Part shown: positions 1-64,000 of the stretch, in pieces
Numbering within the stretch: the first letter of the stretch is position 1
Layout of the letters: every line of letters begins with the position of its first letter
Made by a program: the position numbers and the translations under genes
Assembly: GCF_001677475.2 (NCBI RefSeq)
Contig: NZ_CP015229.1
Source of the DNA: Escherichia coli
GTDB taxonomy: Bacteria > Pseudomonadota > Gammaproteobacteria > Enterobacterales > Enterobacteriaceae
DNA length: 64,000 nt
Direction: 5' to 3' (one strand)
The notes under the pieces: model-generated
The model's database searches: none
What the model saw: the letters and a program-made list of their open reading frames with translations, nothing else
What the model was told of the DNA's origin: nothing

Positions 1-24
1 TGCGTTGACACAAGGGGAAGTTAA

Positions 25-1029
25 ATGAAAACAGAACGTATTCTCGGTGCTCTTTATGGGCAGGCGTTAGGGGATGCGATGGGGATGCCCTCCGAGCTTT
101 GGCCACGCAGCCGCGTTAAAGCACACTTTGGCTGGATTGACCGTTTTCTGCCTGGACCAAAAGAGAATAACGCGGCCTGTTATTTTAACCGCGCCGAATT
201 CACCGACGATACCTCGATGGCACTGTGTCTGGCGGATGCGTTACTGGAACGTGAAGGCAAGATCGATCCGAATCTGATTGGGCGTAATATTCTCGACTGG
301 GCGCTGCGTTTCGACGCCTTTAACAAAAACGTACTAGGTCCGACCTCGAAGATTGCTCTCAACGCCATTCGCGACGGTAAACCCGTTGCTGAACTGGAAA
401 ACAACGGCGTGACCAACGGCGCAGCGATGCGCGTCTCGCCATTAGGCTGTTTGCTTCCGGCGCGTGATGTTGATTCCTTTATTGATGATGTGGCGCTGGC
501 GTCCAGCCCGACCCATAAATCCGATCTGGCAGTTGCAGGTGCGGTAGTCATCGCATGGGCGATTTCTCGTGCCATTGACGGAGAAAGCTGGTCAGCGATT
601 GTTGATTCACTGCCTTCAATTGCGCGACATGCACAGCAAAAACGCATCACTACCTTCAGCGCATCACTGGCAGCACGTCTGGAGATTGCGCTGAAAATTG
701 TGCGCAATGCCGACGGCACTGAATCCGCCAGCGAACAGCTTTACCAGGTCGTTGGCGCAGGTACCAGCACTATTGAGTCCGTTCCGTGCGCCATTGCGCT
801 GGTTGAACTGGCACAAACCGACCCGAATCGCTGCGCCGTCCTGTGCGCTAACCTTGGCGGCGACACAGACACCATCGGTGCTATGGCGACGGCGATTTGC
901 GGCGCGTTGCATGGCGTTAAGGCTATCGATCCTACGTTAAAGGCGGAACTGGATGCGGTAAATCAGCTTGATTTCAACCGCTATGCCACAGCGTTGGCGA
1001 AATATCGTCAACAACGGGAGGCGGTATGA
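25..1029 (+). CDS. yegU: ADP-ribosylglycohydrolase family protein
   Basis: 334-aa ORF; translation recognised as E. coli YegU-like ADP-ribosylglycohydrolase; stop overlaps start of next gene (ATGA at 1026-1029). Confidence 0.85.
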   Translation: MKTERILGALYGQALGDAMGMPSELWPRSRVKAHFGWIDRFLPGPKENNAACYFNRAEFTDDTSMALCLADALLEREGKIDPNLIGRNILDWALRFDAFNKNVLGPTSKIALNAIRDGKPVAELENNGVTNGAAMRVSPLGCLLPARDVDSFIDDVALASSPTHKSDLAVAGAVVIAWAISRAIDGESWSAIVDSLPSIARHAQQKRITTFSASLAARLEIALKIVRNADGTESASEQLYQVVGAGTSTIESVPCAIALVELAQTDPNRCAVLCANLGGDTDTIGAMATAICGALHGVKAIDPTLKAELDAVNQLDFNRYATALAKYRQQREAV

Positions 1030-1991
1030 GCGGCGCTCGATTACACACGCTGCTGCCTGAATTAACCACGCGTCAGCCAGTTATGGTGATTGGCGCGGCG
1101 GTCATTGATGTGATCGCCGACGCTTATGCCCTCCCCTGGCGTGGGTGCGATATCGAACTGAAACAGCAGAGCGTTAACGTTGGCGGCTGCGCCCTGAATA
1201 TTGCCGTGGCGTTAAAACGCCTCGGCATCGAAGCGGGTAACGCCTTGCCGCTCGGTCAGGGCGTGTGGGCGGAGATTATTCGCAACCGGATGGCAAAAGA
1301 GGGCTTAATCAGCCTGATCGATAACGCCGAAGGTGATAACGGCTGGTGTCTGGCGCTGGTTGAGCCGGATGGCGAACGCACTTTTATGTCATTCAGCGGT
1401 GTGGAAAATCAGTGGAATCTCCAGTGGCTGGCGCGATTAACCGTTGCGCCTGGCAGCCTGCTCTATTTTTCCGGTTATCAACTGGCCTCGCCCTGCGGCG
1501 AATTGTTAGTGGAATGGCTGGAAGAGCTGCAAGACGTGACGCTGTTTATCGATTTTGGCCCACGTATTGGCGATATCCCGGATGCATTACTGGCGCGGCT
1601 CATGGCCTGTCGACCTTTAGTGTCACTTAATCGTCAGGAGGCTGAGATTGCCGCCGAACGTTTTGCTTTATCCGCAGAGATAACAACACTTGGCAAGCAA
1701 TGGCAGGAGAAATTTGCCGCGCCGTTGATCGTTCGTCTCGATAAAGAAGGCGCATGGTATTTCAGCAACGACGCTTCTGGCTGCATTCCGGCATTTCCAA
1801 CGCAAGTTGTAGACACCATTGGGGCGGGCGACAGTCATGCAGGTGGCGTACTTGCCGGGCTGGCCTCTGGTCTGCCACTGGCGGATGCCGTATTACTGGG
1901 CAATGCAGTGGCGTCGTGGGTTGTCGGGCATCGGGGCGGTGATTGTGCGCCAACGCGCGAGGAACTACTCCTCGCACACAAAAACGTATAG
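1026..1991 (+). CDS. yegV: PfkB-family sugar/nucleoside kinase
   Basis: 321-aa ORF with PfkB-type C-terminal motif (GAGDSHAGG); translationally coupled to yegU. Confidence 0.85.
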   Translation: MSGARLHTLLPELTTRQPVMVIGAAVIDVIADAYALPWRGCDIELKQQSVNVGGCALNIAVALKRLGIEAGNALPLGQGVWAEIIRNRMAKEGLISLIDNAEGDNGWCLALVEPDGERTFMSFSGVENQWNLQWLARLTVAPGSLLYFSGYQLASPCGELLVEWLEELQDVTLFIDFGPRIGDIPDALLARLMACRPLVSLNRQEAEIAAERFALSAEITTLGKQWQEKFAAPLIVRLDKEGAWYFSNDASGCIPAFPTQVVDTIGAGDSHAGGVLAGLASGLPLADAVLLGNAVASWVVGHRGGDCAPTREELLLAHKNV

Positions 1992-2711
1992 ATCGCTGCG
2001 ACAGTGGCTAATGCTGTACTCAATAGGCCGTTGCTGTTGGTCAAGCGCCACTTGCTTGATCACCAGCACCGGTATTTTGCTATCTAACTGAATATGTGAC
2101 TGAAACTCGGCATCCGGCATCCGGGCGCTAACGCGGGAACGCGTACGTTGTGGGTAAATGTGCTGGCTGCGGAAATAGTCATAAAGAGAAATTCCGATGG
2201 CATCAACATCATGAATTAAATGCGCCGGAACCCACGATTCCTCAATCGATACCGCTTCTTCATCGACATAGCGAATACGCTTAAGCAAAAAGACATCACT
2301 TCCCGCTTCGACCGCCAGCTGCTGCGCGACTTCTTCGGGACATTTCACGACACGCTTGTTAACCCATAACGTATCGGGCTTTTTCCCGCGCAATACCACC
2401 TGCTGAGAAAAACCTCGCGCTTCTTTCAACGAGTATTCGAAGATGTTGTTGATCTGCGTGCCGTAACCACGCGAACGCGTCACCACACCCTCTTCTTCCA
2501 GCACCTGCATCGCCTTGCGCACCGTAATGCGCGAAACGCCGGTTAACTGACTTAAATCACGCTCACCGGGCAAAATATTGCCATGCTCCAGCACCCCGCT
2601 GCGCACGGCATTTTTTACCGTTTCGGCAAACTTGATATAAAGCGGCGTGTTATCCGTCGCTAAAATACGCTCGTTCAGTTGGGCAATCAGCTGGGTATGC
2701 GCTTGTTCCAT
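1965..2711 (-). CDS. yegW: GntR-family (HutC-like) transcriptional regulator
   Basis: 248-aa ORF; N-terminal GntR HTH (RDLSQLTGVSRITVRKA) plus effector-binding domain; 3' end overlaps yegV 3' end by 27 bp. Confidence 0.85.
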   Translation of the reverse strand: MEQAHTQLIAQLNERILATDNTPLYIKFAETVKNAVRSGVLEHGNILPGERDLSQLTGVSRITVRKAMQVLEEEGVVTRSRGYGTQINNIFEYSLKEARGFSQQVVLRGKKPDTLWVNKRVVKCPEEVAQQLAVEAGSDVFLLKRIRYVDEEAVSIEESWVPAHLIHDVDAIGISLYDYFRSQHIYPQRTRSRVSARMPDAEFQSHIQLDSKIPVLVIKQVALDQQQRPIEYSISHCRSDLYVFVCEE

Positions 2712-2762
2712 TTGTCTTTTTCCTGCCGGGGAGTCTGGTGGGAGTATATCACTGCTTCTTAT

Positions 2763-3590
2763 TTAAGGCGTTTCTTTAATCCCATCAACGAATGCCTGCA
2801 ACTCCTCCGCCGTGCCATTAAACACATTAAAATCCACCGGACCATTGATGCCATCTACCTGTCCACGGTCGGAATGCTGCCAGAAGCGCCAGGCCATTCC
2901 GTCATTGTCCGGACGACGTTGATAATAGTGAGCCACCCACCACGGATATTCATTGAAATAGCCCGCCAGATTCGAGTGATAAAAAACGGCTCCTGAGTAA
3001 ATAATCGGCTTTTTTCCCGTGCGTTTTTCGACCATTTTTAGCCACTGACTTACCCGCTTGCGTAATTCTTTTGCCGATAATTTTCCCCGTTCTTCTACGT
3101 CCAGCACGGCAGGGAGATCGCCGTGGGCAAAATCCACCGTTTGCAGAAATAATCGCGCCTGAACTGAAGCGGATACCGACGGGGACAAATAATGATACGC
3201 CCCGCGCAGCAGGCCATTTTCGCGGCTTAGTTGCCAGTTACGCGAAAAATAGGGGTCCACCAGCTTTTCGCCTTCCGTCGCCTTGATAAAGGCAAACTGC
3301 AAGCGAATACCGTTATCGCGCATTTTTGCCACCCGCTGCCAGTCGATTCGCTCCTGCCAGCGTGAAACATCAATACCATGAATGGTGTAACTGGCAGGAA
3401 TGCGAATAGCAAAAGATTTGACCGGACGATAACCGTAGAAGTGGATGTAGTCTTTAATCTGAATTGCTGTCGAGTAGAAAAAATTCACCGTCTGACGCGG
3501 ATAAATTGCAACGATGGAAATTAGCCCAAGAGCGCATAATAAAGCGGTGAATTTTTTTCGACTGGTGATTCTTAGCTGCATTGGTTTCAT
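2763..3590 (-). CDS. yegX: glycoside hydrolase family 25 (lysozyme-like) protein
   Basis: 275-aa ORF with hydrophobic N-terminus; recognised as YegX-like GH25 muramidase; true start may be the internal Met at 3581. Confidence 0.8.
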   Translation of the reverse strand: MKPMQLRITSRKKFTALLCALGLISIVAIYPRQTVNFFYSTAIQIKDYIHFYGYRPVKSFAIRIPASYTIHGIDVSRWQERIDWQRVAKMRDNGIRLQFAFIKATEGEKLVDPYFSRNWQLSRENGLLRGAYHYLSPSVSASVQARLFLQTVDFAHGDLPAVLDVEERGKLSAKELRKRVSQWLKMVEKRTGKKPIIYSGAVFYHSNLAGYFNEYPWWVAHYYQRRPDNDGMAWRFWQHSDRGQVDGINGPVDFNVFNGTAEELQAFVDGIKETP

Positions 3591-3645
3591 CCCTGAATGT
3601 CAGCGCCAAAGACTGACAATAACCAAAGCAGCTATAGTAAGGTGC

Positions 3646-4446
3646 TCACCACCACGCGTGGAAGTGGTGAACCGGACCAATACCGTGACCAACTTCCAGC
3701 GTGTCGGCCTGGGCTAACGCCGATGAAAGCCAGCTTTTTGCCTCCTGTACGGTGTCAGCCCAGTTTGTATGGCGCGGGCGTAGTGCAGCCAACGCCGCAG
3801 AGAGCGTACAACCAGTGCCGTGGGTGTTTTTGGTCATAATGCGCGGTGCAGTAAATCGTTGTTCCCCCTCACGAGTAAACAGCCAGTCCGGGCTTTGCTC
3901 ATCATCCAGATGACCACCTTTCATTAGCACTGCGCCACAGCCCATCGCCAACAGCGATCGCCCTTGTTCCAGCATTTCCTGTTCGGTGCGCGCGTGTGGC
4001 GCGTCGAGCAAGGCGGCAGCTTCGGGCAAGTTTGGCGTTATTAATGAAACCTGTGGCAATAATCGACTGCGCAGCGTAGCAACCGCCGAAGGTGAAAGCA
4101 GCGGGTCGCCGCTTTTTGCCAGCATAACGGTATCAAGTACCACGTTTTTGATCTGATAACGTTGCAACCTTTCTGCCACCGCTTCAACAATATCGGTTTC
4201 CGCCAACATACCGATTTTAGTGGTGTCGATTCGCACATCGCTGAACACCGAATCGAGCTGGGCGGCGACAAAATCAGGCTCAATGCGATACACCGACTGT
4301 ACGCCACGGGTATTTTGCGCCACTAGTGCAGTAATAACTGAGCAACCATAAGCGCCAAGTGCCGAGAAGGTTTTAAGATCGGCCTGAATCCCCGCACCAC
4401 CACTCGGATCAGTACCGGCAATCGTCAGAGCGTTAATTCGTTTCAT
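3646..4446 (-). CDS. thiD: hydroxymethylpyrimidine/phosphomethylpyrimidine kinase
   Basis: 266-aa ORF, recognised as ThiD ([19 protein letters not shown] motif). Confidence 0.95.
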
Positions 4447-5231
4447 GCCTGCACCTCCGGCGTCAATTGCCAGAGCGCATCAAGGAAATGTGGAACAAAA
4501 CTGCCTGGCCCCTCGCTTCTGGCGACTGCGCGTTCTCCGGCTTGTTTCATCCAGTGACAGGCAGATGCGGCATTTCCCAGCGTATCGCCTGGTAACGCAC
4601 TACAGGCAGCGACAACCGCCGATAATGCACAGCCAGTTCCCACCACTTTGGTCATTAACGGATCGCCGCCGTGAATGCCAACGGTGCGACGACCATCGGT
4701 AACATAATCCACCTCGCCAGTGACCACGACGATTGCGCCAGTTTCCCGTGCCAGTGTTTGTGCAGCGGGTATCGCATTAGCTACGGCGTCAGTGGTATCC
4801 ACTCCCCGTCCACCATTAGCAACGCCAGCTAATGCCATGATTTCCGAAGCATTACCACGTATGGCGGTTGGCTTATGAGACAGAAGTTCCAGACAAAAAC
4901 GGCGGCGATAGTCGAGTGCACCAACCGCAACCGGATCAAGCGTCCAGGGTGTTTGAGAGCTTTTTGCTTGCTCAACGGCGGCACGCATCGCCTGTGCGCG
5001 TGGCTGCGTCAGTGTGCCAACGTTAATCAGCAACGCACTGGCGATGGCCGCAAACTGACTGGCCTCTTCGGTTTCGATAACCATCGCTGGCGATGCACCA
5101 AGCGCCAGCAAGGTATTAGCAGTAAAGGTTTGCACCACATCGTTGGTCATGCAGTGCACAAGAGGGGAATGTTGGTGAAAAAGGTGTAACGTGTGCGCAG
5201 ATTGCGCGGAACTCAGCAGGTCGACTTGCAT
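4443..5231 (-). CDS. thiM: hydroxyethylthiazole kinase
   Basis: 262-aa ORF recognised as ThiM; 4-bp overlap with thiD. Confidence 0.95.
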
Positions 5232-5365
5232 AGTTTGCTCCTGCCATAACGTGAAGAAGCAATGACCTGGTGGTCCGTGACTTCCCTACGCTGGCATTAT
5301 CCAGATCAGGTGATACGGGTATTTCTCAGCCTTCACGCAGAAGGGCACCCCGAGTCGTTTGGTTG
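5232..5365 (-). promoter_or_regulatory. TPP (thiamine pyrophosphate) riboswitch in thiM leader
   Basis: Minus-strand sequence reads ...GGGGTGCCCTTCTGCGTGAAGGCTGAGAAATACCCGTATCACCTGATCTGGATAATGCCAGCGTAGGGAA..., the classical thi-box aptamer, immediately upstream of thiM. Confidence 0.9.
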
Positions 5366-5453
5366 CGATGATAAATCGCAGAGGAGGATGGTAATGTCCA
5401 GCGCACGCGTTGTAAACGAGGAAAAACCGCAGTTTTACAATCGCGTTAATAAA

Positions 5454-5726
5454 TTATTTGATATATGAATCCAGCACCTTCAGAACGACATCCAGATCTT
5501 CTTCACGTTTTAGCTCATCCCCCTGGTGAACGATGTGTTCCGTCAGATGACCTTTAATCACTTCCCGCATCAGACCGTTTACCGCGCCACGGATAGCTGC
5601 AATCTGTTGTAAAACTGCAGCGCATTCGTGCGGCTCGTCGAGCATTTTCTTGAGCGCCACGACCTGGCCCTGAATCTTACTGGCACGCGCTTTCAGTTTC
5701 TGTTTATCACGGATTGTATGAGACAT
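5454..5726 (-). CDS. rcnR: Ni/Co-responsive transcriptional repressor (CsoR/RcnR family)
   Basis: 90-aa ORF recognised as RcnR; divergent from rcnA. Confidence 0.95.
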
Positions 5727-5774
5727 GGCAACACCTGGTTAACAAGAACATGAAAAATCATAGCACTATTAATC

Positions 5775-5809
5775 TACTGGGGGGTAGTATCAGGTACTGG
5801 GGGGGAGTA
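5775..5809. promoter_or_regulatory. two RcnR operator dyads (TACT-G6/7-AGTA) in rcnR-rcnA intergenic region
   Basis: TACTGGGGGGTAGTA at 5775-5789 and TACTGGGGGGGAGTA at 5795-5809; G-tract flanked by TACT/AGTA inverted repeats as described for RcnR operators. Confidence 0.8.
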
Positions 5810-5846
5810 GAATCAGATTGCCGAATTAATACTAAGAATTATTATC

Positions 5847-6683
5847 ATGACCGAATTTACAACTCTTCTTCAGCAAGGAAACGCCTGGTTCTTCATCCCC
5901 AGCGCCATCTTACTTGGTGCGCTTCATGGCCTGGAACCAGGGCACTCAAAAACGATGATGGCGGCGTTTATCATCGCCATCAAAGGCACCATTAAACAGG
6001 CGGTGATGCTCGGACTGGCAGCAACTATTTCGCATACCGCAGTGGTCTGGTTGATTGCCTTTGGCGGGATGGTGATCAGCAAGCGTTTTACTGCTCAATC
6101 AGCAGAACCGTGGCTTCAGTTGATTTCCGCGGTGATCATTATTAGCACCGCGTTCTGGATGTTCTGGCGTACCTGGCGCGGCGAACGCAACTGGCTGGAG
6201 AATATGCACGGGCATGATCATGAGCATCATCACCATCATCACGAACATCATCAAGACCACGAACATCACCACGACCATGGACACCATCACGAACATGGCG
6301 AGTATCAGGATGCCCATGCACGAGCCCATGCCAATGACATTAAACGACGCTTTGATGGTAGAGAGGTCACCAACTGGCAAATTTTGTTATTTGGCTTAAC
6401 CGGTGGCCTTATCCCCTGCCCGGCAGCAATTACCGTGCTGTTGATTTGCATTCAGTTGAAAGCCCTGACACTGGGCGCAACACTGGTCGTCAGTTTCAGC
6501 ATTGGCCTGGCGTTAACGCTGGTCACCGTAGGCGTTGGCGCAGCAATCAGCGTTCAGCAGGTCGCAAAACGCTGGAGCGGATTTAACACTCTCGCTAAAC
6601 GCGCCCCCTATTTTTCCAGTCTGTTGATTGGCTTAGTTGGTGTGTATATGGGCGTACATGGCTTCATGGGCATAATGCGATAA
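5847..6683 (+). CDS. rcnA: nickel/cobalt efflux membrane protein with histidine-rich loop
   Basis: 278-aa ORF; N-terminal TM segments, central HxH/HHHHHH tract (about 6207-6335), recognised as RcnA. Confidence 0.95.
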   Translation: MTEFTTLLQQGNAWFFIPSAILLGALHGLEPGHSKTMMAAFIIAIKGTIKQAVMLGLAATISHTAVVWLIAFGGMVISKRFTAQSAEPWLQLISAVIIISTAFWMFWRTWRGERNWLENMHGHDHEHHHHHHEHHQDHEHHHDHGHHHEHGEYQDAHARAHANDIKRRFDGREVTNWQILLFGLTGGLIPCPAAITVLLICIQLKALTLGATLVVSFSIGLALTLVTVGVGAAISVQQVAKRWSGFNTLAKRAPYFSSLLIGLVGVYMGVHGFMGIMR

Positions 6684-6901
6684 CTCAATCCTTTAGGCTT
6701 GCATGTTATCTTCAGCCCAGGATGATTCTTAAATCAGCTATTTCCGCTGACTCTCTGCTCGCTAAGGATGCTTTTAGGGCATCCTTTCATTTACACTTTT
6801 TACGAAATCATGGGATCACTAACAAAATATCGCTTGTCAGTTATATTGTATGGCAGGAAAGATATGCGACTGATATTACAGATCCCCAAAGTGGAGAGTT
6901 T

Positions 6902-7240
6902 ATGACCATTAAAAATAAGATGTTGCTGGGTGCGCTTTTGCTGGTTACCAGTGCCGCCTGGGCCGCACCAGCCACCGCGGGTTCGACCAATACCTCGGGA
7001 ATTTCTAAGTATGAGTTAAGCAGTTTCATTGCTGACTTTAAGCATTTCAAACCAGGCGATACCGTCCCAGAGATGTACCGCACCGATGAGTACAACATTA
7101 AGCAGTGGCAGTTACGTAACCTGCCCGCGCCTGATGCCGGGACGCACTGGACCTATATGGGTGGCGCGTACGTGTTGATCAGCGACACCGACGGTAAAAT
7201 CATTAAAGCCTACGACGGTGAGATTTTTTATCATCGCTAA
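6902..7240 (+). CDS. rcnB: periplasmic Ni/Co homeostasis protein
   Basis: 112-aa product from ATG 6902 (GGAGAG SD upstream) with signal peptide; recognised as RcnB/YohN; the longer ORF from 6722 lacks support. Confidence 0.85.
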   Translation: MTIKNKMLLGALLLVTSAAWAAPATAGSTNTSGISKYELSSFIADFKHFKPGDTVPEMYRTDEYNIKQWQLRNLPAPDAGTHWTYMGGAYVLISDTDGKIIKAYDGEIFYHR

Positions 7241-7246
7241 AAAAAG

Positions 7247-7265
7247 CCCCCTCATCATGAGGGGG
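7247..7265 (-). terminator. intrinsic terminator downstream of yehA (also abuts rcnB 3' end)
   Basis: 8-bp GC stem CCCCCTCA/TGAGGGGG with 3-nt loop; followed by T-run on minus strand. Confidence 0.7.
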
Positions 7266-7321
7266 AAATGCAGACACCTTGTTATTTTTTATTATTAGCC
7301 ACTTGCTCGTCTTGCTTGTTA

Positions 7322-8356
7322 TTAGTCGTATTTCACGTTGATTAATGCGGTTGCCTCCAGTGCGCCAGATTTAACTTTGTTTGTATCGTAGACGTAGTAA
7401 CTGGCTGTTATCGGAATTGAAACCGTTGTATCTGTAAGTTTTGACTTTGCCGCAATTTCTTTTAAATTTGTGTATCCTTTACTGCTGTTAGTGATATTTA
7501 AAAGTGTGACTGGCGAACCATTACTTTCAAGAATAAATCCTACGCCATTATCTTCCGCACCTTTCAGTATTGTGTTGCTGTTGGTTAACAAGTCAGAACT
7601 TGATAAATACACCTGCATTTTCCGTGATGTTTGATTTTGTTGACCTAATAAATTTTTACAACGCAGAATAATATCCCCTTTTTTACTATTTATTGTTGCT
7701 TTGTTACCTGTGGCTGGTAATTGTGAAACGGGAATACTGTCTAAAGTAATTAATAAATCGTCCGGTTTGCAGGTTGTGGTTATCGGGTTGTATGACAATG
7801 TCAGATTAAAGGAATAGACACCTGCATTTTGTGCCAATGCATTTCTGTAGCTATTTACACATGCATCCCATGACTTGCCACCTAATAAACACAGTAGAAA
7901 TTGTACTGCGGCACTCCCGCGTGTCGATGATGAAGCACTGGATAATGTCGCAACTCCATTAATCATCACTGAACCGCCGCCTCCCGCAGAAACATTTACT
8001 TTTGCATTACTGGACGCAGGTGTCACCGTTACCGAATAACCACTGGTGAAACTGGTCTGATTATTTGACAACGTGATGTTGTTTTTATTGGTCCATTCAA
8101 AATGTAAATTTAATTTAATGGTATCGTTATAAAGTCCAACAATAATATCCGACGGGCTCATAGGGGTGATAGTATTTGTACTCACGCATGACGAATCATT
8201 AAAATTATGCTCATAGGTCGCCATTTGTGTTTGAGTAAGTGCAAAATCCCCCTGAACAACCAAATTGTGCTGAACAGATAACTCACTATAACATGCCGCA
8301 TAGCTCACAGGCATAACCATCATCATTAATATAAATAGCATTATGCGAATTTCCAT
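7322..8356 (-). CDS. yehA: fimbrial adhesin-like protein (chaperone-usher system)
   Basis: 344-aa ORF with signal peptide; last gene of AT-rich fimbrial operon. Confidence 0.85.
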   Translation of the reverse strand: MEIRIMLFILMMMVMPVSYAACYSELSVQHNLVVQGDFALTQTQMATYEHNFNDSSCVSTNTITPMSPSDIIVGLYNDTIKLNLHFEWTNKNNITLSNNQTSFTSGYSVTVTPASSNAKVNVSAGGGGSVMINGVATLSSASSSTRGSAAVQFLLCLLGGKSWDACVNSYRNALAQNAGVYSFNLTLSYNPITTTCKPDDLLITLDSIPVSQLPATGNKATINSKKGDIILRCKNLLGQQNQTSRKMQVYLSSSDLLTNSNTILKGAEDNGVGFILESNGSPVTLLNITNSSKGYTNLKEIAAKSKLTDTTVSIPITASYYVYDTNKVKSGALEATALINVKYD

Positions 8357-8371
8357 AGAACCACCTGACTA

Positions 8372-10852
8372 TTACTGGCAAATATAATTTCTACTTTCAT
8401 CAATCTCTTTACCGAAGGTGATTGTGCATGAAAGTCCTTGTTGCTTATCAATTGCTACATTAACCGATGGCGGTACTTCATTGGTGCGAATAAATAACTG
8501 GCTTCCCTGGCCGACAACGCCAATATTATGACCATGGATATCATTGACTTCATAACCAAACGTTAATGGTTGACCATCCGCTCTTAACGCTTTTATAAAC
8601 CAGGGCTTGCGCTGATCGGTATCAAAATTAACCAGTACAACCGCGCCGCGAAAAGGGGCGGCAATTTTCCGGTTGCCACGTAATTCTGCTTCGCTATCGC
8701 TTTGCGACACATCCAGCATCAGGTGATTTTCCCGATAAGGTGTCATTCCGTCGTATACCACCACTCCATTATGGTTTGTTGTGCGATATTTTTGCCCATT
8801 GACATAAGCATCTTTAATTCCTGGCGCATTCATCACAGCAAACGTTTCGGAAAGACGGTTCGCCAGATTAACGCCACCCGACCAGGCGACAATGCCCCCT
8901 GAAACACTGGCTCCAGCCTGTCGATAAGTACTCGACTGACTATAACTGCCATTCACCGTTGCCACCGGCGCGTTCCAGGTTAAATTCGCTCCAGCTGTCG
9001 TTTCATTTCCCTGATGCTGATGACTCAGGTTGACCCCATAGTTAAATTGATCCCGGCTTCCAACGGTTCCCGATAATCCCGTATTATTTGAGGCAAAACC
9101 CTGATCATCAAACGTCGTTGAGTTAGACATATATATTTGCCGACGAGGCGTCGTAACGTCATCACCCCAATCAAAGGGAATCGATATAAAAATATTAAAA
9201 CGTTTCTCTTCATGATGATTCTCGTCATAAGCCTGGCTTGCCGCGAGGGTATAGCTTATCCGTCGCAGGTTGTTGGAATAACTCAACTGATAATCCTTAC
9301 TGCTGCCGCTACGCCCCCAGTAATCTCGCCATAACGTACTTAAGGACACAGAACCCCAGCCTTCTGGCAATGACTGGCTCATATTGGCAGAAAAGCTATT
9401 TTTACGGCCAAAATCGTTCTGGTAATAATCGGCAATGTCATAGATATCGTTTTCATCACGGCGATAATTATCTTTATTGTTTGCCCAAACGTGATCGTTA
9501 AATGTCCGGTAATCACGCGACGAATAACGCCAGGCCGCCAGACCAAAACGCGTCGACGTTTGGCTCACAAATTTGTTGTAGGCAATTTGATAACTTTGCC
9601 CGTCAAACACATCGCCGTTGTCTTGTTTACTATGCGACTTCGTGGCATCGACGGAAATGGCACCAATGCGTGTATTCCAGCCAGTCCCCAAAGTGAACGC
9701 GTAATAATTATTCGCGACCATCGATCCGCCATACAGCGTCAATAAGTTATTAAAACCATACTGATAACCCGCCTGGACAAAATCACTTTGTTTGCTCGCC
9801 CCTTCAATATGGCTACGACCCGCCGCAAAATCATATTTCGACACGCCAGGTTGCAGCATATTCGGCACCGCTGAATAAGGCACCAGATAGGTGGTTACCG
9901 AACCGTCCGCCTCTTTCACGCTGACATCAAGATCTGCTCCACCACCGGCCAACTGCAAATCTGTAATCGCAAACGGGCCAGGAGGAACCTCTTTCTGATA
10001 AACGACAAAACCATTCTGTTCAATAGTTACCAACGCGTTACTCTGAGCAATCCCCTGCACCCGTGGCGTAAAATTTTGTTTCGAGTTAGGCAACATCTGC
10101 ATATCACGAAACAACCGCACACCTCTGAAGCGAACAGAATCAAAAATATCGCTTGATGTATACATATCACCCACGCGAAGCGTGCCGAGAAGTTGGACAA
10201 ATCCACGTTCCAGATACAGGGTATTGCTTTTCCACACCCCTGGATTGTTATTTGTTTTACTGAAACTTGCATCAGAATGCAGTTGCCACCCCAGTAAATT
10301 TAACCCGCTGTTAAAACGTACATATGTACTCTTACTGTTACCCGACGCTTTATAGTCACTGTAATACTGACTCACATAATAAGAGGTATAAACCGCATTA
10401 ATACCCCGCTCCCAGTTTTCCGGTGGAACATAGCCACTTTCCAGTTCTTCCACCCAGGCCTGCGGGACACTGAAATCGAGACGAAAAACCCCGATATCCC
10501 AGGTATAGCTCCCACCCTGAACAAGTTGCTCAAATGTTAAACATTGCTTACCGCTGGCGAAGTTATCGCTATTAATGCCTAACCGCTTGATAACTTCTCT
10601 TGATAAACATGTTTCTTGCGGGTTGTCTTTAACAATAATCTCATATTTCCCGCGCCATTGCTTATTGACATAAATATCGATGTCATACTGCCCCGGCAAG
10701 GGTTGATTATCATCAAGACGAATATTTGCAACCTGCTGGTCTTTCATTCCACCTATCATAAAATGGGTATCAAAGGTTTCTTCAGCTGCATAAGCTTCAA
10801 TGCCGAGCAATAACGCTACGATTGCTGATGCAAGTGGGGTCATTCTCAACAT
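8372..10852 (-). CDS. yehB: fimbrial outer-membrane usher
   Basis: ~826-aa usher-family protein (start at Met 10852; ORF extends to 10867). Confidence 0.9.
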   Translation of the reverse strand: MLRMTPLASAIVALLLGIEAYAAEETFDTHFMIGGMKDQQVANIRLDDNQPLPGQYDIDIYVNKQWRGKYEIIVKDNPQETCLSREVIKRLGINSDNFASGKQCLTFEQLVQGGSYTWDIGVFRLDFSVPQAWVEELESGYVPPENWERGINAVYTSYYVSQYYSDYKASGNSKSTYVRFNSGLNLLGWQLHSDASFSKTNNNPGVWKSNTLYLERGFVQLLGTLRVGDMYTSSDIFDSVRFRGVRLFRDMQMLPNSKQNFTPRVQGIAQSNALVTIEQNGFVVYQKEVPPGPFAITDLQLAGGGADLDVSVKEADGSVTTYLVPYSAVPNMLQPGVSKYDFAAGRSHIEGASKQSDFVQAGYQYGFNNLLTLYGGSMVANNYYAFTLGTGWNTRIGAISVDATKSHSKQDNGDVFDGQSYQIAYNKFVSQTSTRFGLAAWRYSSRDYRTFNDHVWANNKDNYRRDENDIYDIADYYQNDFGRKNSFSANMSQSLPEGWGSVSLSTLWRDYWGRSGSSKDYQLSYSNNLRRISYTLAASQAYDENHHEEKRFNIFISIPFDWGDDVTTPRRQIYMSNSTTFDDQGFASNNTGLSGTVGSRDQFNYGVNLSHQHQGNETTAGANLTWNAPVATVNGSYSQSSTYRQAGASVSGGIVAWSGGVNLANRLSETFAVMNAPGIKDAYVNGQKYRTTNHNGVVVYDGMTPYRENHLMLDVSQSDSEAELRGNRKIAAPFRGAVVLVNFDTDQRKPWFIKALRADGQPLTFGYEVNDIHGHNIGVVGQGSQLFIRTNEVPPSVNVAIDKQQGLSCTITFGKEIDESRNYICQ

Positions 10853-10867
10853 AGGCAGCTCCTGCAA

Positions 10868-11542
10868 TTAAATTTTGTCACTAATATAGTTGCCGTGGTC
10901 ATCGATAATGGTCAGATACCAGTTATTTGCATTATTACTTTTGACATTAACACTCTGACTTTCTAAGGGGGCAATCATAATAGTTTCATAATTGACTTTG
11001 ATATTATTCGCTTTTACATCGGAAATCGTCACCCAGTTCGGCGAATCATTTTTTATCACCAGCCCATTGCCGCTACGATTTACCAGCAATTTCTTAAACG
11101 TTGCTTTATTAACCGGAGCAATACCCGCCGGTCGGTAAAACAATTTGATTCTGTTTTGCATCGCAAACTTCAGTGCATTCTTGCCTTCTTGTTCTGGACT
11201 ATTTGGTGGAATATCCAGAACATTAAGATAAAAAATGCTCTCTTTATTACTGGGCAACTTATTCGGCATGATTTTAATTTTTACTTGCTGTCCGGAGTTA
11301 GCCCCTATTTTTGCCACTGGTGGCGTTAGCATGAAAGGAACCTGAATCTTTTCCGGCGGCAGTGATGTGTCGCCATCATCAATCCACGCCTGAAGTAATG
11401 AAGATCGGTTTCCCTGATTCATCAACTGCACCATAACTTCTTTATTTTCTGCCGGGTAAATAATGCGCGTCCCGTAGATAACAATTCCGGCATGTGCAGG
11501 AAGGACTATAGAAAAAATGAGTAAAGATAATAATCCTTTCAT
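10868..11542 (-). CDS. yehC: periplasmic fimbrial chaperone (PapD-like)
   Basis: 224-aa ORF with signal peptide, chaperone family; directly upstream of usher. Confidence 0.85.
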   Translation of the reverse strand: MKGLLSLLIFSIVLPAHAGIVIYGTRIIYPAENKEVMVQLMNQGNRSSLLQAWIDDGDTSLPPEKIQVPFMLTPPVAKIGANSGQQVKIKIMPNKLPSNKESIFYLNVLDIPPNSPEQEGKNALKFAMQNRIKLFYRPAGIAPVNKATFKKLLVNRSGNGLVIKNDSPNWVTISDVKANNIKVNYETIMIAPLESQSVNVKSNNANNWYLTIIDDHGNYISDKI

Positions 11543-11622
11543 CTTAATGCCTCTTAAATTAAAAAGCCGCCATGGGGATAGCGGCCATGTTTATTACCTG
11601 GAGAAACTTGCAATTTTATTTA

Positions 11623-12165
11623 TTAATCCTGCGCCACACGCATAACCAGAGAAGATAACACATCACCTGATTGCACTGAGTTATCTGTCAGTTTCAGGTA
11701 TTTTGCTTTAAACGGAATAGCATATTGACCTTCCGCTGTTTTATAACTCTCAATGTTAAAAGGTGCAGAAACATCCAGGACATCGCTGTTATCACCTAAA
11801 TAGAGATAGTACCCCACGGTATCGTTGCTACTGGCTATCGCCTTATCGTTTCCGGTTATTTTATCGTTGGTAATCAACGAGAGTTTCACACCAGCAACTT
11901 CTTTCGGACAGCTAATTTTTAACATGCTGCTGGTTACACCGACTGCATCATCATAGGTCGAGTATTTAGCTTTACCTTCAAAGACAGTGGTTGGTACAGT
12001 TGGCATATTAATACTTACTGAATCACCACCCGCTTCGAATTTACACGGAGATTCTGCAATATTCCCTTTAATAGTTAATGTTCCGGTATCAACGTCTGCA
12101 GCAAATACTCCAGCGCTCATAAAAAAAGAAGAAAAGACAGCGGCAGCAATAATTGAACGTTTCAT
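11623..12165 (-). CDS. yehD: fimbrial major subunit-like protein
   Basis: 180-aa ORF with signal peptide and fimbrial subunit character. Confidence 0.85.
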   Translation of the reverse strand: MKRSIIAAAVFSSFFMSAGVFAADVDTGTLTIKGNIAESPCKFEAGGDSVSINMPTVPTTVFEGKAKYSTYDDAVGVTSSMLKISCPKEVAGVKLSLITNDKITGNDKAIASSNDTVGYYLYLGDNSDVLDVSAPFNIESYKTAEGQYAIPFKAKYLKLTDNSVQSGDVLSSLVMRVAQD

Positions 12166-12395
12166 AATATGTTCCTTAATAAAATTTATTTTTGGTTGTT
12201 AAGAGTCTGTATCTCTTGGAAACAAATTTCTCACATCAAAAAAGTTGCCGCAATGTAAACATATTGTTTTATTGATTTAAAACAAATTAACCATTGCAAT
12301 ATAAATACAACAAATACTTAAGAGTATTAAATATTTATCGCATCTATTAATTAATGTAGATTTATGTAAATGGTATTGTTGATATCAATAAAAAA

Positions 12396-12428
12396 AGCCG
12401 AAATCATTTATATAAATGATTTCGGCTT
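12396..12428 (-). terminator. intrinsic terminator downstream of yehE
   Basis: Inverted repeat AGCCGAAATCATTTA/TAAATGATTTCGGCT followed on minus strand by a T7 run. Confidence 0.7.
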
Positions 12429-12458
12429 TCTAAATGCAATTAAAACCAGGGTGGCAAA

Positions 12459-12740
12459 TTAATCGTAGCGATTTAACACGATTCGACGTTTGCTATCGCT
12501 ACCTGCAACAACCACTTCTGTCGTCACACCTTTGACTGGCGAAGAAACCTGATGACGGGTATCAACATCATACGTTAACTGACCACAATGCTGTTGAGGT
12601 TGACCATTAACCATAGCCATACTGCATGTTGGGGGACTGATCCTGCCATTAATCGTTAATGTGGCAGTCTGTGAAGAGAACGCGGGAGAAGCCATTCCAT
12701 AGGCAAGAAAAATAATTCCTGACAGCCAGTACTTATTCAT
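12459..12740 (-). CDS. yehE: small secreted protein of unknown function
   Basis: 93-aa ORF with signal peptide; recognised as YehE. Confidence 0.75.
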   Translation of the reverse strand: MNKYWLSGIIFLAYGMASPAFSSQTATLTINGRISPPTCSMAMVNGQPQQHCGQLTYDVDTRHQVSSPVKGVTTEVVVAGSDSKRRIVLNRYD

Positions 12741-12941
12741 TGAACGTTATCCCTGTAGTAAAGGTTATGCCTGGATAGAATGAGTGCATAACAAACTATA
12801 GCTGTACATCCACTACACAGCCACGAAGGATGATAATGAAGCATTGCCTGTACGATCAATCGACTTTATAGAGTTTCGGACGAAGGTCCGCAGAATATTC
12901 GCAGCATTAAATAAGTGTTCATTAATGCGGCAAAAACAAAT

Positions 12942-12972
12942 ACACCGCATCAATGTTACATCTCTGCGGTGT
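12942..12972 (-). terminator. intrinsic terminator downstream of mrp
   Basis: Stem ACACCGCA/TGCGGTGT followed on minus strand by T-rich run. Confidence 0.6.
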
Positions 12973-13002
12973 ATGAAAAACAACCAAAAAGGTTAATGCG
13001 CG

Positions 13003-14112
13003 TTAGACCGCGCGGAAGGAAATCTCGCCAGGAATGACTTCACCCTGCCAATAAAGCTGGGCAGCAACGCGGTCAGCCAGCTGGCGGTAGATAGCGGTAA
13101 ATTCGCTCTCCGGACGGCTGATAACCGTTGGCGTGCCTTTATCGAGATCTTCACGTAAGGAGATGTGTAACGGCATCTGCCCCAGCAACTGCGTGTGGTA
13201 TTTCTCGGCCAGTTTCTCTGCACCACCGGTACCGAAAATCGGTTCATGGTGACCACAGTTACTGCAAATGTGCACACTCATGTTCTCGACAATACCGAGC
13301 ACCGGAACCTCGACTTTCTCGAACATCACAATGCCTTTTTTCGCATCGATCAACGCGATGTCCTGCGGGGTGGTGACCACGACCGCACCAGTTACTGGAA
13401 TGTTTTGTGCCAGTGTCAATTGAATGTCACCGGTGCCTGGCGGCATATCAAGCACCAGATAGTCGAGATCCGGCCACAAGGTTTCCTGCAACATCTGCAT
13501 TAACGCCTTGCTCGCCATCGGACCACGCCACACCATCGCATTGTCGTCAGTGACCAGATAACCAATTGAATTGGTTGCCAGTCCATGAGACATAATCGGT
13601 GCCATATGGGTACCGTCCGGCGAAGTTGGACGCTGATTTTCTGCGCCCAGCATGGTGGGAATTGATGGGCCGTAGATATCGGCGTCCAGAATGCCGACTT
13701 TCGCCCCTTCCGCCGCCAGTGCCAGCGCCAGGTTTACCGCCGTGGAGGATTTACCCACGCCGCCTTTACCTGAGCTGACCGCAATGATGTTCTTCACGCC
13801 GTTAATTCCCGGCTGATTCTTCACGCGTTTTAAGGTGGCGATATTATGCGACAGTTTCCAGTCAATAGCTTTCGCCCCGGTGATACGCAGCAGTTCGGCG
13901 CTACATTGCTCTTTTAACTCTTCGAACGCGCTATGCCAGACGAATGGCATAACCAGTTCCACATGCAACGTGTCGTCCATCCAGGCGACATGGTGCAACG
14001 CTTTCAGCGTGGTGAGGTTATGCTTCAGGGTTGGGTGCTGAAAATTGGCCAGTGTCCCGGCGACCATTGCGCGCAAGGCTTCTGGTGATTTGGCCTGGGA
14101 TTGTTCGTTCAT
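13003..14112 (-). CDS. mrp: Fe-S cluster carrier ATPase (Mrp/ApbC/NBP35 family)
   Basis: 369-aa product from Met at 14112 (ORF extends to 14142); P-loop SGKGGVGKS and CxxC motif. Confidence 0.95.
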   Translation of the reverse strand: MNEQSQAKSPEALRAMVAGTLANFQHPTLKHNLTTLKALHHVAWMDDTLHVELVMPFVWHSAFEELKEQCSAELLRITGAKAIDWKLSHNIATLKRVKNQPGINGVKNIIAVSSGKGGVGKSSTAVNLALALAAEGAKVGILDADIYGPSIPTMLGAENQRPTSPDGTHMAPIMSHGLATNSIGYLVTDDNAMVWRGPMASKALMQMLQETLWPDLDYLVLDMPPGTGDIQLTLAQNIPVTGAVVVTTPQDIALIDAKKGIVMFEKVEVPVLGIVENMSVHICSNCGHHEPIFGTGGAEKLAEKYHTQLLGQMPLHISLREDLDKGTPTVISRPESEFTAIYRQLADRVAAQLYWQGEVIPGEISFRAV

Positions 14113-14243
14113 CCCGACTCCTTTTTTGTATAGATAAACCATCAGCTGATAGTTTACCTGAAGAATATAGAGAAGTACTTACTTAACATTTTCCCATTTG
14201 GTACTATCTAACCCCTTTTCACTATTAAGAAGTAATGCCTACT

Positions 14244-16277
14244 ATGACTCAAGTCGCGAAGAAAATTCTGGTGACGTGCGCACTGCCGTACGCTAACGGC
14301 TCAATCCACCTCGGCCATATGCTGGAGCACATCCAGGCTGATGTCTGGGTCCGTTACCAGCGAATGCGCGGCCACGAGGTCAACTTCATCTGCGCCGACG
14401 ATGCCCACGGCACACCGATCATGCTGAAAGCTCAGCAGCTTGGTATCACTCCGGAGCAGATGATTGGCGAAATGAGTCAGGAGCATCAGACTGATTTCGC
14501 AGGCTTTAACATCAGCTATGACAACTATCACTCAACGCACAGCGAAGAGAACCGCCAGTTGTCAGAACTTATTTATTCTCGCCTGAAAGAAAACGGTTTT
14601 ATTAAAAACCGCACCATCTCTCAGCTGTACGATCCGGAAAAAGGCATGTTCCTGCCGGACCGTTTTGTGAAAGGCACCTGCCCGAAATGTAAATCCCCGG
14701 ATCAATACGGCGATAACTGTGAAGTCTGCGGCGCGACCTACAGCCCGACTGAGCTGATCGAGCCTAAATCGGTGGTTTCTGGTGCTACGCCGGTAATGCG
14801 TGATTCTGAACACTTCTTCTTTGATCTGCCCTCTTTCAGCGAAATGCTGCAGGCATGGACCCGCAGCGGCGCGTTGCAGGAGCAAGTGGCAAACAAAATG
14901 CAGGAGTGGTTTGAATCTGGCCTGCAACAGTGGGATATCTCCCGCGATGCGCCGTACTTCGGTTTTGAAATTCCGAACGCACCGGGCAAATATTTCTACG
15001 TCTGGCTGGATGCGCCGATTGGCTACATGGGTTCTTTCAAGAATCTGTGCGACAAACGCGGCGACACCACCAGCTTCGATGAATACTGGAAGAAAGATTC
15101 CACCGCCGAGCTGTACCACTTCATCGGTAAAGATATCGTTTACTTCCACAGCCTGTTCTGGCCTGCCATGCTGGAAGGCAGCAACTTCCGCAAGCCGACC
15201 AACCTGTTTGTTCATGGCTATGTGACGGTGAACGGCGCGAAGATGTCCAAGTCTCGCGGCACCTTTATTAAAGCCAGCACCTGGCTGAATCATTTTGACG
15301 CTGACAGCCTGCGTTACTACTACACTGCGAAACTCTCTTCGCGCATTGATGATATCGATCTCAACCTGGAAGATTTCGTTCAGCGTGTGAATGCCGATAT
15401 CGTGAATAAAGTGGTTAACCTGGCCTCCCGTAACGCTGGCTTTATCAACAAGCGTTTTGACGGCGTGCTGGCAAGCGAACTGGCTGACCCGCAGTTGTAC
15501 AAAACCTTCACGGATGCCGCTGAAGTGATTGGTGAAGCATGGGAAAGCCGCGAATTTGGTAAAGCAGTGCGCGAAATTATGGCGCTGGCTGATCTGGCTA
15601 ACCGCTATGTCGATGAACAGGCTCCGTGGGTGGTGGCGAAACAGGAAGGCCGCGATGCCGACCTGCAGGCAATTTGTTCGATGGGCATCAACCTGTTCCG
15701 CGTGCTGATGACTTACCTGAAGCCGGTACTGCCGAAACTGACCGAGCGTGCAGAAGCATTCCTCAATACAGAACTGACCTGGCATGGTATCCAGCAACCG
15801 CTGCTGGCGCATAAAGTGAATCCGTTCAAGGCACTGTATAACCGTATCGATATGAAACAGGTGGAAGCACTGGTGGAAGCATCCAAAGAAGAAGTGAAAG
15901 CCACAGCCGCACCGGTAACTGGCCCACTGGCTGACGACCCGATTCAGGAAACCATCACCTTTGACGACTTCGCCAAAGTTGACCTGCGTGTGGCGCTGAT
16001 TGAAAACGCGGAGTTTGTTGAAGGCTCTGACAAACTGCTGCGTCTGACACTGGATCTCGGTGGTGAAAAGCGTAATGTCTTCTCAGGCATCCGTTCTGCT
16101 TATCCAGACCCACAGGCACTGATTGGTCGTCACACCATTATGGTGGCCAACCTGGCACCACGTAAAATGCGCTTCGGTATCTCCGAAGGCATGGTGATGG
16201 CTGCCGGTCCTGGCGGGAAAGATATCTTCCTGCTAAGCCCGGATGCCGGTGCTAAACCGGGTCATCAGGTGAAATAA
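14244..16277 (+). CDS. metG: methionyl-tRNA synthetase
   Basis: 677-aa product; HIGH motif (SIHLGH) and KMSKS motif present. Confidence 0.98.
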
Positions 16278-16286
16278 TCTCCTTTC

Positions 16287-16316
16287 AAGGCGCTGTATCG
16301 ACAGCGCCTTTTCTTT
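16287..16316 (+). terminator. intrinsic terminator after metG
   Basis: Stem AAGGCGCTGT/ACAGCGCCTT with 4-nt loop followed by TTCTTT. Confidence 0.85.
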
Positions 16317-16417
16317 ATAAATTCCTAAAGTTGTTTTCTTGCGATTTTGTCTCTCTCTAACCCGCATAAATACTGGTAGCATCTGCATTCAACTGGATAA
16401 AATTACAGGGATGCAGA

Positions 16418-19400
16418 ATGAGACACTTTATCTTTCAGGACGAAAAATCACATAAATTCTGGGCGGTGGAGCAGCAGGGAAACGAGCTGCATATCAACTG
16501 GGGAAAAGTCGGCACCAACGGGCAAAGTCAGGTAAAAAGCTTTGCTGATGCTGCGGCGGCGGAAAAAGCGGAACTGAAGTTGATTGCGGAGAAGATTAAG
16601 AAGGGGTATGTGGATGATGGTTCGCCAGAAACCATCATAAACTCTCCGATATCAAGCACAGTTTCAGTACAAGAGTTAGCAATATCAACAGGAAACTTCA
16701 CAACGACTGAAACGGCACAGCCACAAGCGATGCCCACGTTGGAAACGCCGCCCTGGCTGAAGAACGGTGAGTCAATTGTTATTTTTGCCAATGCTGAACC
16801 CGCGCCGTTTAGCCATCGTCACTTGATTAATGATCCTCTGGACATTGTTGATAAAGATGGCTTCTTCTGGATACAACTAAAAGAGTACCCATATTGGGCA
16901 GCATTTTACCTTGCCTGTCTGCAAAAGTTCGATGTCAGCCAATGCCAGTCAGAATGGCAATTGGCGTTACAGGAAACTATTTCGCGCATCCAGAAATTAC
17001 AGCAAGACGGATCGTTGCTTTCCGACGTCATATTGACACTGACAAGATTAATTATCGGCCGCCCCGGTCGCCCTCATACATGGCTGGATAGCATAGTGCA
17101 ACTGCGAGGCCTTGAGTATGCCACTGAGTTAGTTATCGCTATGCAGCATGTACAAATGACTGACGACGCAAATACCGATCCTACAAAAAATGCCACTTTA
17201 AAACTTCATTACAATAGTCTTTTTAGTGCGCTGAGAAGAGGGGAAATGGCAGACAATTATTATCTACCTGTAGTAAGCCTTAGCCACGATATTTCCGACA
17301 TGCGCTACAAATATGGATTCAGCGACGAAATAGAGTTACGTTTACGAGAACACCTTTCGCACACAGATGAGGAAACCTGGCAACGCTGTGCTAATAAACT
17401 CATAGATGCTCTCCCTTCACTGCCTCCCCGCAAACGCCCATTAATTGCTTTTTTGCTACCAGAAAAACCAGATATTGCCAATCAGATAGCCCTGGAAATT
17501 GCCCCTATGCATGATTACCCAGAGATTGAGTGGCTTTCCCTTGTCACAACTGACCCGCAAGCAACGTGTCTGCTGAAGAATTTCCATCAACTTGAACTCA
17601 CAACGGGATGGGGAGGCGATATGACGAATCGTTGTATTAAAACCCTACTGCGTGAACAAGGTCTTAATGCCCTGTCACGTCTGCAAGAGGGAGTTAACGA
17701 TAGTTATCCTGTCAGACACGCACTTCAGGAAATTAACCATCCTGATGTCGTTACGTTGTTTATCAAAGAGGAATGTGCCATAGGTGTCGAAATTTCGGCT
17801 TCGAAGTACCCAGAATCGGCGCTTTATGCCCTTACTGCAGCTTTGCTTAGTGCTAAAAATCTGAGGTATTCTCGCCTGATGGAACGAATTGTATTAGGTA
17901 ATGCTCAAACCTTGCGTAATACAATGCCCTGGTTGAGTGAGGAACAGAAACAACTTTTATTCAGTTATTTTCCTCAACTTCATGCTAAAGAAGAGATAGC
18001 CAATGCTTGTGAGTTACCCGGTATATTAACTAATCCAATTTGGCTGAAGAAAAAGAATAAATCCGCCACGACGATATTTACATTACCCGTATTGCCTCTG
18101 GAGTCCATTGGCCCCAACCCTCAGCCACAACCCGAAGCAGAAATACCTTCTACTGCTGAAGTCTTACGCCACCTGGGATTCAGTAGTGGAGCATTTGAAG
18201 AGAATAATCCTGATCCAGAAAGATTCGATATTAAATGGGGCGTAACCAAAACGGCCATTCGTCTTCTGGAAACGGAAGATTATGAATCGTTGTTAAATAC
18301 CCGACCAAAGTATGATTATGAAGGTTTTATTACCTTTTATGTATCCATACTCACTCGTCTACCAGCAGAGAAAGCGCTCTCAATCTGGAATGGACTCTCA
18401 CACATGCACCTCGTGGGTGCTGAGAAAGTGGTTGAGCGATTTGGTCTATCTACGGTACCGGGTCTGTTGCGTTATGCCCTGGTAAACCCTAAGGAGGCGG
18501 TTCCCCTGGCAGCACAATTCGGTGCAACTGAAGTTGCCCTGCTGATGGCCCGCGCATTTTGCCAGTTAAAATCCGTACGAGATGTCGCCGAATATTGGCT
18601 CACCACCTACCCGGAACATGCCATTACCGGGCTGCTGCCTATTGCGCTGGGTAAACCAGTTAAAGAACAACAAGATGCCCGGATGACATTACGCTACCTG
18701 GTCAATAATGGTCATCTCGCGTTGCTGAAAAAAATTGCCAGCCGTTACCAACAACCTGAGGTAATAACTGCACTTACCGACTTTTTAGCAGCAGATCCGC
18801 TGGAAAACTATCCACAGAAAATCGCCAAACTCCCTGGGTGGTGTTCACCAGAAGTATGGCACCGCCCGCTTCTGCGCAGTAACGGCAAGGCACTTTCAGA
18901 TTCAGCCATCCTGCACCTGTGCACCATGCTCTCTTTTCCCCGCGAAGCCACCCTTTACCCAGGGATAACACAGGTAATCAAGGCCTGTACTCCGCAATCT
19001 CTTGCCGATTTCGCCTGGGATCTCTTCCTCAGTTGGGAATCTGCCAGTGGCTCCGCTAAAGATAACTGGGCATTTACCGCACTGGGGATTCTGGGCAACG
19101 ATGACACCGCCCGCAAACTCACCCCGCTCATCCGCGCCTGGCCGGGGGAATCTCAGCATAAACGCGCCACTGTCGGGCTGGATATTCTTGCTGCTATCGG
19201 CAGCGATATCGCCCTGATGCAGCTTAACGGCATCGCGCAAAAGCTAAAATTTAAAGCCTTGCAGGATCAGGCAAGAGTTAAAATCGCCCAGATTGCCGAA
19301 AGCCGCCAACTCACCGTCGCAGAAATGGAAGACCGGTTAGCGCCGGATCTCGGACTGGATGATAACGGCTCACTACTGCTGGATTTCGGCCCACGCCAGT

Positions 19401-20254
19401 TCACCGTCAGCTTTGATGAATCCTTAAAACCGTTTGTGCGCGATGCTTCCGGCAGCCGCCTGAAAGACCTGCCCAAACCGAACAAAAGCGATGATGAAAC
19501 ACTGGCTGAGGAAGCGGTAAATCGCTACAAGTTGTTGAAAAAAGATGTCCGCACGGTGGCAGCGCAACAAATTTCGCGTCTGGAAGCCGCCATGTGTCAG
19601 CGTCGCCGCTGGACAGCAGAACAGTTCCGCCTGTTTCTGGTTGAGCATCCCCTGGTACGTCATATCACCCAACGTCTGATGTGGGGCGTATACGATGCAG
19701 ATAATCAGCTTATCACCTGTTTTCGCGTGGCGGAGGATGGCAGTTTTAGCGACGGTCAGGATAACCCGTTAACCCCTGCGCAGGGTAGCATCGGTATCCC
19801 GCATGTGCTGGAAATCCCGGCCCCGCAGGCGGCTGAATTTGCTCAACTGTTTTCTGACTACGAACTCCTGCCACCGTTCCGTCAACTCGATCGCCCCTGG
19901 TCTCAGCTCTCTGATTCAGAAAAAAACAGCAACGATTTGCAGCGCTGGGCTGGTCGCCAGGCACCAAGTGGGCGCGTCGCCGGGCTGATGAATAAAGGCT
20001 GGCAACGGGGCGATGTGCTGGATGGTGGCGGCTATTACTCATTTTATAAAGCTGTGGATGATGGCTACGTCGAACTGAGTGTGACACCCGGCTTCAGTGT
20101 TGGATTACCCGTCACCGAAATCAGCGCCAGCCAAAAAATTGAGCACATTCAGTTGTGCAAACTGACGCCGCACAAATCGGTTTATCCCTTCTCCGTGCTC
20201 GACGACATCACCGCCAGCGAACTCATTAACGATATTGAATCACTGTTTGATTAA
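16418..20254 (+). CDS. molR: giant WGR-domain protein with DUF4132-like C-terminal region, paralog 1
   Basis: 1278-aa ORF; N-terminal ~65 aa with FQDEKSHKFWAVEQ...WGKVG (WGR-type) motif; first of three tandem paralogs; positional equivalent of K-12 molR (symbol assigned by position and recollection). Confidence 0.8.
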   Translation: MRHFIFQDEKSHKFWAVEQQGNELHINWGKVGTNGQSQVKSFADAAAAEKAELKLIAEKIKKGYVDDGSPETIINSPISSTVSVQELAISTGNFTTTETAQPQAMPTLETPPWLKNGESIVIFANAEPAPFSHRHLINDPLDIVDKDGFFWIQLKEYPYWAAFYLACLQKFDVSQCQSEWQLALQETISRIQKLQQDGSLLSDVILTLTRLIIGRPGRPHTWLDSIVQLRGLEYATELVIAMQHVQMTDDANTDPTKNATLKLHYNSLFSALRRGEMADNYYLPVVSLSHDISDMRYKYGFSDEIELRLREHLSHTDEETWQRCANKLIDALPSLPPRKRPLIAFLLPEKPDIANQIALEIAPMHDYPEIEWLSLVTTDPQATCLLKNFHQLELTTGWGGDMTNRCIKTLLREQGLNALSRLQEGVNDSYPVRHALQEINHPDVVTLFIKEECAIGVEISASKYPESALYALTAALLSAKNLRYSRLMERIVLGNAQTLRNTMPWLSEEQKQLLFSYFPQLHAKEEIANACELPGILTNPIWLKKKNKSATTIFTLPVLPLESIGPNPQPQPEAEIPSTAEVLRHLGFSSGAFEENNPDPERFDIKWGVTKTAIRLLETEDYESLLNTRPKYDYEGFITFYVSILTRLPAEKALSIWNGLSHMHLVGAEKVVERFGLSTVPGLLRYALVNPKEAVPLAAQFGATEVALLMARAFCQLKSVRDVAEYWLTTYPEHAITGLLPIALGKPVKEQQDARMTLRYLVNNGHLALLKKIASRYQQPEVITALTDFLAADPLENYPQKIAKLPGWCSPEVWHRPLLRSNGKALSDSAILHLCTMLSFPREATLYPGITQVIKACTPQSLADFAWDLFLSWESASGSAKDNWAFTALGILGNDDTARKLTPLIRAWPGESQHKRATVGLDILAAIGSDIALMQLNGIAQKLKFKALQDQARVKIAQIAESRQLTVAEMEDRLAPDLGLDDNGSLLLDFGPRQFTVSFDESLKPFVRDASGSRLKDLPKPNKSDDETLAEEAVNRYKLLKKDVRTVAAQQISRLEAAMCQRRRWTAEQFRLFLVEHPLVRHITQRLMWGVYDADNQLITCFRVAEDGSFSDGQDNPLTPAQGSIGIPHVLEIPAPQAAEFAQLFSDYELLPPFRQLDRPWSQLSDSEKNSNDLQRWAGRQAPSGRVAGLMNKGWQRGDVLDGGGYYSFYKAVDDGYVELSVTPGFSVGLPVTEISASQKIEHIQLCKLTPHKSVYPFSVLDDITASELINDIESLFD

Positions 20255-20266
20255 AAGGATTTAGCA

Positions 20267-23200
20267 ATGAAAACCTATATTTATCAGGACGAAAAATCAC
20301 ATAAATTCTGGGCGGTGGAGCAGCAAGACAACGAGCTGCATATTAGCTGGGGTAAAGTCGGTACTAACGGGCAAAGTCAGGTAAAAAGCTTTGCTGATGC
20401 TGCGGCGGCGGAAAAAGCGGAACTGAAGTTGATTGCGGAGAAAACAAAAAAGGGCTACGTAGAAGAAGTATCCGTGATAACACCGACATCTGTCCCCGTC
20501 CAGGTTATCGAATGCCCCGAAATAGCCCCTTTGCCACAAGACAAACCAGTATTTGTTGGAGACAACCTCCCCTGGCTGGCAGACGACGCCCAAATCATTT
20601 TACCGACAGAGGTTGCGCCAACCACACTAAGTCATCGACGCTGGCCTGGCGATCCTGTGCCACAGGAGAATGAATTAACTCTGCTACGCTCCGTCGCCGC
20701 GAATACTCACCGACGTTTTAAAAAGGTGATCACCTTCGATTACAGCACCTGTTCACTGGACTGGCAGCAGGCGATAACACAAGCAGTGGGCCTTATCGAC
20801 TCGCCGATTAGCACCACGCTACCACCGATGGTTCTGGCGGTACTGGTTGCGCTGGAACAAGGCTTCAATCGTAACGATCACGAAGAGTTAATGGATCAAA
20901 TTGTCCAGGAAGGTGGTCTGGAATATGCCACTGAGGTTGTCATTGCACTACAATTCATCCGCTTCGACTGGGATTATGATGCCCATCTTATTACGTTCAC
21001 CCCGGATGACAGGCAGCCTGGCTATCTGTTGCGCTTTGCCTCGGTTGAAATGCGCCTGCGCAAGCATTTCTCACTTGCAAATGACGATGTATGGCAGCGC
21101 TGCGCCGACAAACTGATTGCCGCTCTCGGAAACATGCCCGCCTGGCACCAGCCGCTGGTTGCACTATTGTTGCCGGAAAAACCAGAAGTAGCTCATGAGA
21201 TTGCCAGACATTTTTGCGGGCAAAAAGGGTTATATGCGCTGGAATGGCTAAAACTGACGGTCACCGATGCTCAGGTATTAGCAGACCTGGAAAAATACTA
21301 TCCAGGACAGCCTGGGCAGGTATTTGATGATTACTATGGCGGTAACATCTGGTGTGCGACAGCACTCCAGGAGCAAGGAGTCACTGCGCTGGCCCGTTTT
21401 GCCCATTACGCTACTGGTGACACATGTGGTGAAGTGTTGATGCATATCAACCACCCGCAGGCACTTACACTACTTATCCATGCAAGCGAGCAAGGAAAGC
21501 GTTGCCACGATCGCATGACAAAGGCTTTCGTTCGCTTCCCACACGCAGCGCTGGCGGCATTAGCAGAACTTCTGGCACAAAAAGATGAAAAGCGCTGGCG
21601 CATGATGCTAATGACGATGCTTATCTCGCAACCGGCACTAGCAGAACAGGTCACTCCCTGGCTCTCAACCCCCGCAGTTGCAGTGCTGAAATCATGCCAG
21701 CAACAACTGACACAGCCCTCAAACCATGCCAGCGCCGATCTACTGCCAGCCATATTAGTCTCACCGCCCTGGCTTTCGAAAAAGAAAAAATCTGTAATGC
21801 CGGTATTGGATTTAACGCCATTACCGCTGGAGTCATGCTGCACATTGACCGAGACGGCAGAAAAAGAGATTCATGCAAGGCATCGCTGGCACGCACATCA
21901 AATAGACGTCGGCCAAAAAGAGGATATTCAGAACTACCTGACACGTCTGGGTTTCAATCGCTGGAATAATGGCCAGTATATGAAAGCGTCTGATGCTGTT
22001 GTAGAACTCTGGCAGAGGGGAGATTATTCTGCGCTAATCAGCGAATTTAAAACCTTCTGGCACTCCTATCAACGGGAATGGCAGCTTTACATGTTAGCCG
22101 CCCTGCCTATCGAAAAAACAGCGCAGGCGTGGAATGTCCTCAGTAAAGAGCCACACGTCGGTGTCGAGTTTGTCATGACGCACCTGCAACTCGCTGGGTT
22201 ACAGGGTTTTATTCACTCCTTTTCACGCTATCCACAAGAAGCTCTGCCTGTAGCACAATATTTTGCGGCTATCGAATTAGCGCCACTGATCGCCCGCGCC
22301 TTCAACAAACTCAAAACCCTACGACAAGACGCCCGCACCTGGCTGCTGAAATACCCGGAACACGCCATTACCGGCCTGCTACCTTCGGCGCTCGGCAAAG
22401 CCGGTGAAGCACAGGATAACGCCCGCGCTGCCTTGCGTATGCTTACCGAAAACGGTCATCAGCCATTACTGCAAGAAATCGCCCGGCGTTATAACCAGCC
22501 GGAAGTAACAGATGCGGTGAACGCTCTGCTTGCGCTCGATCCCTTAGATAATCACCCGACAAAAATCCCCACTCTTCCGGCCTTTTATCAGCCATCGCTC
22601 TGGACGCGCCCGGTATTAAAAGCAAATGCCCAATCACTGCCAGATAGCGCCCTCCTACGCCTCGGCGAAATGCTCCGCTTCCCTCAGGAAGAGGCACTGT
22701 ATCCGGGATTATTGCAGGTGAAAGCCGCCTGTACCGCCGACTCACTGGCTGAATTTGCCTGGGATCTGTTTACCGCCTGGCAGACCGCTGGCGCACCGTC
22801 GAAAGAAAGCTGGGCGTTCACTGCGTTAGGTGTTCTCGGCAACGATGACACCGCCCGCAAACTGACGCCTTTGATTCGCGCCTGGCCTGGTGAATCCCAG
22901 CATAAACGCGCCACCGTCGGGCTGGATATTCTCGCTGCTATCGGTAGTGATATCGCCCTGATGCAGCTTAACGGGATCGCCCAGAAACTGAAATTCAAAG
23001 CATTACAGGAGCGGGCAAAAGAAAAAATTGCCGACATTGCCGAGAGTCGCGAACTGACGGTAGCGGAGCTTGAAGATCGGTTAGCACCGGATCTCGGTCT
23101 GGATGATAACGGTTCGCTGCTGCTGGATTTTGGCCCACGGCAGTTCGCCGTCAGCTTTGATGAAACCTTAAAACCGTTTGTGCGCGATGTTTCCGGCAGC

Positions 23201-24028
23201 CGCCTGAAAGACTTACCTAAACCCAATAAAAGCGATGATGAATCACAGGCGAACGATGCTGTTAACCGCTACAAATTGCTGAAAAAAGATGCGCGTACCG
23301 TCGCCGCCCAGCAGGTAGCAAGGCTGGAATCCGCCATGTGCCTGCGCCGCCGCTGGTCGCCGGAAAACTTTCAGCTCTTCCTGGTTGAGCATCCGCTGGT
23401 TCGTCACTTAACCCGCCGTCTGATTTGGGGCGTTTATAGCGCCGAAAACGAGCTACTGGCTTGCTTTCGCGTGGCGGAAGATAACAGCTACAGCACCACA
23501 GACGATGATCTTTTCACCCTGCCGGAAGGCGATATCTCTGTTGGTATTCCTCACGTTCTGGAAATATCACCCACGGATGCCGCTGCCTTTGGTCAGCTTT
23601 TTGCCGACTACGAACTGTTACCGCCGTTCCGCCAGCTTGACCGCAACAGTTACGCGCTGACAGAAGCCGAACGCAACGCCAGTGAACTGTCCCGCTGGGC
23701 CGGCAGAAAATGTCCGAGCGGTCGAGTAATGGGGCTGGCGAATAAAGGCTGGATGCGTGGTGAACCGCAGGACGGTGGCTGGATCAGCTGGATGATCAAA
23801 CCTCTGGGCCGCTGGTCGTTAATTATGGAAATCGATGAAGGTTTTGCGGTCGGCATGTCGCCAGCCGAACTGAGTGCCGAGCAACTCTTAAGCAAGGTGT
23901 GGCTATGGAAAGGCAAAGCAGAAAACTATGGCTGGAGGAGTTATTCAACACAGGAAGCGCAGTTCTCCGTACTCGATGACATCACCGCCAGCGAGCTGAT
24001 TAGCGATATTGAATCTCTGTTTGAATAA
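20267..24028 (+). CDS. giant WGR-domain / DUF4132-like protein, paralog 2
   Basis: 1253-aa ORF 12 bp after paralog 1 (AAGGA SD); N-terminal WGR region and C-terminal ~450 aa highly similar to paralog 1, central region divergent. Confidence 0.85.
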   Translation: MKTYIYQDEKSHKFWAVEQQDNELHISWGKVGTNGQSQVKSFADAAAAEKAELKLIAEKTKKGYVEEVSVITPTSVPVQVIECPEIAPLPQDKPVFVGDNLPWLADDAQIILPTEVAPTTLSHRRWPGDPVPQENELTLLRSVAANTHRRFKKVITFDYSTCSLDWQQAITQAVGLIDSPISTTLPPMVLAVLVALEQGFNRNDHEELMDQIVQEGGLEYATEVVIALQFIRFDWDYDAHLITFTPDDRQPGYLLRFASVEMRLRKHFSLANDDVWQRCADKLIAALGNMPAWHQPLVALLLPEKPEVAHEIARHFCGQKGLYALEWLKLTVTDAQVLADLEKYYPGQPGQVFDDYYGGNIWCATALQEQGVTALARFAHYATGDTCGEVLMHINHPQALTLLIHASEQGKRCHDRMTKAFVRFPHAALAALAELLAQKDEKRWRMMLMTMLISQPALAEQVTPWLSTPAVAVLKSCQQQLTQPSNHASADLLPAILVSPPWLSKKKKSVMPVLDLTPLPLESCCTLTETAEKEIHARHRWHAHQIDVGQKEDIQNYLTRLGFNRWNNGQYMKASDAVVELWQRGDYSALISEFKTFWHSYQREWQLYMLAALPIEKTAQAWNVLSKEPHVGVEFVMTHLQLAGLQGFIHSFSRYPQEALPVAQYFAAIELAPLIARAFNKLKTLRQDARTWLLKYPEHAITGLLPSALGKAGEAQDNARAALRMLTENGHQPLLQEIARRYNQPEVTDAVNALLALDPLDNHPTKIPTLPAFYQPSLWTRPVLKANAQSLPDSALLRLGEMLRFPQEEALYPGLLQVKAACTADSLAEFAWDLFTAWQTAGAPSKESWAFTALGVLGNDDTARKLTPLIRAWPGESQHKRATVGLDILAAIGSDIALMQLNGIAQKLKFKALQERAKEKIADIAESRELTVAELEDRLAPDLGLDDNGSLLLDFGPRQFAVSFDETLKPFVRDVSGSRLKDLPKPNKSDDESQANDAVNRYKLLKKDARTVAAQQVARLESAMCLRRRWSPENFQLFLVEHPLVRHLTRRLIWGVYSAENELLACFRVAEDNSYSTTDDDLFTLPEGDISVGIPHVLEISPTDAAAFGQLFADYELLPPFRQLDRNSYALTEAERNASELSRWAGRKCPSGRVMGLANKGWMRGEPQDGGWISWMIKPLGRWSLIMEIDEGFAVGMSPAELSAEQLLSKVWLWKGKAENYGWRSYSTQEAQFSVLDDITASELISDIESLFE

Positions 24029-24037
24029 GGAAATAAC

Positions 24038-27000
24038 ATGAACAAGGAATTACCGTGGCTGGCGGATAACGCACAACTGGAACTGAAATATAAAAAAGGC
24101 AAAACGCCGCTCAGCCATCGCAGTTGGCCGGGCGAACCGGTGCCTGTTATTACTGAAAGCCTCATCCAGACACTGGGTGATGAATTGCTACAAAAAGCTG
24201 AGAAGAAAAAAAACATTATCTGGCGTTATGAAAATTTTTCACTGGAGTAGCAGTCCGCCATCACGGAAGCCATCAACTTGATTGGCGAACACAAACCCTC
24301 AATTCCGGCACGGACAATGGCGGCGCTAGTCTGTATCGCGCAAAAGGACAGCCAACAGTTGCTCGACGAAATCGTCCAACAAGAGGGACTGGAATATGCG
24401 ACTGAGGTGGTGATTGCACGCCAGTTTATTACACGATGTTATGAGAGTGATCCTCTGCTAGTGACATTGCAGTATCAGAACGAGGACTATGGCTATGGTT
24501 ATCGCTCAGAAACCTATAACGAATTCGATCTGCGACTGCGTAAGCATCTCTCTCTGGCAGAGGAAAGCTGCTGGCAGCGTTGCGCCGACAAACTCATTGC
24601 CGCACTGCCAGGAATACCCAAAATTCGCCGTCCTTTTATTGCGCTGGTCCTCCCGGAAAAACCAGAAATAGCCAATGAGTTGGTAGGTCTTGAATGCCCG
24701 CGGACTCATTTTCATTCTAAGGAGTGGTTAAAAGCTGTTGCTACTGCCCCCCGGGCGGTGAGAAAACTCGAACACTACTGGAGCCAGGATATATTTAGCG
24801 ATCGCGAAGCCAGCTACATGTCGCATGAAAACCGCTTCGGGTACGCGGCCTGCGCCGCCCTTTTGCGTGAACAAGGACTGGCAGCCGTTCCGCGCCTGGC
24901 AATGTATGCCCATAGAGAGGATTGCGGAAGCCTGCTGGTACAAATTAACCATCCGCAGGTCATCCGCACCTTGCTGTTAGTTGCTGATAAAAACAAACCC
25001 AGCCTGCAACGTGTGGCTAAATACAGTAAAAATTTCCCCCACGCGACACTCGCCGCACTGGCAGAACTGCTGGCGCTAAAAGAACCACCTGCGCGTCCTG
25101 GTTATCCAATCATCGAAGACAAAAAGCTGCCTGCACAGCAAAAAGCACGTGATGAATACTGGCGTACGCTGTTACAAACGCTGATGGCATCGCAGCCACA
25201 ACTGGCAGAAGAGGTGATGCCGTGGTTAAGTACTCAAGCCCGGTCAGTGCTGAATAGTTATTTATCGGCACCGCCTAAAACGGTTATTGATAGCACCGAT
25301 AACAGCCAAATGCCTGAAATCCTCGTTTCACCACCGTGGCGTAGTAAGAAAAAAATGACAGTTCCACGTCTTGATTTGGCACCGTTCGAATTAACGCCGC
25401 AAGTTTACTGGAAACCAGGCGAACGAGAGAGGCTTGCCGCCACTGAGTCTGCCCGTTATTTCAGTACGGAATCTCTTGCGGAACGCATGGAACATAAAAG
25501 TGGACGAGTTGTACTACAGGAGCTGGGTTTTGGAGATGATGTATGGCTGTTTTTGAATTATATACTCCCCGGAAAACTGGATGCTGCACGCAATTCACTC
25601 ATTGTTCAGTGGCATTACTACCCAGGGCGGGTTGAAGAGATCATGAATGGCTGGAGCTCCCCGGAAGCTCAATTAGCAGAACAGGCGCTTCGCAGCGGTC
25701 ACGTAGAAGTGTTAATTAACATATGGGAAAATGACAGCTACTCACGCTATCGTCGGGAAAAGAGTATCTGGAACCTGTATTTATTGGCGCAGTTGCCGCG
25801 TGAGATGGCTTTGACTTTCTGGCTACGTATCAATGAGAAAAAGCATCTGTCTGCGGGTGAGGACTATTTTCTCAGTATCTTCGGATTGGATGCTCTACTA
25901 GGTCTGCTGTTGGCTTTTTCACATCGTCCAAAAGAAACATTTCCGTTAATTTTAAATTTCGGCGCAACCGAACTAGCCCTGCCCGTTGCCCGCGTCTGGC
26001 GACGTTTCGCGGCGCAGCGTGATCTGGCCCGCCAGTGGATTTTACAATGGCCGGAACATACGGCTACTGCACTTATCCCTCTTGTCTTCACCAAATCCAG
26101 CGATAATAGCGAAGCTGCATTACTTGCCCTGCGTTTACTTTACGAACAGGGACATGGCGAGTTACTGCAAACCGTGGCAAACCGCTGGCAGCGTACAGAT
26201 GTATGGCCTGCCCTGGAGCAATTACTTAAACAGAGTCCAATAGAGATTTACCCGACACGCATTCCAAAAGCCCCTGATTTCTGGCAGCCGGCAATGTGGT
26301 CCAGGCCGCGCCTTATCACGAATAATCAACCTGTTACTGATGACGCTCTGGAAATTATCGGCGAAATGCTGCGCTTTACCCAGGGCGGACGTTTTTATAG
26401 CGGACTGGAACAGCTGAAAACGTTTTGCCAGCCGCAAACGCTGGCAGCCTTTGCCTGGGATCTTTTCACCGCGTGGCAACAAGCTGGTGCTCCCGCAAAA
26501 GACAACTGGGCATTTCTGGCGTTAAGTCTCTTTGGCGACGAAAGCACGGCACGGGATCTGACGACACAGATCCTTGCCTGGCCACAGGAAGGCAAATCTG
26601 CCCGTGCTGTCAGTGGTCTGAATATACTTACTCAGATGAATAATGATATGGCACTGATACAGTTGCATCATATATCGCAACGGGCGAAATCCCGCCCCTT
26701 ACGTGATAACGCGGCGGAATTTCTTCAGGTGGTCGCAGAAAATCGCGGGCTAAGCCAGGAACAGTTAGCGGACAGATTAGTCCCAACACTGGGTCTTGAT
26801 GATCCGCAGGCGTTGATTTTTGATTTTGGTCCACGGCAATTTACCGTTCGCTTCGATGAAAACCTTAACCCGGTTATCTTTGATCAGCAAAACGTTCGCC
26901 AGAAAAGCGTTCCCCGGTTGCGCGCCGATGACGATCAACTGAAAGCACCCGAGGCACTGGCCCGACTAAAAGGGCTAAAAAAAGATGCCACTCAGGTGAG

Positions 27001-27670
27001 CAAAAACCTGCTCCCGCGTCTTGAAACTGCCCTGCGCACCACCCGACGCTGGTCGCTGGCAGATTTTCATTCTCTGTTTGTTAATCATCCCTTTACCCGC
27101 CTGGTTACTCGGCGATTGATATGGGGTGTTTATCCGGCAAATGAACCGCGTCGTTTACTCAACGCCTTTCGTGTGGCCGCTGAGGGGGAGTTCTGCAATG
27201 CGCAAGATGAGCCAATTGACCTGCCTGCCGATGCTCTGATTGGCATTGCCCACCCGTTAGAAATGGCAGCAGAAATGCGCAGTGAATTTGCACAGCTTTT
27301 TGCCGATTACGAAATTATGCCGCCTTTTCGCCAGTTGGCACGGCGCACAGTGCTGCTCACGCCTGACGAGTCAGCCAGTAATAGTTTGAATCGCTGGGAA
27401 GGTAAATCTGCTACCGTTGGGCAACTTATGGGAATGCGATACAAAGGCTGGGAGTCAGGCTATGAGAACGCATTTGTCTATGACCTGGGCGAGTACCGGC
27501 TGGTCCTTAAGTTTTCATCCGGTTTTAACCACTACAATGTTGATAGCAAAGCGCTAATGAGCTTCCGTTCTCTTCATGTATACCGTGAGAATAAATCTGT
27601 CACTTTTGCCGAACTTGATGTGTTTGATTTGAGTGAAGCGTTAAGCGCACCCGACGTTATTTTCCATTAA
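24038..27670 (+). pseudogene. yehI: third paralog (YehI-like, lacks WGR N-terminus) interrupted by in-frame amber codon
   Basis: ORFs 24038-24250 and 24278-27670 are in the same frame, separated only by TAG at 24248-24250, which aligns with a Trp codon in paralog 2; read-through length would be 1210 aa. Confidence 0.75.
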
Positions 27671-27730
27671 AACACAGCGGGCAGTGATGCGACTGCCCGT
27701 TATTAACACGACCTGCCACCGGGAAAAGCG

Positions 27731-28051
27731 ATGATCGTGCAAAAAGAGCTGGTCACTATTTACGATTATGAGGCCCCTGTACCTGAAGAGCCGTTTTCCT
27801 TCAGGCTTGAGATCCATAAACGCTCTGAATTATTTACAGGTTCCGTCTATCGACTGGAACGATTCCGGCTACGTCCAACATTTCATCAACGTGATCGAGA
27901 AGATGTCGACCCGCTAATAAATGATGCGTTGATTTATATAAGAGATGAGTTTATTGATGAGCGAAAATTACGAGGTGAATCACCTGAAACTGTAATAGCA
28001 ATTTTTAATCGCGAACTACAAAATATATTCAACCAACAAATAGAAAAATAG
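27731..28051 (+). CDS. yehK: small acidic protein of unknown function
   Basis: 106-aa ORF 60 bp downstream of paralog array; recognised as YehK. Confidence 0.8.
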   Translation: MIVQKELVTIYDYEAPVPEEPFSFRLEIHKRSELFTGSVYRLERFRLRPTFHQRDREDVDPLINDALIYIRDEFIDERKLRGESPETVIAIFNRELQNIFNQQIEK

Positions 28052-28061
28052 CTTTATTAAA

Positions 28062-28081
28062 GGGGGAAACGGTATTCCCCC
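28062..28081. terminator. bidirectional intrinsic terminator (yehK / small toxin ORF)
   Basis: Stem GGGGGAA/TTCCCCC with 6-nt loop between convergent yehK (+) and the 29-codon ORF (-). Confidence 0.6.
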
Positions 28082-28104
28082 TTAGATGCGTTTCAATTTG
28101 CCCG

Positions 28105-28194
28105 TTACTTCAACAAATCAATCAACCGTAACAGAGCCACTAATAGCTCCAGTACAGCAATGAGCACGGTTAACTTTTGTGTCAGCGTGTCCAT
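28105..28194 (-). CDS. zorO: 29-aa hydrophobic peptide, type I toxin-like (ZorO-like)
   Basis: ATG 28194 preceded by AAGGAG SD; translation MDTLTQKLTVLIAVLELLVALLRLIDLLK; ~175-nt leader from a consensus promoter; leader contains a 19-nt site complementary to the divergent sRNA. Symbol is from recollection of the ZorO-OrzO architecture. Confidence 0.6.
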   Translation of the reverse strand: MDTLTQKLTVLIAVLELLVALLRLIDLLK

Positions 28195-28375
28195 CCGCTC
28201 TCCTTATTAAGGAGCGCAATACCAGCACCTTACCCTTACACTGCCTGTCGATACTGGTTTACGTATGTTGGACCACGATGTTGCACTCCGGATCAGGGCA
28301 CCACCTGCAGCACCACCCGTCCGGTAGCCAGGACTTAAAATTGGTCCGATCCGGCGCAACGTCCCAACCGTCTGG

Positions 28376-28426
28376 ATTATAAATCTCATTATCTTAATTG
28401 CAACGGGGTCCACCGATGGTTATAAT
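28376..28426. promoter_or_regulatory. divergent sigma70 promoters sharing a palindromic -35 hexamer
   Basis: Plus strand: TTGCAA (28398-28403), 17-bp spacer, TATAAT (28421-28426). Minus strand: same TTGCAA, 16-bp spacer, TATAAT (complement of 28376-28381). Confidence 0.7.
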
Positions 28427-28432
28427 TCGTTC

Positions 28433-28515
28433 GTTGGAACACGATGTTGCACAGGCTGCGGTGTTGGGCCTGAAAATAGTAAATAAAAGAACCTGCCTCA
28501 CCAGCAGGTTTTTTT
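28433..28515 (+). ncRNA. orzO: small RNA, candidate type I antitoxin (OrzO-like)
   Basis: Consensus promoter directly upstream; 5' end UUGGAACACGAUGUUGCAC is complementary (18 of 19) to toxin leader site at 28267-28285; ends at strong terminator CCTGC-N7-GCAGG plus T7 (28492-28515). Confidence 0.55.
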
Positions 28516-28626
28516 ATTTACTGTGATCTGCTTTCCAGATATTTTTCGCTCAAACAACTAATGCGCAAAACATTTATTGCGCGTAAAATATCGTTTATTT
28601 CATTAATACATTTCAGGGATGAATAT

Positions 28627-29715
28627 ATGTCACCGCAGAATAATCATCTGCAGCGTCCGCCTGCCGCTGTGTTATACGCCGATGAACTGGCAAAATTAAA
28701 ACAAAATGATAACGCACCTTGCCCGCCAGGTTGGCAGTTAAGTTTGCCTGCGGCCCGCGCTTTTATCCTTGGCGACGAAGCGCAAAATATTAGCCGTAAA
28801 GTCGTGATCAGTCCCTCCGCTGTCGAACGCATGTTAGTCACTCTCGCTACCGGGCGCGGTTTGATGTTGGTGGGGGAACCTGGCACCGCAAAATCTCTCC
28901 TGTCTGAATTACTGGCGACCGCTATTAGCGGCGATGCCGGGTTAACCATCCAGGGCGGCGCATCTACCACCGAAGATCAAATCAAGTACGGCTGGAACTA
29001 CGCCCTGCTTATCAACCATGGTCCGTCAACGGAAGCGCTGGTCCCTGCCCCGCTTTACCAGGGAATGCGCGACGGCAAAATTGTCCGTTTTGAAGAGATA
29101 ACGCGTACACCGCTGGAAGTACAAGACTGTCTGTTAGGTATGCTTTCTGACAGGGTAATGACGGTGCCGGAACTCACTGGTGAAGCCAGTCAGCTCTATG
29201 CGCGGGAAGGCTTTAATATTATTGCCACTGCCAATACCCGCGATCGCGGCGTCAATGAAATGAGTGCTGCGCTAAAGCGTCGCTTCGATTTTGAAACTGT
29301 CTTTCCGATTATGGATTTCGCCCAGGAGCTGGAACTGGTCGCCAGTGCTTCCGCGCGTTTGCTGGCCCATAGCGGTATTCCGCATAAAGTGCCTGACGCG
29401 GTACTGGAATTACTGGTGCGCACGTTCCGCGATCTGCGTGCCAACGGCGAAAAGAAAACGTCAATGGATACACTGACAGCGATTATGTCCACCGCTGAAG
29501 CCGTTAACGTGGCCCATGCTGTGGGTGTCCGCGCCTGGTTTTTAGCGAATCGCGCGGGGGAGCCTGCCGACCTGGTGGATTGTATTGCCGGAACCATCGT
29601 CAAAGATAACGAAGAAGATCGCGCGCGTCTGCGCCGTTACTTCGAACAGCGCGTCGCCACACATAAAGAAGCTCACTGGCAGGCTTATTATCAAGCTCGC
29701 CACCGCCTGCCGTGA
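28627..29715 (+). CDS. yehL: MoxR-like AAA+ ATPase (AAA_5 type)
   Basis: 362-aa product from ATG 28627; Walker A LVGEPGTAKS, Walker B-like VRFEEIT; ORF N-terminal extension from 28561 rejected. Confidence 0.85.
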   Translation: MSPQNNHLQRPPAAVLYADELAKLKQNDNAPCPPGWQLSLPAARAFILGDEAQNISRKVVISPSAVERMLVTLATGRGLMLVGEPGTAKSLLSELLATAISGDAGLTIQGGASTTEDQIKYGWNYALLINHGPSTEALVPAPLYQGMRDGKIVRFEEITRTPLEVQDCLLGMLSDRVMTVPELTGEASQLYAREGFNIIATANTRDRGVNEMSAALKRRFDFETVFPIMDFAQELELVASASARLLAHSGIPHKVPDAVLELLVRTFRDLRANGEKKTSMDTLTAIMSTAEAVNVAHAVGVRAWFLANRAGEPADLVDCIAGTIVKDNEEDRARLRRYFEQRVATHKEAHWQAYYQARHRLP

Positions 29716-29725
29716 GGAAAGATGC

Positions 29726-32005
29726 ATGAGCGAGCCGTTAATTGTCGGCATCCGGCATCATAGTCCGGCCTGCGCCCGGCTGGTGAAATCGTTAATCGAA
29801 AGCCAGCGGCCACGATACGTGTTGATTGAAGGCCCGGCTGATTTTAATGACCGGGTAGACGAACTGTTGTTAGCCCACCAGCTTCCGGTAGCTATTTACA
29901 GTTATTGCCAGTATCAGGACGGTGCGGCCCCCGGGTGTGGTGCCTGGACGCCATTTGCTGAATTTTCGCCAGAGTGGCAGGCGCTACAAGCCGCACGTCG
30001 TATTCAGGCACAAACTTACTTCATCGATTTGCCTTGCTGGGCACAGAGTGAAGAAGAGGACGATTCGCCTGATACGCAAGAGGAAAGCCAGACCTTGCTG
30101 CTGCGTGCCACCCGCATGGATAACAGCGATACCCTGTGGGATCACTTGTTCGAAGATGAAAGCCAGCAAACTGCATTACCCTCTGCGCTGGTGCACTATT
30201 TTGCCCAACTGCGGGGCGACTCCCCCGGAGATGCTCTCAATCGTCAGCGTGAAGCCTTTATGGCCCGCTGGATTTCATGGGCGATGCAGCAAAATAATGG
30301 CGACGTGTTAGTTGTCTGCGGAGGCTGGCACGCTCCGGCACTGGCAAAAATGTGGCGCGAATGCCCGCAGGAAATTAACACGCCAGAATTGCCCTCGCTG
30401 GCAGATGCCGTTACAGGTTGTTATCTCACACCCTACAGTGAAAAGCGCCTTGATGTGCTGGCAGGATACCTTTCAGGAATGCCTGCCCCGGTCTGGCAAA
30501 ACTGGTGCTGGCGGTGGGGCTTGCAGCAGGCAGGTGAACAACTGCTGAAAACGGTTCTTACCCATTTGCGCCAGCACCACTTGCCTGCTTCAACAGCGGA
30601 TATGGCTGCCGCTCATCTACATGCGATGGCACTGGCACAGTTGCGTGGTCATACACTACCGTTACGCACTGACTGGCTGGATGCCATAGCAGGCTCGCTG
30701 ATTAAAGAAGCCCTGAATGCGCCGTTGCCGTGGAGCTATCGCGGCGTTATTCATCCCGATACCGATCCGATTCTGCTAACGTTGATAGACACATTAGCGG
30801 GTGACGGATTCGGTAAACTTGCCCCTTCTACGCCACAACCGCCTCTGCCAAAAGATGTCACCTGCGAACTGGAACGTACAGGAATCTCTTTTCCGGCGGA
30901 GCTTACCTTAAATCGCTTTACCCCCGATGGACTGGCGCAAAGTCAGGTGTTACATCGGCTGGCAATACTGGAGATCCCAGGGATTGTGCGCCAGCAGGGA
31001 AGTACACTGACACTTGCAGGCAACGGTGAAGAACACTGGAAATTAACCCGCCCGCTTAGCCAGCATGCGGCATTGATTGAGGCCGCATGCTTTGGTGCCA
31101 CACTCCAGGAAGCCGCACGCCATAAATTAGAAGCCGATATGCTGGACGCGGGTGGAATCGGCAGTATCACCACATGTCTTAGCCAGGCGGCGTTAGCGGG
31201 TCTGGCGTCCTTCAGTCAACAATTACTGGAGCAACTCACATTATTAATCGCCCAGGAAAATCAATTTGCCGAAATGGGCCAGGCGCTGGAAGTGCTATAT
31301 GCCTTATGGCGGCTGGATGAAATTAGCGGTATGCAAGGCGCGCAGATATTACAAACGACGTTATGCGCGGCTATCGATCGCACGCTGTGGCTGTGTGAAT
31401 CTAACGGCAGACCAGATGAAAAGGAGTTTCACGCTCACCTGCATAGCTGGCAGGCGCTTTGCCATATCCTGCGCGATCTACATAGCGGCGTTAATTTACC
31501 CGGCGTTTCTCTTTCTGCGGCGGTAGCCTTACTGGAGCGCCGCAGTCAGGCGATTCATGCCCCGGCGCTGGATCGCGGCGCGGCTCTTGGCGCACTGATG
31601 CGTCTGGAACATCCCAACGCCAGTGCCGAAGCGGCGCTGACGATGCTGGCGCAGTTATCCCCGACACAGTCCGGCGAGGCGCTGCACGGTTTGCTGGCAT
31701 TAGCCCGTCATCAACTGGCCTGTCAGCCGGCATTTATCGCCGGTTTCAGTAGTCATTTAAATCAACGGAGTGACGACGATTTTATTAACGCCCTGCCCGA
31801 TTTACGCGCGGCGATGGCCTGGCTACCACCACGAGAACGCGGGACGCTGGCGCATCAGGTGCTTGAGCATTACCAGCTCGCACAGCTTCCCGTTTCAGCG
31901 CTGCAAATGCCGTTGCATTGTCCACCGCAAGCCATTGCACATCATCAACAACTCGAACAGCAGGCACTGGCATCGCTGCAACACTGGGGAGTTTTCCATG
32001 TCTGA
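29726..32005 (+). CDS. yehM: large protein of unknown function
   Basis: 759-aa product from ATG 29726 (GAGGAAAG SD; 10 bp after yehL stop); no recognisable catalytic motif. Confidence 0.8.
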   Translation: MSEPLIVGIRHHSPACARLVKSLIESQRPRYVLIEGPADFNDRVDELLLAHQLPVAIYSYCQYQDGAAPGCGAWTPFAEFSPEWQALQAARRIQAQTYFIDLPCWAQSEEEDDSPDTQEESQTLLLRATRMDNSDTLWDHLFEDESQQTALPSALVHYFAQLRGDSPGDALNRQREAFMARWISWAMQQNNGDVLVVCGGWHAPALAKMWRECPQEINTPELPSLADAVTGCYLTPYSEKRLDVLAGYLSGMPAPVWQNWCWRWGLQQAGEQLLKTVLTHLRQHHLPASTADMAAAHLHAMALAQLRGHTLPLRTDWLDAIAGSLIKEALNAPLPWSYRGVIHPDTDPILLTLIDTLAGDGFGKLAPSTPQPPLPKDVTCELERTGISFPAELTLNRFTPDGLAQSQVLHRLAILEIPGIVRQQGSTLTLAGNGEEHWKLTRPLSQHAALIEAACFGATLQEAARHKLEADMLDAGGIGSITTCLSQAALAGLASFSQQLLEQLTLLIAQENQFAEMGQALEVLYALWRLDEISGMQGAQILQTTLCAAIDRTLWLCESNGRPDEKEFHAHLHSWQALCHILRDLHSGVNLPGVSLSAAVALLERRSQAIHAPALDRGAALGALMRLEHPNASAEAALTMLAQLSPTQSGEALHGLLALARHQLACQPAFIAGFSSHLNQRSDDDFINALPDLRAAMAWLPPRERGTLAHQVLEHYQLAQLPVSALQMPLHCPPQAIAHHQQLEQQALASLQHWGVFHV

Positions 32006-33134
32006 ACTGAACGATCTTCTGACCACCCGTGAGCTACAACGCTGGCGATTAATTCTTGGAGAAGCGGCAGAAACGACGCTTTGTGGGCTGGATGACAACG
32101 CCCGGCAGATAGACCACGCGCTGGAGTGGCTGTATGGGCGCGATCCTGAACGGCTCCAGCGTGGTGAACGTTCCGGTGGATTAGGTAGCTCAAATCTCAC
32201 CACCCCTGAGTGGATCAACAGTATTCACACGCTGTTTCCGCAACAGGTGATTGAGCGGCTGGAAAGCGATGCCGTACTGCGCTACGGCATTGAAGATGTG
32301 GTGACGAATCTCGACGTGCTGGAACGTATGCAGCCTTCTGAAAGCCTGCTACGCGCCGTTTTGCACACCAAACATCTGATGAATCCCGAAGTACTGGCTG
32401 CCGCCCGCCGGATAGTGCGCCAGGTTGTTGAAGAAATTATGGCTCGACTGGCAAAGGAAGTTCGTCAGGCTTTTTCTGGTGTCCGCGATCGCCGTCGCCG
32501 CTCATTTATTCCACTGGCGCGAAACTTTGATTTCAAAAGTACTCTGCGCGCCAACCTGCAACACTGGCACCCGCAACACGGCAAGTTGTATATCGAATCC
32601 CCCCGCTTTAACAGCCGCATTAAACGCCAAAGCGAACAATGGCAACTGGTCTTACTGGTTGATCAAAGCGGCTCGATGGTTGACTCGGTGATCCACTCAG
32701 CGGTGATGGCGGCCTGTTTGTGGCAGTTACCCGGCATTCGTACCCATCTGGTGGCGTTTGACACAAGCGTCGTTGATCTCACGGCAGACGTTGCCGATCC
32801 GGTAGAACTATTAATGAAAGTACAACTGGGCGGCGGAACCAATATCGCCAGTGCCGTGGAGTATGGTCGGCAACTTATTGAACAACCAGCAAAAAGCGTC
32901 ATTATCCTCGTGAGCGATTTTTATGAAGGAGGTTCATCATCATTGCTGACGCATCAGGTGAAAAAATGTGTCCAGAGCGGCATCAAAGTGCTGGGACTGG
33001 CGGCGCTCGATAGCACCGCAACACCTTGCTATGACCGCGATATGGCCCAGGCACTGGTTAATGTCGGTGCACAAATAGCCGCCATGACGCCGGGCGAACT
33101 GGCATCATGGCTGGCGGAGAATCTTCAGTCATGA
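31998..33134 (+). CDS. yehP: von Willebrand factor A (VWA) domain protein with MIDAS motif
   Basis: 378-aa product; start ATG overlaps yehM stop (ATGTCTGA); MIDAS-like LVLLVDQSGSM. Confidence 0.85.
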   Translation: MSELNDLLTTRELQRWRLILGEAAETTLCGLDDNARQIDHALEWLYGRDPERLQRGERSGGLGSSNLTTPEWINSIHTLFPQQVIERLESDAVLRYGIEDVVTNLDVLERMQPSESLLRAVLHTKHLMNPEVLAAARRIVRQVVEEIMARLAKEVRQAFSGVRDRRRRSFIPLARNFDFKSTLRANLQHWHPQHGKLYIESPRFNSRIKRQSEQWQLVLLVDQSGSMVDSVIHSAVMAACLWQLPGIRTHLVAFDTSVVDLTADVADPVELLMKVQLGGGTNIASAVEYGRQLIEQPAKSVIILVSDFYEGGSSSLLTHQVKKCVQSGIKVLGLAALDSTATPCYDRDMAQALVNVGAQIAAMTPGELASWLAENLQS

Positions 33135-35131
33135 ATTCACTACGTCCGGAATTATTAGAACTGACACCGCAGGCGCTGACGGCGTTAAGCAATGCCGGTT
33201 TTGTGAAGCGCAGTCTTAAGGAACTGGAAAATGGCAACGTCCCGGAAATCAGCCATGAGAACGGTGTTTTACTCGCCACGTTCAGTGACGGTGTCCGTAC
33301 CCAACTGGCGAACGGTCAGGCACTGAAAGAGGCTCAGTGCAACTGCGGGGCCAGCGGCATGTGCCGTCATCGCGTGATGCTGGTGTTAAGTTATCAACGA
33401 CTTTGCGCTACCGCCCAGCCCACGGAAAAAGAAGAAGAGTGGGATCCAGCAATCTGGCTGGGAGAGCTGGCAACCCTACCCGATGTCACCCGTAAACGTG
33501 CACAAGCTCTTGTCGCTAAAGGCATCACCATTGAGTTGTTCTGTGCGCCGGGCGAAATTCCCTCTGCCCGCTTACCGATGAGTGATGTGCGTTTTTATTC
33601 CCGCAGCAGCATTCGTTTCGCACGCTGTGATTGTATTGAAGGCACGCTGTGTGAACATGTAGCACTGGCTGTGCAGGCCTTCGTCGAGGCCAAAACTCAG
33701 CAAGCGGAATTTAACCATTTGATCTGGCAGATGCGCAGCGAACACGCCGCATCATCTGACGATCCATTTGCCAGCGAAGAAGGCAAAACGTGTCGTCAAT
33801 ATGTTCAGCAATTAAGTCAGGCATTATGGCTGGGCGGCATCAGCCAGCCGCTTATTCATTACGAGGCTGCTTTCAGCCGCGCGCAGCAAGCGGCGGAACG
33901 CTGCAACTGGCGCTGGGTAAGTGAATCACTACGACAGCTACGGGCAAGCGTTGATGCCTTCCACGCCCGCGCCAGCCACTACCATGCCGGAGAATGCTTA
34001 CGTCAGCTTGCGGCATTAAACAGTCGATTAAATTGCGCACAAGAGATGGCCCGGCGCGACAGTGTTGGTGAAGTTCCTCCCATGCCGTGGCGCACGGTCG
34101 TTGGCGCTGGCATTGCCGGAGAAGCAAAGCTTGATCATCTGCGGCTGGTGTCTTTAGGTATGCGTTGCTGGCAGGATATTGAGCAGTATGGTTTACGCAT
34201 CTGGTTTACCGATCCCGACACCGGCAGTATTTTGCATCTTTCGCGTAGTTGGCCGAGAAGCGAACAGGAAAACTCACCGGCAACGACGCGTCGGCTGTTT
34301 AGTTTTCAGGCTGGCGCACTGGCTGGTGGGCAAATTGTTTCACAAGCAGCAAAACGCAGTGCCGATGGCGAGCTGCTGTTAGCTACCCGCAACCGCTTAA
34401 GCAGCGTTGTGCCGCTGTCGCCAGACGCCTGGCAAATGTTGAGCGCGCCATTGCGCCAGCCGGGCATTGTGGCTTTGCGGGAATATTTACGCCAGCGTCC
34501 CCCCGCCTGCATACGGCCTCTTAATCAGGTGGATAACTTATTTATTCTGCCAGTCGCTGAGTGTATTTCACTCGGTTGGGATAGCAGCCGCCAGACGCTG
34601 GATGCGCAGGTAATCAGCGGCGAAGGTGAAGATAATCTGCTGACGTTATCACTGCCAGCCTCAGCCAGTACGCCTTATGCCGTTGAACGTATGGCGGCGC
34701 TTTTGCAACAAACAGAGGACCCCGTGTGTCTGGTTTCTGGCTTTGTCAGTTTTGTAGAGGGGCAATTGACACTGGAACCACGGGTGATGATGACAAAAAC
34801 CCGCGCCTGGGCGCTGGACGCAGAAACTGCGCCTGTGGCACCGCTACCTTCTGCCAGCGTTTTGCCTGTGCCGTCTACCGCTCATCAGTTGCTGATGCGC
34901 TGCCAGGCGTTACTTATTCAACTGCTCCATAACGGTTGGCGCTATCAGGAACAGAGTGCTATTGGTCAGGCAGAGTTGCTGGCGAATGACCTCACCGCGG
35001 TGGGTTTTTATCGGCTGGCACATGTGTTGGCACAATTTCGTAATACAGAAAGCGAGGCATGGGTAGAAGCAATGAATAACGGTGTTTTACTTTGCGAACA
35101 ATTATTCCCCATGCTTCAGCAACAAGGATGA
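33131..35131 (+). CDS. yehQ: protein with two SWIM-type zinc-finger motifs
   Basis: Start ATG overlaps yehP stop (ATGA); two CxCx5CxH motifs (CNCGASGMCRH from 33338; CDCIEGTLCEH). Confidence 0.8.
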   Translation: MNSLRPELLELTPQALTALSNAGFVKRSLKELENGNVPEISHENGVLLATFSDGVRTQLANGQALKEAQCNCGASGMCRHRVMLVLSYQRLCATAQPTEKEEEWDPAIWLGELATLPDVTRKRAQALVAKGITIELFCAPGEIPSARLPMSDVRFYSRSSIRFARCDCIEGTLCEHVALAVQAFVEAKTQQAEFNHLIWQMRSEHAASSDDPFASEEGKTCRQYVQQLSQALWLGGISQPLIHYEAAFSRAQQAAERCNWRWVSESLRQLRASVDAFHARASHYHAGECLRQLAALNSRLNCAQEMARRDSVGEVPPMPWRTVVGAGIAGEAKLDHLRLVSLGMRCWQDIEQYGLRIWFTDPDTGSILHLSRSWPRSEQENSPATTRRLFSFQAGALAGGQIVSQAAKRSADGELLLATRNRLSSVVPLSPDAWQMLSAPLRQPGIVALREYLRQRPPACIRPLNQVDNLFILPVAECISLGWDSSRQTLDAQVISGEGEDNLLTLSLPASASTPYAVERMAALLQQTEDPVCLVSGFVSFVEGQLTLEPRVMMTKTRAWALDAETAPVAPLPSASVLPVPSTAHQLLMRCQALLIQLLHNGWRYQEQSAIGQAELLANDLTAVGFYRLAHVLAQFRNTESEAWVEAMNNGVLLCEQLFPMLQQQG

Positions 35132-35255
35132 AATAGTGCTTTTTACTAAGAGTTCTACTCCAGTTCCGGACTGCTCACGCCACGGCATTAGGCATATCCT
35201 ATATAGCCCCTGGTGAGAGTCACCAGTTTCTTGATTAAATAAAATGGAGTTTTAC

Positions 35256-35717
35256 ATGAAGGCTTTCAATAAGCTGTTTTCCCTCGTTGTTGCATCTGTT
35301 CTGGTTTTCTCTCTTGCTGGCTGCGGTGACAAAGAAGAATCGAAGAAATTCAGCGCCAATCTGAACGGCACTGAAATTGCCATTACCTATGTCTACAAAG
35401 GTGACAAGGTGCTTAAGCAATCTTCTGAAACCAAAATTCAATTTGCCTCCATAGGTGCTACCACCAAAGAAGATGCTGCCAGGGCACTTGAGCCGTTAAG
35501 CGCCAAATACAAAAACATCGCGGGTGTTGAAGAAAAATTAACCTATACCGATACCTACGCGCAGGAAAACGTGACTATCGATATGGAAAAAGTGGATTTT
35601 AAAGCCCTGCAGGGTATTTCAGGAATCAACGTTTCTGCTGAAGATGCCAAAAAAGGTATCACTATGGCGCAAATGGAACTGGTGATGAAAGCCGCTGGTT
35701 TCAAAGAAGTGAAATAA
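35256..35717 (+). CDS. yehR: lipoprotein (DUF1307-like)
   Basis: 153-aa product from ATG 35256 (GGAG SD); lipobox LAGC. Confidence 0.85.
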   Translation: MKAFNKLFSLVVASVLVFSLAGCGDKEESKKFSANLNGTEIAITYVYKGDKVLKQSSETKIQFASIGATTKEDAARALEPLSAKYKNIAGVEEKLTYTDTYAQENVTIDMEKVDFKALQGISGINVSAEDAKKGITMAQMELVMKAAGFKEVK

Positions 35718-35723
35718 TCTGTC

Positions 35724-35748
35724 GGCGGCCATGTTTCGCATGGCCGCC
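35724..35748. terminator. hairpin between convergent yehR and yehS
   Basis: GC-rich stem GGCGGCCATG/CATGGCCGCC; weak T-tracts on both sides. Confidence 0.4.
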
Positions 35749-35757
35749 ATACCCGTC

Positions 35758-36228
35758 TTAGCTTTTCTTCACATGCTGGCGCGCTGCCAGTCCACGCAGA
35801 AAATAACGTAAAAATTGATCGCCGCATTCGCGGAAGTTTTTATGATCCGGTGCGCGCATCATCGCCGTAATTTCCGGCATCGAAACGCGGAACTGCTGTT
35901 CGGTGAGGATCGCCAGAATGTCATCGGTTTTCAGCGAAAACGCGATGCGTAATTTTTTCAGCACGATGTTGTTATTAATGCGACGTTCCGGTTCCAGTGC
36001 CGGAGCAGACTCATCCTTGCCGCGTTTTTCATAAATCAGGCCATTGAGGAATGACGACAAAACAATGTCCGGACAACGCTGAAAACCCTCTTCGTCTTCT
36101 TTACGTAGCCAGACGGCGATCTGTTCCGCGGTGGCTTCGACATTACCCAGCGCCAGAATACGAACCAGGTCATTATTATTGGCTTTCAAAATGTAGCGCA
36201 CGCTGCGCAGAATATCGTTACTTAGCAT
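35758..36228 (-). CDS. yehS: DUF1456 protein
   Basis: 156-aa product from Met at 36228; recognised as YehS. Confidence 0.8.
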   Translation of the reverse strand: MLSNDILRSVRYILKANNNDLVRILALGNVEATAEQIAVWLRKEDEEGFQRCPDIVLSSFLNGLIYEKRGKDESAPALEPERRINNNIVLKKLRIAFSLKTDDILAILTEQQFRVSMPEITAMMRAPDHKNFRECGDQFLRYFLRGLAARQHVKKS

Positions 36229-36274
36229 GAGGCCTTCAGGTGTTGATGAGGCAAAAAGCCATTTTAGCAGTCTT

Positions 36275-36994
36275 TTACAGGCCAATCGCCTCTTTTAAGC
36301 TTTTCAGATAACGGCGGCTGACCGGCACGGTTAAGCCATTACGCAAAATCAACTCGGCCTGGCCGTTATCTTCCAGACGAATCTCCTGTAAATGCGCGAG
36401 GTTAACCAGATACTGACGATGGCAGCGCAGTAGTGGTGTACGACTCTCCAGGGTACGTAATGTCAATTCGGTAAAGCCCTCTTTCCCTTCGTGGCTGGTA
36501 ACGTAGACACCGCTCATCCGACTGCTGACAAATGCCACATCTCTCATTTGCAGCAAATAAATCCGACTATGCCCCGTACAAGGGATAAATTTCAGCGCCT
36601 GTTGATTTTCCGGTAACAGCGAAACATCCTGCTTGCTGCGTTCCTGACGCAAACGCGCCAGCGTTTTCTCCAGTCGAGCTTCATCAATTGGCTTCAGCAG
36701 ATAGTCAAAGGCATGTTCTTCAAAGGCTTTAATAGCGTATTCGTCAAACGCGGTGAGAAAAACAATATACGGACGATGTTCCGGGTCGAGCATCCCCACC
36801 ATTTCCAGACCACTGATGCGCGGCATCTGGATATCGAGAAACAGCACATCCGGGCGCAGTTTATGCACCGCGCCGATCCCTTCCACGGCGTTTGAACACT
36901 CACCAACGATTTCAATATCGCTCTGCTCCTGCAAAAATACGCGCAGGTTCTCCCGTGCTAACGGTTCATCATCGACAATTAAGACTTTAATCAT
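36275..36994 (-). CDS. btsR: LytTR-family response regulator
   Basis: 239-aa product; receiver domain ([14 protein letters not shown]) plus LytTR DNA-binding domain; YehT/BtsR. Confidence 0.9.
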
Positions 36995-38676
36995 GCCTCG
37001 TCCCTCCATGGTAGTCGTAACGTTATTCGGGTGTAACTATCAGGCTCACAGGCGACGCTTATCCCATAGTCATCGCCAAACCGTTCACGTAAACGCTTAT
37101 CCACCAGATTCATCCCCAGCCCACTGGCATTGGTTACCGGTTGATACAAACCGGCATTGTCTTCGATCTCCAGCATCAAATGTTGCCCCTCACGTCGGGC
37201 GCTGATTGCCACTCGCCCTGTATCCAGCAGTTGTGATGTCCCATGTTTAATGGCGTTTTCCACTATCGGTTGCAGGGTAAACGCGGGCAATTGCTGCCGG
37301 GATAATTCCTCCGGAATAGCAATGTTGACCTGCAACCGTGACTGGAAGCGCGCCTTTTCAATTTGCAGATAAGCGTTCACATGTTCAATTTCGTCGGCGA
37401 GAGTAACAAACTCCGAAGGCCGCTTTAAGTTTTTGCGGAAAAAAGTGGAAAGATACTGCACCAGCTGGCTGGCCTGTTCGCTGTCGCGACGGATCACCGC
37501 TTTAATGGTGTTAAGCGCATTAAACAAAAAATGGGGGTTCACCTGGGCGTGAAGCAGTTTGATCTCTGACTGGGTGAGCATCGCTTTTTGCCGCTCATAT
37601 TGCCCGGCAAGGATCTGCGCCGAAAGCAGTTGCGCAATCCCCTCGCCCAGCGTGCGGTTGATTGAACTGAATAAACGGTTTTTGGCTTCATACAATTTGA
37701 TGGTGCCCATCACCCGCTGATTTTCACCACGCAACGGAATTACCAGCGTCGACCCCAGTTTGCATTGCGGATGCAAAGAGCAACGATAAGGTACTTCGTT
37801 GCCATCAGCGTAGACCACTTCACCGGTTTCAATCGCTTTTAAGGTGTAAGTCGAAGAAATCGGTTTGCCGGGTAAATGGTGATCGTCACCAATTCCGGTA
37901 AAGGCCAGCAATTTCTCTCGATCGGTAATCGCGACTGCACCAATATCCAGCTCCTGATACAGCACCTGTGCCACTTTCATGCTGTTCACTTCGTTAAACC
38001 CCTGGCGCAAAATGCCTTCCGTCGAGGCCGCCACTTTCAGCGCAGTGGCAGAAAAAGCTGAAGTGTATTTTTCAAACATCGCGCGTTTATCGAGCAATAT
38101 ACGCATAAACAGCGCCGCGCCGACGGTATTGGTGACCATCATTGGCGCAGCAATATTACTCACCAGACGCACCGCATCTTCATAAGGTCGGGCGATTGCC
38201 AGGATGATCAACATTTGCACCATTTCAGCGACGAACGTGACGGCACCGGCGGTAATGGGGTTAAAGACTTTATCAGTGCGCCCGCGACGGATCAGGATGC
38301 TGTGTACCAGGCCGCCGAGCAATCCTTCAACGATGGTCGAGATCATGCAACTTAGCGCGGTCATGCCCCCCATCGAATATCGATGTAACCCGCCGGTCAG
38401 GCCAACCAGCCCACCGACGACCGGACCGCCGAGTAAGCCGCCCATTACCGCGCCTATCGCACGGGTATTGGCAATAGAATCGTCAATGTGCAACCCAAAC
38501 CAGGTGCCCATGATGCAGAAGATGGAAAAGACGATGTAGCAGAGAAATTTATGCGGCAGACGAACCGTGACCTGCATTAACGGTATGAATAATGGCGTTT
38601 TACTCATTAACCACGCAATGACTAAAAAAACGCACATCTGCTGAAGCAGCAGCAACACCAGATTAAAATCGTACAT
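36991..38676 (-). CDS. btsS: LytS-type sensor histidine kinase (pyruvate sensing)
   Basis: 561-aa product; multi-TM N-terminus, GAF-like region, His-kinase C-terminus; 4-bp overlap with btsR. Confidence 0.9.
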
Positions 38677-38897
38677 ACCCGCAAACCACACTTCCCTTTA
38701 AAACGCGTAACATACATTGCCTGCGTTTAACTTTCTTTGAACTCTTGCAGAAAAATGAGAATTCGTGAGTACGATCACTCAAAATCGCCTGGCAAAAATA
38801 AAATCACCCTATAAATGCACAAAAAACGGGCAAAACTACCTGGTTCGCAAAACTGCGTCTAAAGTTAAACCGGGACCTCGCGAGCAAGGGTGAGACG

Positions 38898-39629
38898 ATG
38901 GCGCTTTACACAATTGGTGAAGTGGCGTTGCTTTGTGATATTAACCCTGTCACGTTACGCGCGTGGCAGAGGCGTTACGGATTGCTGAAACCGCAACGGA
39001 CAGACGGCGGTCATCGGCTGTTCAACGATGCCGATATTGACCGTATCCGCGAGATCAAACGCTGGATCGACAACGGCGTGCAGGTCAGCAAAGTTAAAAT
39101 GCTGCTCAGTAATGAAAATGTTGATGTGCAGAACGGCTGGCGCGATCAGCAAGAAACATTACTGACCTACCTGCAAAGCGGCAATCTGCATAGCCTGCGA
39201 ACGTGGATCAAAGAGCGCGGTCAGGATTACCCCGCCCAGACACTCACCACACATCTGTTTATTCCTCTGCGCCGACGGCTTCAGTGCCAACAACCGACTC
39301 TCCAGGCGCTGCTGGCGATCCTCGACGGCGTACTGATCAACTACATCGCCATTTGTCTGGCTTCGGCACGTAAAAAACAGGGTAAAGATGCGCTGGTGGT
39401 TGGCTGGAATATTCAGGATACCACCCGTCTGTGGCTGGAGGGCTGGATTGCCAGTCAACAAGGATGGCGCATTGATGTCCTCGCCCACTCGCTCAATCAA
39501 CTACGCCCTGAACTATTCGAAGGCCGTACATTGCTGGTGTGGTGCGGTGAAAATCGAACCTCCGCCCAACAGCAGCAACTCACCAGTTGGCAAGAACAAG
39601 GCCATGATATTTTCCCACTCGGCATTTAA
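38898..39629 (+). CDS. mlrA: MerR-family transcriptional regulator (curli regulator)
   Basis: 243-aa ORF with N-terminal MerR HTH (YTIGEVALLCDINPVTLRAWQRRYGLL). Confidence 0.9.
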   Translation: MALYTIGEVALLCDINPVTLRAWQRRYGLLKPQRTDGGHRLFNDADIDRIREIKRWIDNGVQVSKVKMLLSNENVDVQNGWRDQQETLLTYLQSGNLHSLRTWIKERGQDYPAQTLTTHLFIPLRRRLQCQQPTLQALLAILDGVLINYIAICLASARKKQGKDALVVGWNIQDTTRLWLEGWIASQQGWRIDVLAHSLNQLRPELFEGRTLLVWCGENRTSAQQQQLTSWQEQGHDIFPLGI

Positions 39630-39688
39630 TGATTCGTTAACAAATGCGCTTTACTGTACAATCCTTTCGTTAACATAAGGAGTGCATT

Positions 39689-39796
39689 ATGCGCATAGCT
39701 AAAATTGGGGTCATCGCCCTGTTCCTGTTTATGGCGTTAGGCGGAATTGGTGGCGTCATGCTCGCAGGTTATACCTTTATTTTGCGTGCTGGCTAA
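39689..39796 (+). CDS. yohO: 35-aa small membrane protein
   Basis: ATG 39689 preceded by AAGGAG; translation [35 protein letters not shown]; not in supplied ORF track because it is under 60 aa. Confidence 0.75.
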
Positions 39797-40508
39797 GCGC
39801 CTGCACCAGCCTTTCAAACAGGCGGTCTGCGATGATCGCCGCCAGTGCCACCAGTAACGCCCCCTGGATCACATACGCGGTATTAAATCCGCTAAGCCCG
39901 ATGATGATGGGCGTACCCAGCGTGCTGGCCCCTACCGTTGAGGCGATCGTCGCCGTACCAATGTTGATAATCACCGAAGTTCGCACGCCCGCCAGAATCA
40001 CCGGAGCCGCCAGCGGTAGCTCGACCTTACGCAGTCGCTGACCACGACTCATTCCCATACCTTTCGCAACTTCTGTCACGCTGGCATCAATCGCTCCCAG
40101 CCCGGCAAGTGTCGCCTGCAGGACGGGCAGCACACCATAAAGGATCAAGGCGATAATCGCTGGTTGCAGACCAAAGCCGATCACCGGAACAGCAATCGCC
40201 AGCACTGCGACAGGCGGAAAAGTCTGCCCAACGGCGGCAATAGTTTCCACCAGTGGGCGAAATTCCGCGCCCCACGGGCGAGTGACTGCAATTCCGGCAC
40301 CAGTGCCAATGATCACCGCAAACAAACTCGAAATTCCCACCAGCCAGAAATGAGCCAGTGCCAGAGCCGCAAAACTTTCTTGCTGATAAACGGGTCGTGG
40401 CAGTTGTGGGAACAAGGCAGCAAACAGCGGCTGGCTGTAAGGCAGCCAGAAAATCAGTGCCACAAACAAAGCAATGAGCCAGAACAGCGGATCGCGCAAC
40501 ATCTTCAT
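39777..40508 (-). CDS. yehW: ABC transporter permease (osmoprotectant uptake)
   Basis: 243-aa multi-TM permease; operon with yehX, yehY and osmF. Confidence 0.9.
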
Positions 40509-40512
40509 ACGC

Positions 40513-41439
40513 TTACGCCTCCTCCAGCAGATCCTGAAAATGCAGCGTGCCGCAAGGCTGGCCCTGCGTGTTCACCACCGGCAGCACCTCGCATCCCCGC
40601 GCGACAAACAGAGAGAGCGCATCGCGTAGCGTCATCTCTTCTGCCAGTGCCTCACCTTCTGCTCGTTCTTCGCGACGCACGTAATCCGCCACACTACGTA
40701 ACGAAAGCAGGCGCACACCCAGTTCACTACGTCCAAAAAACTGGCGGACAAAATCATTCGCCGGACGAGTCAGCATCGTCAGCGGACTGCCCTGCTGCAC
40801 CACTTCACCGCGATCCATCAACACCAGATGTTCAGCCAGCCGTAGCGCCTCATCAATATCATGAGTGACCAGCACAATAGTGCGCCCCAGCAAACGGTGA
40901 ATGCGCGTCATCTCTTGTTGCAACGCGCCGCGCGTTACCGGGTCCAGTGCGCCAAAAGGTTCATCCATCAGTAAGACTTGCGGATCGGCAGCCAGTGCGC
41001 GCGCCACTCCCACACGTTGCTGCTGACCACCGGAAAGCTGATGCGGATAACGCTCACGCAAATTTGACTCCAGCCCCAGTAGCGCCATTAATTCGTCGAT
41101 ACGATCGTCAATCCGCGCCCGCGACCATTTTTGCAATTGCGGCACGGTAGCGATGTTTTGCGCCACGCTCCAGTGGGGAAACAGGCCAATAGATTGAATG
41201 GCATAGCCCATCCGGCGGCGCAACTCCAGTACTGGCAGCGAGCGAATTTCTTCTCCGGCAAAGCGGATCACGCCGCTGTCATGCTCCACCAGGCGGTTAA
41301 TCATTTTCAGGGTGGTGGATTTGCCGGAGCCAGATGTGCCAATCAGCACCGAAAAACTCCCTTCCTGAAAATTGAGATTGAGATCGTTAACGGCTTTTTG
41401 TGCGCCGAACAGTTTGCTGACATGGCTAAATTCAATCAT
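40513..41439 (-). CDS. yehX: ABC transporter ATP-binding protein
   Basis: 308-aa; Walker [13 protein letters not shown] signature LSGGQQQR. Confidence 0.92.
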
Positions 41440-42589
41440 TACGTTTCACCTTCAGCAGTGCGATAAGCAAATCGAACAGCGCGTCGGTAAGCACCGCCAG
41501 AACAATTACCGGGATCACCCCGAGCAACACTAAATCAATGGCGCTGCTTAGCAGCCCCTGGAAAACCAGCGCACCAAAACCGCCTGCGCCGATTAACGCC
41601 GCAATCACCGCCATACCTACAGTTTGCACCATCACCACCCGCAGGCTGCGCAGAAATACCGGTAACGCCAGTGGTAACTGAACATGCAGAAAACGCTGCG
41701 CCCCGCTCATGCCCATCACTCTGGCGCTCTCCAGCACATCGCGCGGGATCTGGTTCAAACCGACTACCACGCCGCGCACCAGCGGCAGCAAGGCATAGAG
41801 CACCAGCGCAATCAGTGCGGGTGTCATTCCGGTTCCTGCTATGCCGAGCTTCCCCAGCCACGGAAAGGCCGTAACCAGCGCGGCAAGCGGCGCAATCAAC
41901 AGGCCAAAGAGCGCCACCGAAGGCACGGTCTGAATGACATTGAGCAGAGAAAAAATCGCCCCCTGCCGCGCAGTGGAAAAGTAGCACCAGATGCCCAATG
42001 GCACACCAATCACTAACGCAGGCAGCACCGCACCAAACAGCAACGTCAGATGTTGCGCCAGCGCGTCGTCAAACACATCCTGACGGTTGACGTACTCTTT
42101 CATTAGCGAGAGATCGTTAAGCGCGCCGGAGTACAGCAACCACAGCGGAATGATGGCAATCTGCATATGCAACAACCAGCGCCACAGCGGATGCGTGGAG
42201 ATTCGGCGGATGGCATCACTACAGGCCAGCAATGCCAGCGCCATAGCCAACCAGAAACCACTGCCGAGGCTGGTACGCGCCAGCGCACTACCATTTTGCG
42301 CCAGTTGTGTCGCCGCCTTTCCAGCTCCCCACACCAGCAATACGAAGACGAATTGCGCCAGAATGAGTGCAAAAATGCTGCCTTTTTTAGCGGGAATAAA
42401 ACAGGCTGTCAGCCAGGCGCAACCAACGCCCACCAGCATCCAGATCGTTTGCGGCCACAGTTGCCAGAGATGACGCCCTTCACCCGAGACTAAACGATTA
42501 GGCGCGTAACTGATAAACGGCAGCGCCGCTGCGATTGCCGTCAGCAACAGCAGCAGCGCCAGAACAGGATTAATACGTAGATAAGTCAC
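41432..42589 (-). CDS. yehY: ABC transporter permease
   Basis: 385-aa multi-TM permease; 8-bp overlap with yehX. Confidence 0.9.
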
Positions 42590-42595
42590 GGGAAA

Positions 42596-43513
42596 TTACT
42601 TCGTCCACCCTTTTTGTTTCAGGTAGTCGGCAGCCACTTTTTTGGCATCCAGTCCTTCCACTGCAATGCTGGCATTCAGTTGCTGCAATGTTTTTTCATC
42701 GAGGCTGGCGAAGACTGGCTGTAGCCACTGTGCCATTTGCGGATACTCCTTCAACACCGATTCACGCACCACTGGTGCAGGCGCGTAGATAGGTTGCACG
42801 CCTTGCGGATCGCTTAAGGTTTGCAGCCCCAGCGCCGCGACCGGACCGTCAGTGCCGTAAGCCATTGCGGCATTAACGCCAGAAGTTTGCTGGGCAGCGG
42901 CTTTAATCGTTACCGCCGTGTCGCCGCCAGCCAGTGACAGTAACTGATCCTGACCGAGCTTAAAGTCATAGGCTTTTTCAAAAGCGGGTAAGGCATCGGC
43001 GCGTTCGATAAACTCTGCCGAGGCTGCCAGTTTGAAGGTGCCGCCCTCTTTCAGATAACGACTCAGGTCGGCAAGCGAAGTGAGTTTGTTTTTCTCTGCC
43101 ACATCCTGACGCACGGCGATGGTCCAGGTGTTATTCGCAGGTGCGGGCGTCAGCCAGATTAACTTGTTTTGCTCTGCATCGAGTTTTTTGACTTTCTCGT
43201 AACCCTGTCCGGCATTTTTCCACGCTGCATCGTTTTCATCTTTAAAGAAGAAAGCGCCATTGCCGGTATATTCCGGATAGATATCCAGTTCACCGGAAGT
43301 AATCGCTCCGCGAACCACAGGAGTCGTTCCGAGTTGCACTTTATTGACCGTCGGTACGCCGTGGCTTTCGAGTACCTGCAAGATGATGTTGCCGAGTAGC
43401 GCGCCTTCGGTATCGATTTTTGAACCGACTTTAACGGGGGAAGCCGCGTGCAGCGGCAGGCTCACGGCTGCCAACAAAACCAGTGAACCTGCCCAGACCT
43501 TTGAGAGTGGCAT
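42596..43513 (-). CDS. osmF: periplasmic glycine betaine/osmoprotectant-binding protein
   Basis: 305-aa with signal peptide; OsmF/YehZ. Confidence 0.9.
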   Translation of the reverse strand: MPLSKVWAGSLVLLAAVSLPLHAASPVKVGSKIDTEGALLGNIILQVLESHGVPTVNKVQLGTTPVVRGAITSGELDIYPEYTGNGAFFFKDENDAAWKNAGQGYEKVKKLDAEQNKLIWLTPAPANNTWTIAVRQDVAEKNKLTSLADLSRYLKEGGTFKLAASAEFIERADALPAFEKAYDFKLGQDQLLSLAGGDTAVTIKAAAQQTSGVNAAMAYGTDGPVAALGLQTLSDPQGVQPIYAPAPVVRESVLKEYPQMAQWLQPVFASLDEKTLQQLNASIAVEGLDAKKVAADYLKQKGWTK

Positions 43514-43640
43514 GATGCTTTCCTCATTCTTTTACTGTTGTTTTCAGCGAATTAAGAGAAAAGCATAGTTGATAATGGCGGGGTTAGCCTGACTGGGCGG
43601 ATTCAGTTGCAGAATCAGATAAATACTTAAGAGGCATATT

Positions 43641-43690
43641 CGGTCCGGCCTTTCCTGCCGGATGCGGCGCGAGCGCCTTATCCGGCCTAC
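43641..43690. repeat. REP element
   Basis: GCCGGATGCGGCGCGAGCGCCTTATCCGGCCTAC, canonical REP palindrome. Confidence 0.8.
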
Positions 43691-43764
43691 AAAGGGCGAA
43701 AATTCAGCAAGTTAAGATATGAACATCAGGCAAAGGGCGCAGACGTCGCGCCCTTACTAAAGCA

Positions 43765-46062
43765 TTACAGCAACTCAAACTCACCTTTCTTAACGCGCGC
43801 GGAATCGGTGCCGATGAAGACGTTGAACTTGCCTGGCTCGGCGTCATATTTCATCTGTTGATTCCAGAACTTCAGCGCCTCGATATCGATCGGGAAGCTG
43901 ACGGTCTGAGTTTCGCCCGGCTTCAGGGTGATTTTCTCAAAGCCTTTTAGCTGTTTCACCGGGCGACTCATGGAAGCCGTCACATCCTGCAAGTACATCT
44001 GCACTACCGTGGCCCCTTCGCGTTTACCGGTGTTCGTCACCTGCACGCTGGCCGTCACTTTGCCGTCACGCTTCATGGTCGGCGCAGAAAGTTTCACATC
44101 AGAGACGGTGAAAGTGGTGTAGCTCAGACCATAGCCGAACGGATAAAGTGCCCCGTTAGCTTCATCAAAATAACGCGAAGTGTATTTGTTCGGCTTGTCG
44201 GCATTATACGGACGCCCGGTATTCAGATGGCTGTAGTACACCGGGATCTGCCCGACAGAACGCGGGAAGGACATTGGCAGCTTGCCGGACGGGTTGTAAT
44301 CACCAAACAACACATCGGCAATTGCATTACCGCCTTCAGTCCCCGCAAACCAGGTTTCCAGAATCGCATCAGCCTGCTGATCTTCTTTCACCAGCGCCAG
44401 CGGACGCCCGTTCATCAGCACCAGCACCAGCGGTTTACCGGTGGCTTTCAGCGCCGCAATCAAGTCACGTTGGCTTTGAGGAATAGTGATATCGGTACGG
44501 CTGGAGGCCTCGTGCGCCATCCCCTGTGCTTCACCGACCACAGCCACCACCACATCAGATTGTTTCGCGGTTTGCACCGCTTCATCAATCATCTCTTGCG
44601 GCGAGCGCGGATCGACTTTGACCGCTTCTTCATACTGATTCAGGAAATCGATAATGCCTTTGTCACTGGTAACGTTCGCCCCTTTGGCATACAGCACTTT
44701 ACCGTTTTCACCGACGGCATTTTTAATCCCGGTCAGTACGGTCACGGATTGATCGGCAACACCGGCTGCGGACCAGCTGCCCATCACGTCACGTTTACTG
44801 TCCGCCAGTGGCCCAACCACCGCAATGGTGGTCGATTTTTTCAGCGGTAACGTTTCGAGACGGTTTTTCAGCAACACCAGGCTTTCACGCGCCACTTCAC
44901 GCGCTTCTTTGCGATGCAGGCGGCTTTCAGCATTGGTATCCACCGGGTCAGACTCTTTCGGTCCCAAATGGCTGTATGGGTCGTTAAACAGCCCCATATC
45001 ATATTTAACGTTCAGTACATGACGGGCAGCGTCATCCAGCTCTTCCATCGTCACTTTGCCGGATTTGATCAACCCAGGCAGATACTTCGAGTAATACTCG
45101 TCGCTCATACTCATGTTGATGCCGGATTTCAGTGCCACGCGCACCGCATCTTCCGGGTCTGCCGCCGTGCCATGTTTAATCAGCTCTTTGATTGCACCGT
45201 GATCGGAAACGGTGATGCCTTTAAAGCCCCACTGGTCGCGCAGAACATCTTTCAGCAGCCAGGAATCGGAGGTGGCTGGCGTGCCGTTCAGCGAGTTCAA
45301 CGCCACCATCACCGCGCCGCTGCCTGCGTCCAGCCCCGCTTTATACGGCGGCATATAGTCATTAAACAGACGCTGCGGGCTCATATCGACGGTGTTGTAC
45401 TCTTTACCACCTTCTACCGCGCCGTATGCAGCAAAGTGTTTGACACTGGTCATCACCGAGTAGCGATCTGCCGGGCTTTTACCCTGCATCGCTTCCACCA
45501 TGGTTTTACCCATTATTGAGGTGAGATACGTATCTTCGCCAAAACCTTCGGAAGCACGTCCCCAGCGCGGATCGCGCGAGACATCGACCATCGGTGCCCA
45601 GGTCATATTCAGGCCATCATCTGCCGCTTCATAAGCAGAGACACGTCCGACCGTTTTCACCGCATCGAGGTTAAAAGACGAGGCCAGACCGAGGCTAATC
45701 GGGAACACCGTGCGCTGACCGTGCAGCACGTCGTAAGCAAAGAAAAGAGGAATTTTCAGGCGGCTTAATTCCATCACCTGATCCTGCATGGCGCGGATAT
45801 CCTGACGGGTTACGGTGTTGAAAATCGCCCCAACCTGCCCGTCTTTGATCATCTCGCGGATCGCCTCTTTCGGGTTATCCGGGCCGACGCTGATTAAGCG
45901 CAGCTGACCAATTTTCTCATCAACCGTCATTTTCTTAAGCAGTTCGGTGACGAACGCATCCCGTGCTTCAGGCGTTAATGGATGGTTACCGAATAAATCA
46001 TCCGCCAGTGCTGGCTGCAGGGCCAGACTCACCGCGATTCCTACTGAACATAGCCATTTCAT
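43765..46062 (-). CDS. bglX: periplasmic beta-glucosidase (GH3)
   Basis: 765-aa product from Met at 46062 with signal peptide; ORF extends to 46134. Confidence 0.93.
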   Translation of the reverse strand: MKWLCSVGIAVSLALQPALADDLFGNHPLTPEARDAFVTELLKKMTVDEKIGQLRLISVGPDNPKEAIREMIKDGQVGAIFNTVTRQDIRAMQDQVMELSRLKIPLFFAYDVLHGQRTVFPISLGLASSFNLDAVKTVGRVSAYEAADDGLNMTWAPMVDVSRDPRWGRASEGFGEDTYLTSIMGKTMVEAMQGKSPADRYSVMTSVKHFAAYGAVEGGKEYNTVDMSPQRLFNDYMPPYKAGLDAGSGAVMVALNSLNGTPATSDSWLLKDVLRDQWGFKGITVSDHGAIKELIKHGTAADPEDAVRVALKSGINMSMSDEYYSKYLPGLIKSGKVTMEELDDAARHVLNVKYDMGLFNDPYSHLGPKESDPVDTNAESRLHRKEAREVARESLVLLKNRLETLPLKKSTTIAVVGPLADSKRDVMGSWSAAGVADQSVTVLTGIKNAVGENGKVLYAKGANVTSDKGIIDFLNQYEEAVKVDPRSPQEMIDEAVQTAKQSDVVVAVVGEAQGMAHEASSRTDITIPQSQRDLIAALKATGKPLVLVLMNGRPLALVKEDQQADAILETWFAGTEGGNAIADVLFGDYNPSGKLPMSFPRSVGQIPVYYSHLNTGRPYNADKPNKYTSRYFDEANGALYPFGYGLSYTTFTVSDVKLSAPTMKRDGKVTASVQVTNTGKREGATVVQMYLQDVTASMSRPVKQLKGFEKITLKPGETQTVSFPIDIEALKFWNQQMKYDAEPGKFNVFIGTDSARVKKGEFELL

Positions 46063-46257
46063 ATGGATTTTTCTTCCTTTGTTGCCCGACGTGGCAGCGA
46101 AAATGGTGCAAAAACCGTAGTTTGCCATAAGCATGATGGAGAGAGAAAAAGAATGCTCAGTTTATTGTCTGAATTTTCAAAATATTCACTCGCTGAATTG
46201 TCATACAAGGCGCTATTCTAGTTTGTGATATTTTTTCGCCACCACAAGGAGTGGAAA

Positions 46258-47973
46258 ATGTCTTCCATGACAACAACTGATAATAAAGCCTTTTTGAATG
46301 AACTTGCCCGTCTGGTCGGTCATTCACACCTGCTCACCGATCCCGCAAAAACGGCCCGCTATCGCAAGGGCTTCCGTTCTGGTCAGGGCGACGCGCTGGC
46401 TGTCGTTTTCCCTGGCTCACTACTGGAATTGTGGCGGGTGCTGAAAGCCTGCGTCACCGCCGACAAAATTATTCTGATGCAGGCTGCCAATACCGGTCTG
46501 ACCGAAGGATCGACGCCAAACGGTAACGACTATGATCGCGATATCGTGATCATCAGCACCCTGCGTCTCGACAAGCTGCACGTTCTCGGCAAGGGCGAAC
46601 AGGTGCTGGCCTATCCGGGCACCACGCTCTATTCGCTGGAAAAAGCCCTCAAACCGCTGGGACGCGAACCGCACTCAGTGATTGGATCATCGTGTATAGG
46701 CGCATCGGTCATCGGCGGTATTTGTAACAACTCCGGCGGCTCGCTGGTGCAACGTGGCCCGGCGTATACCGAAATGTCGTTATTCGCGCGTATAAATGAA
46801 GATGGCAAACTGACGCTGGTAAACCATCTCGGGATTGATCTGGGCGAAACGCCGGAGCAGATCCTTAGCAAGCTGGATGACGATCGCATCAAAGATGACG
46901 ATGTGCGCCACGATGGTCGTCACGCCCACGATTATGACTATGTCCACCGCGTTCGTGATATTGAAGCCGACACGCCCGCACGTTATAACGCCGATCCGGA
47001 TCGGTTATTTGAATCTTCTGGTTGCGCCGGGAAGCTGGCCGTCTTTGCGGTACGTCTTGATACCTTCGAAGCGGAAAAAAATCAGCAGGTGTTTTATATC
47101 GGCACCAACCAGCCGGAAGTGCTGACCGAAATCCGCCGTCATATTCTGGCTAATTTCGAAAATCTGCCGGTTGCCGGGGAATATATGCACCGGGATATCT
47201 ACGATATTGCGGAAAAATACGGCAAAGACACCTTCCTGATGATTGATAAGTTAGGCACCGACAAGATGCCGTTCTTCTTTAATCTCAAGGGACGCACCGA
47301 TGCGATGCTGGAGAAAGTGAAATTCTTCCGTCCGCATTTTACCGACCGTGCAATGCAAAAATTCGGTCACCTGTTCCCCAGCCATTTACCGCCGCGCATG
47401 AAAAACTGGCGCGATAAATACGAGCATCATCTGCTGTTAAAAATGGCGGGCGATGGCGTCGGTGAAGCCAAATCGTGGCTGGTGGATTATTTCAAACAGG
47501 CCGAAGGCGATTTCTTTGTCTGTACGCCGGAGGAAGGCAGCAAAGCGTTTTTACACCGTTTCGCCGCTGCGGGCGCAGCAATTCGTTATCAGGCGGTGCA
47601 TTCCGATGAAGTCGAAGACATTCTGGCGCTGGATATCGCTCTGCGGCGTAACGACACCGAGTGGTATGAACATTTACCGCCGGAGATCGACAGCCAGCTG
47701 GTGCACAAGCTCTATTACGGCCATTTTATGTGCTATGTCTTCCATCAGGATTACATCGTTAAAAAAGGCGTGGATGTGCATGCGTTGAAAGAACAGATGC
47801 TGGAACTGCTACAGCAGCGCGGCGCGCAATACCCTGCCGAACATAACGTCGGTCATTTGTATAAAGCACCGGAGACGTTGCAGAAGTTTTATCGCGAGAA
47901 CGATCCGACCAACAGTATGAATCCGGGGATCGGTAAAACCAGTAAGCGGAAAAACTGGCAGGAAGTGGAGTAA
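46258..47973 (+). CDS. dld: FAD-dependent D-lactate dehydrogenase
   Basis: 571-aa product from ATG 46258 (GGAGTGG SD); recognised as Dld. Confidence 0.93.
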   Translation: MSSMTTTDNKAFLNELARLVGHSHLLTDPAKTARYRKGFRSGQGDALAVVFPGSLLELWRVLKACVTADKIILMQAANTGLTEGSTPNGNDYDRDIVIISTLRLDKLHVLGKGEQVLAYPGTTLYSLEKALKPLGREPHSVIGSSCIGASVIGGICNNSGGSLVQRGPAYTEMSLFARINEDGKLTLVNHLGIDLGETPEQILSKLDDDRIKDDDVRHDGRHAHDYDYVHRVRDIEADTPARYNADPDRLFESSGCAGKLAVFAVRLDTFEAEKNQQVFYIGTNQPEVLTEIRRHILANFENLPVAGEYMHRDIYDIAEKYGKDTFLMIDKLGTDKMPFFFNLKGRTDAMLEKVKFFRPHFTDRAMQKFGHLFPSHLPPRMKNWRDKYEHHLLLKMAGDGVGEAKSWLVDYFKQAEGDFFVCTPEEGSKAFLHRFAAAGAAIRYQAVHSDEVEDILALDIALRRNDTEWYEHLPPEIDSQLVHKLYYGHFMCYVFHQDYIVKKGVDVHALKEQMLELLQQRGAQYPAEHNVGHLYKAPETLQKFYRENDPTNSMNPGIGKTSKRKNWQEVE

Positions 47974-47975
47974 AA

Positions 47976-48008
47976 ATTACGGATGGCAGAGTATCGCCAT
48001 CCGTAATT
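47976..48008. terminator. bidirectional terminator between convergent dld and pbpG
   Basis: 12-bp stem ATTACGGATGGC/GCCATCCGTAAT with 8-nt loop. Confidence 0.7.
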
Positions 48009-48011
48009 CAC

Positions 48012-48944
48012 TTAATCGTTCTGTGCCGTCTGCCCCGCCGCCGCCATCTGAGCGGCTTTTTGTTTTTTATAGCTCAACGCCGCAGCCGGAACAGGCATCA
48101 CTTTACCGGTCTCAATCCAGGTACGCAGGCGGCTGGCATCGGCAAAATGGGTATATTTGCCAAATGCATCCATCACCACCAGCGCCACCGGTTTATTATT
48201 GATAACCGTGCGCATCACCAAGCAATGCCCTGCGGCATTGGTAAAACCGGTTTTGGTTAACTGAATATTCCAGTTATCGCGATAAACCAGATGGTTAGTA
48301 TTGCGGAACGGCAGGGTGTACGTCGGATTAGAGAAAGTCGCCATATCTTCACGGGTGGTACTCAACTGACCGATCAACGGATATTGTTTGCTGGCAATCA
48401 GCAATTTGGTCAGGTCACGGGCCGTCGAAACGTTATGCACCGACAACCCGGTCGGTTCAACAAAGCGCGTGTTGTTCATTCCGAGCGACTTCGCTTTCGC
48501 ATTCATCGCTTTAATAAAAGCGTTATAACCACCAGGATAATGGTGCGCCAGGCTTGCCGCCGCGCGGTTTTCTGAAGACATCAGCGCCAACAACAGCATA
48601 TCTTTACGGCTGATTTCGCTGTTCAGTCGCACGCGCGAATAGACCCCTTTCATCTCCGGCGTTTGGCTGATATCCACTTTTAGTTTTTCATCCAGCGGCA
48701 GTCGCGCATCCAACACGACCATCGCGGTCATTAATTTGCTGATAGACGCAATCGGACGCACCAGATCCGGGTGGTTCGAATAGATCACTTTGTTGGTATT
48801 CAGATCAACAATCATCGCGCTACCGGAGGCAATTTCCGGTTGTGAAGCGGTGGTAGCGGCTGCCGTTTTCGCAACGGTCTGCGGTGCAAAAGGCACAGCC
48901 AGCATCAGGGCCAGGCTAAATAAAGAAACTCGAAATTTCGGCAT
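48012..48944 (-). CDS. pbpG: D-alanyl-D-alanine endopeptidase (PBP7)
   Basis: 310-aa with signal peptide, SxxK motif (SISKLMT). Confidence 0.93.
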
Positions 48945-49117
48945 GATGAGCATTCAGATAGTGGTTCACGCGCACGGGTTGCGCACCGCCGGAGTAAGGA
49001 TTTACTGAGGCTAGCGACGCCATCATAACGAGCAAAAAGTGCGATCGTCAAAGGAGAATCGTGAGGAAATGCTGCATTGCTGACATTTACGCCAGCAATG
49101 CAACACAAAAGAACTTT

Positions 49118-49705
49118 CTAGAACAAACGATAACCGTAACCCCATAGTATAACGGTAAGGGCGAGCAGCACTTCCAACACCAGCACGCCTATCGCCAGCG
49201 TCGAACTGGAGAAGCTAAGTCCATCCTCTTTGTTGATATTCAGGAAGCTCGGAATACCGAGATAAAGCAGGTAGCCGGTGTAAAACAGCGCCACCGTGCC
49301 GACCAGCGCACACAACCAGACCAGCGGATAAAGCGCCACCAGACCGCTTAAAAACAGCGGAGTTGCAACGTAGCCCGCGAAGACCATGCAGTGCGCAAGT
49401 GATGGACGTTGCGGATAATTGCGCGCCATCCACCAGATGACCCGCCCCATCACCGCGACTCCAGCGAGCATAACGCCATAAAACAGGACAGCCAGCGCCA
49501 GTCCGGTAAACCAGGATAACTTCAGGATAGTGCCATCGCCAAAATTCCAGCCAATCTGTGTAGTGCCAATGAAGGCGCAAATCACCGGAATCGCCGCCAT
49601 CAGCAAAACGTGGTGGGTGTAATGGTGAGAAATCGTTTCGTTTTCGCGATTAATCACCTGCATTTCACGATCGGGATGGGAAAACAGTCCCCAGACATGG
49701 CTCAT
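49118..49705 (-). CDS. yohC: Yip1-family inner membrane protein
   Basis: 195-aa multi-TM protein; recognised as YohC. Confidence 0.8.
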   Translation of the reverse strand: MSHVWGLFSHPDREMQVINRENETISHHYTHHVLLMAAIPVICAFIGTTQIGWNFGDGTILKLSWFTGLALAVLFYGVMLAGVAVMGRVIWWMARNYPQRPSLAHCMVFAGYVATPLFLSGLVALYPLVWLCALVGTVALFYTGYLLYLGIPSFLNINKEDGLSFSSSTLAIGVLVLEVLLALTVILWGYGYRLF

Positions 49706-49874
49706 ACCGCCCCCTTGTTGTGAGTTCATGAACCTGACAGTTCAAGTATAAGTCAGCTTGTGATTATTTTTTGTTCGCTTATGTAATTTGCACCGTCTGA
49801 TGTATGTCCTTTTTCAGCGTGAACCATTCACAGGGTGTATGCTTACAGGCAACCAAAGGGAGACAGACTGGCCT

Positions 49875-50453
49875 ATGGATCTCAATACACTCATCTCACA
49901 ATATGGTTATGCCGCGCTGGTGCTCGGCAGTCTGGCAGAGGGTGAAACCGTGACTTTGCTGGGAGGCGTTGCGGCACATCAGGGATTATTAAAATTCCCG
50001 CTGGTGGTTCTTTCTGTGGCGCTTGGCGGCATGATTGGCGACCAGGTGCTTTATCTGTGCGGACGGCGGTTTGGCGGCAAGCTGTTGCGTCGTATCTCAA
50101 AGCATCAGGATAAAATTGAGCGGGCGCAGAAACTGATCCAGCGCCATCCGTATCTGTTTGTTATTGGCACGCGTTTTATGTATGGCTTTCGGGTCATTGG
50201 CCCGACGCTGATTGGTGCCAGCCAGTTGCCACCGAAAATCTTTCTGCCGCTGAATATTCTCGGCGCATTTGCCTGGGCGTTGATTTTTACCACTATCGGT
50301 TACGCCGGTGGTCAGGTGATTGCGCCGTGGTTGCACAGTCTTGATCAGCATCTGAAACACTGGGTCTGGTTGATTCTGGTCGTGGTTCTGGTGGTTGGCG
50401 TGCGCTGGTGGCTGAAACGGCGCGGGAAGAAAAAGCCGGATAATCAGGCGTAA
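49875..50453 (+). CDS. yohD: DedA-family inner membrane protein
   Basis: 192-aa product from Met 49875; DedA-like. Confidence 0.85.
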   Translation: MDLNTLISQYGYAALVLGSLAEGETVTLLGGVAAHQGLLKFPLVVLSVALGGMIGDQVLYLCGRRFGGKLLRRISKHQDKIERAQKLIQRHPYLFVIGTRFMYGFRVIGPTLIGASQLPPKIFLPLNILGAFAWALIFTTIGYAGGQVIAPWLHSLDQHLKHWVWLILVVVLVVGVRWWLKRRGKKKPDNQA

Positions 50454-50461
50454 AACCATTG

Positions 50462-50529
50462 CCCTGGATAAGGCGTGACATCCGGGGCACCATGCCTGAT
50501 GCGACGCTGGCGCGTCTTATCATGCCTAC
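50462..50529. repeat. REP/BIME element
   Basis: GCCTGATGCGACGCTGGCGCGTCTTATCATGCCTAC and adjacent GGATAAGGCG...CATCCGG palindromic units. Confidence 0.7.
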
Positions 50530-50565
50530 AACATACCCATTGAAATATCCACATATCCCATTGCG

Positions 50566-51327
50566 CTACTCCGGTTTAAACTGCGGATTCGCCAGCATAA
50601 AACCGCCATCGACAATCAACGACTGCCCGGTGGTGTAATTTGCGCCTTCGGAACATAGCCAGACCACCAGACTGGCAATCTCATGCGTTGCGCCGAAACG
50701 CCGCAGGGGAATTGATGGCTCTGCATCGGGCTTCACGTCGCCGTCATCCATGCCGTTCATCGGCGTGGCGATGGCTCCTGGCGCGACCGCATTCACCAGA
50801 ATCTTATGCCTGACCAGTTCGAGCGCCATCGCTTTGGTTAACCCGCCGAGTGCATGTTTAGCGGCGGTGTAGGCGCTGGCATCCGGCAGCGGCGTATGTT
50901 CATGTACCGATGTAATGTTGATGATGCGACCACCTTGCCCCTGTTTCACCATCTGGCGGGCGGCAATTTGCGAGCATAAAAAAGCACCATCGACATCAAC
51001 GGTAAAAATCTTGCGCCACTCATCAAAAGCCATATAAAGAAACGGCGCTTTGGTCATGGCGCCCGCATTATTCACCAGCACATCAATACGCCCCAGTCGT
51101 TGAATGAGTTTCTCCAGCGCCTGCGCACCTTCTGGCAGTTTACCGAGATCCAACTGCACGATCTCCGCACGGACGCCGTGGCTGATTACCTCACGCGCGG
51201 TTTCTTTTGCCCCTTCTTCATCAGAGTGCCACGTAATGCCAATATCAAAACCCTGCTGCGCCAGTAATAACGCGCATTCTTTGCCGATCCCCGAATCGGA
51301 GGCGGTAATTATCGCGACCTGTGCCAT
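50566..51327 (-). CDS. yohF: short-chain dehydrogenase/reductase
   Basis: 253-aa; TASDSGIG Rossmann motif, YTAAK catalytic motif. Confidence 0.9.
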   Translation of the reverse strand: MAQVAIITASDSGIGKECALLLAQQGFDIGITWHSDEEGAKETAREVISHGVRAEIVQLDLGKLPEGAQALEKLIQRLGRIDVLVNNAGAMTKAPFLYMAFDEWRKIFTVDVDGAFLCSQIAARQMVKQGQGGRIINITSVHEHTPLPDASAYTAAKHALGGLTKAMALELVRHKILVNAVAPGAIATPMNGMDDGDVKPDAEPSIPLRRFGATHEIASLVVWLCSEGANYTTGQSLIVDGGFMLANPQFKPE

Positions 51328-51379
51328 CGAGATCTCCACTTAACGCTGAATAAACGTTAAGTATAGAAGGCGCATATCA

Positions 51380-52816
51380 TCAGCGTTTGTAGCCCCCACC
51401 CAGCGCGCCGGTGAGTTGAATGGAGGCATCCAGCCACTGCCCCTGCAAGAGCAGACCGTTCGCCCGTTCACGCAGCGCCGGGATTCTGGCTTCGCTGACG
51501 CGGGAACCAGCAATGATGCCCGCGTTAAAGCGTGCCTGCGCAAGACCTACCACACGCAAGGCATCGCGCTCAATTTGCGCCTGATGCTGGTTTTTCTCCG
51601 CAAGTGTCTGAACCTGACTGGCTGCCCGCGCCACGTCATTCACCGCTTCAACCACCGCTTTGTTGTAGCTGGCGATAGACAAGTTGCTTTCGGCTTTTGC
51701 GATATCGAGGTTGGCGTTAAGACGACCACTATCGAAAATGGGTAGCGTCAGGCCTGCCGTAACGCCCATTTGCTGCGCGGAATGACGGAACAGATCGCTT
51801 AAGTGCAACGCATCCTGTTGCAGGAAGGCCATCAGGTTGATGTCAGGATAAAATGCCGCTTTTGCCGCATCAATAGTGCTTAACGATGACTCAACGTACC
51901 AGTGCGCCGCCTGCAAATCTGCCCGACGGGCCAGTAAGGAGTACCCCAGTTCATCAGGAAGCTGACTTGCCACTTTCGGCAACACGACCGGATTAAGCTT
52001 CAATACCTTTGTCTGGTGATTTGTAAGTGCGCTTAACCGTGCCTCAATAATTTTCATTTTCCCCGCGACATCGTTGAGCTGCTGCAGGGTTTTGCTGGCA
52101 TTAATATCGGTTTCCACACCTTCAACTGAAGAAGTAATCCCGTTCTGATATAGCTGGCGATCGGTGGCGATAATGGTGTTCTGCTCTTTTTCGATTTGCT
52201 GTAAGACAGTGTTTAACGCCGCCTGGGTTTGCCACTCCCAGTACAGGCGGGCTACGCTGCCAGCCAGCAATTGGCGGGTTTGCTCGCGTTCCGCCGCTCG
52301 TGCTTTAACCGTACCCAGGCGAGCAGTTACCTCCGCCCGATTCTTTCCCCAGATATCAAGATGCCAGCCCGCCGTTAAGCCAAAAGTACCGTTGGTGTAC
52401 CACGGACCGGTCGTACCTGCGGCAGGATCGTTCAGAGCAAACGGCCCCATTAACCCTTCTGCAGACATTTTTTGCCGCTCCATATCCGCAGAAAAGTCGA
52501 TCTGCGGACCATCCTGAGTGGCAACTGCCTTCGCCTGGGCTTCAGCCAGCTGAATGCGCTGTTCAGCCACCTGCATATCCGGTGCGTTCTGTAGTGCGTT
52601 ATTAATTAAGGAAGTGAGTTGATTATCGTGATACTCCAGCCACCATTGGCTGTCTGGCCAACCATTTTTCAGCGCCGTGGGTAATGCGGTGTCAACTTGT
52701 GCAGCGGGCGTTTGCTGGCTTAACGCCTGGCGGGTTTCATGCATAGGCGCACACCCGGCCAGCATCAGTAACAGCGGAAAACAGGCGATGGCTGGATAAA
52801 AGGAATCACGATTCAT
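51380..52816 (-). CDS. mdtQ: outer-membrane efflux channel (OprM/NodT family lipoprotein), intact
   Basis: 478-aa product from Met 52816 with lipobox LLMLAGC; uninterrupted here (I recall the K-12 copy as a pseudogene). Confidence 0.8.
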   Translation of the reverse strand: MNRDSFYPAIACFPLLLMLAGCAPMHETRQALSQQTPAAQVDTALPTALKNGWPDSQWWLEYHDNQLTSLINNALQNAPDMQVAEQRIQLAEAQAKAVATQDGPQIDFSADMERQKMSAEGLMGPFALNDPAAGTTGPWYTNGTFGLTAGWHLDIWGKNRAEVTARLGTVKARAAEREQTRQLLAGSVARLYWEWQTQAALNTVLQQIEKEQNTIIATDRQLYQNGITSSVEGVETDINASKTLQQLNDVAGKMKIIEARLSALTNHQTKVLKLNPVVLPKVASQLPDELGYSLLARRADLQAAHWYVESSLSTIDAAKAAFYPDINLMAFLQQDALHLSDLFRHSAQQMGVTAGLTLPIFDSGRLNANLDIAKAESNLSIASYNKAVVEAVNDVARAASQVQTLAEKNQHQAQIERDALRVVGLAQARFNAGIIAGSRVSEARIPALRERANGLLLQGQWLDASIQLTGALGGGYKR

Positions 52817-53039
52817 GGGGGAATAATCAGGTAAGAAAAGGTGCGCGGAGATTACCGTGTGTTGCGATATATTTTTTAGTTTCGCGTGGCAATACATCAG
52901 TGGCAATAAAACGACATATCCAGAAAAATATACACTAAGTGAATGATATCTTCCGATTTATCTTAATAGTTTATGGATAACGGCAAAGGGCTTCGTTTTT
53001 TCCTATACTTATTCAGCACTCACAAATAAAGGAACGCCA

Positions 53040-53123
53040 ATGAAAATTATACTCTGGGCTGTATTGATTATTTTCCTGATTGGGCTACTGGTGGTGACTG
53101 GCGTATTTAAGATGATATTTTAA
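53040..53123 (+). CDS. yohP: 27-aa small membrane protein
   Basis: ATG 53040; translation MKIILWAVLIIFLIGLLVVTGVFKMIF; not in supplied ORF track because it is under 60 aa. Confidence 0.7.
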   Translation: MKIILWAVLIIFLIGLLVVTGVFKMIF

Positions 53124-53149
53124 AATTAATTAATGTCATCAGATCCGAA

Positions 53150-54800
53150 AATAACGAGAATATTTCAGTCTCTCATCCTGTTGCGCTCCTGTCATGTGCA
53201 TTGCTTCATATAATCACTGGCGCAAGGAACGCGCAGGGGGCGGCCAATCGCCGCCGCCCCCTGCACCCCCGGGCTCTGGCGAACAAAATCGCCGCTGCGC
53301 GGTGCCCTCGGCTTATCCCTTGCGGCTACCGGGTCGGGCGCGAGGTAACATATATGGACGCTCCCGGAATGCAATGCTTTCTTCAGTTATGTAATAAAAC
53401 GGGTAGGTGCAGCCATATATCCGGTTTCTGATGGGATTTTTATCCCGAACCATGATGAAATCCGCCAGGCAGGTACCAATCATCCTCTGCGGGCTAACTT
53501 GCCCTTGTTACCTCTCGGTGTATCCTGCCTGCGGTCTTACCTGTTTTGCCATCTTCTGAAGTCACCTGCACCTACCAGGACGTTAACTTTTTTTCAGCAC
53601 CTCGTCAGATTGACTGACCTTGTGTCAGGCGAGCTGCCGAGGTTGATATTCAGTATTGTGTGACAATATTGACCACATGATCCTCGCTGTTTTTGCCGCC
53701 ATGGCGACAACAGCTACATTGTAGTGCTTCCGCTCAAGGAGTCCCTGAAGCCAGGAATTCTCCTCAACCGCGCCGTTTCGGTTGACCCAGGCGGTAAGTG
53801 CGCGTGCGCCGTGAACCAGCAGGTATCGGAAATATCCATCTCCACGTTTGCTGATCCCTCCCAGTTGTGTTTCCCGCCGCTGGAATGTTCCTTTGGTGTC
53901 AGCCCCAGCCATGAAGCGAACTGCTTTGCGGTACTGAATTGTCGGGCATTACCCACTGCTGCTACCACATAAGTGGCCGTTAGCATGCCAACCCCCGGGA
54001 TCTTGGCCATTCTCTGGCAGGCTTCCTGCGTTCTATACCAGGAGGCCAGAGCTTCTTCTACCTGTTTAACTTGTTCTTCAAGTTCCCGGATATGTTTAGA
54101 CTGTCTGTAGATGCTGGTTCTGACAAAGGGAGATAAACCATTTTCGCCATCCTCCAGAATGGCTGGCAGCTCACGGGTTAAATGGTTTTGTCCGGCCGCA
54201 ATCGTAATACCAAACTCAGCAAGTGTGGCTCTTAAACTATTGGCACAGGCAATCCGCTCACGGATAAGTATTCCCCGTTCAGTGTGTAACGCTAAAACGG
54301 CCTGCTGCTCTTCGGTTTTTATCTGAACAAAACGCATATTCGGACGGGTTACCGCTTCGCAGATTGCTTCAGCATCTGCTGCATCCGTCTTGTTCGTTTT
54401 CACATAAGGCTTCACATACTGCGGAGGTATGAGTTTTACCTCATGACCATAGCGGGTGAATAATCGCGCAAAATAATGACTGGATGAGCAGGCTTCCATG
54501 CCAATCAGACAAGGTTCCAGTTGAATCACAAACTGAACAAACTTAGCCCGGGTGAGCTTTTTACGCAAAATAGTATGGCCTTCATGATCGACACCATGAA
54601 GCTGAAAAACGTTCTTTGCCAGGTCGATACCAAGAGTTGATACTTTCATGTGGACGCTCCTAATTTTTCAGGACGTATTGCAACGATCCAGTCTGGTACT
54701 TTGATACCGTAAAATCTGGAGCGTCCATCTCATTATCCCTGTAAAACGCGCCCTCAGCCCACATCCATGTGGGCTGCCCCGGCCTCCAGGGAACGCCTCG
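53150..54800 (-). mobile_element. IS110-family insertion sequence (boundaries approximate)
   Basis: Contains DEDD-type IS110-family recombinase reading frame (53625-54649) flanked by ~120 bp upstream and ~450 bp GC-rich structured sequence downstream; as far as I recall, not present at this position in K-12. Confidence 0.6.
53625..54649 (-). pseudogene. IS110-family transposase/recombinase with frameshift
   Basis: N-terminal 311-aa ORF (53714-54649) carries conserved ...GLTPKEHSSGGK then goes out of frame; C-terminal motifs (LGGISKRGDGYFRYLLVHGA...) continue in the overlapping ORF 53625-53912; frameshift near 53867. Confidence 0.7.
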
Positions 54801-54879
54801 GCGATTTTGGCGCCACCAAACAACCGTGCGGCCTATTGATAAAGAGTTAACACATTGTCAAAAAACATCACTATGGTTT

Positions 54880-55827
54880 TTAGAGTTTCTCGATATCAAT
54901 TACCTGAATAGCCCTTGCAATATCAGGGGAATTATTCAACACCCGAACATGCTGAAATAATTCCGTTGCTTCATCGTATTCTTTACGCAAATAACTCAAC
55001 CACTGTTTAATCCGCGCAACGTGATATAACCCGGTATCGCCCTGCTTTTCCAGACGGGTATATTTTTGCAGCAAAGCAACCACCTCCGGCCACGGCATTC
55101 GCGGTTCGTTATATTTTACCACCCGGCTCAGGTTGGGAATATTGAGTGCCCCGCGACCAATCATCACTGCGTCACAGCCGCTGATCGCCATGCATTGTTG
55201 CGCACTCTGCCAGTCCCAGATTTCACCGTTGGCAATCACCGGAATATTCAGCCGCTGGCGAATCTCGCCAATCGCCTGCCAGTCAATATGCTCCGCGCGG
55301 TAACCCTGCTCTTTTGTCCGCCCATGTACTACCAGCTCCGTAGCGCCAGCCTGTTGCACCGCATCGGCGATTTCAAATTTCTTCTCACCGCTGTCCCAGC
55401 CCAGACGCACTTTTACGCTGACGGGCAAATGCGCTGGTACAGCTTCACGCATCGCTTTGGCACCCTGGTAGATGAGTTCAGGATCTTTGAGTAACGTCGC
55501 GCCGCCGCCGCTACCGTTAACCGTTTTCGACGGGCAGCCGCAATTGAGATCCACGCCCCAGGAACCTAACTCCACCGCACGGGCGGCGTTCTCTGCCAGC
55601 CATTGAGGGAACTGACCTAACAACTGCACGCGCACTAGCGTACCGGAAGGTGTCCGGCTGGCGTTTTGTAGCTCAGGGCAAATGCGATGAAAGACTTTTA
55701 CCGGCAGCAGTTGATCCACCACGCGGACAAACTCGGTGATGCACAGATCGTAGTCGTTAACTTCGGTCAGCAATTCACGCACCAGAGAGTCGAGTACACC
55801 CTCCATCGGTGCCAGTAACACACGCAT
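54880..55827 (-). CDS. dusC: tRNA-dihydrouridine synthase C
   Basis: 315-aa product from Met 55827; DUS-family TIM-barrel motifs. Confidence 0.93.
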
Positions 55828-56029
55828 ATCATCACCCGCAAAAAAATGAGGCGCTATGTTAGCGCCTATGGTCAGCGGATTAAAGGTCTGCAAAGAGGGA
55901 TTGCTGCAAACTGCATTCCCTCTCTATGCTTGATGTATGCCTGAGTTCGCTGCTCATTGCGTAATGCCCGGGAGCGAAAAAATAAGCGCTGATTTCTTAA
56001 TGTGATCGGTAGCACGTTTTACGAATTAA

Positions 56030-57156
<1,127 letters not shown>

Positions 57157-57158
57157 AA

Positions 57159-57230
57159 TTTGCGATGCGTCGCGCATTTTTGATGTAAGTTTCACGCGTT
57201 GCATAATTAATGAGATTCAGATCACATATA
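57159..57230 (+). promoter_or_regulatory. cdd promoter region with CRP-like sites
   Basis: TGCGATGCGTCGCGCA and TGATGTAAGTTTCACG resemble CRP half-site dyads (TGTGA-N6-TCACA) upstream of cdd, consistent with known CRP/CytR control. Confidence 0.5.
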
Positions 57231-57285
57231 AAGCCATAACGGGTTCGTAAACTGTTATCCCATTACATGATTATGAGGCAACGCC

Positions 57286-59281
<1,996 letters not shown>

Positions 59282-59439
59282 TATTTTCTCTTTTCTGTTA
59301 ATTATTGAGAATAATTATTACTTCACTCAATAAGCTGCGGATATAACATTCTGAACCGCAGCTATTTGTGAATCCTTTCACAGTTTAAATTTCCCCACAT
59401 GCTTAGCCTTAATATCAGCACGCAATATTTATACTCTAA

Positions 59440-59560
59440 ATAATTCGAGTTGCAGGAAGGCGACAAGTGAGTGAGTCCCCAGGAGCTTACATAAGTAAGT
59501 GACTGGGGTGAGCGAACGCAGACGCAGCACATGCAACTTGAAGTATGACGAGTATATTTA
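59440..59560. repeat. ERIC (IRU) element
   Basis: Core GAGTGAGTCCCCAGGAGCTTACATAAGTAAGTGACTGGGGTGAGCG with flanking imperfect inverted arms (CGAGTTGCAGGAAGG... / ...CTTGAAGTATGACGAG). Confidence 0.8.
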
Positions 59561-59599
59561 GCGTTCGCCTTAATTACTCATAGCATTAAGGAAGATCAC

Positions 59600-60838
59600 A
59601 TGCCGCAACAAAATTATCTGGATGAACTCACTCCGGCTTTTACGCCTTTACTGGCGATTAAAGAAGCCTCTCGCTGCTTATTATGTCATGACGCTCCCTG
59701 TAGTCAGGCTTGCCCGGCACAGACCGATCCGGGGAAATTTATTCGCTCAATCTACTTTCGTAATTTTAAAGGCGCTGCCGAGACAATTCGTGAAAATAAT
59801 GCCCTCGGTGCCGTTTGTGCCAGAGTGTGCCCGACGGAGAAATTATGCCAAAGCGGTTGTACCCGTGCCGGTGTTGATACTCCCATTGATATCGGTCGCT
59901 TACAGCGTTTTGTTACTGATTTTGAACAACAAACTGGGATGGAAATTTATCAGCCCGGTACTAAAACGCTCGGCAAAGTCGCCATTATTGGCGCGGGTCC
60001 TGCCGGATTGCAGGCCAGTGTGACACTGACAAACCAGGGTTATGACGTCACGATCTATGAGAAAGAAGCACAACCCGGTGGCTGGTTGCGTAACGGCATT
60101 CCGCAATTCCGGTTACCGCAATCAGTACTGGATGCAGAAATCGCCCGTATTGAAAAAATGGGCGTGACCATTAAGTGCAATAACGAAATCGGTAAAACAC
60201 TCACCCTGGAGCAGCTGAAAGCGGAAAACCGCGCGGTACTGGTCACTGTGGGGTTATCGAGCGGTTCGGGGCTACCACTGTTTGAGCATAGCGACGTTGA
60301 GATTGCCGTCGACTTCTTGCAACGTGCACAACAGGCGCAAGGCGATATCAGCATTCCACAAAGCGCATTAATTATCGGCGGCGGTGATGTCGCGATGGAC
60401 GTAGCCAGCACGCTGAAAGTTCTCGGCTGTCAGGCAGTAACTTGCGTAGCGCGTGAAGAGTTAGATGAGTTTCCGGCAAGCGAAAAAGAGTTTGCCAGCG
60501 CCCGGGAGCTGGGCGTTTCGATCATTGATGGATTCACGCCAGTAGCCGTGGAAGGCAATAAAGTCACGTTTAAGCATGTACGGTTACCGGGCGAACTGAC
60601 GATGGCGGCAGATAAAATTATTCTCGCCGTCGGTCAGCATGCCAGACTGGATGCCTTTGCGGAGTTAGAGCCACAGCGTAACACCATCAATACACAAAAT
60701 TACCAGACCCGCGATCCGCAAGTCTTTGCTGCTGGCGATATTGTTGAGGGGGACAAAACCGTGGTCTATGCCGTGAAAACCGGGAAAGAAGCCGCCGAGG
60801 CGATTCATCACTATTTAGAGGGAGCTTGCTCATGTTAA
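59600..60838 (+). CDS. preT: NAD-dependent dihydropyrimidine dehydrogenase subunit PreT
   Basis: 412-aa; Fe-S cysteine clusters and FAD/NAD Rossmann motif (IIGAGPAG). Confidence 0.93.
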
Positions 60839-62067
60839 CGAAAGATCTTTCGATTACTTTTTGCGGCGTGAAGTTTCCCAACCCGTTCTGCCTCTCTTCT
60901 TCGCCGGTAGGCAACTGCTATGAGATGTGTGCCAAAGCCTACGACACTGGCTGGGGCGGCGTGGTGTTTAAAACGATCGGCTTTTTTATCGCCAACGAAG
61001 TCTCGCCGCGTTTTGATCATCTGATGAAAGAAGATACCGGTTTTATCGGCTTCAAAAATATGGAGCAGATTGCCGAGCATCCGCTGGAGGAGAATCTGGC
61101 CGCCCTGCGTCGGCTGAAAGAAGATTACCCGGACAAAGTATTGATAGCTTCAATCATGGGCGAAAATGAGCAGCAGTGGGAAGAGCTGGCGCGTCTGGTG
61201 CAAGAAGCTGGCGCCGATATGATCGAGTGTAACTTCTCCTGTCCGCAAATGACATCTCATGCGATGGGTAGCGATGTCGGGCAAAGCCCGGAGCTGGTAG
61301 AAAAATATTGTCGGGCAGTAAAACGTGGTTCCACGCTGCCAATGCTGGCGAAGATGACGCCGAATATCGGTGATATGTGCGAAGTGGCGCTGGCGGCGAA
61401 GCGCGGCGGCGCAGATGGCATTGCGGCGATTAACACCGTTAAATCCATCACCAATATCGATCTTAATCAGAAAATCGGTATGCCGATCGTTAACGGTAAA
61501 TCGAGTATTTCCGGATATTCCGGTAAAGCGGTAAAACCGATCGCCCTGCGCTTCATTCAGCAAATGCGCACCCATCCAGAGCTGCGCGATTTCCCGATCA
61601 GCGGTATCGGCGGCATTGAAACCTGGGAGGATGCGGCGGAGTTTTTATTGCTCGGCGCAGCGACGTTGCAGGTGACCACCGGCATCATGCAGTACGGGTA
61701 TCGGATAGTGGAAGATATGGCGAGCGGGTTGTCGCATTATCTTGCCGATCAGGGATTTGATTCGTTGCAGGAGATGGTAGGTCTGGCGAATAACAATATT
61801 GTCCCGGCGGAAGATTTAGACCGCAGTTATATTGTCTATCCCCATATCAATCTCGATAAATGTGTTGGCTGTGGACGCTGTTATATTTCCTGTTACGACG
61901 GCGGTCACCAGGCGATGGAATGGAGTGAGAAAACCCGTACACCGCATTGTAATACCGAGAAATGTGTTGGTTGCCTGCTTTGTGGACACGTCTGCCCGGT
62001 GGGTTGTATTGATCTCGGAGAAGTGAAGTTTAAGAAGGGAGAGAAAGAACACCCGGTAACGTTGTAA
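60832..62067 (+). CDS. preA: NAD-dependent dihydropyrimidine dehydrogenase subunit PreA
   Basis: 411-aa product from Met 60832; DHODH-like TIM barrel and C-terminal 4Fe-4S ferredoxin motifs (CVGCGRC, CVGCLLC); overlaps preT 3' end. Confidence 0.93.
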
Positions 62068-62073
62068 AACCAG

Positions 62074-62122
62074 AGACGCATCCGGCATTTGGCACCGATT
62101 GCCGGATGCAGCGCATCCGGCA
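62074..62122. repeat. REP/BIME element
   Basis: GCATCCGGCATTTGGCACCGATTGCCGGATGCAGCGCATCCGGC between convergent preA and mglC. Confidence 0.7.
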
Positions 62123-62137
62123 ATATCCACAATCACA

Positions 62138-63148
62138 TCACTTCTTACGCGCGTATTTCAGTGAATCCAGCGCTACGGCGAAGATAATAATCGCCCCTTT
62201 GATGATGTACTGCCAGTATGGGTTTACGCCGATATACGTCAGGCCATAGTTGATGACGGTAAAAATAATTACCCCGGTCACCACGCCAATCACCGTCCCT
62301 ACACCACCGCTGAACGATACACCGCCTACCACACACGCCGCGATAGCATCCAGCTCATACATAAAGCCGAGGTTGTTGGTGGCAGAGCCGATACGTCCGG
62401 CTTCTAACATCCCGCCAAAGGCATAGAACACACCAGACAACGCGTAGATCATCAGCAGATTCAGGCCGACGTTGACACCAGATACTTTTGCCGCTTCCGG
62501 GTTACCGCCAATGGCAAAAATGTTCTTACCGAAGCGGGTTTTGTTCCACAACACCCAGACGAACGCCACCGCAATCAACGCGTAGAAGGTGATGTAAGAG
62601 AGACGGAAACTCCCCAGCGCGACAAAGCCCTGAGCAAAGGTAGAGAAGCCACTGTCAAAACCAGAAATTGGCGACGCCCCGACAAAGTCGTAATAGAGCG
62701 AGTTGATGCCATAGACGATGATCATCGTGCCGAGCGTGGTAATGAACGGCGTCACGTTGAGATAGGCGATAATCAGACCGTTGATCAAACCGATCACCGC
62801 ACCAATGGCACAGACAATCAGAATAACCAGCGCAATCGGCATCGTCGCCATTTCCGGGAACACTTTGTTAGCGTTATCCATGGACTGCAATAACGTCGCT
62901 GCCACCACGGCCGCCAGCCCCACCTGGCGACCTGCAGAAAGGTCGGTCCCCTGGGTGACAATTAACCCTGCCACACCGAGCGCGATAATAATACGCACCG
63001 ATGACTGGGTGAGAATATTACTTAAGTTCAACAGACTTAAAAATGTTGGGTCCTGGAAAATAATAATTGCCAGCAAAACTAAAAGAACGACGTAAATACC
63101 GCCCTCTTTCAGGTAAGTAAGAAAACTTTTCTTATTTAACGCACTCAT
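62138..63148 (-). CDS. mglC: galactose/methyl-galactoside ABC transporter permease
   Basis: 336-aa multi-TM permease. Confidence 0.93.
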   Translation of the reverse strand: MSALNKKSFLTYLKEGGIYVVLLVLLAIIIFQDPTFLSLLNLSNILTQSSVRIIIALGVAGLIVTQGTDLSAGRQVGLAAVVAATLLQSMDNANKVFPEMATMPIALVILIVCAIGAVIGLINGLIIAYLNVTPFITTLGTMIIVYGINSLYYDFVGASPISGFDSGFSTFAQGFVALGSFRLSYITFYALIAVAFVWVLWNKTRFGKNIFAIGGNPEAAKVSGVNVGLNLLMIYALSGVFYAFGGMLEAGRIGSATNNLGFMYELDAIAACVVGGVSFSGGVGTVIGVVTGVIIFTVINYGLTYIGVNPYWQYIIKGAIIIFAVALDSLKYARKK

Positions 63149-63163
63149 GGGAAGCCCCTAATC

Positions 63164-64000
63164 TTAAAGGTGCAAAGACGCAAGACGCAGAATTTCGTTT
63201 TGCGTTGTTGTTTTTGTATCGACAATTCCGGAAACGAGACCATTGCTCATAACCAGAATACGGTCTGTTATCCCTAACAACTCAGGCATTTCAGAGGAGA
63301 TAATAATAATCCCTTTGCCTTTCTTCGCCAGCTCGGCAATTAACTGATAGATCTCAAACTTCGCTCCGACATCAATACCGCGCGTCGGTTCATCGAGCAT
63401 TAATATTTCTGGTTGCGTTAGTAGCCAGCGACCAATAATCACCTTTTGCTGATTACCGCCGGAGAGCGAACCAATTTGCGTCCGATGCCCCGGTGTTTTT
63501 ACCCGCATCGAATCAATCACCCACTGGGTATCGCTTTTCATCCGCGAGTTATCCAGTAAACCAACTTTATTTTTGTAGTTGCGAATATTGGAAATTAACG
63601 AGTTAAAACCGATATCCAGATAGGCATAAATTCCCGTTGAGCGGCGCTCTTCAGTTACCAGTGCAAATCCGTGGTTTATGGCTTCGTTGGCATTATGGTT
63701 ATTGATCTTTTTGCCGTGCAACGTAATGGTGCCAGCCGATTTCTCGCGAATACCAAATAACGTCTCAACAATATCGGTACGTTTCGCCCCCACCAGACCG
63801 GCAATACCGAGGATCTCCCCTTTATGCAGATCAAACGAGACATCGCGAATCGACGGCTGGCGCAGCGACGTCAGGTTACGCACTTCAAGAATCACTTCGC
63901 CCGGCTTGTTTTCTTTGTCAGGGAAACGTTGGTTAAGAGAACGCCCAACCATCATGGCGATGATCTTGTCCATCGTCAGCCCTGCCAGCGGTTCGGTAGC
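63164..64000 (-). CDS. mglA: galactose ABC transporter ATP-binding protein (3' portion; gene continues past window end)
   Basis: C-terminal ABC domain (LSGGNQQK signature, Walker B ILMLDEPT); N-terminus lies beyond position 64000. Confidence 0.9.

What the first reader, a model, noticed from the sequence alone, without database searches (positions are those of the whole stretch)
33131..35131. Two SWIM-type CxCx5CxH zinc-finger motifs in the last gene of the yehLMPQ operon
Two motifs (CNCGASGMCRH and CDCIEGTLCEH) lie ~100 residues apart in the N-terminal third of YehQ. SWIM fingers are associated with nucleic-acid or protein-interaction roles, so YehQ is a plausible substrate-recognition subunit for the MoxR/VWA machine.
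Basis: seen in the sequence. Interest (0 to 1): 0.4.

Follow-up and report, generated by a model that had tools for sequence, protein, structure and literature searches.

The report
Two SWIM zinc fingers in YehQ
The last gene of the yehLMPQ cluster does encode a protein with two conserved zinc-finger (SWIM) motifs, but public annotation already calls it a SWIM zinc-finger protein, and neither its function nor that of its ATPase complex has been tested.

Summary
YehQ (window 33131-35131, 666 aa) carries CNCGASGMCRH (aa 70-80) and CDCIEGTLCEH (aa 166-176). These are the only CxCx5CxH matches in all six frames of the window, against about 3e-4 expected per protein. In 111 homologs (25-85% identity, Proteobacteria to Actinobacteria) the first Cys3His set is invariant and the second is at least 90% conserved.

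yehQ is translationally coupled to yehP. It is the last gene of a conserved five-family cassette: DUF4132, YehL MoxR AAA+, DUF5682, VWA, SWIM.

RefSeq already names it a SWIM zinc finger protein, so the motif finding is not new. The "substrate-recognition subunit" idea is plausible but untested. In solved SWIM proteins the finger is a structural or protein-docking element, so the OB-like region is the more likely ligand binder.

The parts
33131..35131 (+). yehQ CDS (666 aa plus stop), a SWIM zinc-finger family protein
   Evidence: ORF and translation. RefSeq names it 'zinc finger protein YehQ' or 'SWIM zinc finger family protein'. Pfam SWIM scores 29.7 bits against a cut-off of 19.6.
33338..33370 (+). 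SWIM motif 1, CNCGASGMCRH (aa 70-80)
   Evidence: Regex match. Pfam SWIM covers aa 56-88 and scores 21.2 bits on the fragment alone. C70, C72, C78 and H80 are invariant in 111 homologs. In the AF2 model the CxC sits at a strand end and the CxH at the N-terminus of helix 79-92.
33626..33658 (+). SWIM-like motif 2, CDCIEGTLCEH (aa 166-176), divergent
   Evidence: Regex match. Pfam SWIM scores only 15.6 bits (E 0.012), below the cut-off. Only 5 of 40 homolog module-2 fragments reach E<=0.01. C166, D167, C168, C174 and H176 are at least 90% conserved. In register with motif 1 by hhalign, E 9e-7.
33131..33415 (+). Module 1 (aa 1-95): helices, three-stranded sheet, zinc knuckle and helix
   Evidence: DSSP of the AF2 models, pLDDT 94. 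This is the most conserved domain of the protein.
33416..33730 (+). Module 2 (aa 96-200): duplicate of module 1
   Evidence: hhalign of module 1 against module 2 gives probability 91% and E 9e-7. The order of secondary-structure elements is the same.
33776..34102 (+). Helical bundle (aa 216-324)
34103..34825 (+). Tandem OB-like beta-barrel pair (aa 325-565)
34877..35125 (+). C-terminal helical bundle (aa 583-665)
   Evidence: AF2 DSSP. This is the least conserved domain.
31998..33134 (+). yehP, a VWA (CoxE-type) protein; its stop overlaps the yehQ start (ATGA)
   Evidence: Pfam VWA_CoxE E 2.2e-72. The MIDAS motif DQSGS is present in 77 of 78 homologs. Junction sequence read.
29726..32005 (+). 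yehM, a DUF5682 protein; 8-nt overlap with yehP
   Evidence: Pfam DUF5682 E 2.7e-96. Always sits between the AAA+ and VWA genes.
28627..29715 (+). yehL, a MoxR-family AAA+ ATPase (YehL subfamily)
   Evidence: Pfam AAA_5 E 1.6e-34. The closest PDB sequences are Midasin AAA modules, E 7e-10. GEPGTAKS is present in all 72 homologs and the Walker B core VRFEE in all 72, 68 of them as VRFEEITR. Subfamily name from PMC3893208.
24038..27670 (+). yehI, a DUF4132 protein and the fifth conserved family of the cassette; here interrupted by TAG at codon 71
   Evidence: Pfam DUF4132 E 9e-48. A DUF4132 gene is present in every locus long enough to show it. Nonsense codon at 24248-24250.
35210..35226 (+). 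Terminator-like hairpin followed by a T-run, after yehQ
   Evidence: Consensus scan only.

Best explanation
YehQ is a multidomain scaffold or adaptor subunit of a YehL-type MoxR AAA+/VWA remodelling complex.

Its N-terminal 200 residues are two tandemly duplicated modules. Each is pinned by a Cys3His (CxCx5CxH) SWIM zinc site. These sites are most likely structural zinc centres. They would shape a rigid protein-docking platform, as the SWIM domain does in ZSWIM8 and Shu2. That platform would hold YehQ onto its co-translated partners YehP (VWA/MIDAS) and YehM (DUF5682).

The ligand, which could be single-stranded nucleic acid or a client protein, is more probably engaged by the tandem OB-like barrels in the C-terminal half. 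The YehL ATPase would then remodel the bound target.

Shown here: the motifs exist, they are conserved, module 2 is a duplicate of module 1, the predicted fold resembles SWIM and OB folds, and the gene linkage is conserved. Inferred only: zinc binding, complex formation, and which part contacts the target.
For: - Motifs exist and are far beyond chance.
- Ligand residues are invariant (site 1) or at least 90% conserved (site 2) across 111 homologs at 25-85% identity.
- Site 1 passes Pfam SWIM.
- The two modules are homologous, with the zinc ligands in register.
- The AF2 models are very confident, pLDDT 94 and pTM 0.91.
- In ZSWIM8 the SWIM domain is the zinc-binding 'central organizer' of a superdomain (PMC13083262).
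- The C-terminal beta region matches tandem OB proteins.
- Start and stop codons overlap for yehM/yehP/yehQ.
- The same gene order, AAA_5, DUF5682, VWA_CoxE, SWIM plus DUF4132, occurs in 77 proteobacterial loci and in Mycobacteroides.
- The ATPase and MIDAS motifs are conserved.
Against: - There is no experimental data on YehQ or the complex in the searchable literature.
- Motif 2 fails the Pfam threshold, and about 6% of homologs have lost its ligands.
- The OB resemblance is marginal by Foldseek E-value (1.5e-3), and the aligned query region is not reported.
- OB folds also bind proteins and sugars.
- In other MoxR-VWA pairs (general knowledge of the family, not tested here) the VWA protein alone is the adaptor, so YehQ could instead be the client.
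Confidence: 0.5

Rival explanations
1. The SWIM fingers themselves bind DNA or RNA and are the target-recognition element. This is the nucleic-acid version of the first reader's idea.
For: SWIM was originally proposed as a DNA-binding or protein-interaction module (general knowledge). Module 1 is the most conserved part of YehQ. The cassette also carries WGR domains in the DUF4132 paralogs, and WGR is a nucleic-acid-binding domain in PARPs.
Against: In the solved SWIM proteins that match best (ZSWIM8, Shu2), the finger is a structural or protein-protein element. The OB-like pair is a more conventional nucleic-acid binder.
Confidence: 0.15
2. The cassette is a metal-cofactor insertion or maturation chaperone, like CoxD/CoxE, NorQ/NorD or the chelatases. 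In this reading the Cys3His sites hold or hand over a metal ion.
For: YehP is a full-length match to VWA_CoxE (E 2.2e-72). YehL is weakly related to GvpN- and CbbQ-type ATPases. The neighbouring DUF4132 paralog is the historical 'molR' molybdate-metabolism locus (from memory, not verified here).
Against: No metalloenzyme gene is conserved next to the cassette in 35 genera; the only recurrent neighbours follow lineage synteny. Invariant Cys3His with a fixed 5-residue spacer is typical of a structural zinc site. The WGR and OB-like domains point elsewhere.
Confidence: 0.1
3. The cassette is an uncharacterised anti-phage or anti-mobile-element system. YehQ (SWIM plus OB) and the WGR-DUF4132 proteins would sense foreign nucleic acid.
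For: Taxonomic distribution is patchy across Gamma- and Betaproteobacteria and Actinobacteria. yehL and yehM are de-repressed in hns/stpA mutants (PMC3686432). DUF4132 paralogs occur in 1-3 copies. A zorO-orzO toxin-antitoxin locus lies inside the cluster.
Against: None of the six proteins hits PADLOC. There is no recognisable effector such as a nuclease, TIR or pore. The gene is present in 5361 of 5426 complete E. coli genomes and lies in the same yehI-to-yehR gene order in the window and the one E. coli record read, unlike a typical accessory defence island.
Confidence: 0.15
4. YehQ is the client that the YehL-YehP machine remodels, not its adaptor.
For: In characterised MoxR-VWA pairs (general knowledge of the family, not tested here) the VWA protein bridges the ATPase to the client. 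D167, inside the second CxC, is near-invariant although zinc binding does not require it. It could be an acidic ligand for the MIDAS site (speculation).
Against: Strict 1:1 translational coupling and a rigid, confidently folded multidomain structure suit a stoichiometric subunit as well as, or better than, a client.
Confidence: 0.1

Closest known systems
SWIM zinc finger domain (Pfam PF04434), as solved in human ZSWIM8 (PDB 9rwz) and yeast Shu2 (PDB 6dex)
   Different: YehQ has two tandem copies, the second below the Pfam threshold. It is bacterial. It is fused to an OB-like pair rather than to cullin-binding boxes, and it is linked to an AAA+/VWA machine rather than a ubiquitin ligase or Rad51-paralog complex.
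MoxR AAA+ / VWA chaperone pairs (RavA-ViaA, CbbQ-CbbO, NorQ-NorD, CoxD-CoxE); the YehL subfamily of MoxR
   Same: YehL is the founding member of the YehL subfamily (PMC3893208). It lies two genes upstream of a VWA gene with an intact MIDAS motif, with yehM between them.
   Different: The cassette has three further obligatory families (DUF5682, SWIM/OB YehQ, DUF4132 with or without WGR) that the characterised pairs lack. No client is known.
Midasin/Rea1 (AAA_5 ring plus MIDAS domain)
   Same: YehL's closest solved sequence relatives are Midasin AAA modules, E 7e-10. The split YehL plus YehP pair mirrors the AAA_5 plus MIDAS logic.
   Different: Midasin is a single giant eukaryotic polypeptide with six AAA modules that acts on pre-ribosomes. 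Nothing links YehLMPQ to ribosome assembly.
Tandem OB-fold single-strand-binding modules (RPA70 DBD-A/B, Teb1 AB, POT1, HIN200)
   Different: There is no detectable sequence similarity. E-values are marginal. Nucleic-acid binding is untested.

Membership tests
SWIM zinc finger (PF04434) | CxCxnCxH metal-ligand signature | tested here: met
   Two exact CxCx5CxH matches, at aa 70-80 and 166-176.
SWIM zinc finger (PF04434) | Profile-HMM score at or above Pfam's gathering threshold (19.6 bits): motif 1 | tested here: met
   The whole protein scores 29.7 bits. The motif-1 fragment alone scores 21.2 bits.
SWIM zinc finger (PF04434) | Profile-HMM score at or above Pfam's gathering threshold: motif 2 | tested here: not met
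   15.6 bits, E 0.012. Only 5 of 40 homolog module-2 fragments reach E<=0.01. It counts as SWIM-like only through homology to module 1 (hhalign E 9e-7).
SWIM zinc finger (PF04434) | Ligand residues conserved across the family | tested here: met
   C70, C72, C78 and H80 are invariant. C166, C168, C174 and H176 are at least 90% conserved in 111 sequences. About 8 of 128 sequences have lost site 2.
SWIM zinc finger (PF04434) | Fold resembles solved SWIM domains | tested here: met
SWIM zinc finger (PF04434) | Binds zinc with tetrahedral Cys3His geometry | not testable with these tools
The four ligands lie within 11 residues, so proximity is nearly guaranteed and is a weak test.
MoxR AAA+ / VWA system (YehL subfamily) | MoxR-family AAA+ ATPase with conserved Walker A and B motifs | tested here: met
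   AAA_5 E 1.6e-34. GEPGTAKS is present in all 72 homologs and the Walker B core VRFEE in all 72, 68 of them as VRFEEITR. Subfamily assignment from PMC3893208.
MoxR AAA+ / VWA system (YehL subfamily) | Linked VWA protein with a MIDAS motif | tested here: met
   VWA_CoxE E 2.2e-72. DQSGS is present in 77 of 78 homologs. Linkage holds in all loci.
MoxR AAA+ / VWA system (YehL subfamily) | Physical ATPase-VWA(-YehQ) complex acting on a defined client | not testable with these tools
   Only translational coupling and synteny are available.
OB-fold nucleic-acid-binding domains (RPA-like) | Five-stranded barrel with a helix between strands 3 and 4 | tested here: inconclusive
OB-fold nucleic-acid-binding domains (RPA-like) | Binds single-stranded nucleic acid | not testable with these tools
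   Needs EMSA or anisotropy.
Known anti-phage defence systems (PADLOC-DB 2.0) | Match to a defence-system protein model | tested here: not met
   No hit for YehI, YehK, YehL, YehM, YehP or YehQ at E<=0.01.

The most novel reading that the evidence does not exclude
The DUF4132(WGR)-YehL-DUF5682-VWA-YehQ cassette could be a self-contained five-component machine that has never been characterised. It is spread across Proteobacteria and Actinobacteria. In this reading a Midasin-like AAA+/MIDAS motor is directed to nucleic acid, or to a nucleoprotein target, by YehQ's double-SWIM platform, its tandem OB-like barrels and the WGR domains. That would be a new kind of nucleic-acid surveillance, repair or defence system.
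Probability: 0.2. Interest if true: 0.65.

Novelty: already known. Interest (0 to 1): 0.27.

Why it matters
The motif observation adds little by itself, because databases already label YehQ a SWIM zinc-finger protein.

The value lies in the context. E. coli K-12 has only two MoxR ATPases (PMC3893208). RavA has been studied; I found no functional study of YehL or its four conserved partners in the library searched. This analysis provides a domain map for YehQ: a double SWIM platform, a helical bundle, a tandem OB-like pair and a C-terminal helical bundle. It also shows that the conserved unit has five gene families, not four, and that it reaches Actinobacteria such as Mycobacteroides chelonae. 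Together these make the cassette's function directly testable.

Tried and rejected
- **Chance motif:** rejected. About 2.7e-4 motifs are expected, no other match exists in six frames, and the ligands are invariant.
- **PDB sequence searches:** nothing useful for YehQ or for the family profile.
- **NCBIfam:** no model for YehQ, YehM or YehI.
- **PADLOC:** no hit for any cassette protein.
- **Literature:** searches for yehQ, yehL/M/P/I, DUF4132, DUF5682, MoxR+SWIM+vWA and WGR+MoxR found no functional study. The mentions of yehQ that I read were one strain-table entry (its result for yehQ was not read) and an entrapment-database false match.
- **The search for related loci with the 111-sequence alignment:** failed because no stretch was conserved enough. 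It worked with an 11-sequence alignment, but that biased the loci toward Gamma- and Betaproteobacteria.
- **Search for a sixth conserved neighbour:** all-against-all BLAST of flanking ORFs was swamped by shadow ORFs in high-GC genomes. The only recurrent outside genes were a sigma-70 factor and an NDH-2-like oxidoreductase in up to 7 genera, which is lineage synteny and not part of the cassette.
- **VWA-SWIM fusion proteins (P0007, P0069, P0179) as Rosetta-stone evidence:** rejected. The P0179 contig has fragmented neighbouring genes, and the E. coli cases have only 1-6 member sequences at the ATGA overlap. Frameshift or assembly artefacts are likely.
- **Zinc-site geometry:** could not be measured because model coordinates are not exposed.
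Full report
**Observation.** Window 33131-35131 (+) is an ORF of 666 codons. Its ATG overlaps the stop of the upstream VWA gene (ATGA). Its translation contains exactly two matches to C.C.{5}C.H. CNCGASGMCRH is at aa 70-80 (nt 33338-33370) and CDCIEGTLCEH is at aa 166-176 (nt 33626-33658). With 18 Cys and 14 His in the protein, about 2.7e-4 such motifs are expected. Of 20,000 shuffles, 0.02% had one motif and none had two. No other match occurs in any frame of the 64-kb window.

**Identity of the gene.** The DNA matches yehQ in 5361 of 5426 complete E. coli genomes at 90-96% identity. RefSeq already names the product 'zinc finger protein YehQ' or 'SWIM zinc finger family protein'. Most protein clusters in the big protein collection carry a precomputed PF04434 hit. 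The presence of a SWIM finger in YehQ is therefore existing annotation.

**Are both motifs SWIM fingers?**
- Pfam SWIM scores 29.7 bits on the whole protein against a cut-off of 19.6, but it reports only the first copy, aa 56-88.
- Scanned separately, fragment 1 scores 21.2 bits and passes. Fragment 2 scores 15.6 bits (E 0.012) and fails.
- Of 40 homologous module-2 fragments, only 5 reach E<=0.01.
- A profile-profile comparison of module 1 (aa 30-95) with module 2 (aa 125-195) gives probability 91% and E 9e-7, with CxC...CxH in register. Module 2 is therefore a diverged internal duplicate.
- An exhaustive HMMER search found 827 cluster representatives at E<=1e-3, 262 of them at E<=1e-30.
- In 111 full-length members at 25-85% identity, C70, C72, C78 and H80 are invariant. 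C166, D167, C168, C174 and H176 are at least 90% conserved.
- About 8 of 128 sequences have replaced the site-2 ligands with Thr or Ala while keeping the following helix. Site 1 looks indispensable; site 2 is usually kept but can be lost.

**Structure.** AlphaFold2 with the 111-sequence alignment gives pLDDT 94.1 and pTM 0.91. The N-terminal 215 residues modelled alone give pLDDT 93.7. Five regions are apparent:
- Module 1 (aa 1-95) has helices, a three-stranded sheet, the CxC at a strand end and the CxH at the N-terminus of a long helix.
- Module 2 (aa 96-200) repeats the same layout.
- A helical bundle covers aa 216-324.
- A beta-rich region covers aa 325-565, in which the pattern of three strands, a helix, then two strands occurs twice.
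- A helical bundle closes the protein at aa 583-665.

It is in any case a weak test, because each ligand set spans only 11 residues.

**Context.**
- Upstream genes are yehP (VWA_CoxE, E 2.2e-72), yehM (DUF5682), yehL (AAA_5), yehK, and yehI (DUF4132).
- Two further WGR+DUF4132 paralogs lie at 16418-20254 and 20267-24028.
- YehL names the YehL subfamily of MoxR AAA+ ATPases (PMC3893208). Its nearest solved sequence relatives are Midasin AAA modules.
- Across 72-78 homologous loci, Walker A (GEPGTAKS), the Walker B core (VRFEE) and the MIDAS motif (DQSGS) are essentially invariant.
- In 77 loci from about 35 genera of Gamma- and Betaproteobacteria the order is DUF4132 (one to three copies), then AAA+, DUF5682, VWA and SWIM. 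In Burkholderia the DUF4132 gene sits after the SWIM gene.
- Mycobacteroides chelonae has the same six genes with overlapping stops and starts. Other Actinobacteria carry family members.
- No other gene is conserved next to the cassette.
- yehK is confined to Escherichia among the loci examined. In this window and in most E. coli strains (PMC2887945) a zorO-orzO toxin-antitoxin locus also separates yehI from yehL. The ancestral unit therefore has five families, not the four of 'yehLMPQ'.
- yehL and yehM are de-repressed in hns/stpA mutants (PMC3686432).

**Mechanism.** The shown facts are the conserved Cys3His sites, the duplication, the SWIM-like and OB-like folds, and the strict linkage and translational coupling to an apparently active AAA+/MIDAS pair.

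My best inference (about 0.5) is that the SWIM sites are structural zinc centres. They would build a docking platform that holds YehQ in the YehL-M-P complex. The model for this is ZSWIM8, where the SWIM domain is the 'central organizer' of a superdomain rather than the substrate contact (PMC13083262). The OB-like pair would engage the target.

The rivals are:
- direct nucleic-acid binding by the fingers (0.15);
- a metal-insertion chaperone of the CoxD/CoxE type (0.1);
- an unrecognised defence or surveillance system (0.15, not exclusive of the best explanation);
- YehQ as the client rather than the adaptor (0.1).

PADLOC gave no hits and no effector domain is evident. The gene is nearly universal in E. 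coli and lies in the same yehI-to-yehR gene order in the window and the one E. coli record read. These points argue against a classical defence island. The WGR and OB-like domains and the absence of a linked metalloenzyme argue against the cofactor idea.

**Verdict.** What this analysis adds is the second, sub-threshold finger as an internal duplicate, the ZSWIM8-like fold, the OB-like C-terminal half and the five-family cassette. Interest is modest for the finding itself. The uncharacterised cassette is a fair experimental target.

Noticed in passing
window 28105-28194 (-) and 28440-28515 (+): The yehK-yehL spacer holds a type I toxin-antitoxin locus. There is a 29-aa hydrophobic ORF (MDTLTQKLTVLIAVLELLVALLRLIDLLK) that fits the ZorO-type toxins described between yehI and yehL in E. 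coli O157:H7 (PMC2887945). There is also an Rfam OrzO-P antitoxin RNA match (RF02083, 101 bits against a gathering score of 60). It is a single copy here, not the tandem pair of O157.
   Followed up: partly
window 24248-24250 (yehI codon 71): yehI carries an in-frame TAG where an E. coli reference (L001) has TGG (Trp). In this strain the DUF4132 gene immediately upstream of the operon is therefore probably a pseudogene or is N-terminally truncated. The next possible start is the TTG at 24278.
   Followed up: partly
window 16418-20254 and 20267-24028 (+): Two more large tandem paralogs (1278 and 1253 aa) each combine an N-terminal WGR domain (E about 1e-18) with a C-terminal DUF4132. With yehI that makes three DUF4132 genes in a row. 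The copy number is 1-3 in other genomes.
   Followed up: partly
YehQ aa 167 (window 33629-33631): The residue between the two cysteines of the second finger (CDC) is Asp in 124 of 128 homologs, although zinc binding does not require it. The equivalent position in finger 1 is Ser, Thr or Asn. It could be a contact residue, for example for the YehP MIDAS site. This is speculation.
   Followed up: no
protein clusters P0043, P0045, P0055, P0071, P0077, P0094: Many E. coli and Shigella yehQ alleles are shorter than 666 aa. Forms of 416, 501, 517 and 623-627 aa occur, some with hundreds of member sequences. This suggests recurrent truncation or decay of the gene in some lineages.
   Followed up: no
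P0007, P0069, P0070 (E. coli) and P0179 / L082:10001-12337: Some predicted proteins fuse the VWA (YehP) and SWIM (YehQ) reading frames. The clusters are tiny, and the P0179 contig has fragmented neighbouring genes. These are probably frameshift or assembly artefacts at the overlapping stop/start, not natural fusions.
   Followed up: partly
L043, L050, L063, L073, L076, L079 (Burkholderia): In Burkholderia the DUF4132 gene lies downstream of the SWIM gene instead of upstream of the ATPase gene. The cassette has been rearranged but kept intact.
   Followed up: no

Follow-up and report, generated by a model that had tools for sequence, protein, structure and literature searches.

The mdtQ gene of Escherichia coli, formerly yohG, is a described gene; the occurrence of intact copies, its name, the fold class of its product, its pseudogene status in K-12 and its core conservation are all known already from databases and a 2025 review (PMC11762307). 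The review counts mdtQ among the core genes of E. coli even though it is labelled a pseudogene, and describes it as independently encoded. As far as PMC11762307 and PMC9241588 relate them, the phenotypes of mdtQ knockouts are mild and concern puromycin, acriflavine and tetraphenylarsonium chloride. TolC has been described as the dominant duct of E. coli (PMC5615136).

Here, we analysed the mdtQ locus in a 64,000-nucleotide stretch of E. coli DNA from assembly GCF_001677475.2 (contig NZ_CP015229.1), hereafter the window. The segment at 51380-52816 is, with high confidence, an intact wild-type mdtQ, encoding a lipidated OMF of the TolC superfamily and the NodT subfamily. We describe below the reading frame and its product, the state of the gene across E. 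coli, and the pumps for which MdtQ might serve as a duct.

Results

An uninterrupted mdtQ reading frame in the window

The mdtQ frame was defined on the minus strand by ORF listing and base-level reading, and comprises 1437 nt (478 codons plus the stop), from the ATG at 52816-52814 to the TGA at 51382-51380. The features used in this analysis are the following.

51380..52816, minus strand: mdtQ (yohG) CDS, an OMF lipoprotein of the NodT/OMF family (ORF, NF008524, two Pfam OEP stretches)
52751..52816, minus strand: lipoprotein signal peptide, codons 1-21, with lipobox Cys22 (direct reading; Ala at +2)
52665..52669, minus strand: A5 run (TTTTT on the plus strand), gene nt 148-152, intact here (alignment of window, K-12 and SK1144)
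52817..53039, no strand: mdtQ-yohP divergent intergenic region, 223 bp, presumed mdtQ promoter region (alignment with K-12 and the related loci L003 and L004)
50566..51327, minus strand: yohF, SDR oxidoreductase of 253 a.a. (ORF; Pfam adh_short_C2 at 200 bits; synteny)
53040..53123, plus strand: yohP, gene for a small membrane protein of 27 a.a., divergent from mdtQ (ORF; K-12 annotation)

Neither the translation nor the alignments to the family model and orthologues revealed a frameshift or an internal stop within 51380-52816, and the gene was gapless and collinear when aligned with the mdtQ copy of SK1144, an E. coli allele annotated as intact. By our own estimate, a frame of this length would remain open by chance with a probability of about (61/64)^478, roughly 1e-10. 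A first-pass annotation of this DNA had reported a continuous 478-codon frame, while allowing for an overlooked frameshift; the frame was confirmed as 478 uninterrupted codons followed by TGA, and the base-level check found no such frameshift. The ORF lister proposed a longer form of 508 a.a., starting from a TTG at 52906, and a 508-a.a. version of MdtQ is used in some deposited annotations. We rejected this start, because the signal peptide would then be internal and the family model as well as every orthologue start at MNR(D/N)S.

The encoded protein matched the MdtQ equivalog model, NCBIfam NF008524, with a score of 1018.1 bits (cutoff 650), and the match extended over the full length of both (protein 1-478 on model 1-478 of 478), in agreement with the identification as mdtQ made in the first-pass annotation. 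The cutoff of the NodT OMF subfamily model TIGR01845 was also passed (271.6 versus 210.05 bits), and Pfam PF02321 OEP was detected in two stretches (104.9 versus 22 bits). The second-best NCBIfam match was the MdtP model NF007390, which at 349.3 bits stayed under its cutoff of 597, and the mdtNO context is absent here. TolC proper was ruled out, with TIGR01844 type_I_sec_TolC reaching 53.1 bits where its cutoff is 225.15; the window MdtQ is TolC-like in fold or at the superfamily level only, and is not a TolC orthologue.

The gene order yohD-yohF-mdtQ-yohP-dusC is the same in the window, K-12, SK1144 and O169:H41, and PF25659 YohP was called at the position equivalent to yohP in the related loci L003 and L004 (the latter from GCA_018682865.1). 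The exact window protein has already been deposited as MdtQ of E. coli (e.g., ANO89916.1), and was found on 34 contigs, one of them of 5.5 Mb.

The N-terminus, MNRDSFYPAIACFPLLLMLAGC-A, consists of a short charged N-region (M1-N-R-D), a hydrophobic core and the lipobox L19-A20-G21-C22. The Cys22 codon lies at 52751-52753 of the window and the +2 residue is Ala. C22 is invariant across the alignment of 127 MdtQ family members, and a helix was placed at residues 6-20 in the structure model described below. Judged from its residues, the N-terminus is a standard signal of an outer-membrane lipoprotein, which substantiates the lipoprotein signal noticed in the first pass.

Predicted fold and assembly of MdtQ

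From 583 matches at E <=1e-30 among 50%-identity representatives, we built an alignment of 127 sequences. C22, P79, R298, P324, P359 and G473 were invariant in this alignment, and all six are kept in the window MdtQ. AlphaFold2 run on the 127-sequence alignment gave a model of the MdtQ monomer with a pLDDT of 89.9 and a pTM of 0.86; a model from a shallow alignment of 20 close orthologues (pLDDT 38) was discarded. The model contains strands at residues 105-116, 139-153, 325-336 and 348-357, and long helices of 35-67 residues at 158-224, 230-265, 365-431 and 437-472, so that the predicted MdtQ protomer is a canonical two-repeat OMF fold.

In a Foldseek search against the PDB, the best hit was VceC (1yc9; E 1.5e-23, TMt 0.88), followed by CmeC, CusC, OprN, OprM, OprJ, SilC and MtrE with TMt values of 0.77-0.84; TolC reached 0.72-0.79 (0.73 for 1ek9). 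All significant scores in the PDB belonged to OMFs. A sequence search of solved structures likewise found VceC, with an E of 4.7e-39 over MdtQ residues 51-477.

Based on established OMF knowledge, the MdtQ precursor would be exported by Sec and acylated at Cys22, and signal peptidase II would then remove its signal peptide. With Ala rather than Asp at +2, the lipoprotein would be delivered to the outer membrane through the Lol system. Three protomers, each contributing four beta-strands and long alpha-hairpins, would then assemble into a 12-stranded barrel together with an alpha-helical tunnel in the periplasm, and the tunnel would dock on the membrane-fusion protein of an inner-membrane pump to act as its exit duct. 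We infer that MdtQ is expressed and forms trimers; channel activity is likewise what its sequence, predicted fold and selection would lead one to expect.

Prevalence of intact mdtQ in E. coli

In K-12 MG1655, the gene carries a pseudogene annotation (b2139); its 1436 bp make it one nucleotide shorter than the window mdtQ. The alignment of the two contained exactly one gap, the reduction of A5 to A4 at nt 148-152, and 42 substitutions. With the A4 run, the reading frame changes at codon 50 and translation ends after 69 a.a. Past the lesion, the +2 frame of the K-12 sequence still encodes MdtQ, with five amino-acid differences from the window. The first-pass annotation had described the K-12 allele as disrupted, and had named an intact K-12 copy as the finding that would speak against its reading. 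The alignment and the b2139 annotation bear this description out, with K-12 frameshifted and the window mdtQ intact.

We then assessed how widespread the intact state is. Of the 5426 complete E. coli genomes, 5420 contained the gene, and in 5390 a single uninterrupted segment covered 80% or more of its length. An intact 69-mer spanning the A5 site was matched exactly in 4573 of the 5426 (about 84%), and the K-12 68-mer with A4 in 355. All of the 40 A4 matches listed look by name like K-12 laboratory derivatives (MG1655, DH5alpha, C600, J53, etc.); the plant isolate USML2 carries an mdtQ allele identical to that of K-12. Intact mdtQ is therefore the majority state in E. coli and K-12 is the outlier. 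The earlier suggestion that this strain may retain a functional TolC-like channel is supported, with channel function predicted from sequence, fold and selection, although an intact copy is unremarkable as the E. coli norm.

Full-length orthologues of 478-479 a.a. were found in E. albertii (94% identity) and in Salmonella and Citrobacter (80-82%), indicating that intact mdtQ is the ancestral state. Pairwise dN/dS values among five distinct alleles, those of the window, SK1144, O169:H41, K-12 (repaired) and ETEC1703 (repaired), ranged from 0.035 to 0.063, and mdtQ is under strong purifying selection. Studies of MdtQ function should accordingly use a strain with an intact allele, or K-12 with the A5 run repaired.

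Lesions other than that of K-12 were also detected. ETEC1703 carries a K-12-like allele, flagged as frameshifted in RefSeq, in which A5 is intact and a T is deleted at gene nt 845; the idea that all 1436-bp alleles bear the K-12 lesion was rejected on this ground. In STEC379, mdtQ is truncated at the N-terminus in association with IS1, and a 435-a.a. allele present on 43 contigs has an in-frame deletion of 43 residues (244-286). For isolates of S. Typhi and Paratyphi A, independent truncations of mdtQ are described in PMC9241588. The gene thus seems dispensable and is lost now and then.

Host lineage and an IS110-family element beyond yohP

Over 7437 bp, the window showed 100% identity to contig ABOXQW010000001.1 of GCA_033692955.1; its identity to GCA_018682865.1 was 99.97%. 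Among the 5426 complete RefSeq E. coli genomes, the best identity was 98.0% for mdtQ and 97.4% for window positions 44000-60000. For positions 1-25000, the best identity was 95% at 88% coverage, with about 12% lacking a counterpart in the best-matching genomes. These low best identities to complete genomes point to a somewhat divergent lineage labelled E. coli as the host.

An IS110-family element of 1385 bp (53350-54734, minus-strand orientation) is inserted between yohP and dusC, in a stretch rich in REP sequences that corresponds to the TRIP1c locus of PMC10888264. Its junctions read GGGAT|AATGAG... and ...CCATATAT|GTTACC, and the empty site in K-12 reads GGGAT|GTTACC. Several complete E. 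coli genomes also carry an IS110-family transposase between mdtQ/yohP and dusC, in one of them under the RefSeq name "IS110 family RNA-guided transposase". In the window, the transposase gene (53625-54649, minus strand) is split into ORFs of 311 and 95 a.a. by a missing G near 53868-53869. The broken version is shared by GCA_033692955.1, and the otherwise identical transposase of GCA_018682865.1 is intact at 341 a.a. We considered whether the element disturbs mdtQ and rejected this, as the element is situated on the far side of yohP, with a distance of at least 534 bp to the mdtQ start codon downstream of it, and leaves the spacer untouched.

Expression signals and the downstream yohF gene

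In the 223-bp mdtQ-yohP spacer, a simple sigma-70 promoter scan found no site above chance, and reading of the sequence upstream of the mdtQ ATG disclosed no clear Shine-Dalgarno sequence. The spacer differs from that of K-12 by one base, and its features are common to the K-12, L003 and L004 sequences, with nothing specific to this strain.

On the other side, yohF shares the strand of mdtQ and begins 52 bp past its stop codon, and a terminator scan between the two genes found no terminator-like site; yohF may be co-transcribed with mdtQ. In a metagenomic homologue with 59% identity to MdtQ (P0121), an SDR gene is located 49 bp downstream, which suggests that mdtQ and the SDR gene could constitute a conserved two-gene unit.

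Gene context of MdtQ homologues and candidate pumps

No pump or adaptor gene adjoins mdtQ. The gene context of homologues was surveyed for the six nearest non-orthologous clusters (P0125-P0129 and P0131), among which P0126 was uninformative, its contig, like that of P0121, being too short to reveal pump genes. P0127 (41% identity), P0128 (36%) and P0129 (36%) each occupy the final position in an operon that encodes, in this order, YtcA, an AaeA-type MFP, a FUSC protein and the OMF. On a short contig, P0125 (41%) comes immediately after a FUSC gene, and P0131 (39%) is flanked by an MFS gene and the gene for an EmrA-type MFP.

The YtcA-MFP-FUSC-OMF operons reside on unrelated metagenomic or genomic contigs (L012, L013/L014 and L015), and their layout is that of E. 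coli ytcA-mdtNOP.

Among the FUSC/PET-type pumps of E. coli, AaeAB and YdhJK are not known to have a dedicated duct, and are candidate partners of MdtQ. The gene neighbourhoods of the homologues, together with MdtP as the best non-self family match, suggest that MdtQ may be an orphan MdtP-like OMF for pumps of the FUSC/PET type or the EmrAB type rather than for RND pumps. Put more narrowly, its partner might be an adaptor of the AaeA/MdtN or EmrA type that belongs to a ductless FUSC/PET-family or MFS pump and not to an RND system, a proposal that we consider possible but doubtful.

Discussion

The intact frame could in principle be an artefact, either of an assembly error that masks a frameshift, with the true allele broken as in K-12, or of a chance ORF. 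Sequencing errors generally tend to fall in homopolymer runs, of which the A5 at 52665-52669 is one, and nothing beyond this general liability was found in favour of an artefact. Against it, the independent assembly GCA_033692955.1 agrees with the window at every position over 7437 bp, the mdtQ of GCA_018682865.1 is identical to that of the window, and both the recurrence of the same protein on 34 contigs and the exact A5 site in 4573 complete genomes are hard to reconcile with an error, so that the probability of an artefact is negligible. A weightier alternative is that the frame is open and the gene nevertheless cryptic, poorly expressed or silent with nothing measurable, in which case "functional channel" would claim more than an open frame can demonstrate. 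The failure to find a promoter-like site above chance or a Shine-Dalgarno sequence before mdtQ fits this idea, as do the description of the mdtQ promoter as experimentally unconfirmed (PMC11762307), the repeated loss of the gene in K-12, ETEC1703, STEC379, the deletion alleles and Salmonella Typhi, and the dominance ascribed to TolC (PMC5615136). However, a dN/dS of about 0.05, together with the full length kept across Escherichia, Salmonella and Citrobacter, the retention of every invariant family residue in the window MdtQ and the exact intact site in about 84% of E. coli, argue for a gene in use, since purifying selection on MdtQ requires expression somewhere. We thus regard a cryptic mdtQ as unlikely, and an intact, wild-type gene as the preferred reading.

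The third alternative concerns not the state of the gene but its role. MdtQ might mainly be the exit channel for FUSC/PET metabolite pumps of the AaeAB/YdhJK class, possibly acting with YohF, and "multidrug" would then be a historical label. A FUSC gene precedes the OMF gene in four of the six nearest non-orthologous clusters, with the complete YtcA-MFP-FUSC-OMF operon present in three of these, and the best-scoring E. coli paralogue is MdtP of the mdtNOP operon. The close spacing of mdtQ and yohF (52 bp, no terminator) and the SDR gene behind the 59%-identical homologue point in the same direction. On the other hand, this support is purely contextual and comes from homologues with identities of 36-41%, and one of the neighbour sets belongs to the MFS/EmrA type. 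Moreover, VceC, the closest solved structure, serves an EmrAB-like MFS pump. We consider this role conceivable, though at low confidence. Its most specific version, in which MdtQ would be the missing duct for both AaeAB and YdhJK, co-expressed with YohF and with its role masked by the frameshifted K-12 allele, appears quite improbable. The FUSC-pump context of the nearest relatives of MdtQ provides a hypothesis that is cheap to test.

Comparison with known systems

With respect to structurally characterized OMFs, MdtQ shares its fold (TMt 0.77-0.88) and an N-terminal Cys lipidation motif with VceC (1yc9), OprM, CusC, CmeC, OprN and MtrE. The homology between MdtQ and these solved NodT-type OMFs covers the whole mature protein, with E values of 1e-39 to 1e-18 and identities of only 19-25%. 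They are encoded beside their pumps and their substrates are known, whereas mdtQ has no adjoining pump gene. TolC (1ek9) is not lipidated, unlike the lipobox-bearing MdtQ. Within E. coli, MdtP has a lipoprotein OMF architecture like that of MdtQ; it belongs to the FUSC-linked mdtNOP operon, whereas mdtQ stands without an adjoining adaptor or pump.

At the level of the locus, K-12 MG1655 b2139 is orthologous to the window mdtQ; the two share their flanks and are 97% identical in nucleotide sequence, and b2139 lacks one A of the A5 run that the window copy keeps and reads through. Other E. coli MdtQ alleles show 97-99% protein identity to the window MdtQ. Compared with the MdtQ of SK1144, the window protein has three substitutions, R244L, A271V and A278V, and L244, V271 and V278 all sit in non-conserved alignment columns. 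The closest described system is MdtQ/YohG of E. coli itself (NF008524; UniProt Q8X659 in O157:H7), with which the window copy agrees as the same gene, of the same length and with the same neighbours.

What the first reader, a model, noticed from the sequence alone, without database searches (positions are those of the whole stretch)
53150..54800. IS110-family insertion between yohP and dusC with frameshifted recombinase and a long structured non-coding flank
A DEDD-type IS110-family recombinase reading frame (minus strand) is split by a frameshift near 53867: the N-terminal frame ends after ...SSGGK and the C-terminal motifs continue in another frame. It is flanked downstream by ~450 bp of GC-rich non-coding sequence. 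IS110-family elements encode a structured guide (bridge/seek) RNA in their non-coding end, so this flank is a candidate for such an RNA. The frameshift could be a genuine inactivation or a sequencing error in a homopolymer-poor region.
Basis: partly seen in the sequence, partly recalled or inferred. Interest (0 to 1): 0.5.

Follow-up and report, generated by a model that had tools for sequence, protein, structure and literature searches.

The report
Frameshifted ISEc81 with its guide RNA
This is a copy of the already catalogued E. coli insertion sequence ISEc81, whose transposase gene is broken by a one-base deletion while its built-in guide (bridge/seek) RNA gene and ends are intact; it is an ordinary member of a known class.

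Summary
A 1,385-bp IS110-family element (IS1111 group) lies between yohP and dusC at window 53351-54735, minus strand. K-12 has the empty site. Its transposase is 99% identical to ISfinder ISEc81. One G is missing between 53867 and 53868, right after SSGGK, which splits the 341-aa ORF. None of 297 copies in 175 complete E. coli genomes share the deletion.

The "~450 bp GC-rich flank" is two different things. Window 53124-53350 (GC up to 0.72) is host intergenic DNA that K-12 also has. Only 53351-53624 (GC 0.48) belongs to the IS.

That IS part encodes a ~150-175-nt structured RNA (53402-53576, minus strand). A covariance model built only from distant relatives hits it at 104.7 bits, and also hits the experimentally validated ISEc11 seekRNA region. 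Across relatives, 19 of 24 base pairs show compensatory changes, and two loop segments track each element's own insertion site.

Durrant et al. 2024 already list ISEc81 with a bridge RNA in its right end, so this is already known.

Side observation: the target is the loop of a hairpin in a conserved repeat that resembles TwoAYGGAY RNA and a CsrA-binding site.

The parts
53351..54735 (-). Whole ISEc81-type element, 1,385 bp here and 1,386 bp in intact copies. Ends are placed by the IS1111 '7 nt beyond the left repeat, 3 nt beyond the right repeat' convention. An AT dinucleotide is ambiguous at both junctions.
   Evidence: Empty site in K-12. Identical ends and flanks at other loci and in Kluyvera. 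Transposase 99% identical to ISfinder ISEc81.
54729..54735 (-). Left-end 7-nt extension, TAATGAG
   Evidence: Relatives show the same (T/C)(A/G)ATGNN pattern.
54718..54728 (-). Left subterminal inverted repeat, ATGGACGCTCC
   Evidence: Perfect 11-bp inverted repeat with 53354-53364 (I8).
54647..54727 (-). 5' leader hairpin. The left repeat (54711-54727) pairs with 54651-54667, which contains the Shine-Dalgarno AGGAG (54657-54661) and abuts the ATG (54647-54649).
   Evidence: I1. Fold -30.2 kcal/mol, z -4.36. A matching complement sits next to the ATG in many relatives.
53870..54649 (-). Transposase residues 1-260 in the authentic frame: DEDD/RuvC-like domain, coiled coil, and the start of the C-terminal domain including GLTPKEHSSGGK
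53867..53868 (-). Frameshift site. One G of codon CAG (Q261) is missing between these two bases.
   Evidence: All 297 copies in 175 E. coli genomes are one base longer here.
53625..53867 (-). Transposase residues 262-341 plus the stop codon (53625-53627), now out of frame with the N-terminal part
   Evidence: (profile positions 270-342).
53351..53624 (-). 3' non-coding region of the IS, 274 nt
53402..53576 (-). Predicted bridge/long-seek RNA, 175 nt, closed by an 11-bp outer stem (53566-53576 with 53402-53412). The covariance-model core is 53411-53558.
   Evidence: I9. Fold z -4.22. CM hit 104.7 bits, E about 1e-30, the only hit in the window. Covariation.
53462..53536 (-). Target-binding stem-loop, equivalent to the short (~82 nt) seekRNA of ISEc11. 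Stem 53524-53534 with 53462-53473; small hairpin 53491-53504.
   Evidence: Same arrangement in ISEc11.
53506..53517 (-). 'T' guide, CGAGAGGUAACA, complementary to the top strand of the right half of the target (TGTTACCTCGCG; 11 of 12, 9 contiguous)
   Evidence: I7..
53479..53489 (-). 'B' guide, CAGAGGAUGAU, same sense as the target top strand across the junction. GGATG is 5 contiguous; CAG^GGATG gives 8 with a one-base bulge; AGGATG gives 6 on the ACAAGGATG target variant.
53413..53459 (-). Donor-side module. UUCAUCA (53453-53459) is either the 3' strand of stem A or a left-end guide. Hairpin 53423-53451. GGAUAUAUGG (53413-53422) matches the right terminus ...CCATATA|T.
   Evidence: The terminus and guide change together across relatives: ATATA/GGATATATG, ATGTA/GGATGTATG, ACAAA/GGACAAATG, ACACA/GGACACATG.
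53369..53374 (-). -35-like TTGCAT. After circularisation it would sit 16 nt upstream of a TATAAT formed across the right-left junction (..CCATATA|TAATGAG..).
   Evidence: Sequence read directly. Junction promoters are reported for ISEc11 (PMC11187229). Inferred here.
53351..53364 (-). Right subterminal inverted repeat GGAGCGTCCAT (53354-53364) plus the 3-nt extension ATA (53351-53353)
53200..53350 (-). Host repeat, downstream half in IS orientation. It starts with the right half of the target, TGTTACCTCGCGCCC. GC-rich.
   Evidence: Present in K-12 without the IS. Multi-copy in E. coli.
54736..54835 (-). Host repeat, upstream half in IS orientation. Contains hairpin GCCCACAUGGAUGUGGGC and the left half of the target hairpin, GGGCGCGUUUUACAGGGA.

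Best explanation
Window 53351-54735 (minus strand) is an isoform of the ISfinder element ISEc81, an IS1111-group member of the IS110 family. In outline: a DEDD/serine recombinase works with a ~150-175-nt RNA transcribed from the 274-nt region downstream of its gene. One stem-loop of this RNA carries two short guides. One guide pairs with the top strand of the right half of the target. The other pairs with the bottom strand across the junction. Together they direct the circularised element into ...ACAGGGA|TGTTACCTC..., which is the loop of a hairpin in a conserved host repeat. A second module carries a segment matching the element's own right terminus. In this copy a one-base deletion after codon 260 removes the last 81 residues of the C-terminal domain from the reading frame. 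The copy therefore most likely cannot move unaided. Its ends and RNA gene are intact, so an intact ISEc81 elsewhere in the cell could still mobilise it.

Shown here: identity, boundaries, frameshift, RNA homology and covariation, and guide-target matching. Inferred from ISEc11 and IS621 experiments: RNA expression, RNA-protein complex formation, the circular intermediate and the junction promoter.
For: Empty site in K-12 and exact boundaries. The intact allele is 341 aa, scores 357.6 bits on NF033542, matches PF01548 and PF02371, and is 99% identical to ISEc81. There is a perfect 11-bp subterminal inverted repeat with 7-nt and 3-nt extensions. The same target is used at yohP-dusC, yegH-asmA and lysO-aqpZ, and in Kluyvera, always in the same orientation and without a longer duplication.

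A covariance model built from 38 relatives with only 45-54% transposase identity gives one hit in the window: 53411-53558 (-), 104.7 bits. It also hits the NCR of ISEc11, whose seekRNA was shown experimentally, at 77.3 bits. It finds 84 hits in 80 sources, nearly all full length and just 3' of the transposase gene. In the resulting alignment 96.7% of cells are paired, 19 of 24 pairs show compensatory changes, and the covariation score is 0.638 against 0.189 shuffled and at most 0.114 slid.

Guides track each element's own target. Mean exact run is 7.0 (self) vs 3.6 (non-self) for T, and 6.2 vs 3.3 for B; strand-flipped controls give 3.6 and 3.4. The window element scores 9 and 5. Durrant et al. 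list ISEc81 with a bridge RNA in the RE. The frameshift was established.
Against: There are no expression data for the RNA and no activity data for ISEc81 itself. The B guide of this element is short: 5 contiguous nt on this target. The outer stem and the left-end recognition segment could not be settled, because UUCAUCA fits both an intramolecular stem (GAUGG/UCAUC) and pairing to the left end. The covariation alignment was fitted to the model. Without reads, the deletion cannot be told apart from an assembly error.
Confidence: 0.87

Rival explanations
1. The element is a fully functional ISEc81, and the one-base deletion is a sequencing or assembly error.
For: All 297 other copies in 175 complete E. 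coli genomes are intact at this position. The element is otherwise 99.2-99.8% identical to intact copies, so it is young. It is a single-base indel.
Against: The lost base is not in a homopolymer (CAGCAA to CACAA). The copy also carries another private change at 53489, so private mutations do occur in it. No reads are available to check.
Confidence: 0.35
2. The non-coding flank is ordinary conserved intergenic DNA and holds no IS-encoded RNA.
For: This is true for 53124-53350 and 54736-54879, which K-12 has without the IS.
Against: Window 53351-53624 is absent from the empty site. It travels with the transposase gene in E. coli, Kluyvera, Pectobacterium and about 75 distant relatives, and shows strong covariation.
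Confidence: 0.02
3. The two frames are joined by programmed ribosomal frameshifting, so a full-length transposase is still made.
For: GGGAAAC lies at the break.
Against: Every other copy has a single continuous ORF. The heptamer is not in the X_XXY_YYZ register of the upstream frame (GGC GGG AAA CAC). The change is private to this copy.
Confidence: 0.01
4. It is an IS110-group element like IS621, with the guide RNA upstream of the gene in 54650-54735.
For: The leader is strongly structured.
Against: The leader is only 86 nt, and its hairpin is the left repeat pairing with the ribosome-binding site. The covariance model hit is downstream only. Long subterminal repeats and a long right end are IS1111-group traits. 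Durrant et al. list the RNA location as RE.
Confidence: 0.02

Closest known systems
ISEc81 (ISfinder; IS110 family, IS1111 group)
   Same: The intact allele of this element is 99% identical in protein to the ISEc81 transposase given in the source data of Siddiquee et al.. It has the same 341-aa length. Durrant et al. list ISEc81 with a bridge RNA in the right end.
   Different: This copy has a private one-base deletion (53867/53868) and a private C-for-U change in the B loop (53489). No ISfinder nucleotide entry was available, so the published ends could not be compared.
ISEc11 and its seekRNA (Siddiquee et al. 2024, PMC11187229)
   Same: Subterminal repeats, 7-nt left extension and a long 3' non-coding region. 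The RNA is homologous: the covariance model hits L092:1688-1835 at 77.3 bits. The top-strand guide lies 5' and the bottom-strand guide 3' of the same small hairpin.
   Different: Transposases are distant; in the paper's identity matrix ISEc81 is only about 32-44% identical to the other IS listed. The target differs: GTGAAAATACTG versus ACAGGGA|TGTTACCTC. ISEc11 has experimental proof (RNA co-purification, reprogramming); ISEc81 has none.
IS621 bridge RNA and recombinase (Durrant et al. 2024, PMC11208160; Hiraizumi et al. 2024, PMC11208158)
   Same: A DEDD/RuvC-like plus serine 'Tnp' domain recombinase, and one RNA carrying both target-matching and donor-matching segments.
   Different: In IS621 the RNA is in the left end, upstream of the gene. 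The order of the strand-specific guides is reversed (abstract). The terminal repeats are only 2-3 bp. Whether the ISEc81 donor module is a true internal loop like the IS621 donor-binding loop is unresolved.
IS4321 / IS5075, ISYen1, ISEch3
   Same: Durrant et al. place them in the same transposase cluster as ISEc81 (file 4). ISYen1 and ISEch3 are 68% and 64% identical. All home to a defined sequence in a repeated DNA element.
   Different: [quoted passage not shown] ISEc81 targets a chromosomal hairpin repeat.
TwoAYGGAY RNA (Rfam RF01731), for the host target repeat and not for the IS
   Same: Two adjacent hairpins with A-Y/R-GGA-Y loops inside a longer closing stem. The uninterrupted K-12 copy scores 30.9 bits, E 0.0076. 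TwoAYGGAY has been proposed to bind CsrA.
   Different: The score is below the gathering threshold of 43. The second loop reads AGGGAU rather than AYGGAY. Other copies did not reach E 0.1 in a larger search.

Membership tests
IS110 family transposase | N-terminal DEDD (RuvC-like) domain | tested here: met
   PF01548, E 1e-14, residues 6-146. NF033542, 357.6 bits against a cut-off of 140. D9, E52, D89 and D92 are invariant in the alignment.
IS110 family transposase | C-terminal PF02371 domain with the GL-P----S(t)G motif | tested here: met
   PF02371, E 4.4e-24, residues 211-289. The motif reads GLTPKEHSSGG. In the window copy the domain is cut by the frameshift just after this motif.
IS1111 group | Subterminal inverted repeats of 7-17 bp with short terminal extensions | tested here: met
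   11-bp perfect repeat, 54718-54728 with 53354-53364. Extensions are TAATGAG and ATA, the same pattern as in about 50 relatives. Criteria taken.
IS1111 group | The longer non-coding region lies downstream of the transposase gene | tested here: met
   274 nt downstream against 86 nt upstream.
IS1111 group | Sequence-specific, orientation-specific insertion without a conventional target duplication | tested here: met
   Same target and orientation at three E. coli loci and in Kluyvera. Only an AT (or T) is shared at the two junctions.
ISEc81 (named element) | Near-identity to the ISfinder reference | tested here: met
   Protein is 99% identical to the ISEc81 sequence in PMC11187229 source data. 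The ISfinder nucleotide comparison could not be made.
seekRNA / bridge RNA | Conserved structured RNA encoded in the non-coding end, homologous to a validated example | tested here: met
   The covariance model, built without ISEc81 or ISEc11, hits both. 19 of 24 pairs show compensatory changes.
seekRNA / bridge RNA | [quoted passage not shown] | tested here: met
   T guide 9 contiguous (11 of 12); B guide 5 contiguous (8 with a bulge). Self versus non-self statistics across 38 elements.
seekRNA / bridge RNA | Segment(s) matching the element's own ends (donor recognition) | tested here: inconclusive
   The right-terminus match (GGAUAUAUG) changes together with the terminus across relatives. The self versus non-self test has no power because ends are shared among elements. 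The left-end segment is confounded with stem A.
seekRNA / bridge RNA | RNA is expressed, binds the transposase and is required for transposition | not testable with these tools
   Shown for ISEc11, ISPa11, ISKpn4 and ISPst6, but not for ISEc81.
Rfam TwoAYGGAY (host repeat) | Score at or above the family gathering threshold | tested here: not met
   30.9 bits against a threshold of 43. It should not be filed as a member; this is a resemblance only.

The most novel reading that the evidence does not exclude
ISEc81 and its Pectobacterium relative home to the GGA-containing loops of a conserved, multi-copy enterobacterial structured repeat. The repeat resembles TwoAYGGAY RNA, and its loop UUACAGGGAUGU is close to the CsrA SELEX consensus. 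If that repeat is a transcribed CsrA-binding element, then ISEc81 presence or absence (about 3% of E. coli genomes) would switch individual CsrA-binding RNAs off. The IS would also be exploiting a regulatory RNA gene family as its safe harbour.
Probability: 0.12. Interest if true: 0.55.

Novelty: already known. Interest (0 to 1): 0.2.

Why it matters
For the finding itself, little. It is a degenerate copy of a catalogued insertion sequence, and published surveys had already predicted its guide RNA class and location. The practical value is in annotation. The element's true ends are 53351-54735, and the transposase is a pseudogene, or needs re-sequencing. The RNA gene at 53402-53576 is missed by Rfam 15. 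The GC-rich flank should be annotated as host repeat. The explicit guide-target assignment for ISEc81 could serve as one more natural example for people who reprogram IS1111-type systems. If the target repeat proves to be a CsrA-binding RNA, the insertion polymorphism would gain regulatory interest.

Tried and rejected
Rfam 15 scans of the window region and of related loci found no bridge/seek RNA family. The hits AgvB (22.9 bits, gathering threshold 56) and mir-611 (20.2, threshold 90) are chance matches.

The 30-nt uninterrupted target was searched elsewhere in the window and gave 0 matches.

The outer stem P0 could not be tested on the MAFFT alignment A2, because ISEc81 is misaligned by two columns relative to the others. 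A per-sequence helix search found a (N)TTGC/GCAA(N) stem in most relatives but not all. P0 is therefore supported for ISEc81 (11 bp) but not proven family-wide.

Self versus non-self tests for the donor-side segments were uninformative, because many elements share their ends.

The simple consensus scan found no minus-strand sigma-70-like promoter inside the integrated element, neither upstream of the transposase gene nor upstream of the RNA. This agrees with the ISEc11 report that the promoter forms only at the circle junction.

Programmed frameshifting was considered and rejected (see rivals).

K-12 yegH-asmA lacks the exact target motif, so K-12 has only two perfect empty targets among the sites examined.

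Literature on 'ISEc81' gave only mentions in lists of mobile elements.

Full report
**What is in the sequence.** yohP is at 53040-53123 (+) and dusC at 54880-55893 (-). K-12 MG1655 has 372 bp between these genes. That DNA aligns to window 53124-53349 and 54735-54879, leaving about 1,385 bp that K-12 lacks. The junctions read GGTAAC|AT|ATATGGACGCTCC ... GGAGCGTCCATCTCATT|AT|CCCTG on the plus strand, so an AT dinucleotide is ambiguous at both ends. A perfect 11-bp inverted repeat (ATGGACGCTCC / GGAGCGTCCAT) lies a few bases inside each end. With the IS1111 convention of a 7-nt left and 3-nt right extension, the element is 53351-54735 on the minus strand. Only 132 of 5,426 complete E. coli genomes have the insertion at this locus, and 179 carry the element anywhere, in 1-4 copies.

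**Identity.** Intact copies encode a 341-aa protein. It scores 357.6 bits on NCBIfam NF033542, 'IS110 family RNA-guided transposase' (cut-off 140), and matches Pfam DEDD_Tnp_IS110 and Transposase_20. It is 99% identical to the ISEc81 transposase in the source data of Siddiquee et al. 2024. It is 68% and 64% identical to ISYen1 and ISEch3. Subterminal repeats, the 7/3 extensions, a long 3' non-coding region and site-specific insertion place it in the IS1111 group as defined.

**The frameshift.** Compared with two intact copies, the window lacks one base between 53867 and 53868. On the coding strand CAG-CAA (Q261-Q262) has become CA-CAA. The frame changes straight after ...GLTPKEHSSGGK, and residues 262-341 are read only in another frame. 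The site is not a homopolymer. A 60-nt probe across it matched 297 places in 175 genomes, every one of them one base longer (98.4%). The deletion is therefore private to this source. I judge a real inactivating mutation more likely (about 0.6) than an assembly error (about 0.35), but only reads can decide. Programmed frameshifting is not credible, because all other copies have a single ORF.

**The flank is two different things.** The GC-rich part is found in genomes without the recombinase. It is a repeat present at a median of 3 places per E. coli genome.

**The IS-encoded RNA.** Rfam 15 has no matching family. Within 53351-53624 an 11-bp stem (53566-53576 with 53402-53412) encloses 153 nt. 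The 175-nt RNA folds at -63.1 kcal/mol, z -4.22.

I collected 80 loci encoding relatives: Kluyvera at 96% identity, Pectobacterium at 69%, and the rest at 45-54%. I defined the ends of 53 of them. An alignment of the last 240 nt of 45 elements gave an RNAalifold consensus with 25 pairs, 21 of which carry compensatory changes.

A covariance model was then built from 38 distant relatives only, leaving out ISEc81, the Kluyvera and Pectobacterium copies and ISEc11. It gave these results:
- One hit in the 64-kb window: 53411-53558 (-), 104.7 bits, E about 1e-30.
- A hit on the 3' non-coding region of ISEc11 at 77.3 bits, the region to which that element's seekRNA reads were mapped experimentally.
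- 84 hits in 80 sources, nearly all full length and immediately 3' of the transposase gene on the same strand.

On the model-based alignment 96.7% of cells are paired and 19 of 24 pairs have changes on both sides. The covariation score is 0.638, against 0.189 in shuffles and at most 0.114 when partners are slid. This alignment is fitted to the model, but the independent MAFFT/RNAalifold result agrees.

**Guides.** In IS orientation the target is ...GGGCGCGTTTTACAGGGA|TGTTACCTCGCGCCC....
- The 5' side of the internal loop of the first stem-loop reads CGAGAGGUAACA (53506-53517). It is complementary to the top strand TGTTACCTCGCG (11 of 12, 9 contiguous) (I7).
- The 3' side reads CAGAGGAUGAU (53479-53489). 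It has the same sense as the top strand across the junction. GGATG gives 5 contiguous, CAG^GGATG gives 8 with one bulged A, and AGGATG gives 6 on the ACAAGGATG variant of the target.
- These are the positions and the 5'-T/3'-B order reported for ISEc11, whose own guides (…AACAGUAUUUU and GUGAAAAUA) I could read at the homologous places.

Across 38 distinct elements the T segment matches its own right flank with a mean exact run of 7.0 nt, against 3.6 for other elements' flanks. The B segment gives 6.2 against 3.3, and strand-flipped controls give 3.6 and 3.4. The Pectobacterium relative keeps the scaffold and the donor-side sequences but has different loop sequences and a different target, GCCGCAGGGA|CGCGGCGAAAG. 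This is natural retargeting.

**Donor side.** Downstream of the target stem-loop lie UUCAUCA, a hairpin (53423-53451) and GGAUAUAUGG (53413-53422). The last segment has the sequence of the right terminus plus the first flank base, and it changes with the terminus in relatives:
- ATATA with GGATATATG
- ATGTA with GGATGTATG
- ACAAA with GGACAAATG
- ACACA with GGACACATG

. UUCAUCA varies together both with an upstream GAUGG, which RNAalifold pairs as 'stem A', and with the left-end extension (for example TAATAGT with ACUAUCA). I cannot say whether it is a stem strand or a left-end guide. The membership row for donor recognition is therefore marked inconclusive.

**Expression (inferred).** The simple consensus scan found no minus-strand sigma-70-like promoter inside the integrated element. 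Joining the ends would create TTGCAT-16 nt-TATAAT across ...CCATATA|TAATGAG..., as reported for ISEc11. The 5' leader folds into a -30.2 kcal/mol hairpin (z -4.36) in which the left repeat pairs with the Shine-Dalgarno region. A matching complement next to the ATG is common in relatives.

**Comparison with what is known, and novelty.** ISEc81 is an ISfinder entry. Durrant et al. 2024 predicted bridge RNAs in 93% of IS1111 elements, and their table lists 'ISEc81 | RE | IS1111'. Siddiquee et al. 2024 demonstrated the seekRNA mechanism for four IS1111 members. NCBI already names the protein 'IS110 family RNA-guided transposase'. The finding is therefore already known in kind and as an element. 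What is added here is the exact anatomy in this window, the explicit guide-target assignment, and the correction of the flank.

**Side observation: the target.** The uninterrupted K-12 repeat gives a sub-threshold match to Rfam TwoAYGGAY (30.9 bits, gathering threshold 43, E 0.0076). It folds (z -4.26) as two adjacent hairpins inside a long closing stem. Their loops are ACAUGGAUGU and UUACAGGGAUGU. The second is close to the CsrA SELEX consensus RUACARGGAUGU, whose ACA and GGA are conserved and which binds best with GGA in a hairpin loop. TwoAYGGAY has itself been proposed as a CsrA-binding RNA. ISEc81 inserts between GGA and UGU of the second loop, and the Pectobacterium relative inserts at GGGA|CG of the equivalent of the first hairpin. 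The hairpin stems differ between Escherichia and Pectobacterium by compensatory changes. Other copies did not reach E 0.1 in a larger search, so this remains a lead and not a classification.

Noticed in passing
window 53200-53350 + 54736-54835; uninterrupted in L003:7230-7381 (-) and L090 (lysO-aqpZ): The host repeat that ISEc81 targets resembles Rfam TwoAYGGAY RNA (30.9 bits, below the threshold of 43). It carries two hairpin loops, ACAUGGAUGU and UUACAGGGAUGU, that look like high-affinity CsrA sites. It has about 3 copies per E. coli genome and is also present in Kluyvera and, diverged with compensatory stem changes, in Pectobacterium.
   Followed up: partly
L009 (NZ_CP076706.1, O170:H18), yohP-dusC intergenic: In this strain the whole intergenic repeat is inverted relative to K-12 (alignment score 403 for the reverse complement against 4 forward). 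The IS is accordingly in the opposite orientation relative to yohP and dusC. The repeat itself may therefore be mobile or invertible.
   Followed up: partly
window 54647-54727 (-): The left subterminal repeat pairs with a third copy of the repeat sequence that overlaps the Shine-Dalgarno and abuts the ATG (-30.2 kcal/mol, z -4.36). A covarying complement next to the ATG is seen in many relatives. Possible explanations are translational occlusion or a third recombinase-binding site.
   Followed up: partly
L009, L012 (right junction CCATATA|CGTTACC) and L013 (C at both junctions): Some targets have C instead of T at the first base after the insertion point while the B guide keeps U. This is compatible with a U:G wobble to the bottom strand, and suggests tolerance at the core position.
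   Followed up: no
window 53489: This copy has a private change in the B-side loop (GCAGAGG, against GUAGAGG in all other E. coli and Kluyvera copies read). It lies next to the B guide.
   Followed up: no
hits H11-H30 (e.g. NZ_CP029747.1): In many genomes the match to this locus is split into two pieces spanning about 3.1 kb, and the annotated features under the match include an IS3-family transposase in addition to the IS110-family one. This suggests a second IS inserted at or in this locus; its exact position was not determined.
   Followed up: no
window 53146-53206 (+); L003:7089-7149: Weak match to Rfam AgvB (anti-GcvB sRNA), 22.9 bits against a threshold of 56, just downstream of yohP and also present in K-12. 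Probably chance.
   Followed up: no
L090 (K-12 lysO-aqpZ) and K-12 yohP-dusC, 3' of the repeat in IS orientation: The repeat is followed by a conserved GGAGCGCAACA(A/G)GATG, that is, a Shine-Dalgarno-like sequence plus ATG opening a tiny ORF (MRD* at yohP-dusC, MMNQHITTS* at lysO-aqpZ). Its significance is unknown.
   Followed up: no

What the first reader, a model, noticed from the sequence alone, without database searches (positions are those of the whole stretch)
53200..53400. GC-rich structured segment with a perfect 12-bp stem (GCAGGGGGCGGC-N-GCCGCCCCCTGC) at 53233-53266 in the IS flank
This ~200-bp stretch is far more GC-rich than neighbouring intergenic DNA and contains a perfect inverted repeat plus several shorter ones. 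Overlapping ORFs are predicted on both strands here with no coding signature, which is more consistent with a structured RNA or recombination site. A motif GGCGATTTTG occurs here (reverse strand) and again near 54800, so these could be terminal inverted repeats marking the element ends.
Basis: seen in the sequence. Interest (0 to 1): 0.35.

Follow-up and report, generated by a model that had tools for sequence, protein, structure and literature searches.

The report
IS-split replication risk sequence (RRS-dusC/TRIP1c)
The GC-rich hairpin-forming stretch is the larger part of a known E. coli chromosomal element (RRS-dusC, also called TRIP1c) that folds when unwound and makes the replication machinery leave a gap, and in this strain it has been cut in two by an RNA-guided insertion sequence that homes to that element.

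Summary
Window 53180-53351 plus 54737-54837 together form TRIP1c, also known as RRS-dusC. This is a 273-bp GC-rich repeat between yohP and dusC, present in nearly all E. coli. Published experiments in K-12 show that RRS elements fold in single-stranded DNA, block polymerases at a G-quadruplex-forming 20-mer, and trigger lagging-strand gaps.

The stem is conserved, with compensatory changes, in Escherichia, Pseudescherichia and Citrobacter copies. The G-run motif is not conserved in the divergent copies.

The two GGCGATTTTG motifs are the halves of a long-range helix of the RRS. They are not transposon ends. The real mobile element is a 1383-bp IS110-family insertion sequence of the IS1111 type (53352-54734). 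Its transposase is frameshifted here. It sits in a hairpin loop of the RRS, at the same position in all seven chromosomal copies sampled.

Three side findings appear new:
- This IS splits both RRS loci in at least 46 complete genomes.
- It sits at nearly every aqpZ–dusC inversion junction.
- The RRS core resembles the Rfam motif TwoAYGGAY, below threshold.

The element itself is already known.

The parts
53180..53351 (.). Left 172 bp of TRIP1c / RRS-dusC. This is the body of the finding.
   Evidence: It is collinear with K-12 NC_000913.3 2229122-2229394 (TRIP1c coordinates from PMC10888264), shown. The repeat is present in 5425 of 5426 complete E. coli genomes.
54737..54837 (.). Right 101 bp of TRIP1c / RRS-dusC, separated from the left part by the IS.
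   Evidence: The alignment to the empty K-12 site joins 53351 directly to 54737.
53233..53264 (.).
   Evidence: pair I7. Covariation: 10 aligned pairs, 6 with compensatory changes, 99.6% of cells paired. It remains the dominant structure when the left fragment alone is folded as DNA.
53251..53270 (-). GGGGGTGCAGGGGGCGGCGG, the G-quadruplex-forming sequence of RRS that blocks Pol I, II and IV.
   Evidence: Exact match found. The sequence and the experiments are in PMC11194060. It overlaps the right arm of the 12-bp stem.
53183..53232 (.). Helix 1: GCGCTCCT paired with AAGGAACGC around a variable loop of about 35 nt.
   Evidence: 8 pairs, 4 with compensatory changes (GCGCTCC/GGAGCGC in Escherichia, CGTTCAC/GTGAACG in Citrobacter).
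53284..53293 (.). CAAAATCGCC, the 5' half of the long-range closing helix.
   Evidence: pair I4., helix 4: 8 pairs, 3 with compensatory changes, 99% paired.
54800..54809 (.). GGCGATTTTG, the 3' half of the same long-range helix.
   Evidence: As above. In K-12 it lies 130 nt from its partner.
53336..53351 (.). Left half of hairpin B (GGGCGCGAGGTAACAT), cut in its loop by the IS.
   Evidence: The other half is at 54737-54753.
54737..54753 (.). Right half of hairpin B (CCCTGTAAAACGCGCCC).
54755..54776 (.). Hairpin A: CAGCCCACAT CC ATGTGGGCTG. The minus-strand loop reads AUGGAU.
   Evidence: pair I21., helix 11: 9 pairs, 5 with compensatory changes.
53352..54734 (-). IS110-family insertion sequence of the IS1111 type. 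It is 1383 bp, with AT present at both junctions (53350-53351 and 54735-54736).
   Evidence: Empty-site comparison. Identical junctions in seven other chromosomal copies. Present in 179 of 5426 genomes.
53625..54649 (-). Transposase gene, disrupted here by a 1-bp deletion near 53868.
   Evidence: The intact homologue (341 aa) scores 359 bits against NCBIfam NF033542, IS110-family RNA-guided transposase. The deletion was found. The split ORFs are listed.
53354..53364 (.). Subterminal inverted repeat ATGGACGCTCC, right end of the IS.
   Evidence: pair I12. Its partner is at 54718-54728.
54718..54728 (.). Subterminal inverted repeat GGAGCGTCCAT, left end of the IS.
   Evidence: pair I12.
53402..53576 (-). 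Candidate seekRNA / bridge RNA in the non-coding region 3' of the transposase gene, closed by an 11-bp stem.
   Evidence: pair I13. RNA fold -65 kcal/mol, z-score -3.07. The position downstream of the transposase gene is the one described for IS1111-type elements in PMC11187229.
53506..53514 (-). GAGGUAACA in the candidate seekRNA, complementary to the target sequence that abuts the insertion point.
   Evidence: pair I11. The same 10 bp, GAGGTAACAT, flank a plasmid copy that is not in a TRIP1 context (L136).

Best explanation
The segment is the yohP-proximal two-thirds of RRS-dusC, also called TRIP1c. This is a GC-rich chromosomal element of 222-273 bp that acts as DNA.

When the replication fork unwinds it, the strand that serves as lagging-strand template folds. 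Here that is the minus strand. The fold includes the 12-bp GC hairpin or the overlapping G-quadruplex, together with a three-way junction closed by the CAAAATCGCC/GGCGATTTTG helix. The fold stops the lagging-strand polymerase. A post-replication gap of up to about 2 kb is left, and SSB and RecA load into it. This is proposed to relieve topological stress at the edge of the Ter domain.

These steps were shown experimentally for the K-12 element. They are inferred for this strain from near-identity of sequence, locus and orientation.

In this genome an IS1111-type IS110-family insertion sequence has integrated into the loop of hairpin B at 53351/53352. Its target was most probably chosen by base-pairing with an RNA encoded in the IS's own 3' non-coding region. 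The insertion separates the two halves of the long-range helices by 1.4 kb. The 12-bp hairpin / G4 block and helix 1 remain intact.
For: Identity and locus:
- The K-12 empty site is collinear across the insertion point.
- The window coordinates map onto the TRIP1c coordinates given in PMC10888264.
- TRIP1a and TRIP1c are the same elements as RRS-lysO and RRS-dusC (PMC11194060).

G4 sequence and orientation:
- The published G4 20-mer is at 53251-53270 on the minus strand.
- GC skew on the plus strand is negative across the window, so the minus strand is the lagging-strand template, as in K-12.

Function (published experiments):
- RecA/SSB ssGap-seq peaks, polymerase stops, conditional essentiality and single-molecule gap formation.

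Fold:
- 65 aligned pairs are 97.4% paired, against 36-44% in slid controls.
- 30 pairs have compensatory changes, against 3-5 in slid controls.
- DNA folding of the intact element gives z-scores of -5.9 and -5.4 on the two strands.

IS:
- Transposase family.
- Seven of seven sampled chromosomal copies sit at the same position in a TRIP1-type element. One plasmid copy keeps the 10-bp target match.
- The non-coding region lies downstream of the transposase gene and the IS has subterminal repeats, as defined for IS1111-type elements.
- A 9-nt stretch is complementary to the target.
Against: - No experiment was done on this strain or on an IS-split RRS. The left fragment alone folds no better than shuffles, apart from the hairpins (z-score -1.4), so gap-triggering activity may be reduced or lost.
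- The replication direction is inferred from GC skew only.
- Guide-target pairing rests on one 9-nt match (roughly p = 0.03 by my estimate) and on analogy with ISEc11. No second guide for the other flank was identified with confidence.
- The published model assigns the block to a G4, whereas my comparison shows that the hairpin, not the G-runs, is what is conserved in divergent copies. Which structure does the work is therefore open.
Confidence: 0.9

Rival explanations
1. The element is, or is also, a gene for a structured non-coding RNA on the minus strand. It would be related to the Rfam motif TwoAYGGAY. Its two hairpin loops (ACAUGGAUGU and ACAGGGAUGU) would bind a CsrA dimer, acting as a decoy or as a CsrA-regulated RNA.
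For: - Sub-threshold but repeated cmscan hits to RF01731, on the same strand and in the same register, in three diverged copies: 30.9, 36.9 and 28.9 bits, with E-values of 0.0098, 0.0036 and 0.24.
- The architecture is the same: a long closing helix and two adjacent hairpins.
- Both loops fit the CsrA/RsmE consensus (A/U)CANGGANG(U/A), which I recall from the literature. GGA is nearly invariant in both loops across 25 copies.
- TwoAYGGAY was predicted to be a CsrA-binding sRNA (PMC4333381).
- Covariation is strong.
Against: - All scores are below the Rfam gathering score of 43 bits.
- No promoter-like or terminator-like site belongs to the element.
- Orientation relative to neighbouring genes varies between strains (PMC10888264).
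- G-U and A-C counts show no strand bias: about 27 against 19. That is expected for DNA, or for folding of both strands, rather than for one RNA strand.
- In the E. coli CsrA CLIP-seq tables dusC, ybjE and sstT carry no CLIP flag. Intergenic, multi-copy reads may have been missed there.
- A DNA-level function is demonstrated, and it works on purified replisomes without transcription.
Confidence: 0.12
2. The GC-rich stretch and the 54800 motif are the terminal inverted repeats of the mobile element, so the segment is part of the IS.
For: The motif pair is real, with 16 nt arms at 88% complementarity (pair I4), and it brackets the transposase gene.
Against: - In K-12 and thousands of other IS-free genomes both motifs are present 130 nt apart, with no transposase between them.
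- The IS junctions are at 53352 and 54734 in every copy.
Confidence: 0.01
3. TRIP1 is itself a small non-autonomous mobile element (MITE-like), and its structure reflects recognition by a transposase or recombinase.
For: - E. coli carries 1-5 copies (PMC10888264), up to 10 matching places per genome.
- The same locus can hold the element in either orientation, with different immediate flanks (strain Dog168).
- A further divergent copy lies at asmA-yegH.
- Citrobacter carries convergent pairs.
Against: - No terminal inverted repeats or target duplications were seen at the element's borders.
- Each type sits at one fixed locus in E. coli (PMC10888264).
- No associated transposase is known.
- Orientation changes can arise from inversions between the inverted copies.
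Confidence: 0.08
4. One of the small overlapping ORFs (60-76 aa) is a real gene.
For: Four ORFs are listed.
Against: - All four run across the RRS/IS junction, so none exists in IS-free genomes.
- Substitutions between copies follow base-pairing, not codon position.
Confidence: 0.01

Closest known systems
RRS-dusC / TRIP1c of E. coli K-12 (Rudd 1999; Pham et al. 2023, 2024; Li et al. 2024)
   Same: Same locus (43 bp past the dusC stop codon), same orientation, near-identical sequence including the G4 20-mer, and the same predicted fold.
   Different: Here the element is split 172 + 101 bp by a 1.4-kb IS, so the long-range helices can no longer form locally. A few SNPs differ; for example, A at 53229 replaces K-12's G (AAGGAACGC versus AAGGAGCGC) and breaks one pair of helix 1.
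TwoAYGGAY RNA motif (Rfam RF01731; Weinberg et al. 2010)
   Same: A long closing helix, then two adjacent hairpins with A-N-G-G-A-Y loops joined by AG and followed by CG. It is multi-copy, and its function is unknown.
   Different: Scores of 29-37 bits lie below the gathering score of 43. One loop reads AGGGAU rather than AYGGAY. The E. coli element is much more GC-rich, carries two extra 3' hairpins, and has a demonstrated DNA-level activity.
ISEc11 and other IS1111-type members of the IS110 family with a seekRNA / bridge RNA (Siddiquee et al. 2024)
   Same: DEDD-type transposase. Long non-coding region 3' of the gene. Subterminal inverted repeats 7 and 3 bp from the ends. One fixed target and orientation. 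A promoter (TTGCAT-16 nt-TATAAT) would form only when the ends are joined.
   Different: Different length (1383 against 1443 bp) and a different target. Guide segments are inferred here, not mapped. I could not assign an ISfinder name.
IS621 inserting into REP sequences; IS4321/IS5075 inserting into Tn21-family inverted repeats
   Same: An IS110-family element that homes to a structured chromosomal or transposon repeat.
   Different: The target here is the RRS/TRIP1 element, which has 1-5 copies per genome and a role in replication, rather than the hundreds of REP copies.
pilE G4 of Neisseria gonorrhoeae
   Same: A G-rich sequence that causes gap formation during replication. The RRS authors cite it as the only other example.
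   Different: Its purpose is different (antigenic variation), and it has no multi-helix fold around it.

Membership tests
RRS / TRIP1 (type c) | Sequence homologous to K-12 TRIP1c at the yohP-dusC locus | tested here: met
   The window maps onto NC_000913.3 2229122-2229394 once the IS is removed.
RRS / TRIP1 (type c) | Contains the G4-forming 20-mer GGGGGTGCAGGGGGCGGCGG | tested here: met
   Exact match at 53251-53270, minus strand.
RRS / TRIP1 (type c) | G-rich strand is the lagging-strand template | tested here: met
   GC skew is negative on the plus strand in 7 of 8 8-kb bins. This is an inference from skew, not from a mapped origin.
RRS / TRIP1 (type c) | Uninterrupted 222-273-bp element | tested here: not met
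   Split at 53351/53352 by the IS.
RRS / TRIP1 (type c) | Triggers RecA/SSB-bound lagging-strand gaps | not testable with these tools
   Needs ssGap-seq or a replication assay. Shown only for K-12.
TwoAYGGAY (RF01731) | cmscan score at or above the gathering score of 43 bits | tested here: not met
   30.9, 36.9 and 28.9 bits.
TwoAYGGAY (RF01731) | Two terminal loops with AYGGAY | tested here: inconclusive
   Hairpin A reads AUGGAU, which fits. Hairpin B reads AGGGAU or AGGGAC, with G in place of Y.
TwoAYGGAY (RF01731) | Long closing P1 helix around the two hairpins | tested here: met
   Helices 3, 4 and 6.
IS110 family, IS1111 type | DEDD (IS110-type) transposase | tested here: met
   NF033542, 359 bits against a cut-off of 140.
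IS110 family, IS1111 type | Long non-coding region downstream of the transposase gene, not upstream | tested here: met
   273 nt between the stop codon (53625) and the IS end (53352), and 85 nt upstream of the ATG.
IS110 family, IS1111 type | Subterminal inverted repeats | tested here: met
   The 11-bp repeat ATGGACGCTCC lies 7 and 3 bp from the ends if the cut is placed at A^T (pair I12).
IS110 family, IS1111 type | One specific target and orientation | tested here: met
   Seven chromosomal copies have identical junctions in TRIP1-type elements. One plasmid copy has the same 10 bp at the only junction that survives.
IS110 family, IS1111 type | RNA from the non-coding region pairs with both target flanks | tested here: inconclusive
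   One 9-nt match to the right flank and an 8-nt match to the IS end. The left-flank guide is unclear.
CsrA-binding sRNA | Expressed RNA with GGA motifs in hairpin loops that binds CsrA | tested here: inconclusive
   Two CANGGANG hairpins are present. Expression and binding are not testable here. The neighbouring genes carry no CLIP flag.

The most novel reading that the evidence does not exclude
RRS/TRIP1 and the TwoAYGGAY motif are one class of foldable element. If so, one of two things follows. Either the hundreds of 'TwoAYGGAY RNAs' in gut Clostridia and gamma-proteobacteria are really DNA-level replication-gap elements. Or the RRS also works through a transcript whose two CANGGANG hairpins bind CsrA. 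In either case the conserved, covarying multi-helix fold, rather than the G-quadruplex, would be the functional unit.
Probability: 0.15. Interest if true: 0.7.

Novelty: already known. Interest (0 to 1): 0.35.

Why it matters
Three side results could matter to people working on RRS.

1. Natural E. coli lineages, including SMS-3-5, IAI39 and CE10, carry an IS inside both RRS loci. [quoted passage not shown] Either a split RRS still works, or other copies compensate.

2. The 1.3-Mb inversion around the terminus was attributed to recombination between TRIP1a and TRIP1c. In complete genomes it is almost always found with this IS at the junctions.

3. Cross-genus covariation supports a specific fold that forms on both strands, and it does not support conservation of the G4. 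This fits the recent report that the complementary strand also triggers gaps.

Tried and rejected
- Rfam at E-value thresholds on the window itself gave only chance-level hits (AgvB, mir-611), because the element is split. The intact K-12 copy was needed.
- A 61-kb multi-locus Rfam scan at E <= 0.1 found nothing, because E-values scale with the amount of sequence searched.
- The genome-collection scan with the 17-mer GGCTACCGGGTCGGGCG returned mostly chance matches in GC-rich genomes. The hits in Clostridia, Collinsella and Porphyromonadaceae looked unrelated to the element on reading: three identical Oscillospiraceae sequences plus unrelated matches. Only about 20 enterobacterial loci were real.
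- Deciding the transcribed strand from G-U against A-C pairs was inconclusive.
- The promoter and terminator scan of the K-12 intergenic region found nothing that belongs to the element.
- A search of the seekRNA paper's supplements for this target sequence gave no hits, so the IS could not be named.
- The CsrA CLIP-seq supplement listed no signal for neighbouring genes. This is weak negative evidence.
- A literature search on Box C, RSA, BIME and IRU found nothing.
- I considered and dropped a type I toxin-antitoxin locus, a retron, a riboswitch with a sequestered Shine-Dalgarno sequence, and a hok-like mRNA. There is no conserved ORF, and the downstream 'ORFs' are only 3-9 codons long and differ between copies.

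Full report
**Observation.** The window is E. coli chromosome with the gene order mdtQ(-), yohP(+, 53041-53124), an insertion, dusC(-, from 54880), yohJ, yohK, cdd. The 200-bp stretch is 59.5% GC, next to DNA of 35.5-37.5% GC. It contains the perfect 12-bp inverted repeat at 53233-53244 / 53253-53264. Such repeats occur at four places in the window, against about 0.15 expected per shuffle. The overlapping ORFs exist, but all of them cross an insertion junction.

**Where the mobile element really ends.** Aligning the window with K-12 gives an empty site ...GGGCGCGAGGTAACAT|CCCTGTAAAACGCGCCC.... The inserted DNA is 53352-54734 (1383 bp), with AT at both junctions.

- It encodes an IS110-family transposase on the minus strand. 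The intact homologue is 341 aa and scores 359 bits against NF033542.
- A 1-bp deletion near 53868 frameshifts the gene in this copy.
- Only 85 nt precede the ATG, but 273 nt follow the stop codon.
- An 11-bp subterminal inverted repeat, ATGGACGCTCC, lies near both ends.
- These are the features that define the IS1111 type, in which the 3' non-coding region encodes a seekRNA that selects the target (PMC11187229).
- That region folds with a z-score of -3.07 and is closed by an 11-bp stem.
- It contains GAGGUAACA, complementary to the 9 bp that abut the insertion point. It also contains AUAUAUGG, complementary to the IS end.
- Joining the ends, as read from the sequences, would create TTGCAT-16 nt-TATAAT across the junction. 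This is the junction promoter typical of the family.

**What the flank is.** Window 53180-53351 plus 54737-54837 form one 273-bp element that is uninterrupted in K-12. The element occurs in 5425 of 5426 complete E. coli genomes, at a median of 3 places per genome. Copies lie at yohP-dusC, aqpZ-lysO, alx-sstT and elsewhere.

The literature identifies it in two ways.

- It is the TRIP1 repeat of Rudd (1999). TRIP1c lies at NC_000913.3 2229122-2229394, 43-44 bp past the dusC (yohI) stop codon (PMC10888264).
- TRIP1a and TRIP1c are the 'replication risk sequences' RRS-lysO and RRS-dusC (PMC10287960, PMC11194060, bioRxiv 10.64898/2026.06.16.732529).

Those papers report the following:

- The two repeats lie 650 kb either side of dif.
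- They carry the G4-forming sequence GGGGGTGCAGGGGGCGGCGG on the lagging-strand template.
- They block Pol I, II and IV at that site.
- They produce RecA/SSB-bound gaps of up to about 2 kb wherever they are placed.
- At least one is conditionally essential.
- The complementary strand also triggers gaps, in about two-thirds of encounters.

GC skew indicates that the minus strand is the lagging-strand template here too.

**Structure and conservation.** I collected 25 copies from E. coli, E. albertii, E. whittamii, Pseudescherichia vulneris and several Citrobacter species.

- The RNAalifold consensus has 65 pairs in 11 helices, and 30 pairs show compensatory changes.
- 97.4% of cells are paired, against 36-44% when the partners are slid by 1-3 columns.
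- The slid controls have 3-5 pairs with compensatory changes.
- The GGCGATTTTG pair is helix 4, part of the long closing helix.
- Counts of G-U against A-C give no strand preference.
- Both DNA strands of the intact element fold far better than shuffles, with z-scores of -5.9 and -5.4.

This fits a structure selected in DNA, or on both strands. It also fits the published activity of both strands.

The G-run motif is present only in the Escherichia-type copies. The asmA-yegH, Pseudescherichia and Citrobacter copies keep the hairpin but lose the G4 at that site. I therefore regard hairpin versus G4 as open. The polymerase-stop data cannot tell them apart.

After the insertion, the left fragment alone folds no better than shuffles (z-score -1.4), and only the 12-bp hairpin and helix 1 survive.

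**Relation to a known RNA motif.** Scanning intact copies against Rfam gives one consistent match, TwoAYGGAY (RF01731). The match is on the minus strand and in the same register each time, at 30.9, 36.9 and 28.9 bits against a gathering score of 43. The shared features are a long closing helix and two adjacent hairpins whose loops read AUGGAU and AGGGAU. Both hairpins fit the CsrA/RsmE consensus (A/U)CANGGANG(U/A), which I recall from memory. TwoAYGGAY has been predicted to bind CsrA (PMC4333381).

Membership is not established, and I found no promoter or terminator. The CLIP-seq tables give no signal for the neighbouring genes. I keep this as a minority reading.

**The IS homes to the RRS.** The IS is present in 179 of 5426 genomes, at 339 places. 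Seven sampled chromosomal copies sit at exactly the same position and orientation in a TRIP1-type element. Their contexts are yohP-dusC, aqpZ-lysO, a divergent copy at asmA-yegH, and the recombinant contexts aqpZ-IS-dusC and yohP-IS-lysO. A truncated plasmid copy has the same 10 bp, GAGGTAACAT, at its surviving junction.

**Consequences seen across genomes.**

- 93 genomes have the junction aqpZ-TRIP1-IS, and 95 have yohP-TRIP1-IS.
- 46 accessions are shared between the two 60-row lists. In at least 46 complete genomes both RRS loci are therefore split.
- In SMS-3-5, the strain used by Li et al. to illustrate the 1.3-Mb TRIP1a/TRIP1c inversion, both inversion junctions carry the IS.
- Of the 93 genomes with the aqpZ junction, 85 continue into dusC and 8 into lysO.
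- Only one genome has an IS-free aqpZ-TRIP1-dusC junction.

The inversion is thus almost always associated with the IS. These counts are genomes, not independent events, and could reflect a few clades.

**Verdict.** The feature is an already described and experimentally studied element, here in an IS-disrupted state. The 'terminal inverted repeat' reading is wrong. The 'structured element' reading is right, but the established function is at the DNA level.

Noticed in passing
E. coli complete genomes (e.g. NC_010498.1, NC_011750.1, NC_017646.1, NZ_CP059003.1); loci L132-L134, L137, L138: The same IS splits the TRIP1/RRS next to both aqpZ and yohP in at least 46 complete genomes. [quoted passage not shown]
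   Followed up: partly
L133, L134, L137, L138: Of 93 genomes with aqpZ-TRIP1-IS, 85 continue into dusC (the 1.3-Mb inversion) and 8 into lysO. Only one of 5426 genomes has the inverted junction without the IS. In these junctions the left TRIP1 half is a-type and the right half is c-type, so the exchange lies within or at the IS.
   Followed up: partly
L129-L131 (asmA-yegH intergenic region): A divergent TRIP1-like copy, closer to the Pseudescherichia and Citrobacter versions and lacking the G4 20-mer, sits between asmA and yegH. It is not among the five types listed by Li et al., and in these strains it also carries the IS.
   Followed up: partly
L035, L036, L038, L048, L075, L079 (Citrobacter): TRIP1-like elements occur as convergent pairs 50-100 bp apart, so each locus presents both orientations to a replication fork.
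   Followed up: no
L007 (strain Dog168), yohP-dusC: The element at this locus is inverted relative to K-12, and its immediate flanks resemble those of the aqpZ copy. The whole intergenic sequence differs, so this is not a simple flip.
   Followed up: partly
window ~53868: A 1-bp deletion frameshifts the transposase of this IS copy (ORFs of 311 aa and 95 aa instead of one of 341 aa). This copy probably cannot move without help in trans.
   Followed up: yes
window 53352-53380 joined to 54700-54736: Joining the IS ends would create a TTGCAT-16 nt-TATAAT promoter across the junction, upstream of the transposase ATG.
   Followed up: partly
L136 (plasmid pSTEC299_1): A truncated copy of the IS lies in non-TRIP1 DNA that nevertheless has GAGGTAACAT at the junction. 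An IS66-family fragment cuts it off.
   Followed up: no
window 12394-12429, 47975-48008, 62098-62124: Three other perfect inverted repeats of 12 bp or more with short loops. The last one contains GCCGGATGC, which looks REP-like.
   Followed up: no
window 51380-52906 (-): mdtQ is an uninterrupted ORF here (the listed ORF is 508 aa). The K-12 records annotate it as a frameshifted pseudogene.
   Followed up: no
window 53146-53206 (+): A weak Rfam match to AgvB (22.9 bits, gathering score 56, E = 0.19) just after yohP. It is probably chance.
   Followed up: no

Follow-up and report, generated by a model that had tools for sequence, protein, structure and literature searches.

The yeiS-preT spacer and its ERIC element

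The genes in this part of the window (the whole 64-kb stretch of DNA analysed) run in the order cdd, sanA (58320-59039), yeiS, preT and preA, followed by mglC on the opposite strand. Based on the list of open reading frames and on homologous loci in RefSeq, the upstream gene yeiS occupies 59042-59281 (+), and preT, also named yeiT and the first gene of the preTA operon, occupies 59600-60838 (+). An initial annotation had placed an ERIC palindrome in the spacer between these two genes. The repeat found there is an ordinary full-length ERIC, far beyond what chance would give; the primer sites, a match to consensus at 125 of 127 positions and a long hairpin bore out its identity, and its location between yeiS and preT was confirmed. 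The borders first proposed, 59440-59560, had to be corrected, being 10 bp late at the start and 4 bp late at the end. The element extends over 59430-59556 (+), 127 bp including a TA at both ends, and its ERIC2 core reads on the sense strand of preT. What is new here is limited to the polymorphic site, the ERIC family itself having been known since 1990-91, when it was reportedly described under the names ERIC, IRU and RU-1 by Sharples and Lloyd in 1990 and by Hulton et al. in 1991.

The element was matched against what we take to be the sequences of the ERIC1R and ERIC2 primers. The ERIC2 primer matched at 22 of 22 positions (59493-59514), the sole match in the 64-kb window with 0 expected by chance, and the ERIC1R primer at 21 of 22 (59471-59492). 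Together with an inner inverted repeat, whose arms lie at 59477-59490 and 59495-59508, these two sites define the conserved ERIC core at 59471-59514 (+), which forms the tip of the hairpin. An inverted-repeat search identified the terminal inverted repeats at 59430-59454 (+) and 59532-59556 (+), each 25 nt long and 80% complementary to one another. A scan of metagenome contigs with the 22-nt core yielded 116 usable ERIC copies from 64 distinct sites, a sample into which the invariance of the core is built because the copies were picked by it. Forty full-length copies, the E. albertii copy described below and the window ERIC could be aligned without gaps over 127 columns. The window ERIC was identical at 125 of 127 positions to an E. 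coli-type consensus with termini ACTC/GAGT, the two differences being 39 C>T and 46 A>G, and at 116 of 127 to the overall consensus of copies. Sequences matching the ERIC were found at a median of 11 places per E. coli genome; the copy between pgk and fbaA is approximately 97-98% identical to the window ERIC, with two mismatches within the element. The RefSeq records matching the locus carry no annotation under the element. Minus-strand open reading frames of 56 and 35 amino acids overlap it and were taken as chance open reading frames within the repeat.

Comparison with alleles lacking the element defined its target site. The spacer measures 318 bp in the window and 193 bp in both K-12 MG1655 and the ST131 strain 81009, and alignment of the filled allele with these gave a single clean 125-bp indel. 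Against an empty allele with the same flanks the difference was exactly 125 bp, the empty site containing one TA. Whereas the empty site reads ...AATATTTA followed directly by TTTAGCG... (in short, ATTTA next to TTTAGCG), the filled site reads ...AATATT-TA-(TACTC...GAGTA)-TA-TTTAGCG..., with the left copy of the duplicated TA at 59430-59431 and the right copy at 59555-59556. The 125-bp indel and the doubled TA thus indicate insertion at a TA with duplication of that TA, as is characteristic of miniature transposable elements. This agrees with the description of ERIC as a 127-bp MITE (a transposable element of the miniature inverted-repeat type) with terminal inverted repeats and a TA target duplication that is co-transcribed with its neighbours (PMC2229807; PMC3184786). 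The right end of the element is 43 bp before the preT ATG, and the insertion point lies 44-45 nt before it.

Occurrence in Escherichia coli and related species

Alleles were typed in 5,426 complete E. coli genomes using 50-nt junction probes, each arm of which was too short to seed megablast alone. The filled allele, recognised by its left junction, was present in 2,185 of the 5,426 genomes (about 40%), 232 of these carrying a long form in which the ERIC contains a 78-bp internal insertion. Empty alleles with the same flanks as the filled allele (type B) were found in 1,700 genomes, including O157:H7 and a derivative of Nissle 1917, and empty alleles with K-12-type flanks (type A, CAGTACATTATTATTTA joined to CTAAACGC) in 1,472; 69 genomes remained unclassified. 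A search with the full spacer was concordant (2,201 genomes with at least 80% query coverage). The initial annotation had suggested looking for presence or absence at this site across strains, and the site proved polymorphic, K-12 and about 60% of E. coli being without the ERIC.

Among 16 sampled loci, filled and type-B empty alleles each occurred on at least three different preT alleles, and no filled/empty pair had identical flanks; the closest pair showed 4 differences in the 900 nt upstream and 25 in the 1,100 nt downstream. The multiple preT backgrounds and the lack of an identical-flank pair in these 16 loci argue for an old polymorphism reshuffled by recombination, and a recent transposition was rejected on the latter ground.

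Variation around the element was itself uneven, preT differing within E. coli by up to 62 of 1,100 nt and the upstream sanA-yeiS region by at most 16 of 900 nt. Over 10 kb the window was at best 98.4% identical to any of the 5,426 complete genomes. Among the spacers, that of K-12 resembles those of E. whittamii and E1V33 more closely than those of other E. coli, a pattern suggestive of old or introgressed haplotypes.

When one genome was taken for each species that has PreT, 19 enterobacterial loci were obtained. An ERIC was present at the same TA and in the same orientation in E. albertii and in two cryptic lineages, strain E69, which represents a divergent Escherichia lineage, and Escherichia sp. 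MOD1-EC7003. The E. albertii copy is 127 bp long, has termini ACCC/GGGT and is 78% identical to the window ERIC (79% over 123 positions by BLAST), with only 76% identity to either consensus. Strain E69 carries a short ERIC of approximately 70 bp from which the centre is deleted, and the copy in MOD1-EC7003 has the 78-bp insertion and a 32-bp deletion. An empty site with near K-12-type flanks was seen in E. whittamii, E1V33 and SCPM-O-B-8794, and the 232-bp yeiS-preT spacer of Citrobacter contained no ERIC. The rare right end GGGTAAA is common to the copies of E69 and E. albertii, which points to an old insertion shared by these two. The E. coli copy is 2 nt from its consensus and would therefore be younger, or have been homogenised by conversion with other copies. 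These observations would fit a single old insertion that was later lost in places as well as several insertions into this TA as a hot spot.

A nested insertion of 78 nt was observed inside ERIC copies, always after GAGCGA and folding into four small hairpins. An example is the copy at 449-653 of locus L024 (E. coli B20159), and further copies were found at L148, L151, L005, L139, L031, L039, L046, L047 and L071. A given genomic site may have it or lack it, as between the window and B20159 or between L102 and L139, and other ERIC copies contain a mirror-image insertion in the left arm; the 78-nt insertion behaves like a mobile or convertible sub-element. A separate observation concerns the flanks. 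The ERIC between pgk and fbaA (L025, 1154-1370) has 10 nt of its left flank, AGCACGCAAT, in common with the type-B flank of the yeiS-preT site (59416-59431), and a third site (L030) has CACGCAT at the same flank position. The common 10 nt could represent a gene-conversion tract running past the end of the element, a target preference, or chance. If the match is due to conversion, the 1,700 empty alleles with the same flanks would be precise excisions.

Start sites, leader and RNA fold of preTA

Upstream of the element, a CRP site was identified at 59364-59385 (+), with TGTGAatccttTCACA at 59367-59382 and its centre at 59374.5, as the sole perfect match in the window. The site is invariant in Escherichia and Citrobacter, and yeiT figures in the list of known CRP targets that genomic SELEX recovered (PMC3105977). 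A putative -10 hexamer, TAGCCT at 59404-59409 (+), would form with it a CRP class II preT promoter; the distance from the CRP site to TAGCCT and the block GCTTAGCCTTAA is fixed at 21 nt in Escherichia and Citrobacter. Cappable-seq of O157:H7 EDL933 mapped preT starts 58 and 184 nt before the ATG (PMC10469882, Table S5). O157:H7 has the type-B empty allele with a CRP-to-ATG distance of 108, as in other type-B alleles, and by alignment transfer and this distance the equivalent of the -58 start is 59417 (+), 13 nt upstream of the ERIC; the -184 start transfers to approximately 59291 in the window. With the -58 start, CRP lies at -42.5, as in class II promoters, and TAGCCT covers -13 to -8, a shift of about one base from the canonical -12 to -7. 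The alternative hexamer TAATAT (59410-59415) was rejected as the -10 element, as CRP would then lie at -47.5 and the hexamer is not kept in Citrobacter. A sigma-70 consensus scan returned no plus-strand promoter in the filled or the K-12 spacer, which is what a CRP-dependent promoter with a weak -10 would give.

For K-12 MG1655 the start taken from RegulonDB v10.5 lies 44 nt before the ATG (PMC10469882, Table S5), at the A of the target TA itself and 14 nt downstream of the EDL933-type start; the two flank haplotypes may use different preT starts. Kim 2012 reported a weak start of K-12, with 2 reads, that falls within yeiS, 228 nt upstream (PMC3415461), and preT start sites were not found in the further published start-site tables that were checked. 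No preT start was mapped downstream of the insertion point, the strains mapped being ERIC-less, and we therefore infer that the leader of filled strains measures 183 nt as compared with 58 nt. The proposal of the initial annotation that the element lies in the 5' leader of preT and may be transcribed into the preTA mRNA is thereby supported indirectly, through starts mapped in strains that lack the ERIC, namely EDL933, with the same flanks, and K-12. The element itself is intergenic, and its transcription in filled strains is deduced from start positions in ERIC-less strains with the same flanks; it would on this basis be copied into preTA mRNA. Insertion of the ERIC could also alter promoter use in filled strains.

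Three further structures were noted in the spacer. Between the element and preT, a leader hairpin is predicted from CCUUAAU (59568-59574) and AUUAAGG (59585-59591), spanning 59568-59591 (+) and pairing part of the Shine-Dalgarno sequence AAGGAAG (59588-59594). Conservation of its sequence extends from Escherichia to Citrobacter, and a C>U change in Pseudocitrobacter keeps the pair as U-G; this hairpin may be a translational control element of preTA independent of the ERIC. Just past the yeiS stop codon is an A+T-rich palindrome, TAATTATTGAGAATAATTA (59299-59317), with the start at approximately 59291 just upstream. The Citrobacter version keeps the centre TTGAGAA and differs in its arms (ATTAGC...GCTAAT), a pattern as expected for a candidate protein-binding site. 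The third structure, also located after yeiS, is a hairpin of AGCTGCGG and CCGCAGCT with a 15-nt loop (59328-59368), immediately adjoining the CRP site. In Citrobacter another hairpin takes its place, and the structure may terminate the sanA-yeiS transcript weakly or stabilise its 3' end.

The plus-strand RNA of the ERIC was predicted to fold with -53.5 kcal/mol (z = -8.0; shuffle mean -27.6, 0 of 200 shuffles as good) and the minus-strand RNA with -39.7 kcal/mol (z = -5.2). The E. albertii copy gave -55.9 (+) and -37.7 (-) kcal/mol, giving the sense fold an advantage of 14-18 kcal/mol over the antisense fold in the copies from the two species; the difference arises because several pairs of the hairpin are G-U. 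In the family alignment 92.4% of pair cells were standard pairs, compared with 29-37% when the partners were slid, although palindromic symmetry at the DNA level would yield the same signal. Changes on both sides were found in the family at seven hairpin pairs, for example CG to UA at columns 6/122. Between the window and E. albertii copies there are 28 differences, 13 of them in paired columns, and 41 of 41 pairs are standard on the plus strand: three pairs changed on both sides, and seven changed on one side and are still paired, several solely through G-U wobble. Random placement of the same substitutions broke a mean of 8.9 pairs, and 0 of 20,000 trials broke none. On the opposite strand the non-pairs numbered seven in the E. 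albertii copy and four in the window copy. This conservation of pairing could reflect selection on the sense-strand RNA hairpin at preT, which would speak for a real function and against a near-neutral passenger; it also fits a family-wide constraint or descent from two source subfamilies. Among ERICs between co-directional genes, 14 had this orientation and four the other, a count made with crude open reading frame calling and including duplicate sites, and hence a hint only, compatible with a function. The frequency of about 40% and the persistence across species are likewise compatible with a function.

In the predicted fold of the leader, from 59416 into the coding region, the ERIC forms a self-contained structure extended by four flank pairs (ACGC/GCGU). 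The Shine-Dalgarno hairpin is predicted to be identical in filled, type-B empty and K-12 leaders, and a direct effect of the ERIC on translation initiation is therefore unlikely according to these folds. An effect on the decay of preTA mRNA is possible.

Possible effect on preTA and comparison with known repeats

We consider it likely that the ERIC forms part of the preTA leader and has a small effect on preTA. The element, a non-autonomous one, is inserted at a TA 44 bp upstream of the preT start codon, downstream of both the CRP-dependent start (59417) and the second start (approximately 59291), and would thus be copied into preTA mRNA. The 5' leader would be lengthened from 58 to 183 nt, and the transcribed element would fold back as a hairpin of 127 nt. 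Neither the promoter nor the initial 13 bases of the transcript nor the Shine-Dalgarno hairpin would be altered, and any effect would probably be exerted through mRNA decay, with the hairpin as a barrier or a nuclease target, and not through translation initiation. The insertion would be an old, recombining presence/absence polymorphism and not a recent jump. In this account the identity, borders and TA duplication of the element, its polymorphism and its position relative to the published starts are observations, and transcription through the element, its fold as RNA and the size of its effect are predicted.

A sizeable effect, with the ERIC acting as a cis-regulatory variant whose hairpin changes the half-life of preTA mRNA by 5' protection or by providing a site for RNase E or RNase III, so that strains differ in PreTA, seems possible to us but rather improbable. 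It would accord with the full conservation of sense-strand pairing between E. coli and E. albertii despite 22% divergence, with the greater stability of the sense fold, by 14-18 kcal/mol, with the pairing kept across the family through compensatory changes at seven pairs, and with the predicted start of the hairpin 13 nt into the transcript (4 nt when the ACGC/GCGU pairs are included). Orientation-dependent, RNase E-linked effects have also been described for Yersinia ERICs, as summarised in PMC2229807 and PMC3184786, but the mechanism described there concerns elements beside the stop codons of upstream genes and not 5' leaders. The conserved pairs may, moreover, reflect the needs of transposition or two source subfamilies and not selection at this locus, and about 60% of E. 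coli do without the ERIC, both states persisting on many backgrounds. That the locus is a natural cis-regulatory polymorphism, with a hairpin selected on the preT sense strand and altering preTA mRNA stability, is in our view unlikely.

Other readings assign the element a different place in the transcript. As a terminator or attenuator the hairpin would insulate preT from read-through of sanA-yeiS or of the upstream start and lower preTA; it is long and stable and is followed by the partly U-rich UAUUUAGCGUU, and transcripts from the EDL933 -184 start would have to cross it. However, a scan of the plus strand over 59000-59700 gave no terminator-like site, and an intrinsic (Rho-independent) terminator was rejected since the stem has an A-U-rich base (UAUACUC/GAGUAUA) with U at only four of the next eight bases, unlike intrinsic terminators. 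With the main CRP-dependent start only 13 nt upstream, strong termination would shut the operon down in 40% of strains, and we regard this role as very improbable. Little credence can likewise be given to a filled-strain promoter at or downstream of the right end, such as TATATT (59553-59558), which would leave the ERIC outside the preT transcript as mere DNA moving the CRP site 125 bp further away. The right junction does create a 5/6 match to the -10 consensus, and the RegulonDB start of K-12 at the target TA means that some haplotypes start very near the insertion point, but there is no matching -35 at 16-18 bp, the promoter scan gave no plus-strand promoter, and the CRP site, TAGCCT and the initial 13 bases of the transcript are all preserved without change from EDL933, for which the -58 start was mapped. 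An identity as a small-RNA gene belonging to Rfam family V_AS5 (RF02818, Vibrio antisense RNA AS5) is scarcely credible. The V_AS5 model was aligned end to end by cmscan (model positions 1-129, E = 1.6e-8), yet with 46.7 bits against a gathering score of 96, and the match follows the ERIC sequence, which is also present in vibrios; no promoter or terminator was found bracketing the element. The sub-threshold V_AS5 match (59429-59552) was the sole hit of the Rfam scan, in which no ERIC family exists, and V_AS5 appears to have been built on ERIC-like repeats of vibrios.

On its own the element is one more ERIC copy, and its wider relevance comes only through preTA downstream. The cancer drug 5-fluorouracil is inactivated by PreTA, the dihydropyrimidine dehydrogenase of bacteria, and in mice the level at which PreTA is expressed alters the drug's efficacy and toxicity (bioRxiv 10.1101/820084; PMC11185696). 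K-12 (MG1655/BW25113), the strain of both 5-fluorouracil studies, is without the ERIC, as is the probiotic Nissle 1917. If the ERIC were indeed a cis-regulatory variant, the approximately 40% of strains carrying it would differ from K-12, Nissle 1917, O157 and ST131 in their rates of 5-fluorouracil inactivation and uracil degradation, and, if it changes expression, metagenomic copy counts of preTA would not fully predict activity. The filled, empty, long and short alleles that occur naturally at this locus also make a clean series in which to examine what an ERIC does in a 5' leader.

The window copy resembles the classic ERIC in length, core and primer sites, inverted repeats, TA duplication, intergenic site and hairpin, and differs from it in nothing essential; what is specific is its location in the probable preTA leader, at a site that is empty in K-12. 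A full-text literature search for ERIC together with yeiT found nothing. The REP/BIME repeats of E. coli are also intergenic, transcribed, palindromic repeats able to stabilise upstream mRNA. REPs are approximately 35 bp long, G+C rich and mobilised by RAYT transposases without TA duplication. They have no sequence in common with the window ERIC. The likeness to V_AS5 (RF02818) consists in a covariance model that aligns over its full length to the ERIC, at half the gathering threshold. The Correia/NEMIS elements of Neisseria are MITEs with a TA duplication, are often found in the 5' regions of genes and form, once transcribed, hairpins that affect mRNA processing (PMC2229807). Their sequence is unrelated, and they have IHF sites, outward promoters and cutting by RNase III; unlike Correia elements, the window ERIC showed no outward promoter in the promoter scan. 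The ERICs of Yersinia belong to the same family, are co-transcribed with neighbouring genes and form an RNA hairpin, with an orientation-dependent, RNase E-linked effect on mRNA (De Gregorio 2005, as reported in PMC2229807 and PMC3184786). According to these secondary accounts, the Yersinia elements lie between cistrons or beside an upstream stop codon, where ribosomes unmask an RNase E site. The window ERIC is unlike these cases in that it would stand in a 5' leader, 13 nt past the start, on a main transcript without upstream translation.
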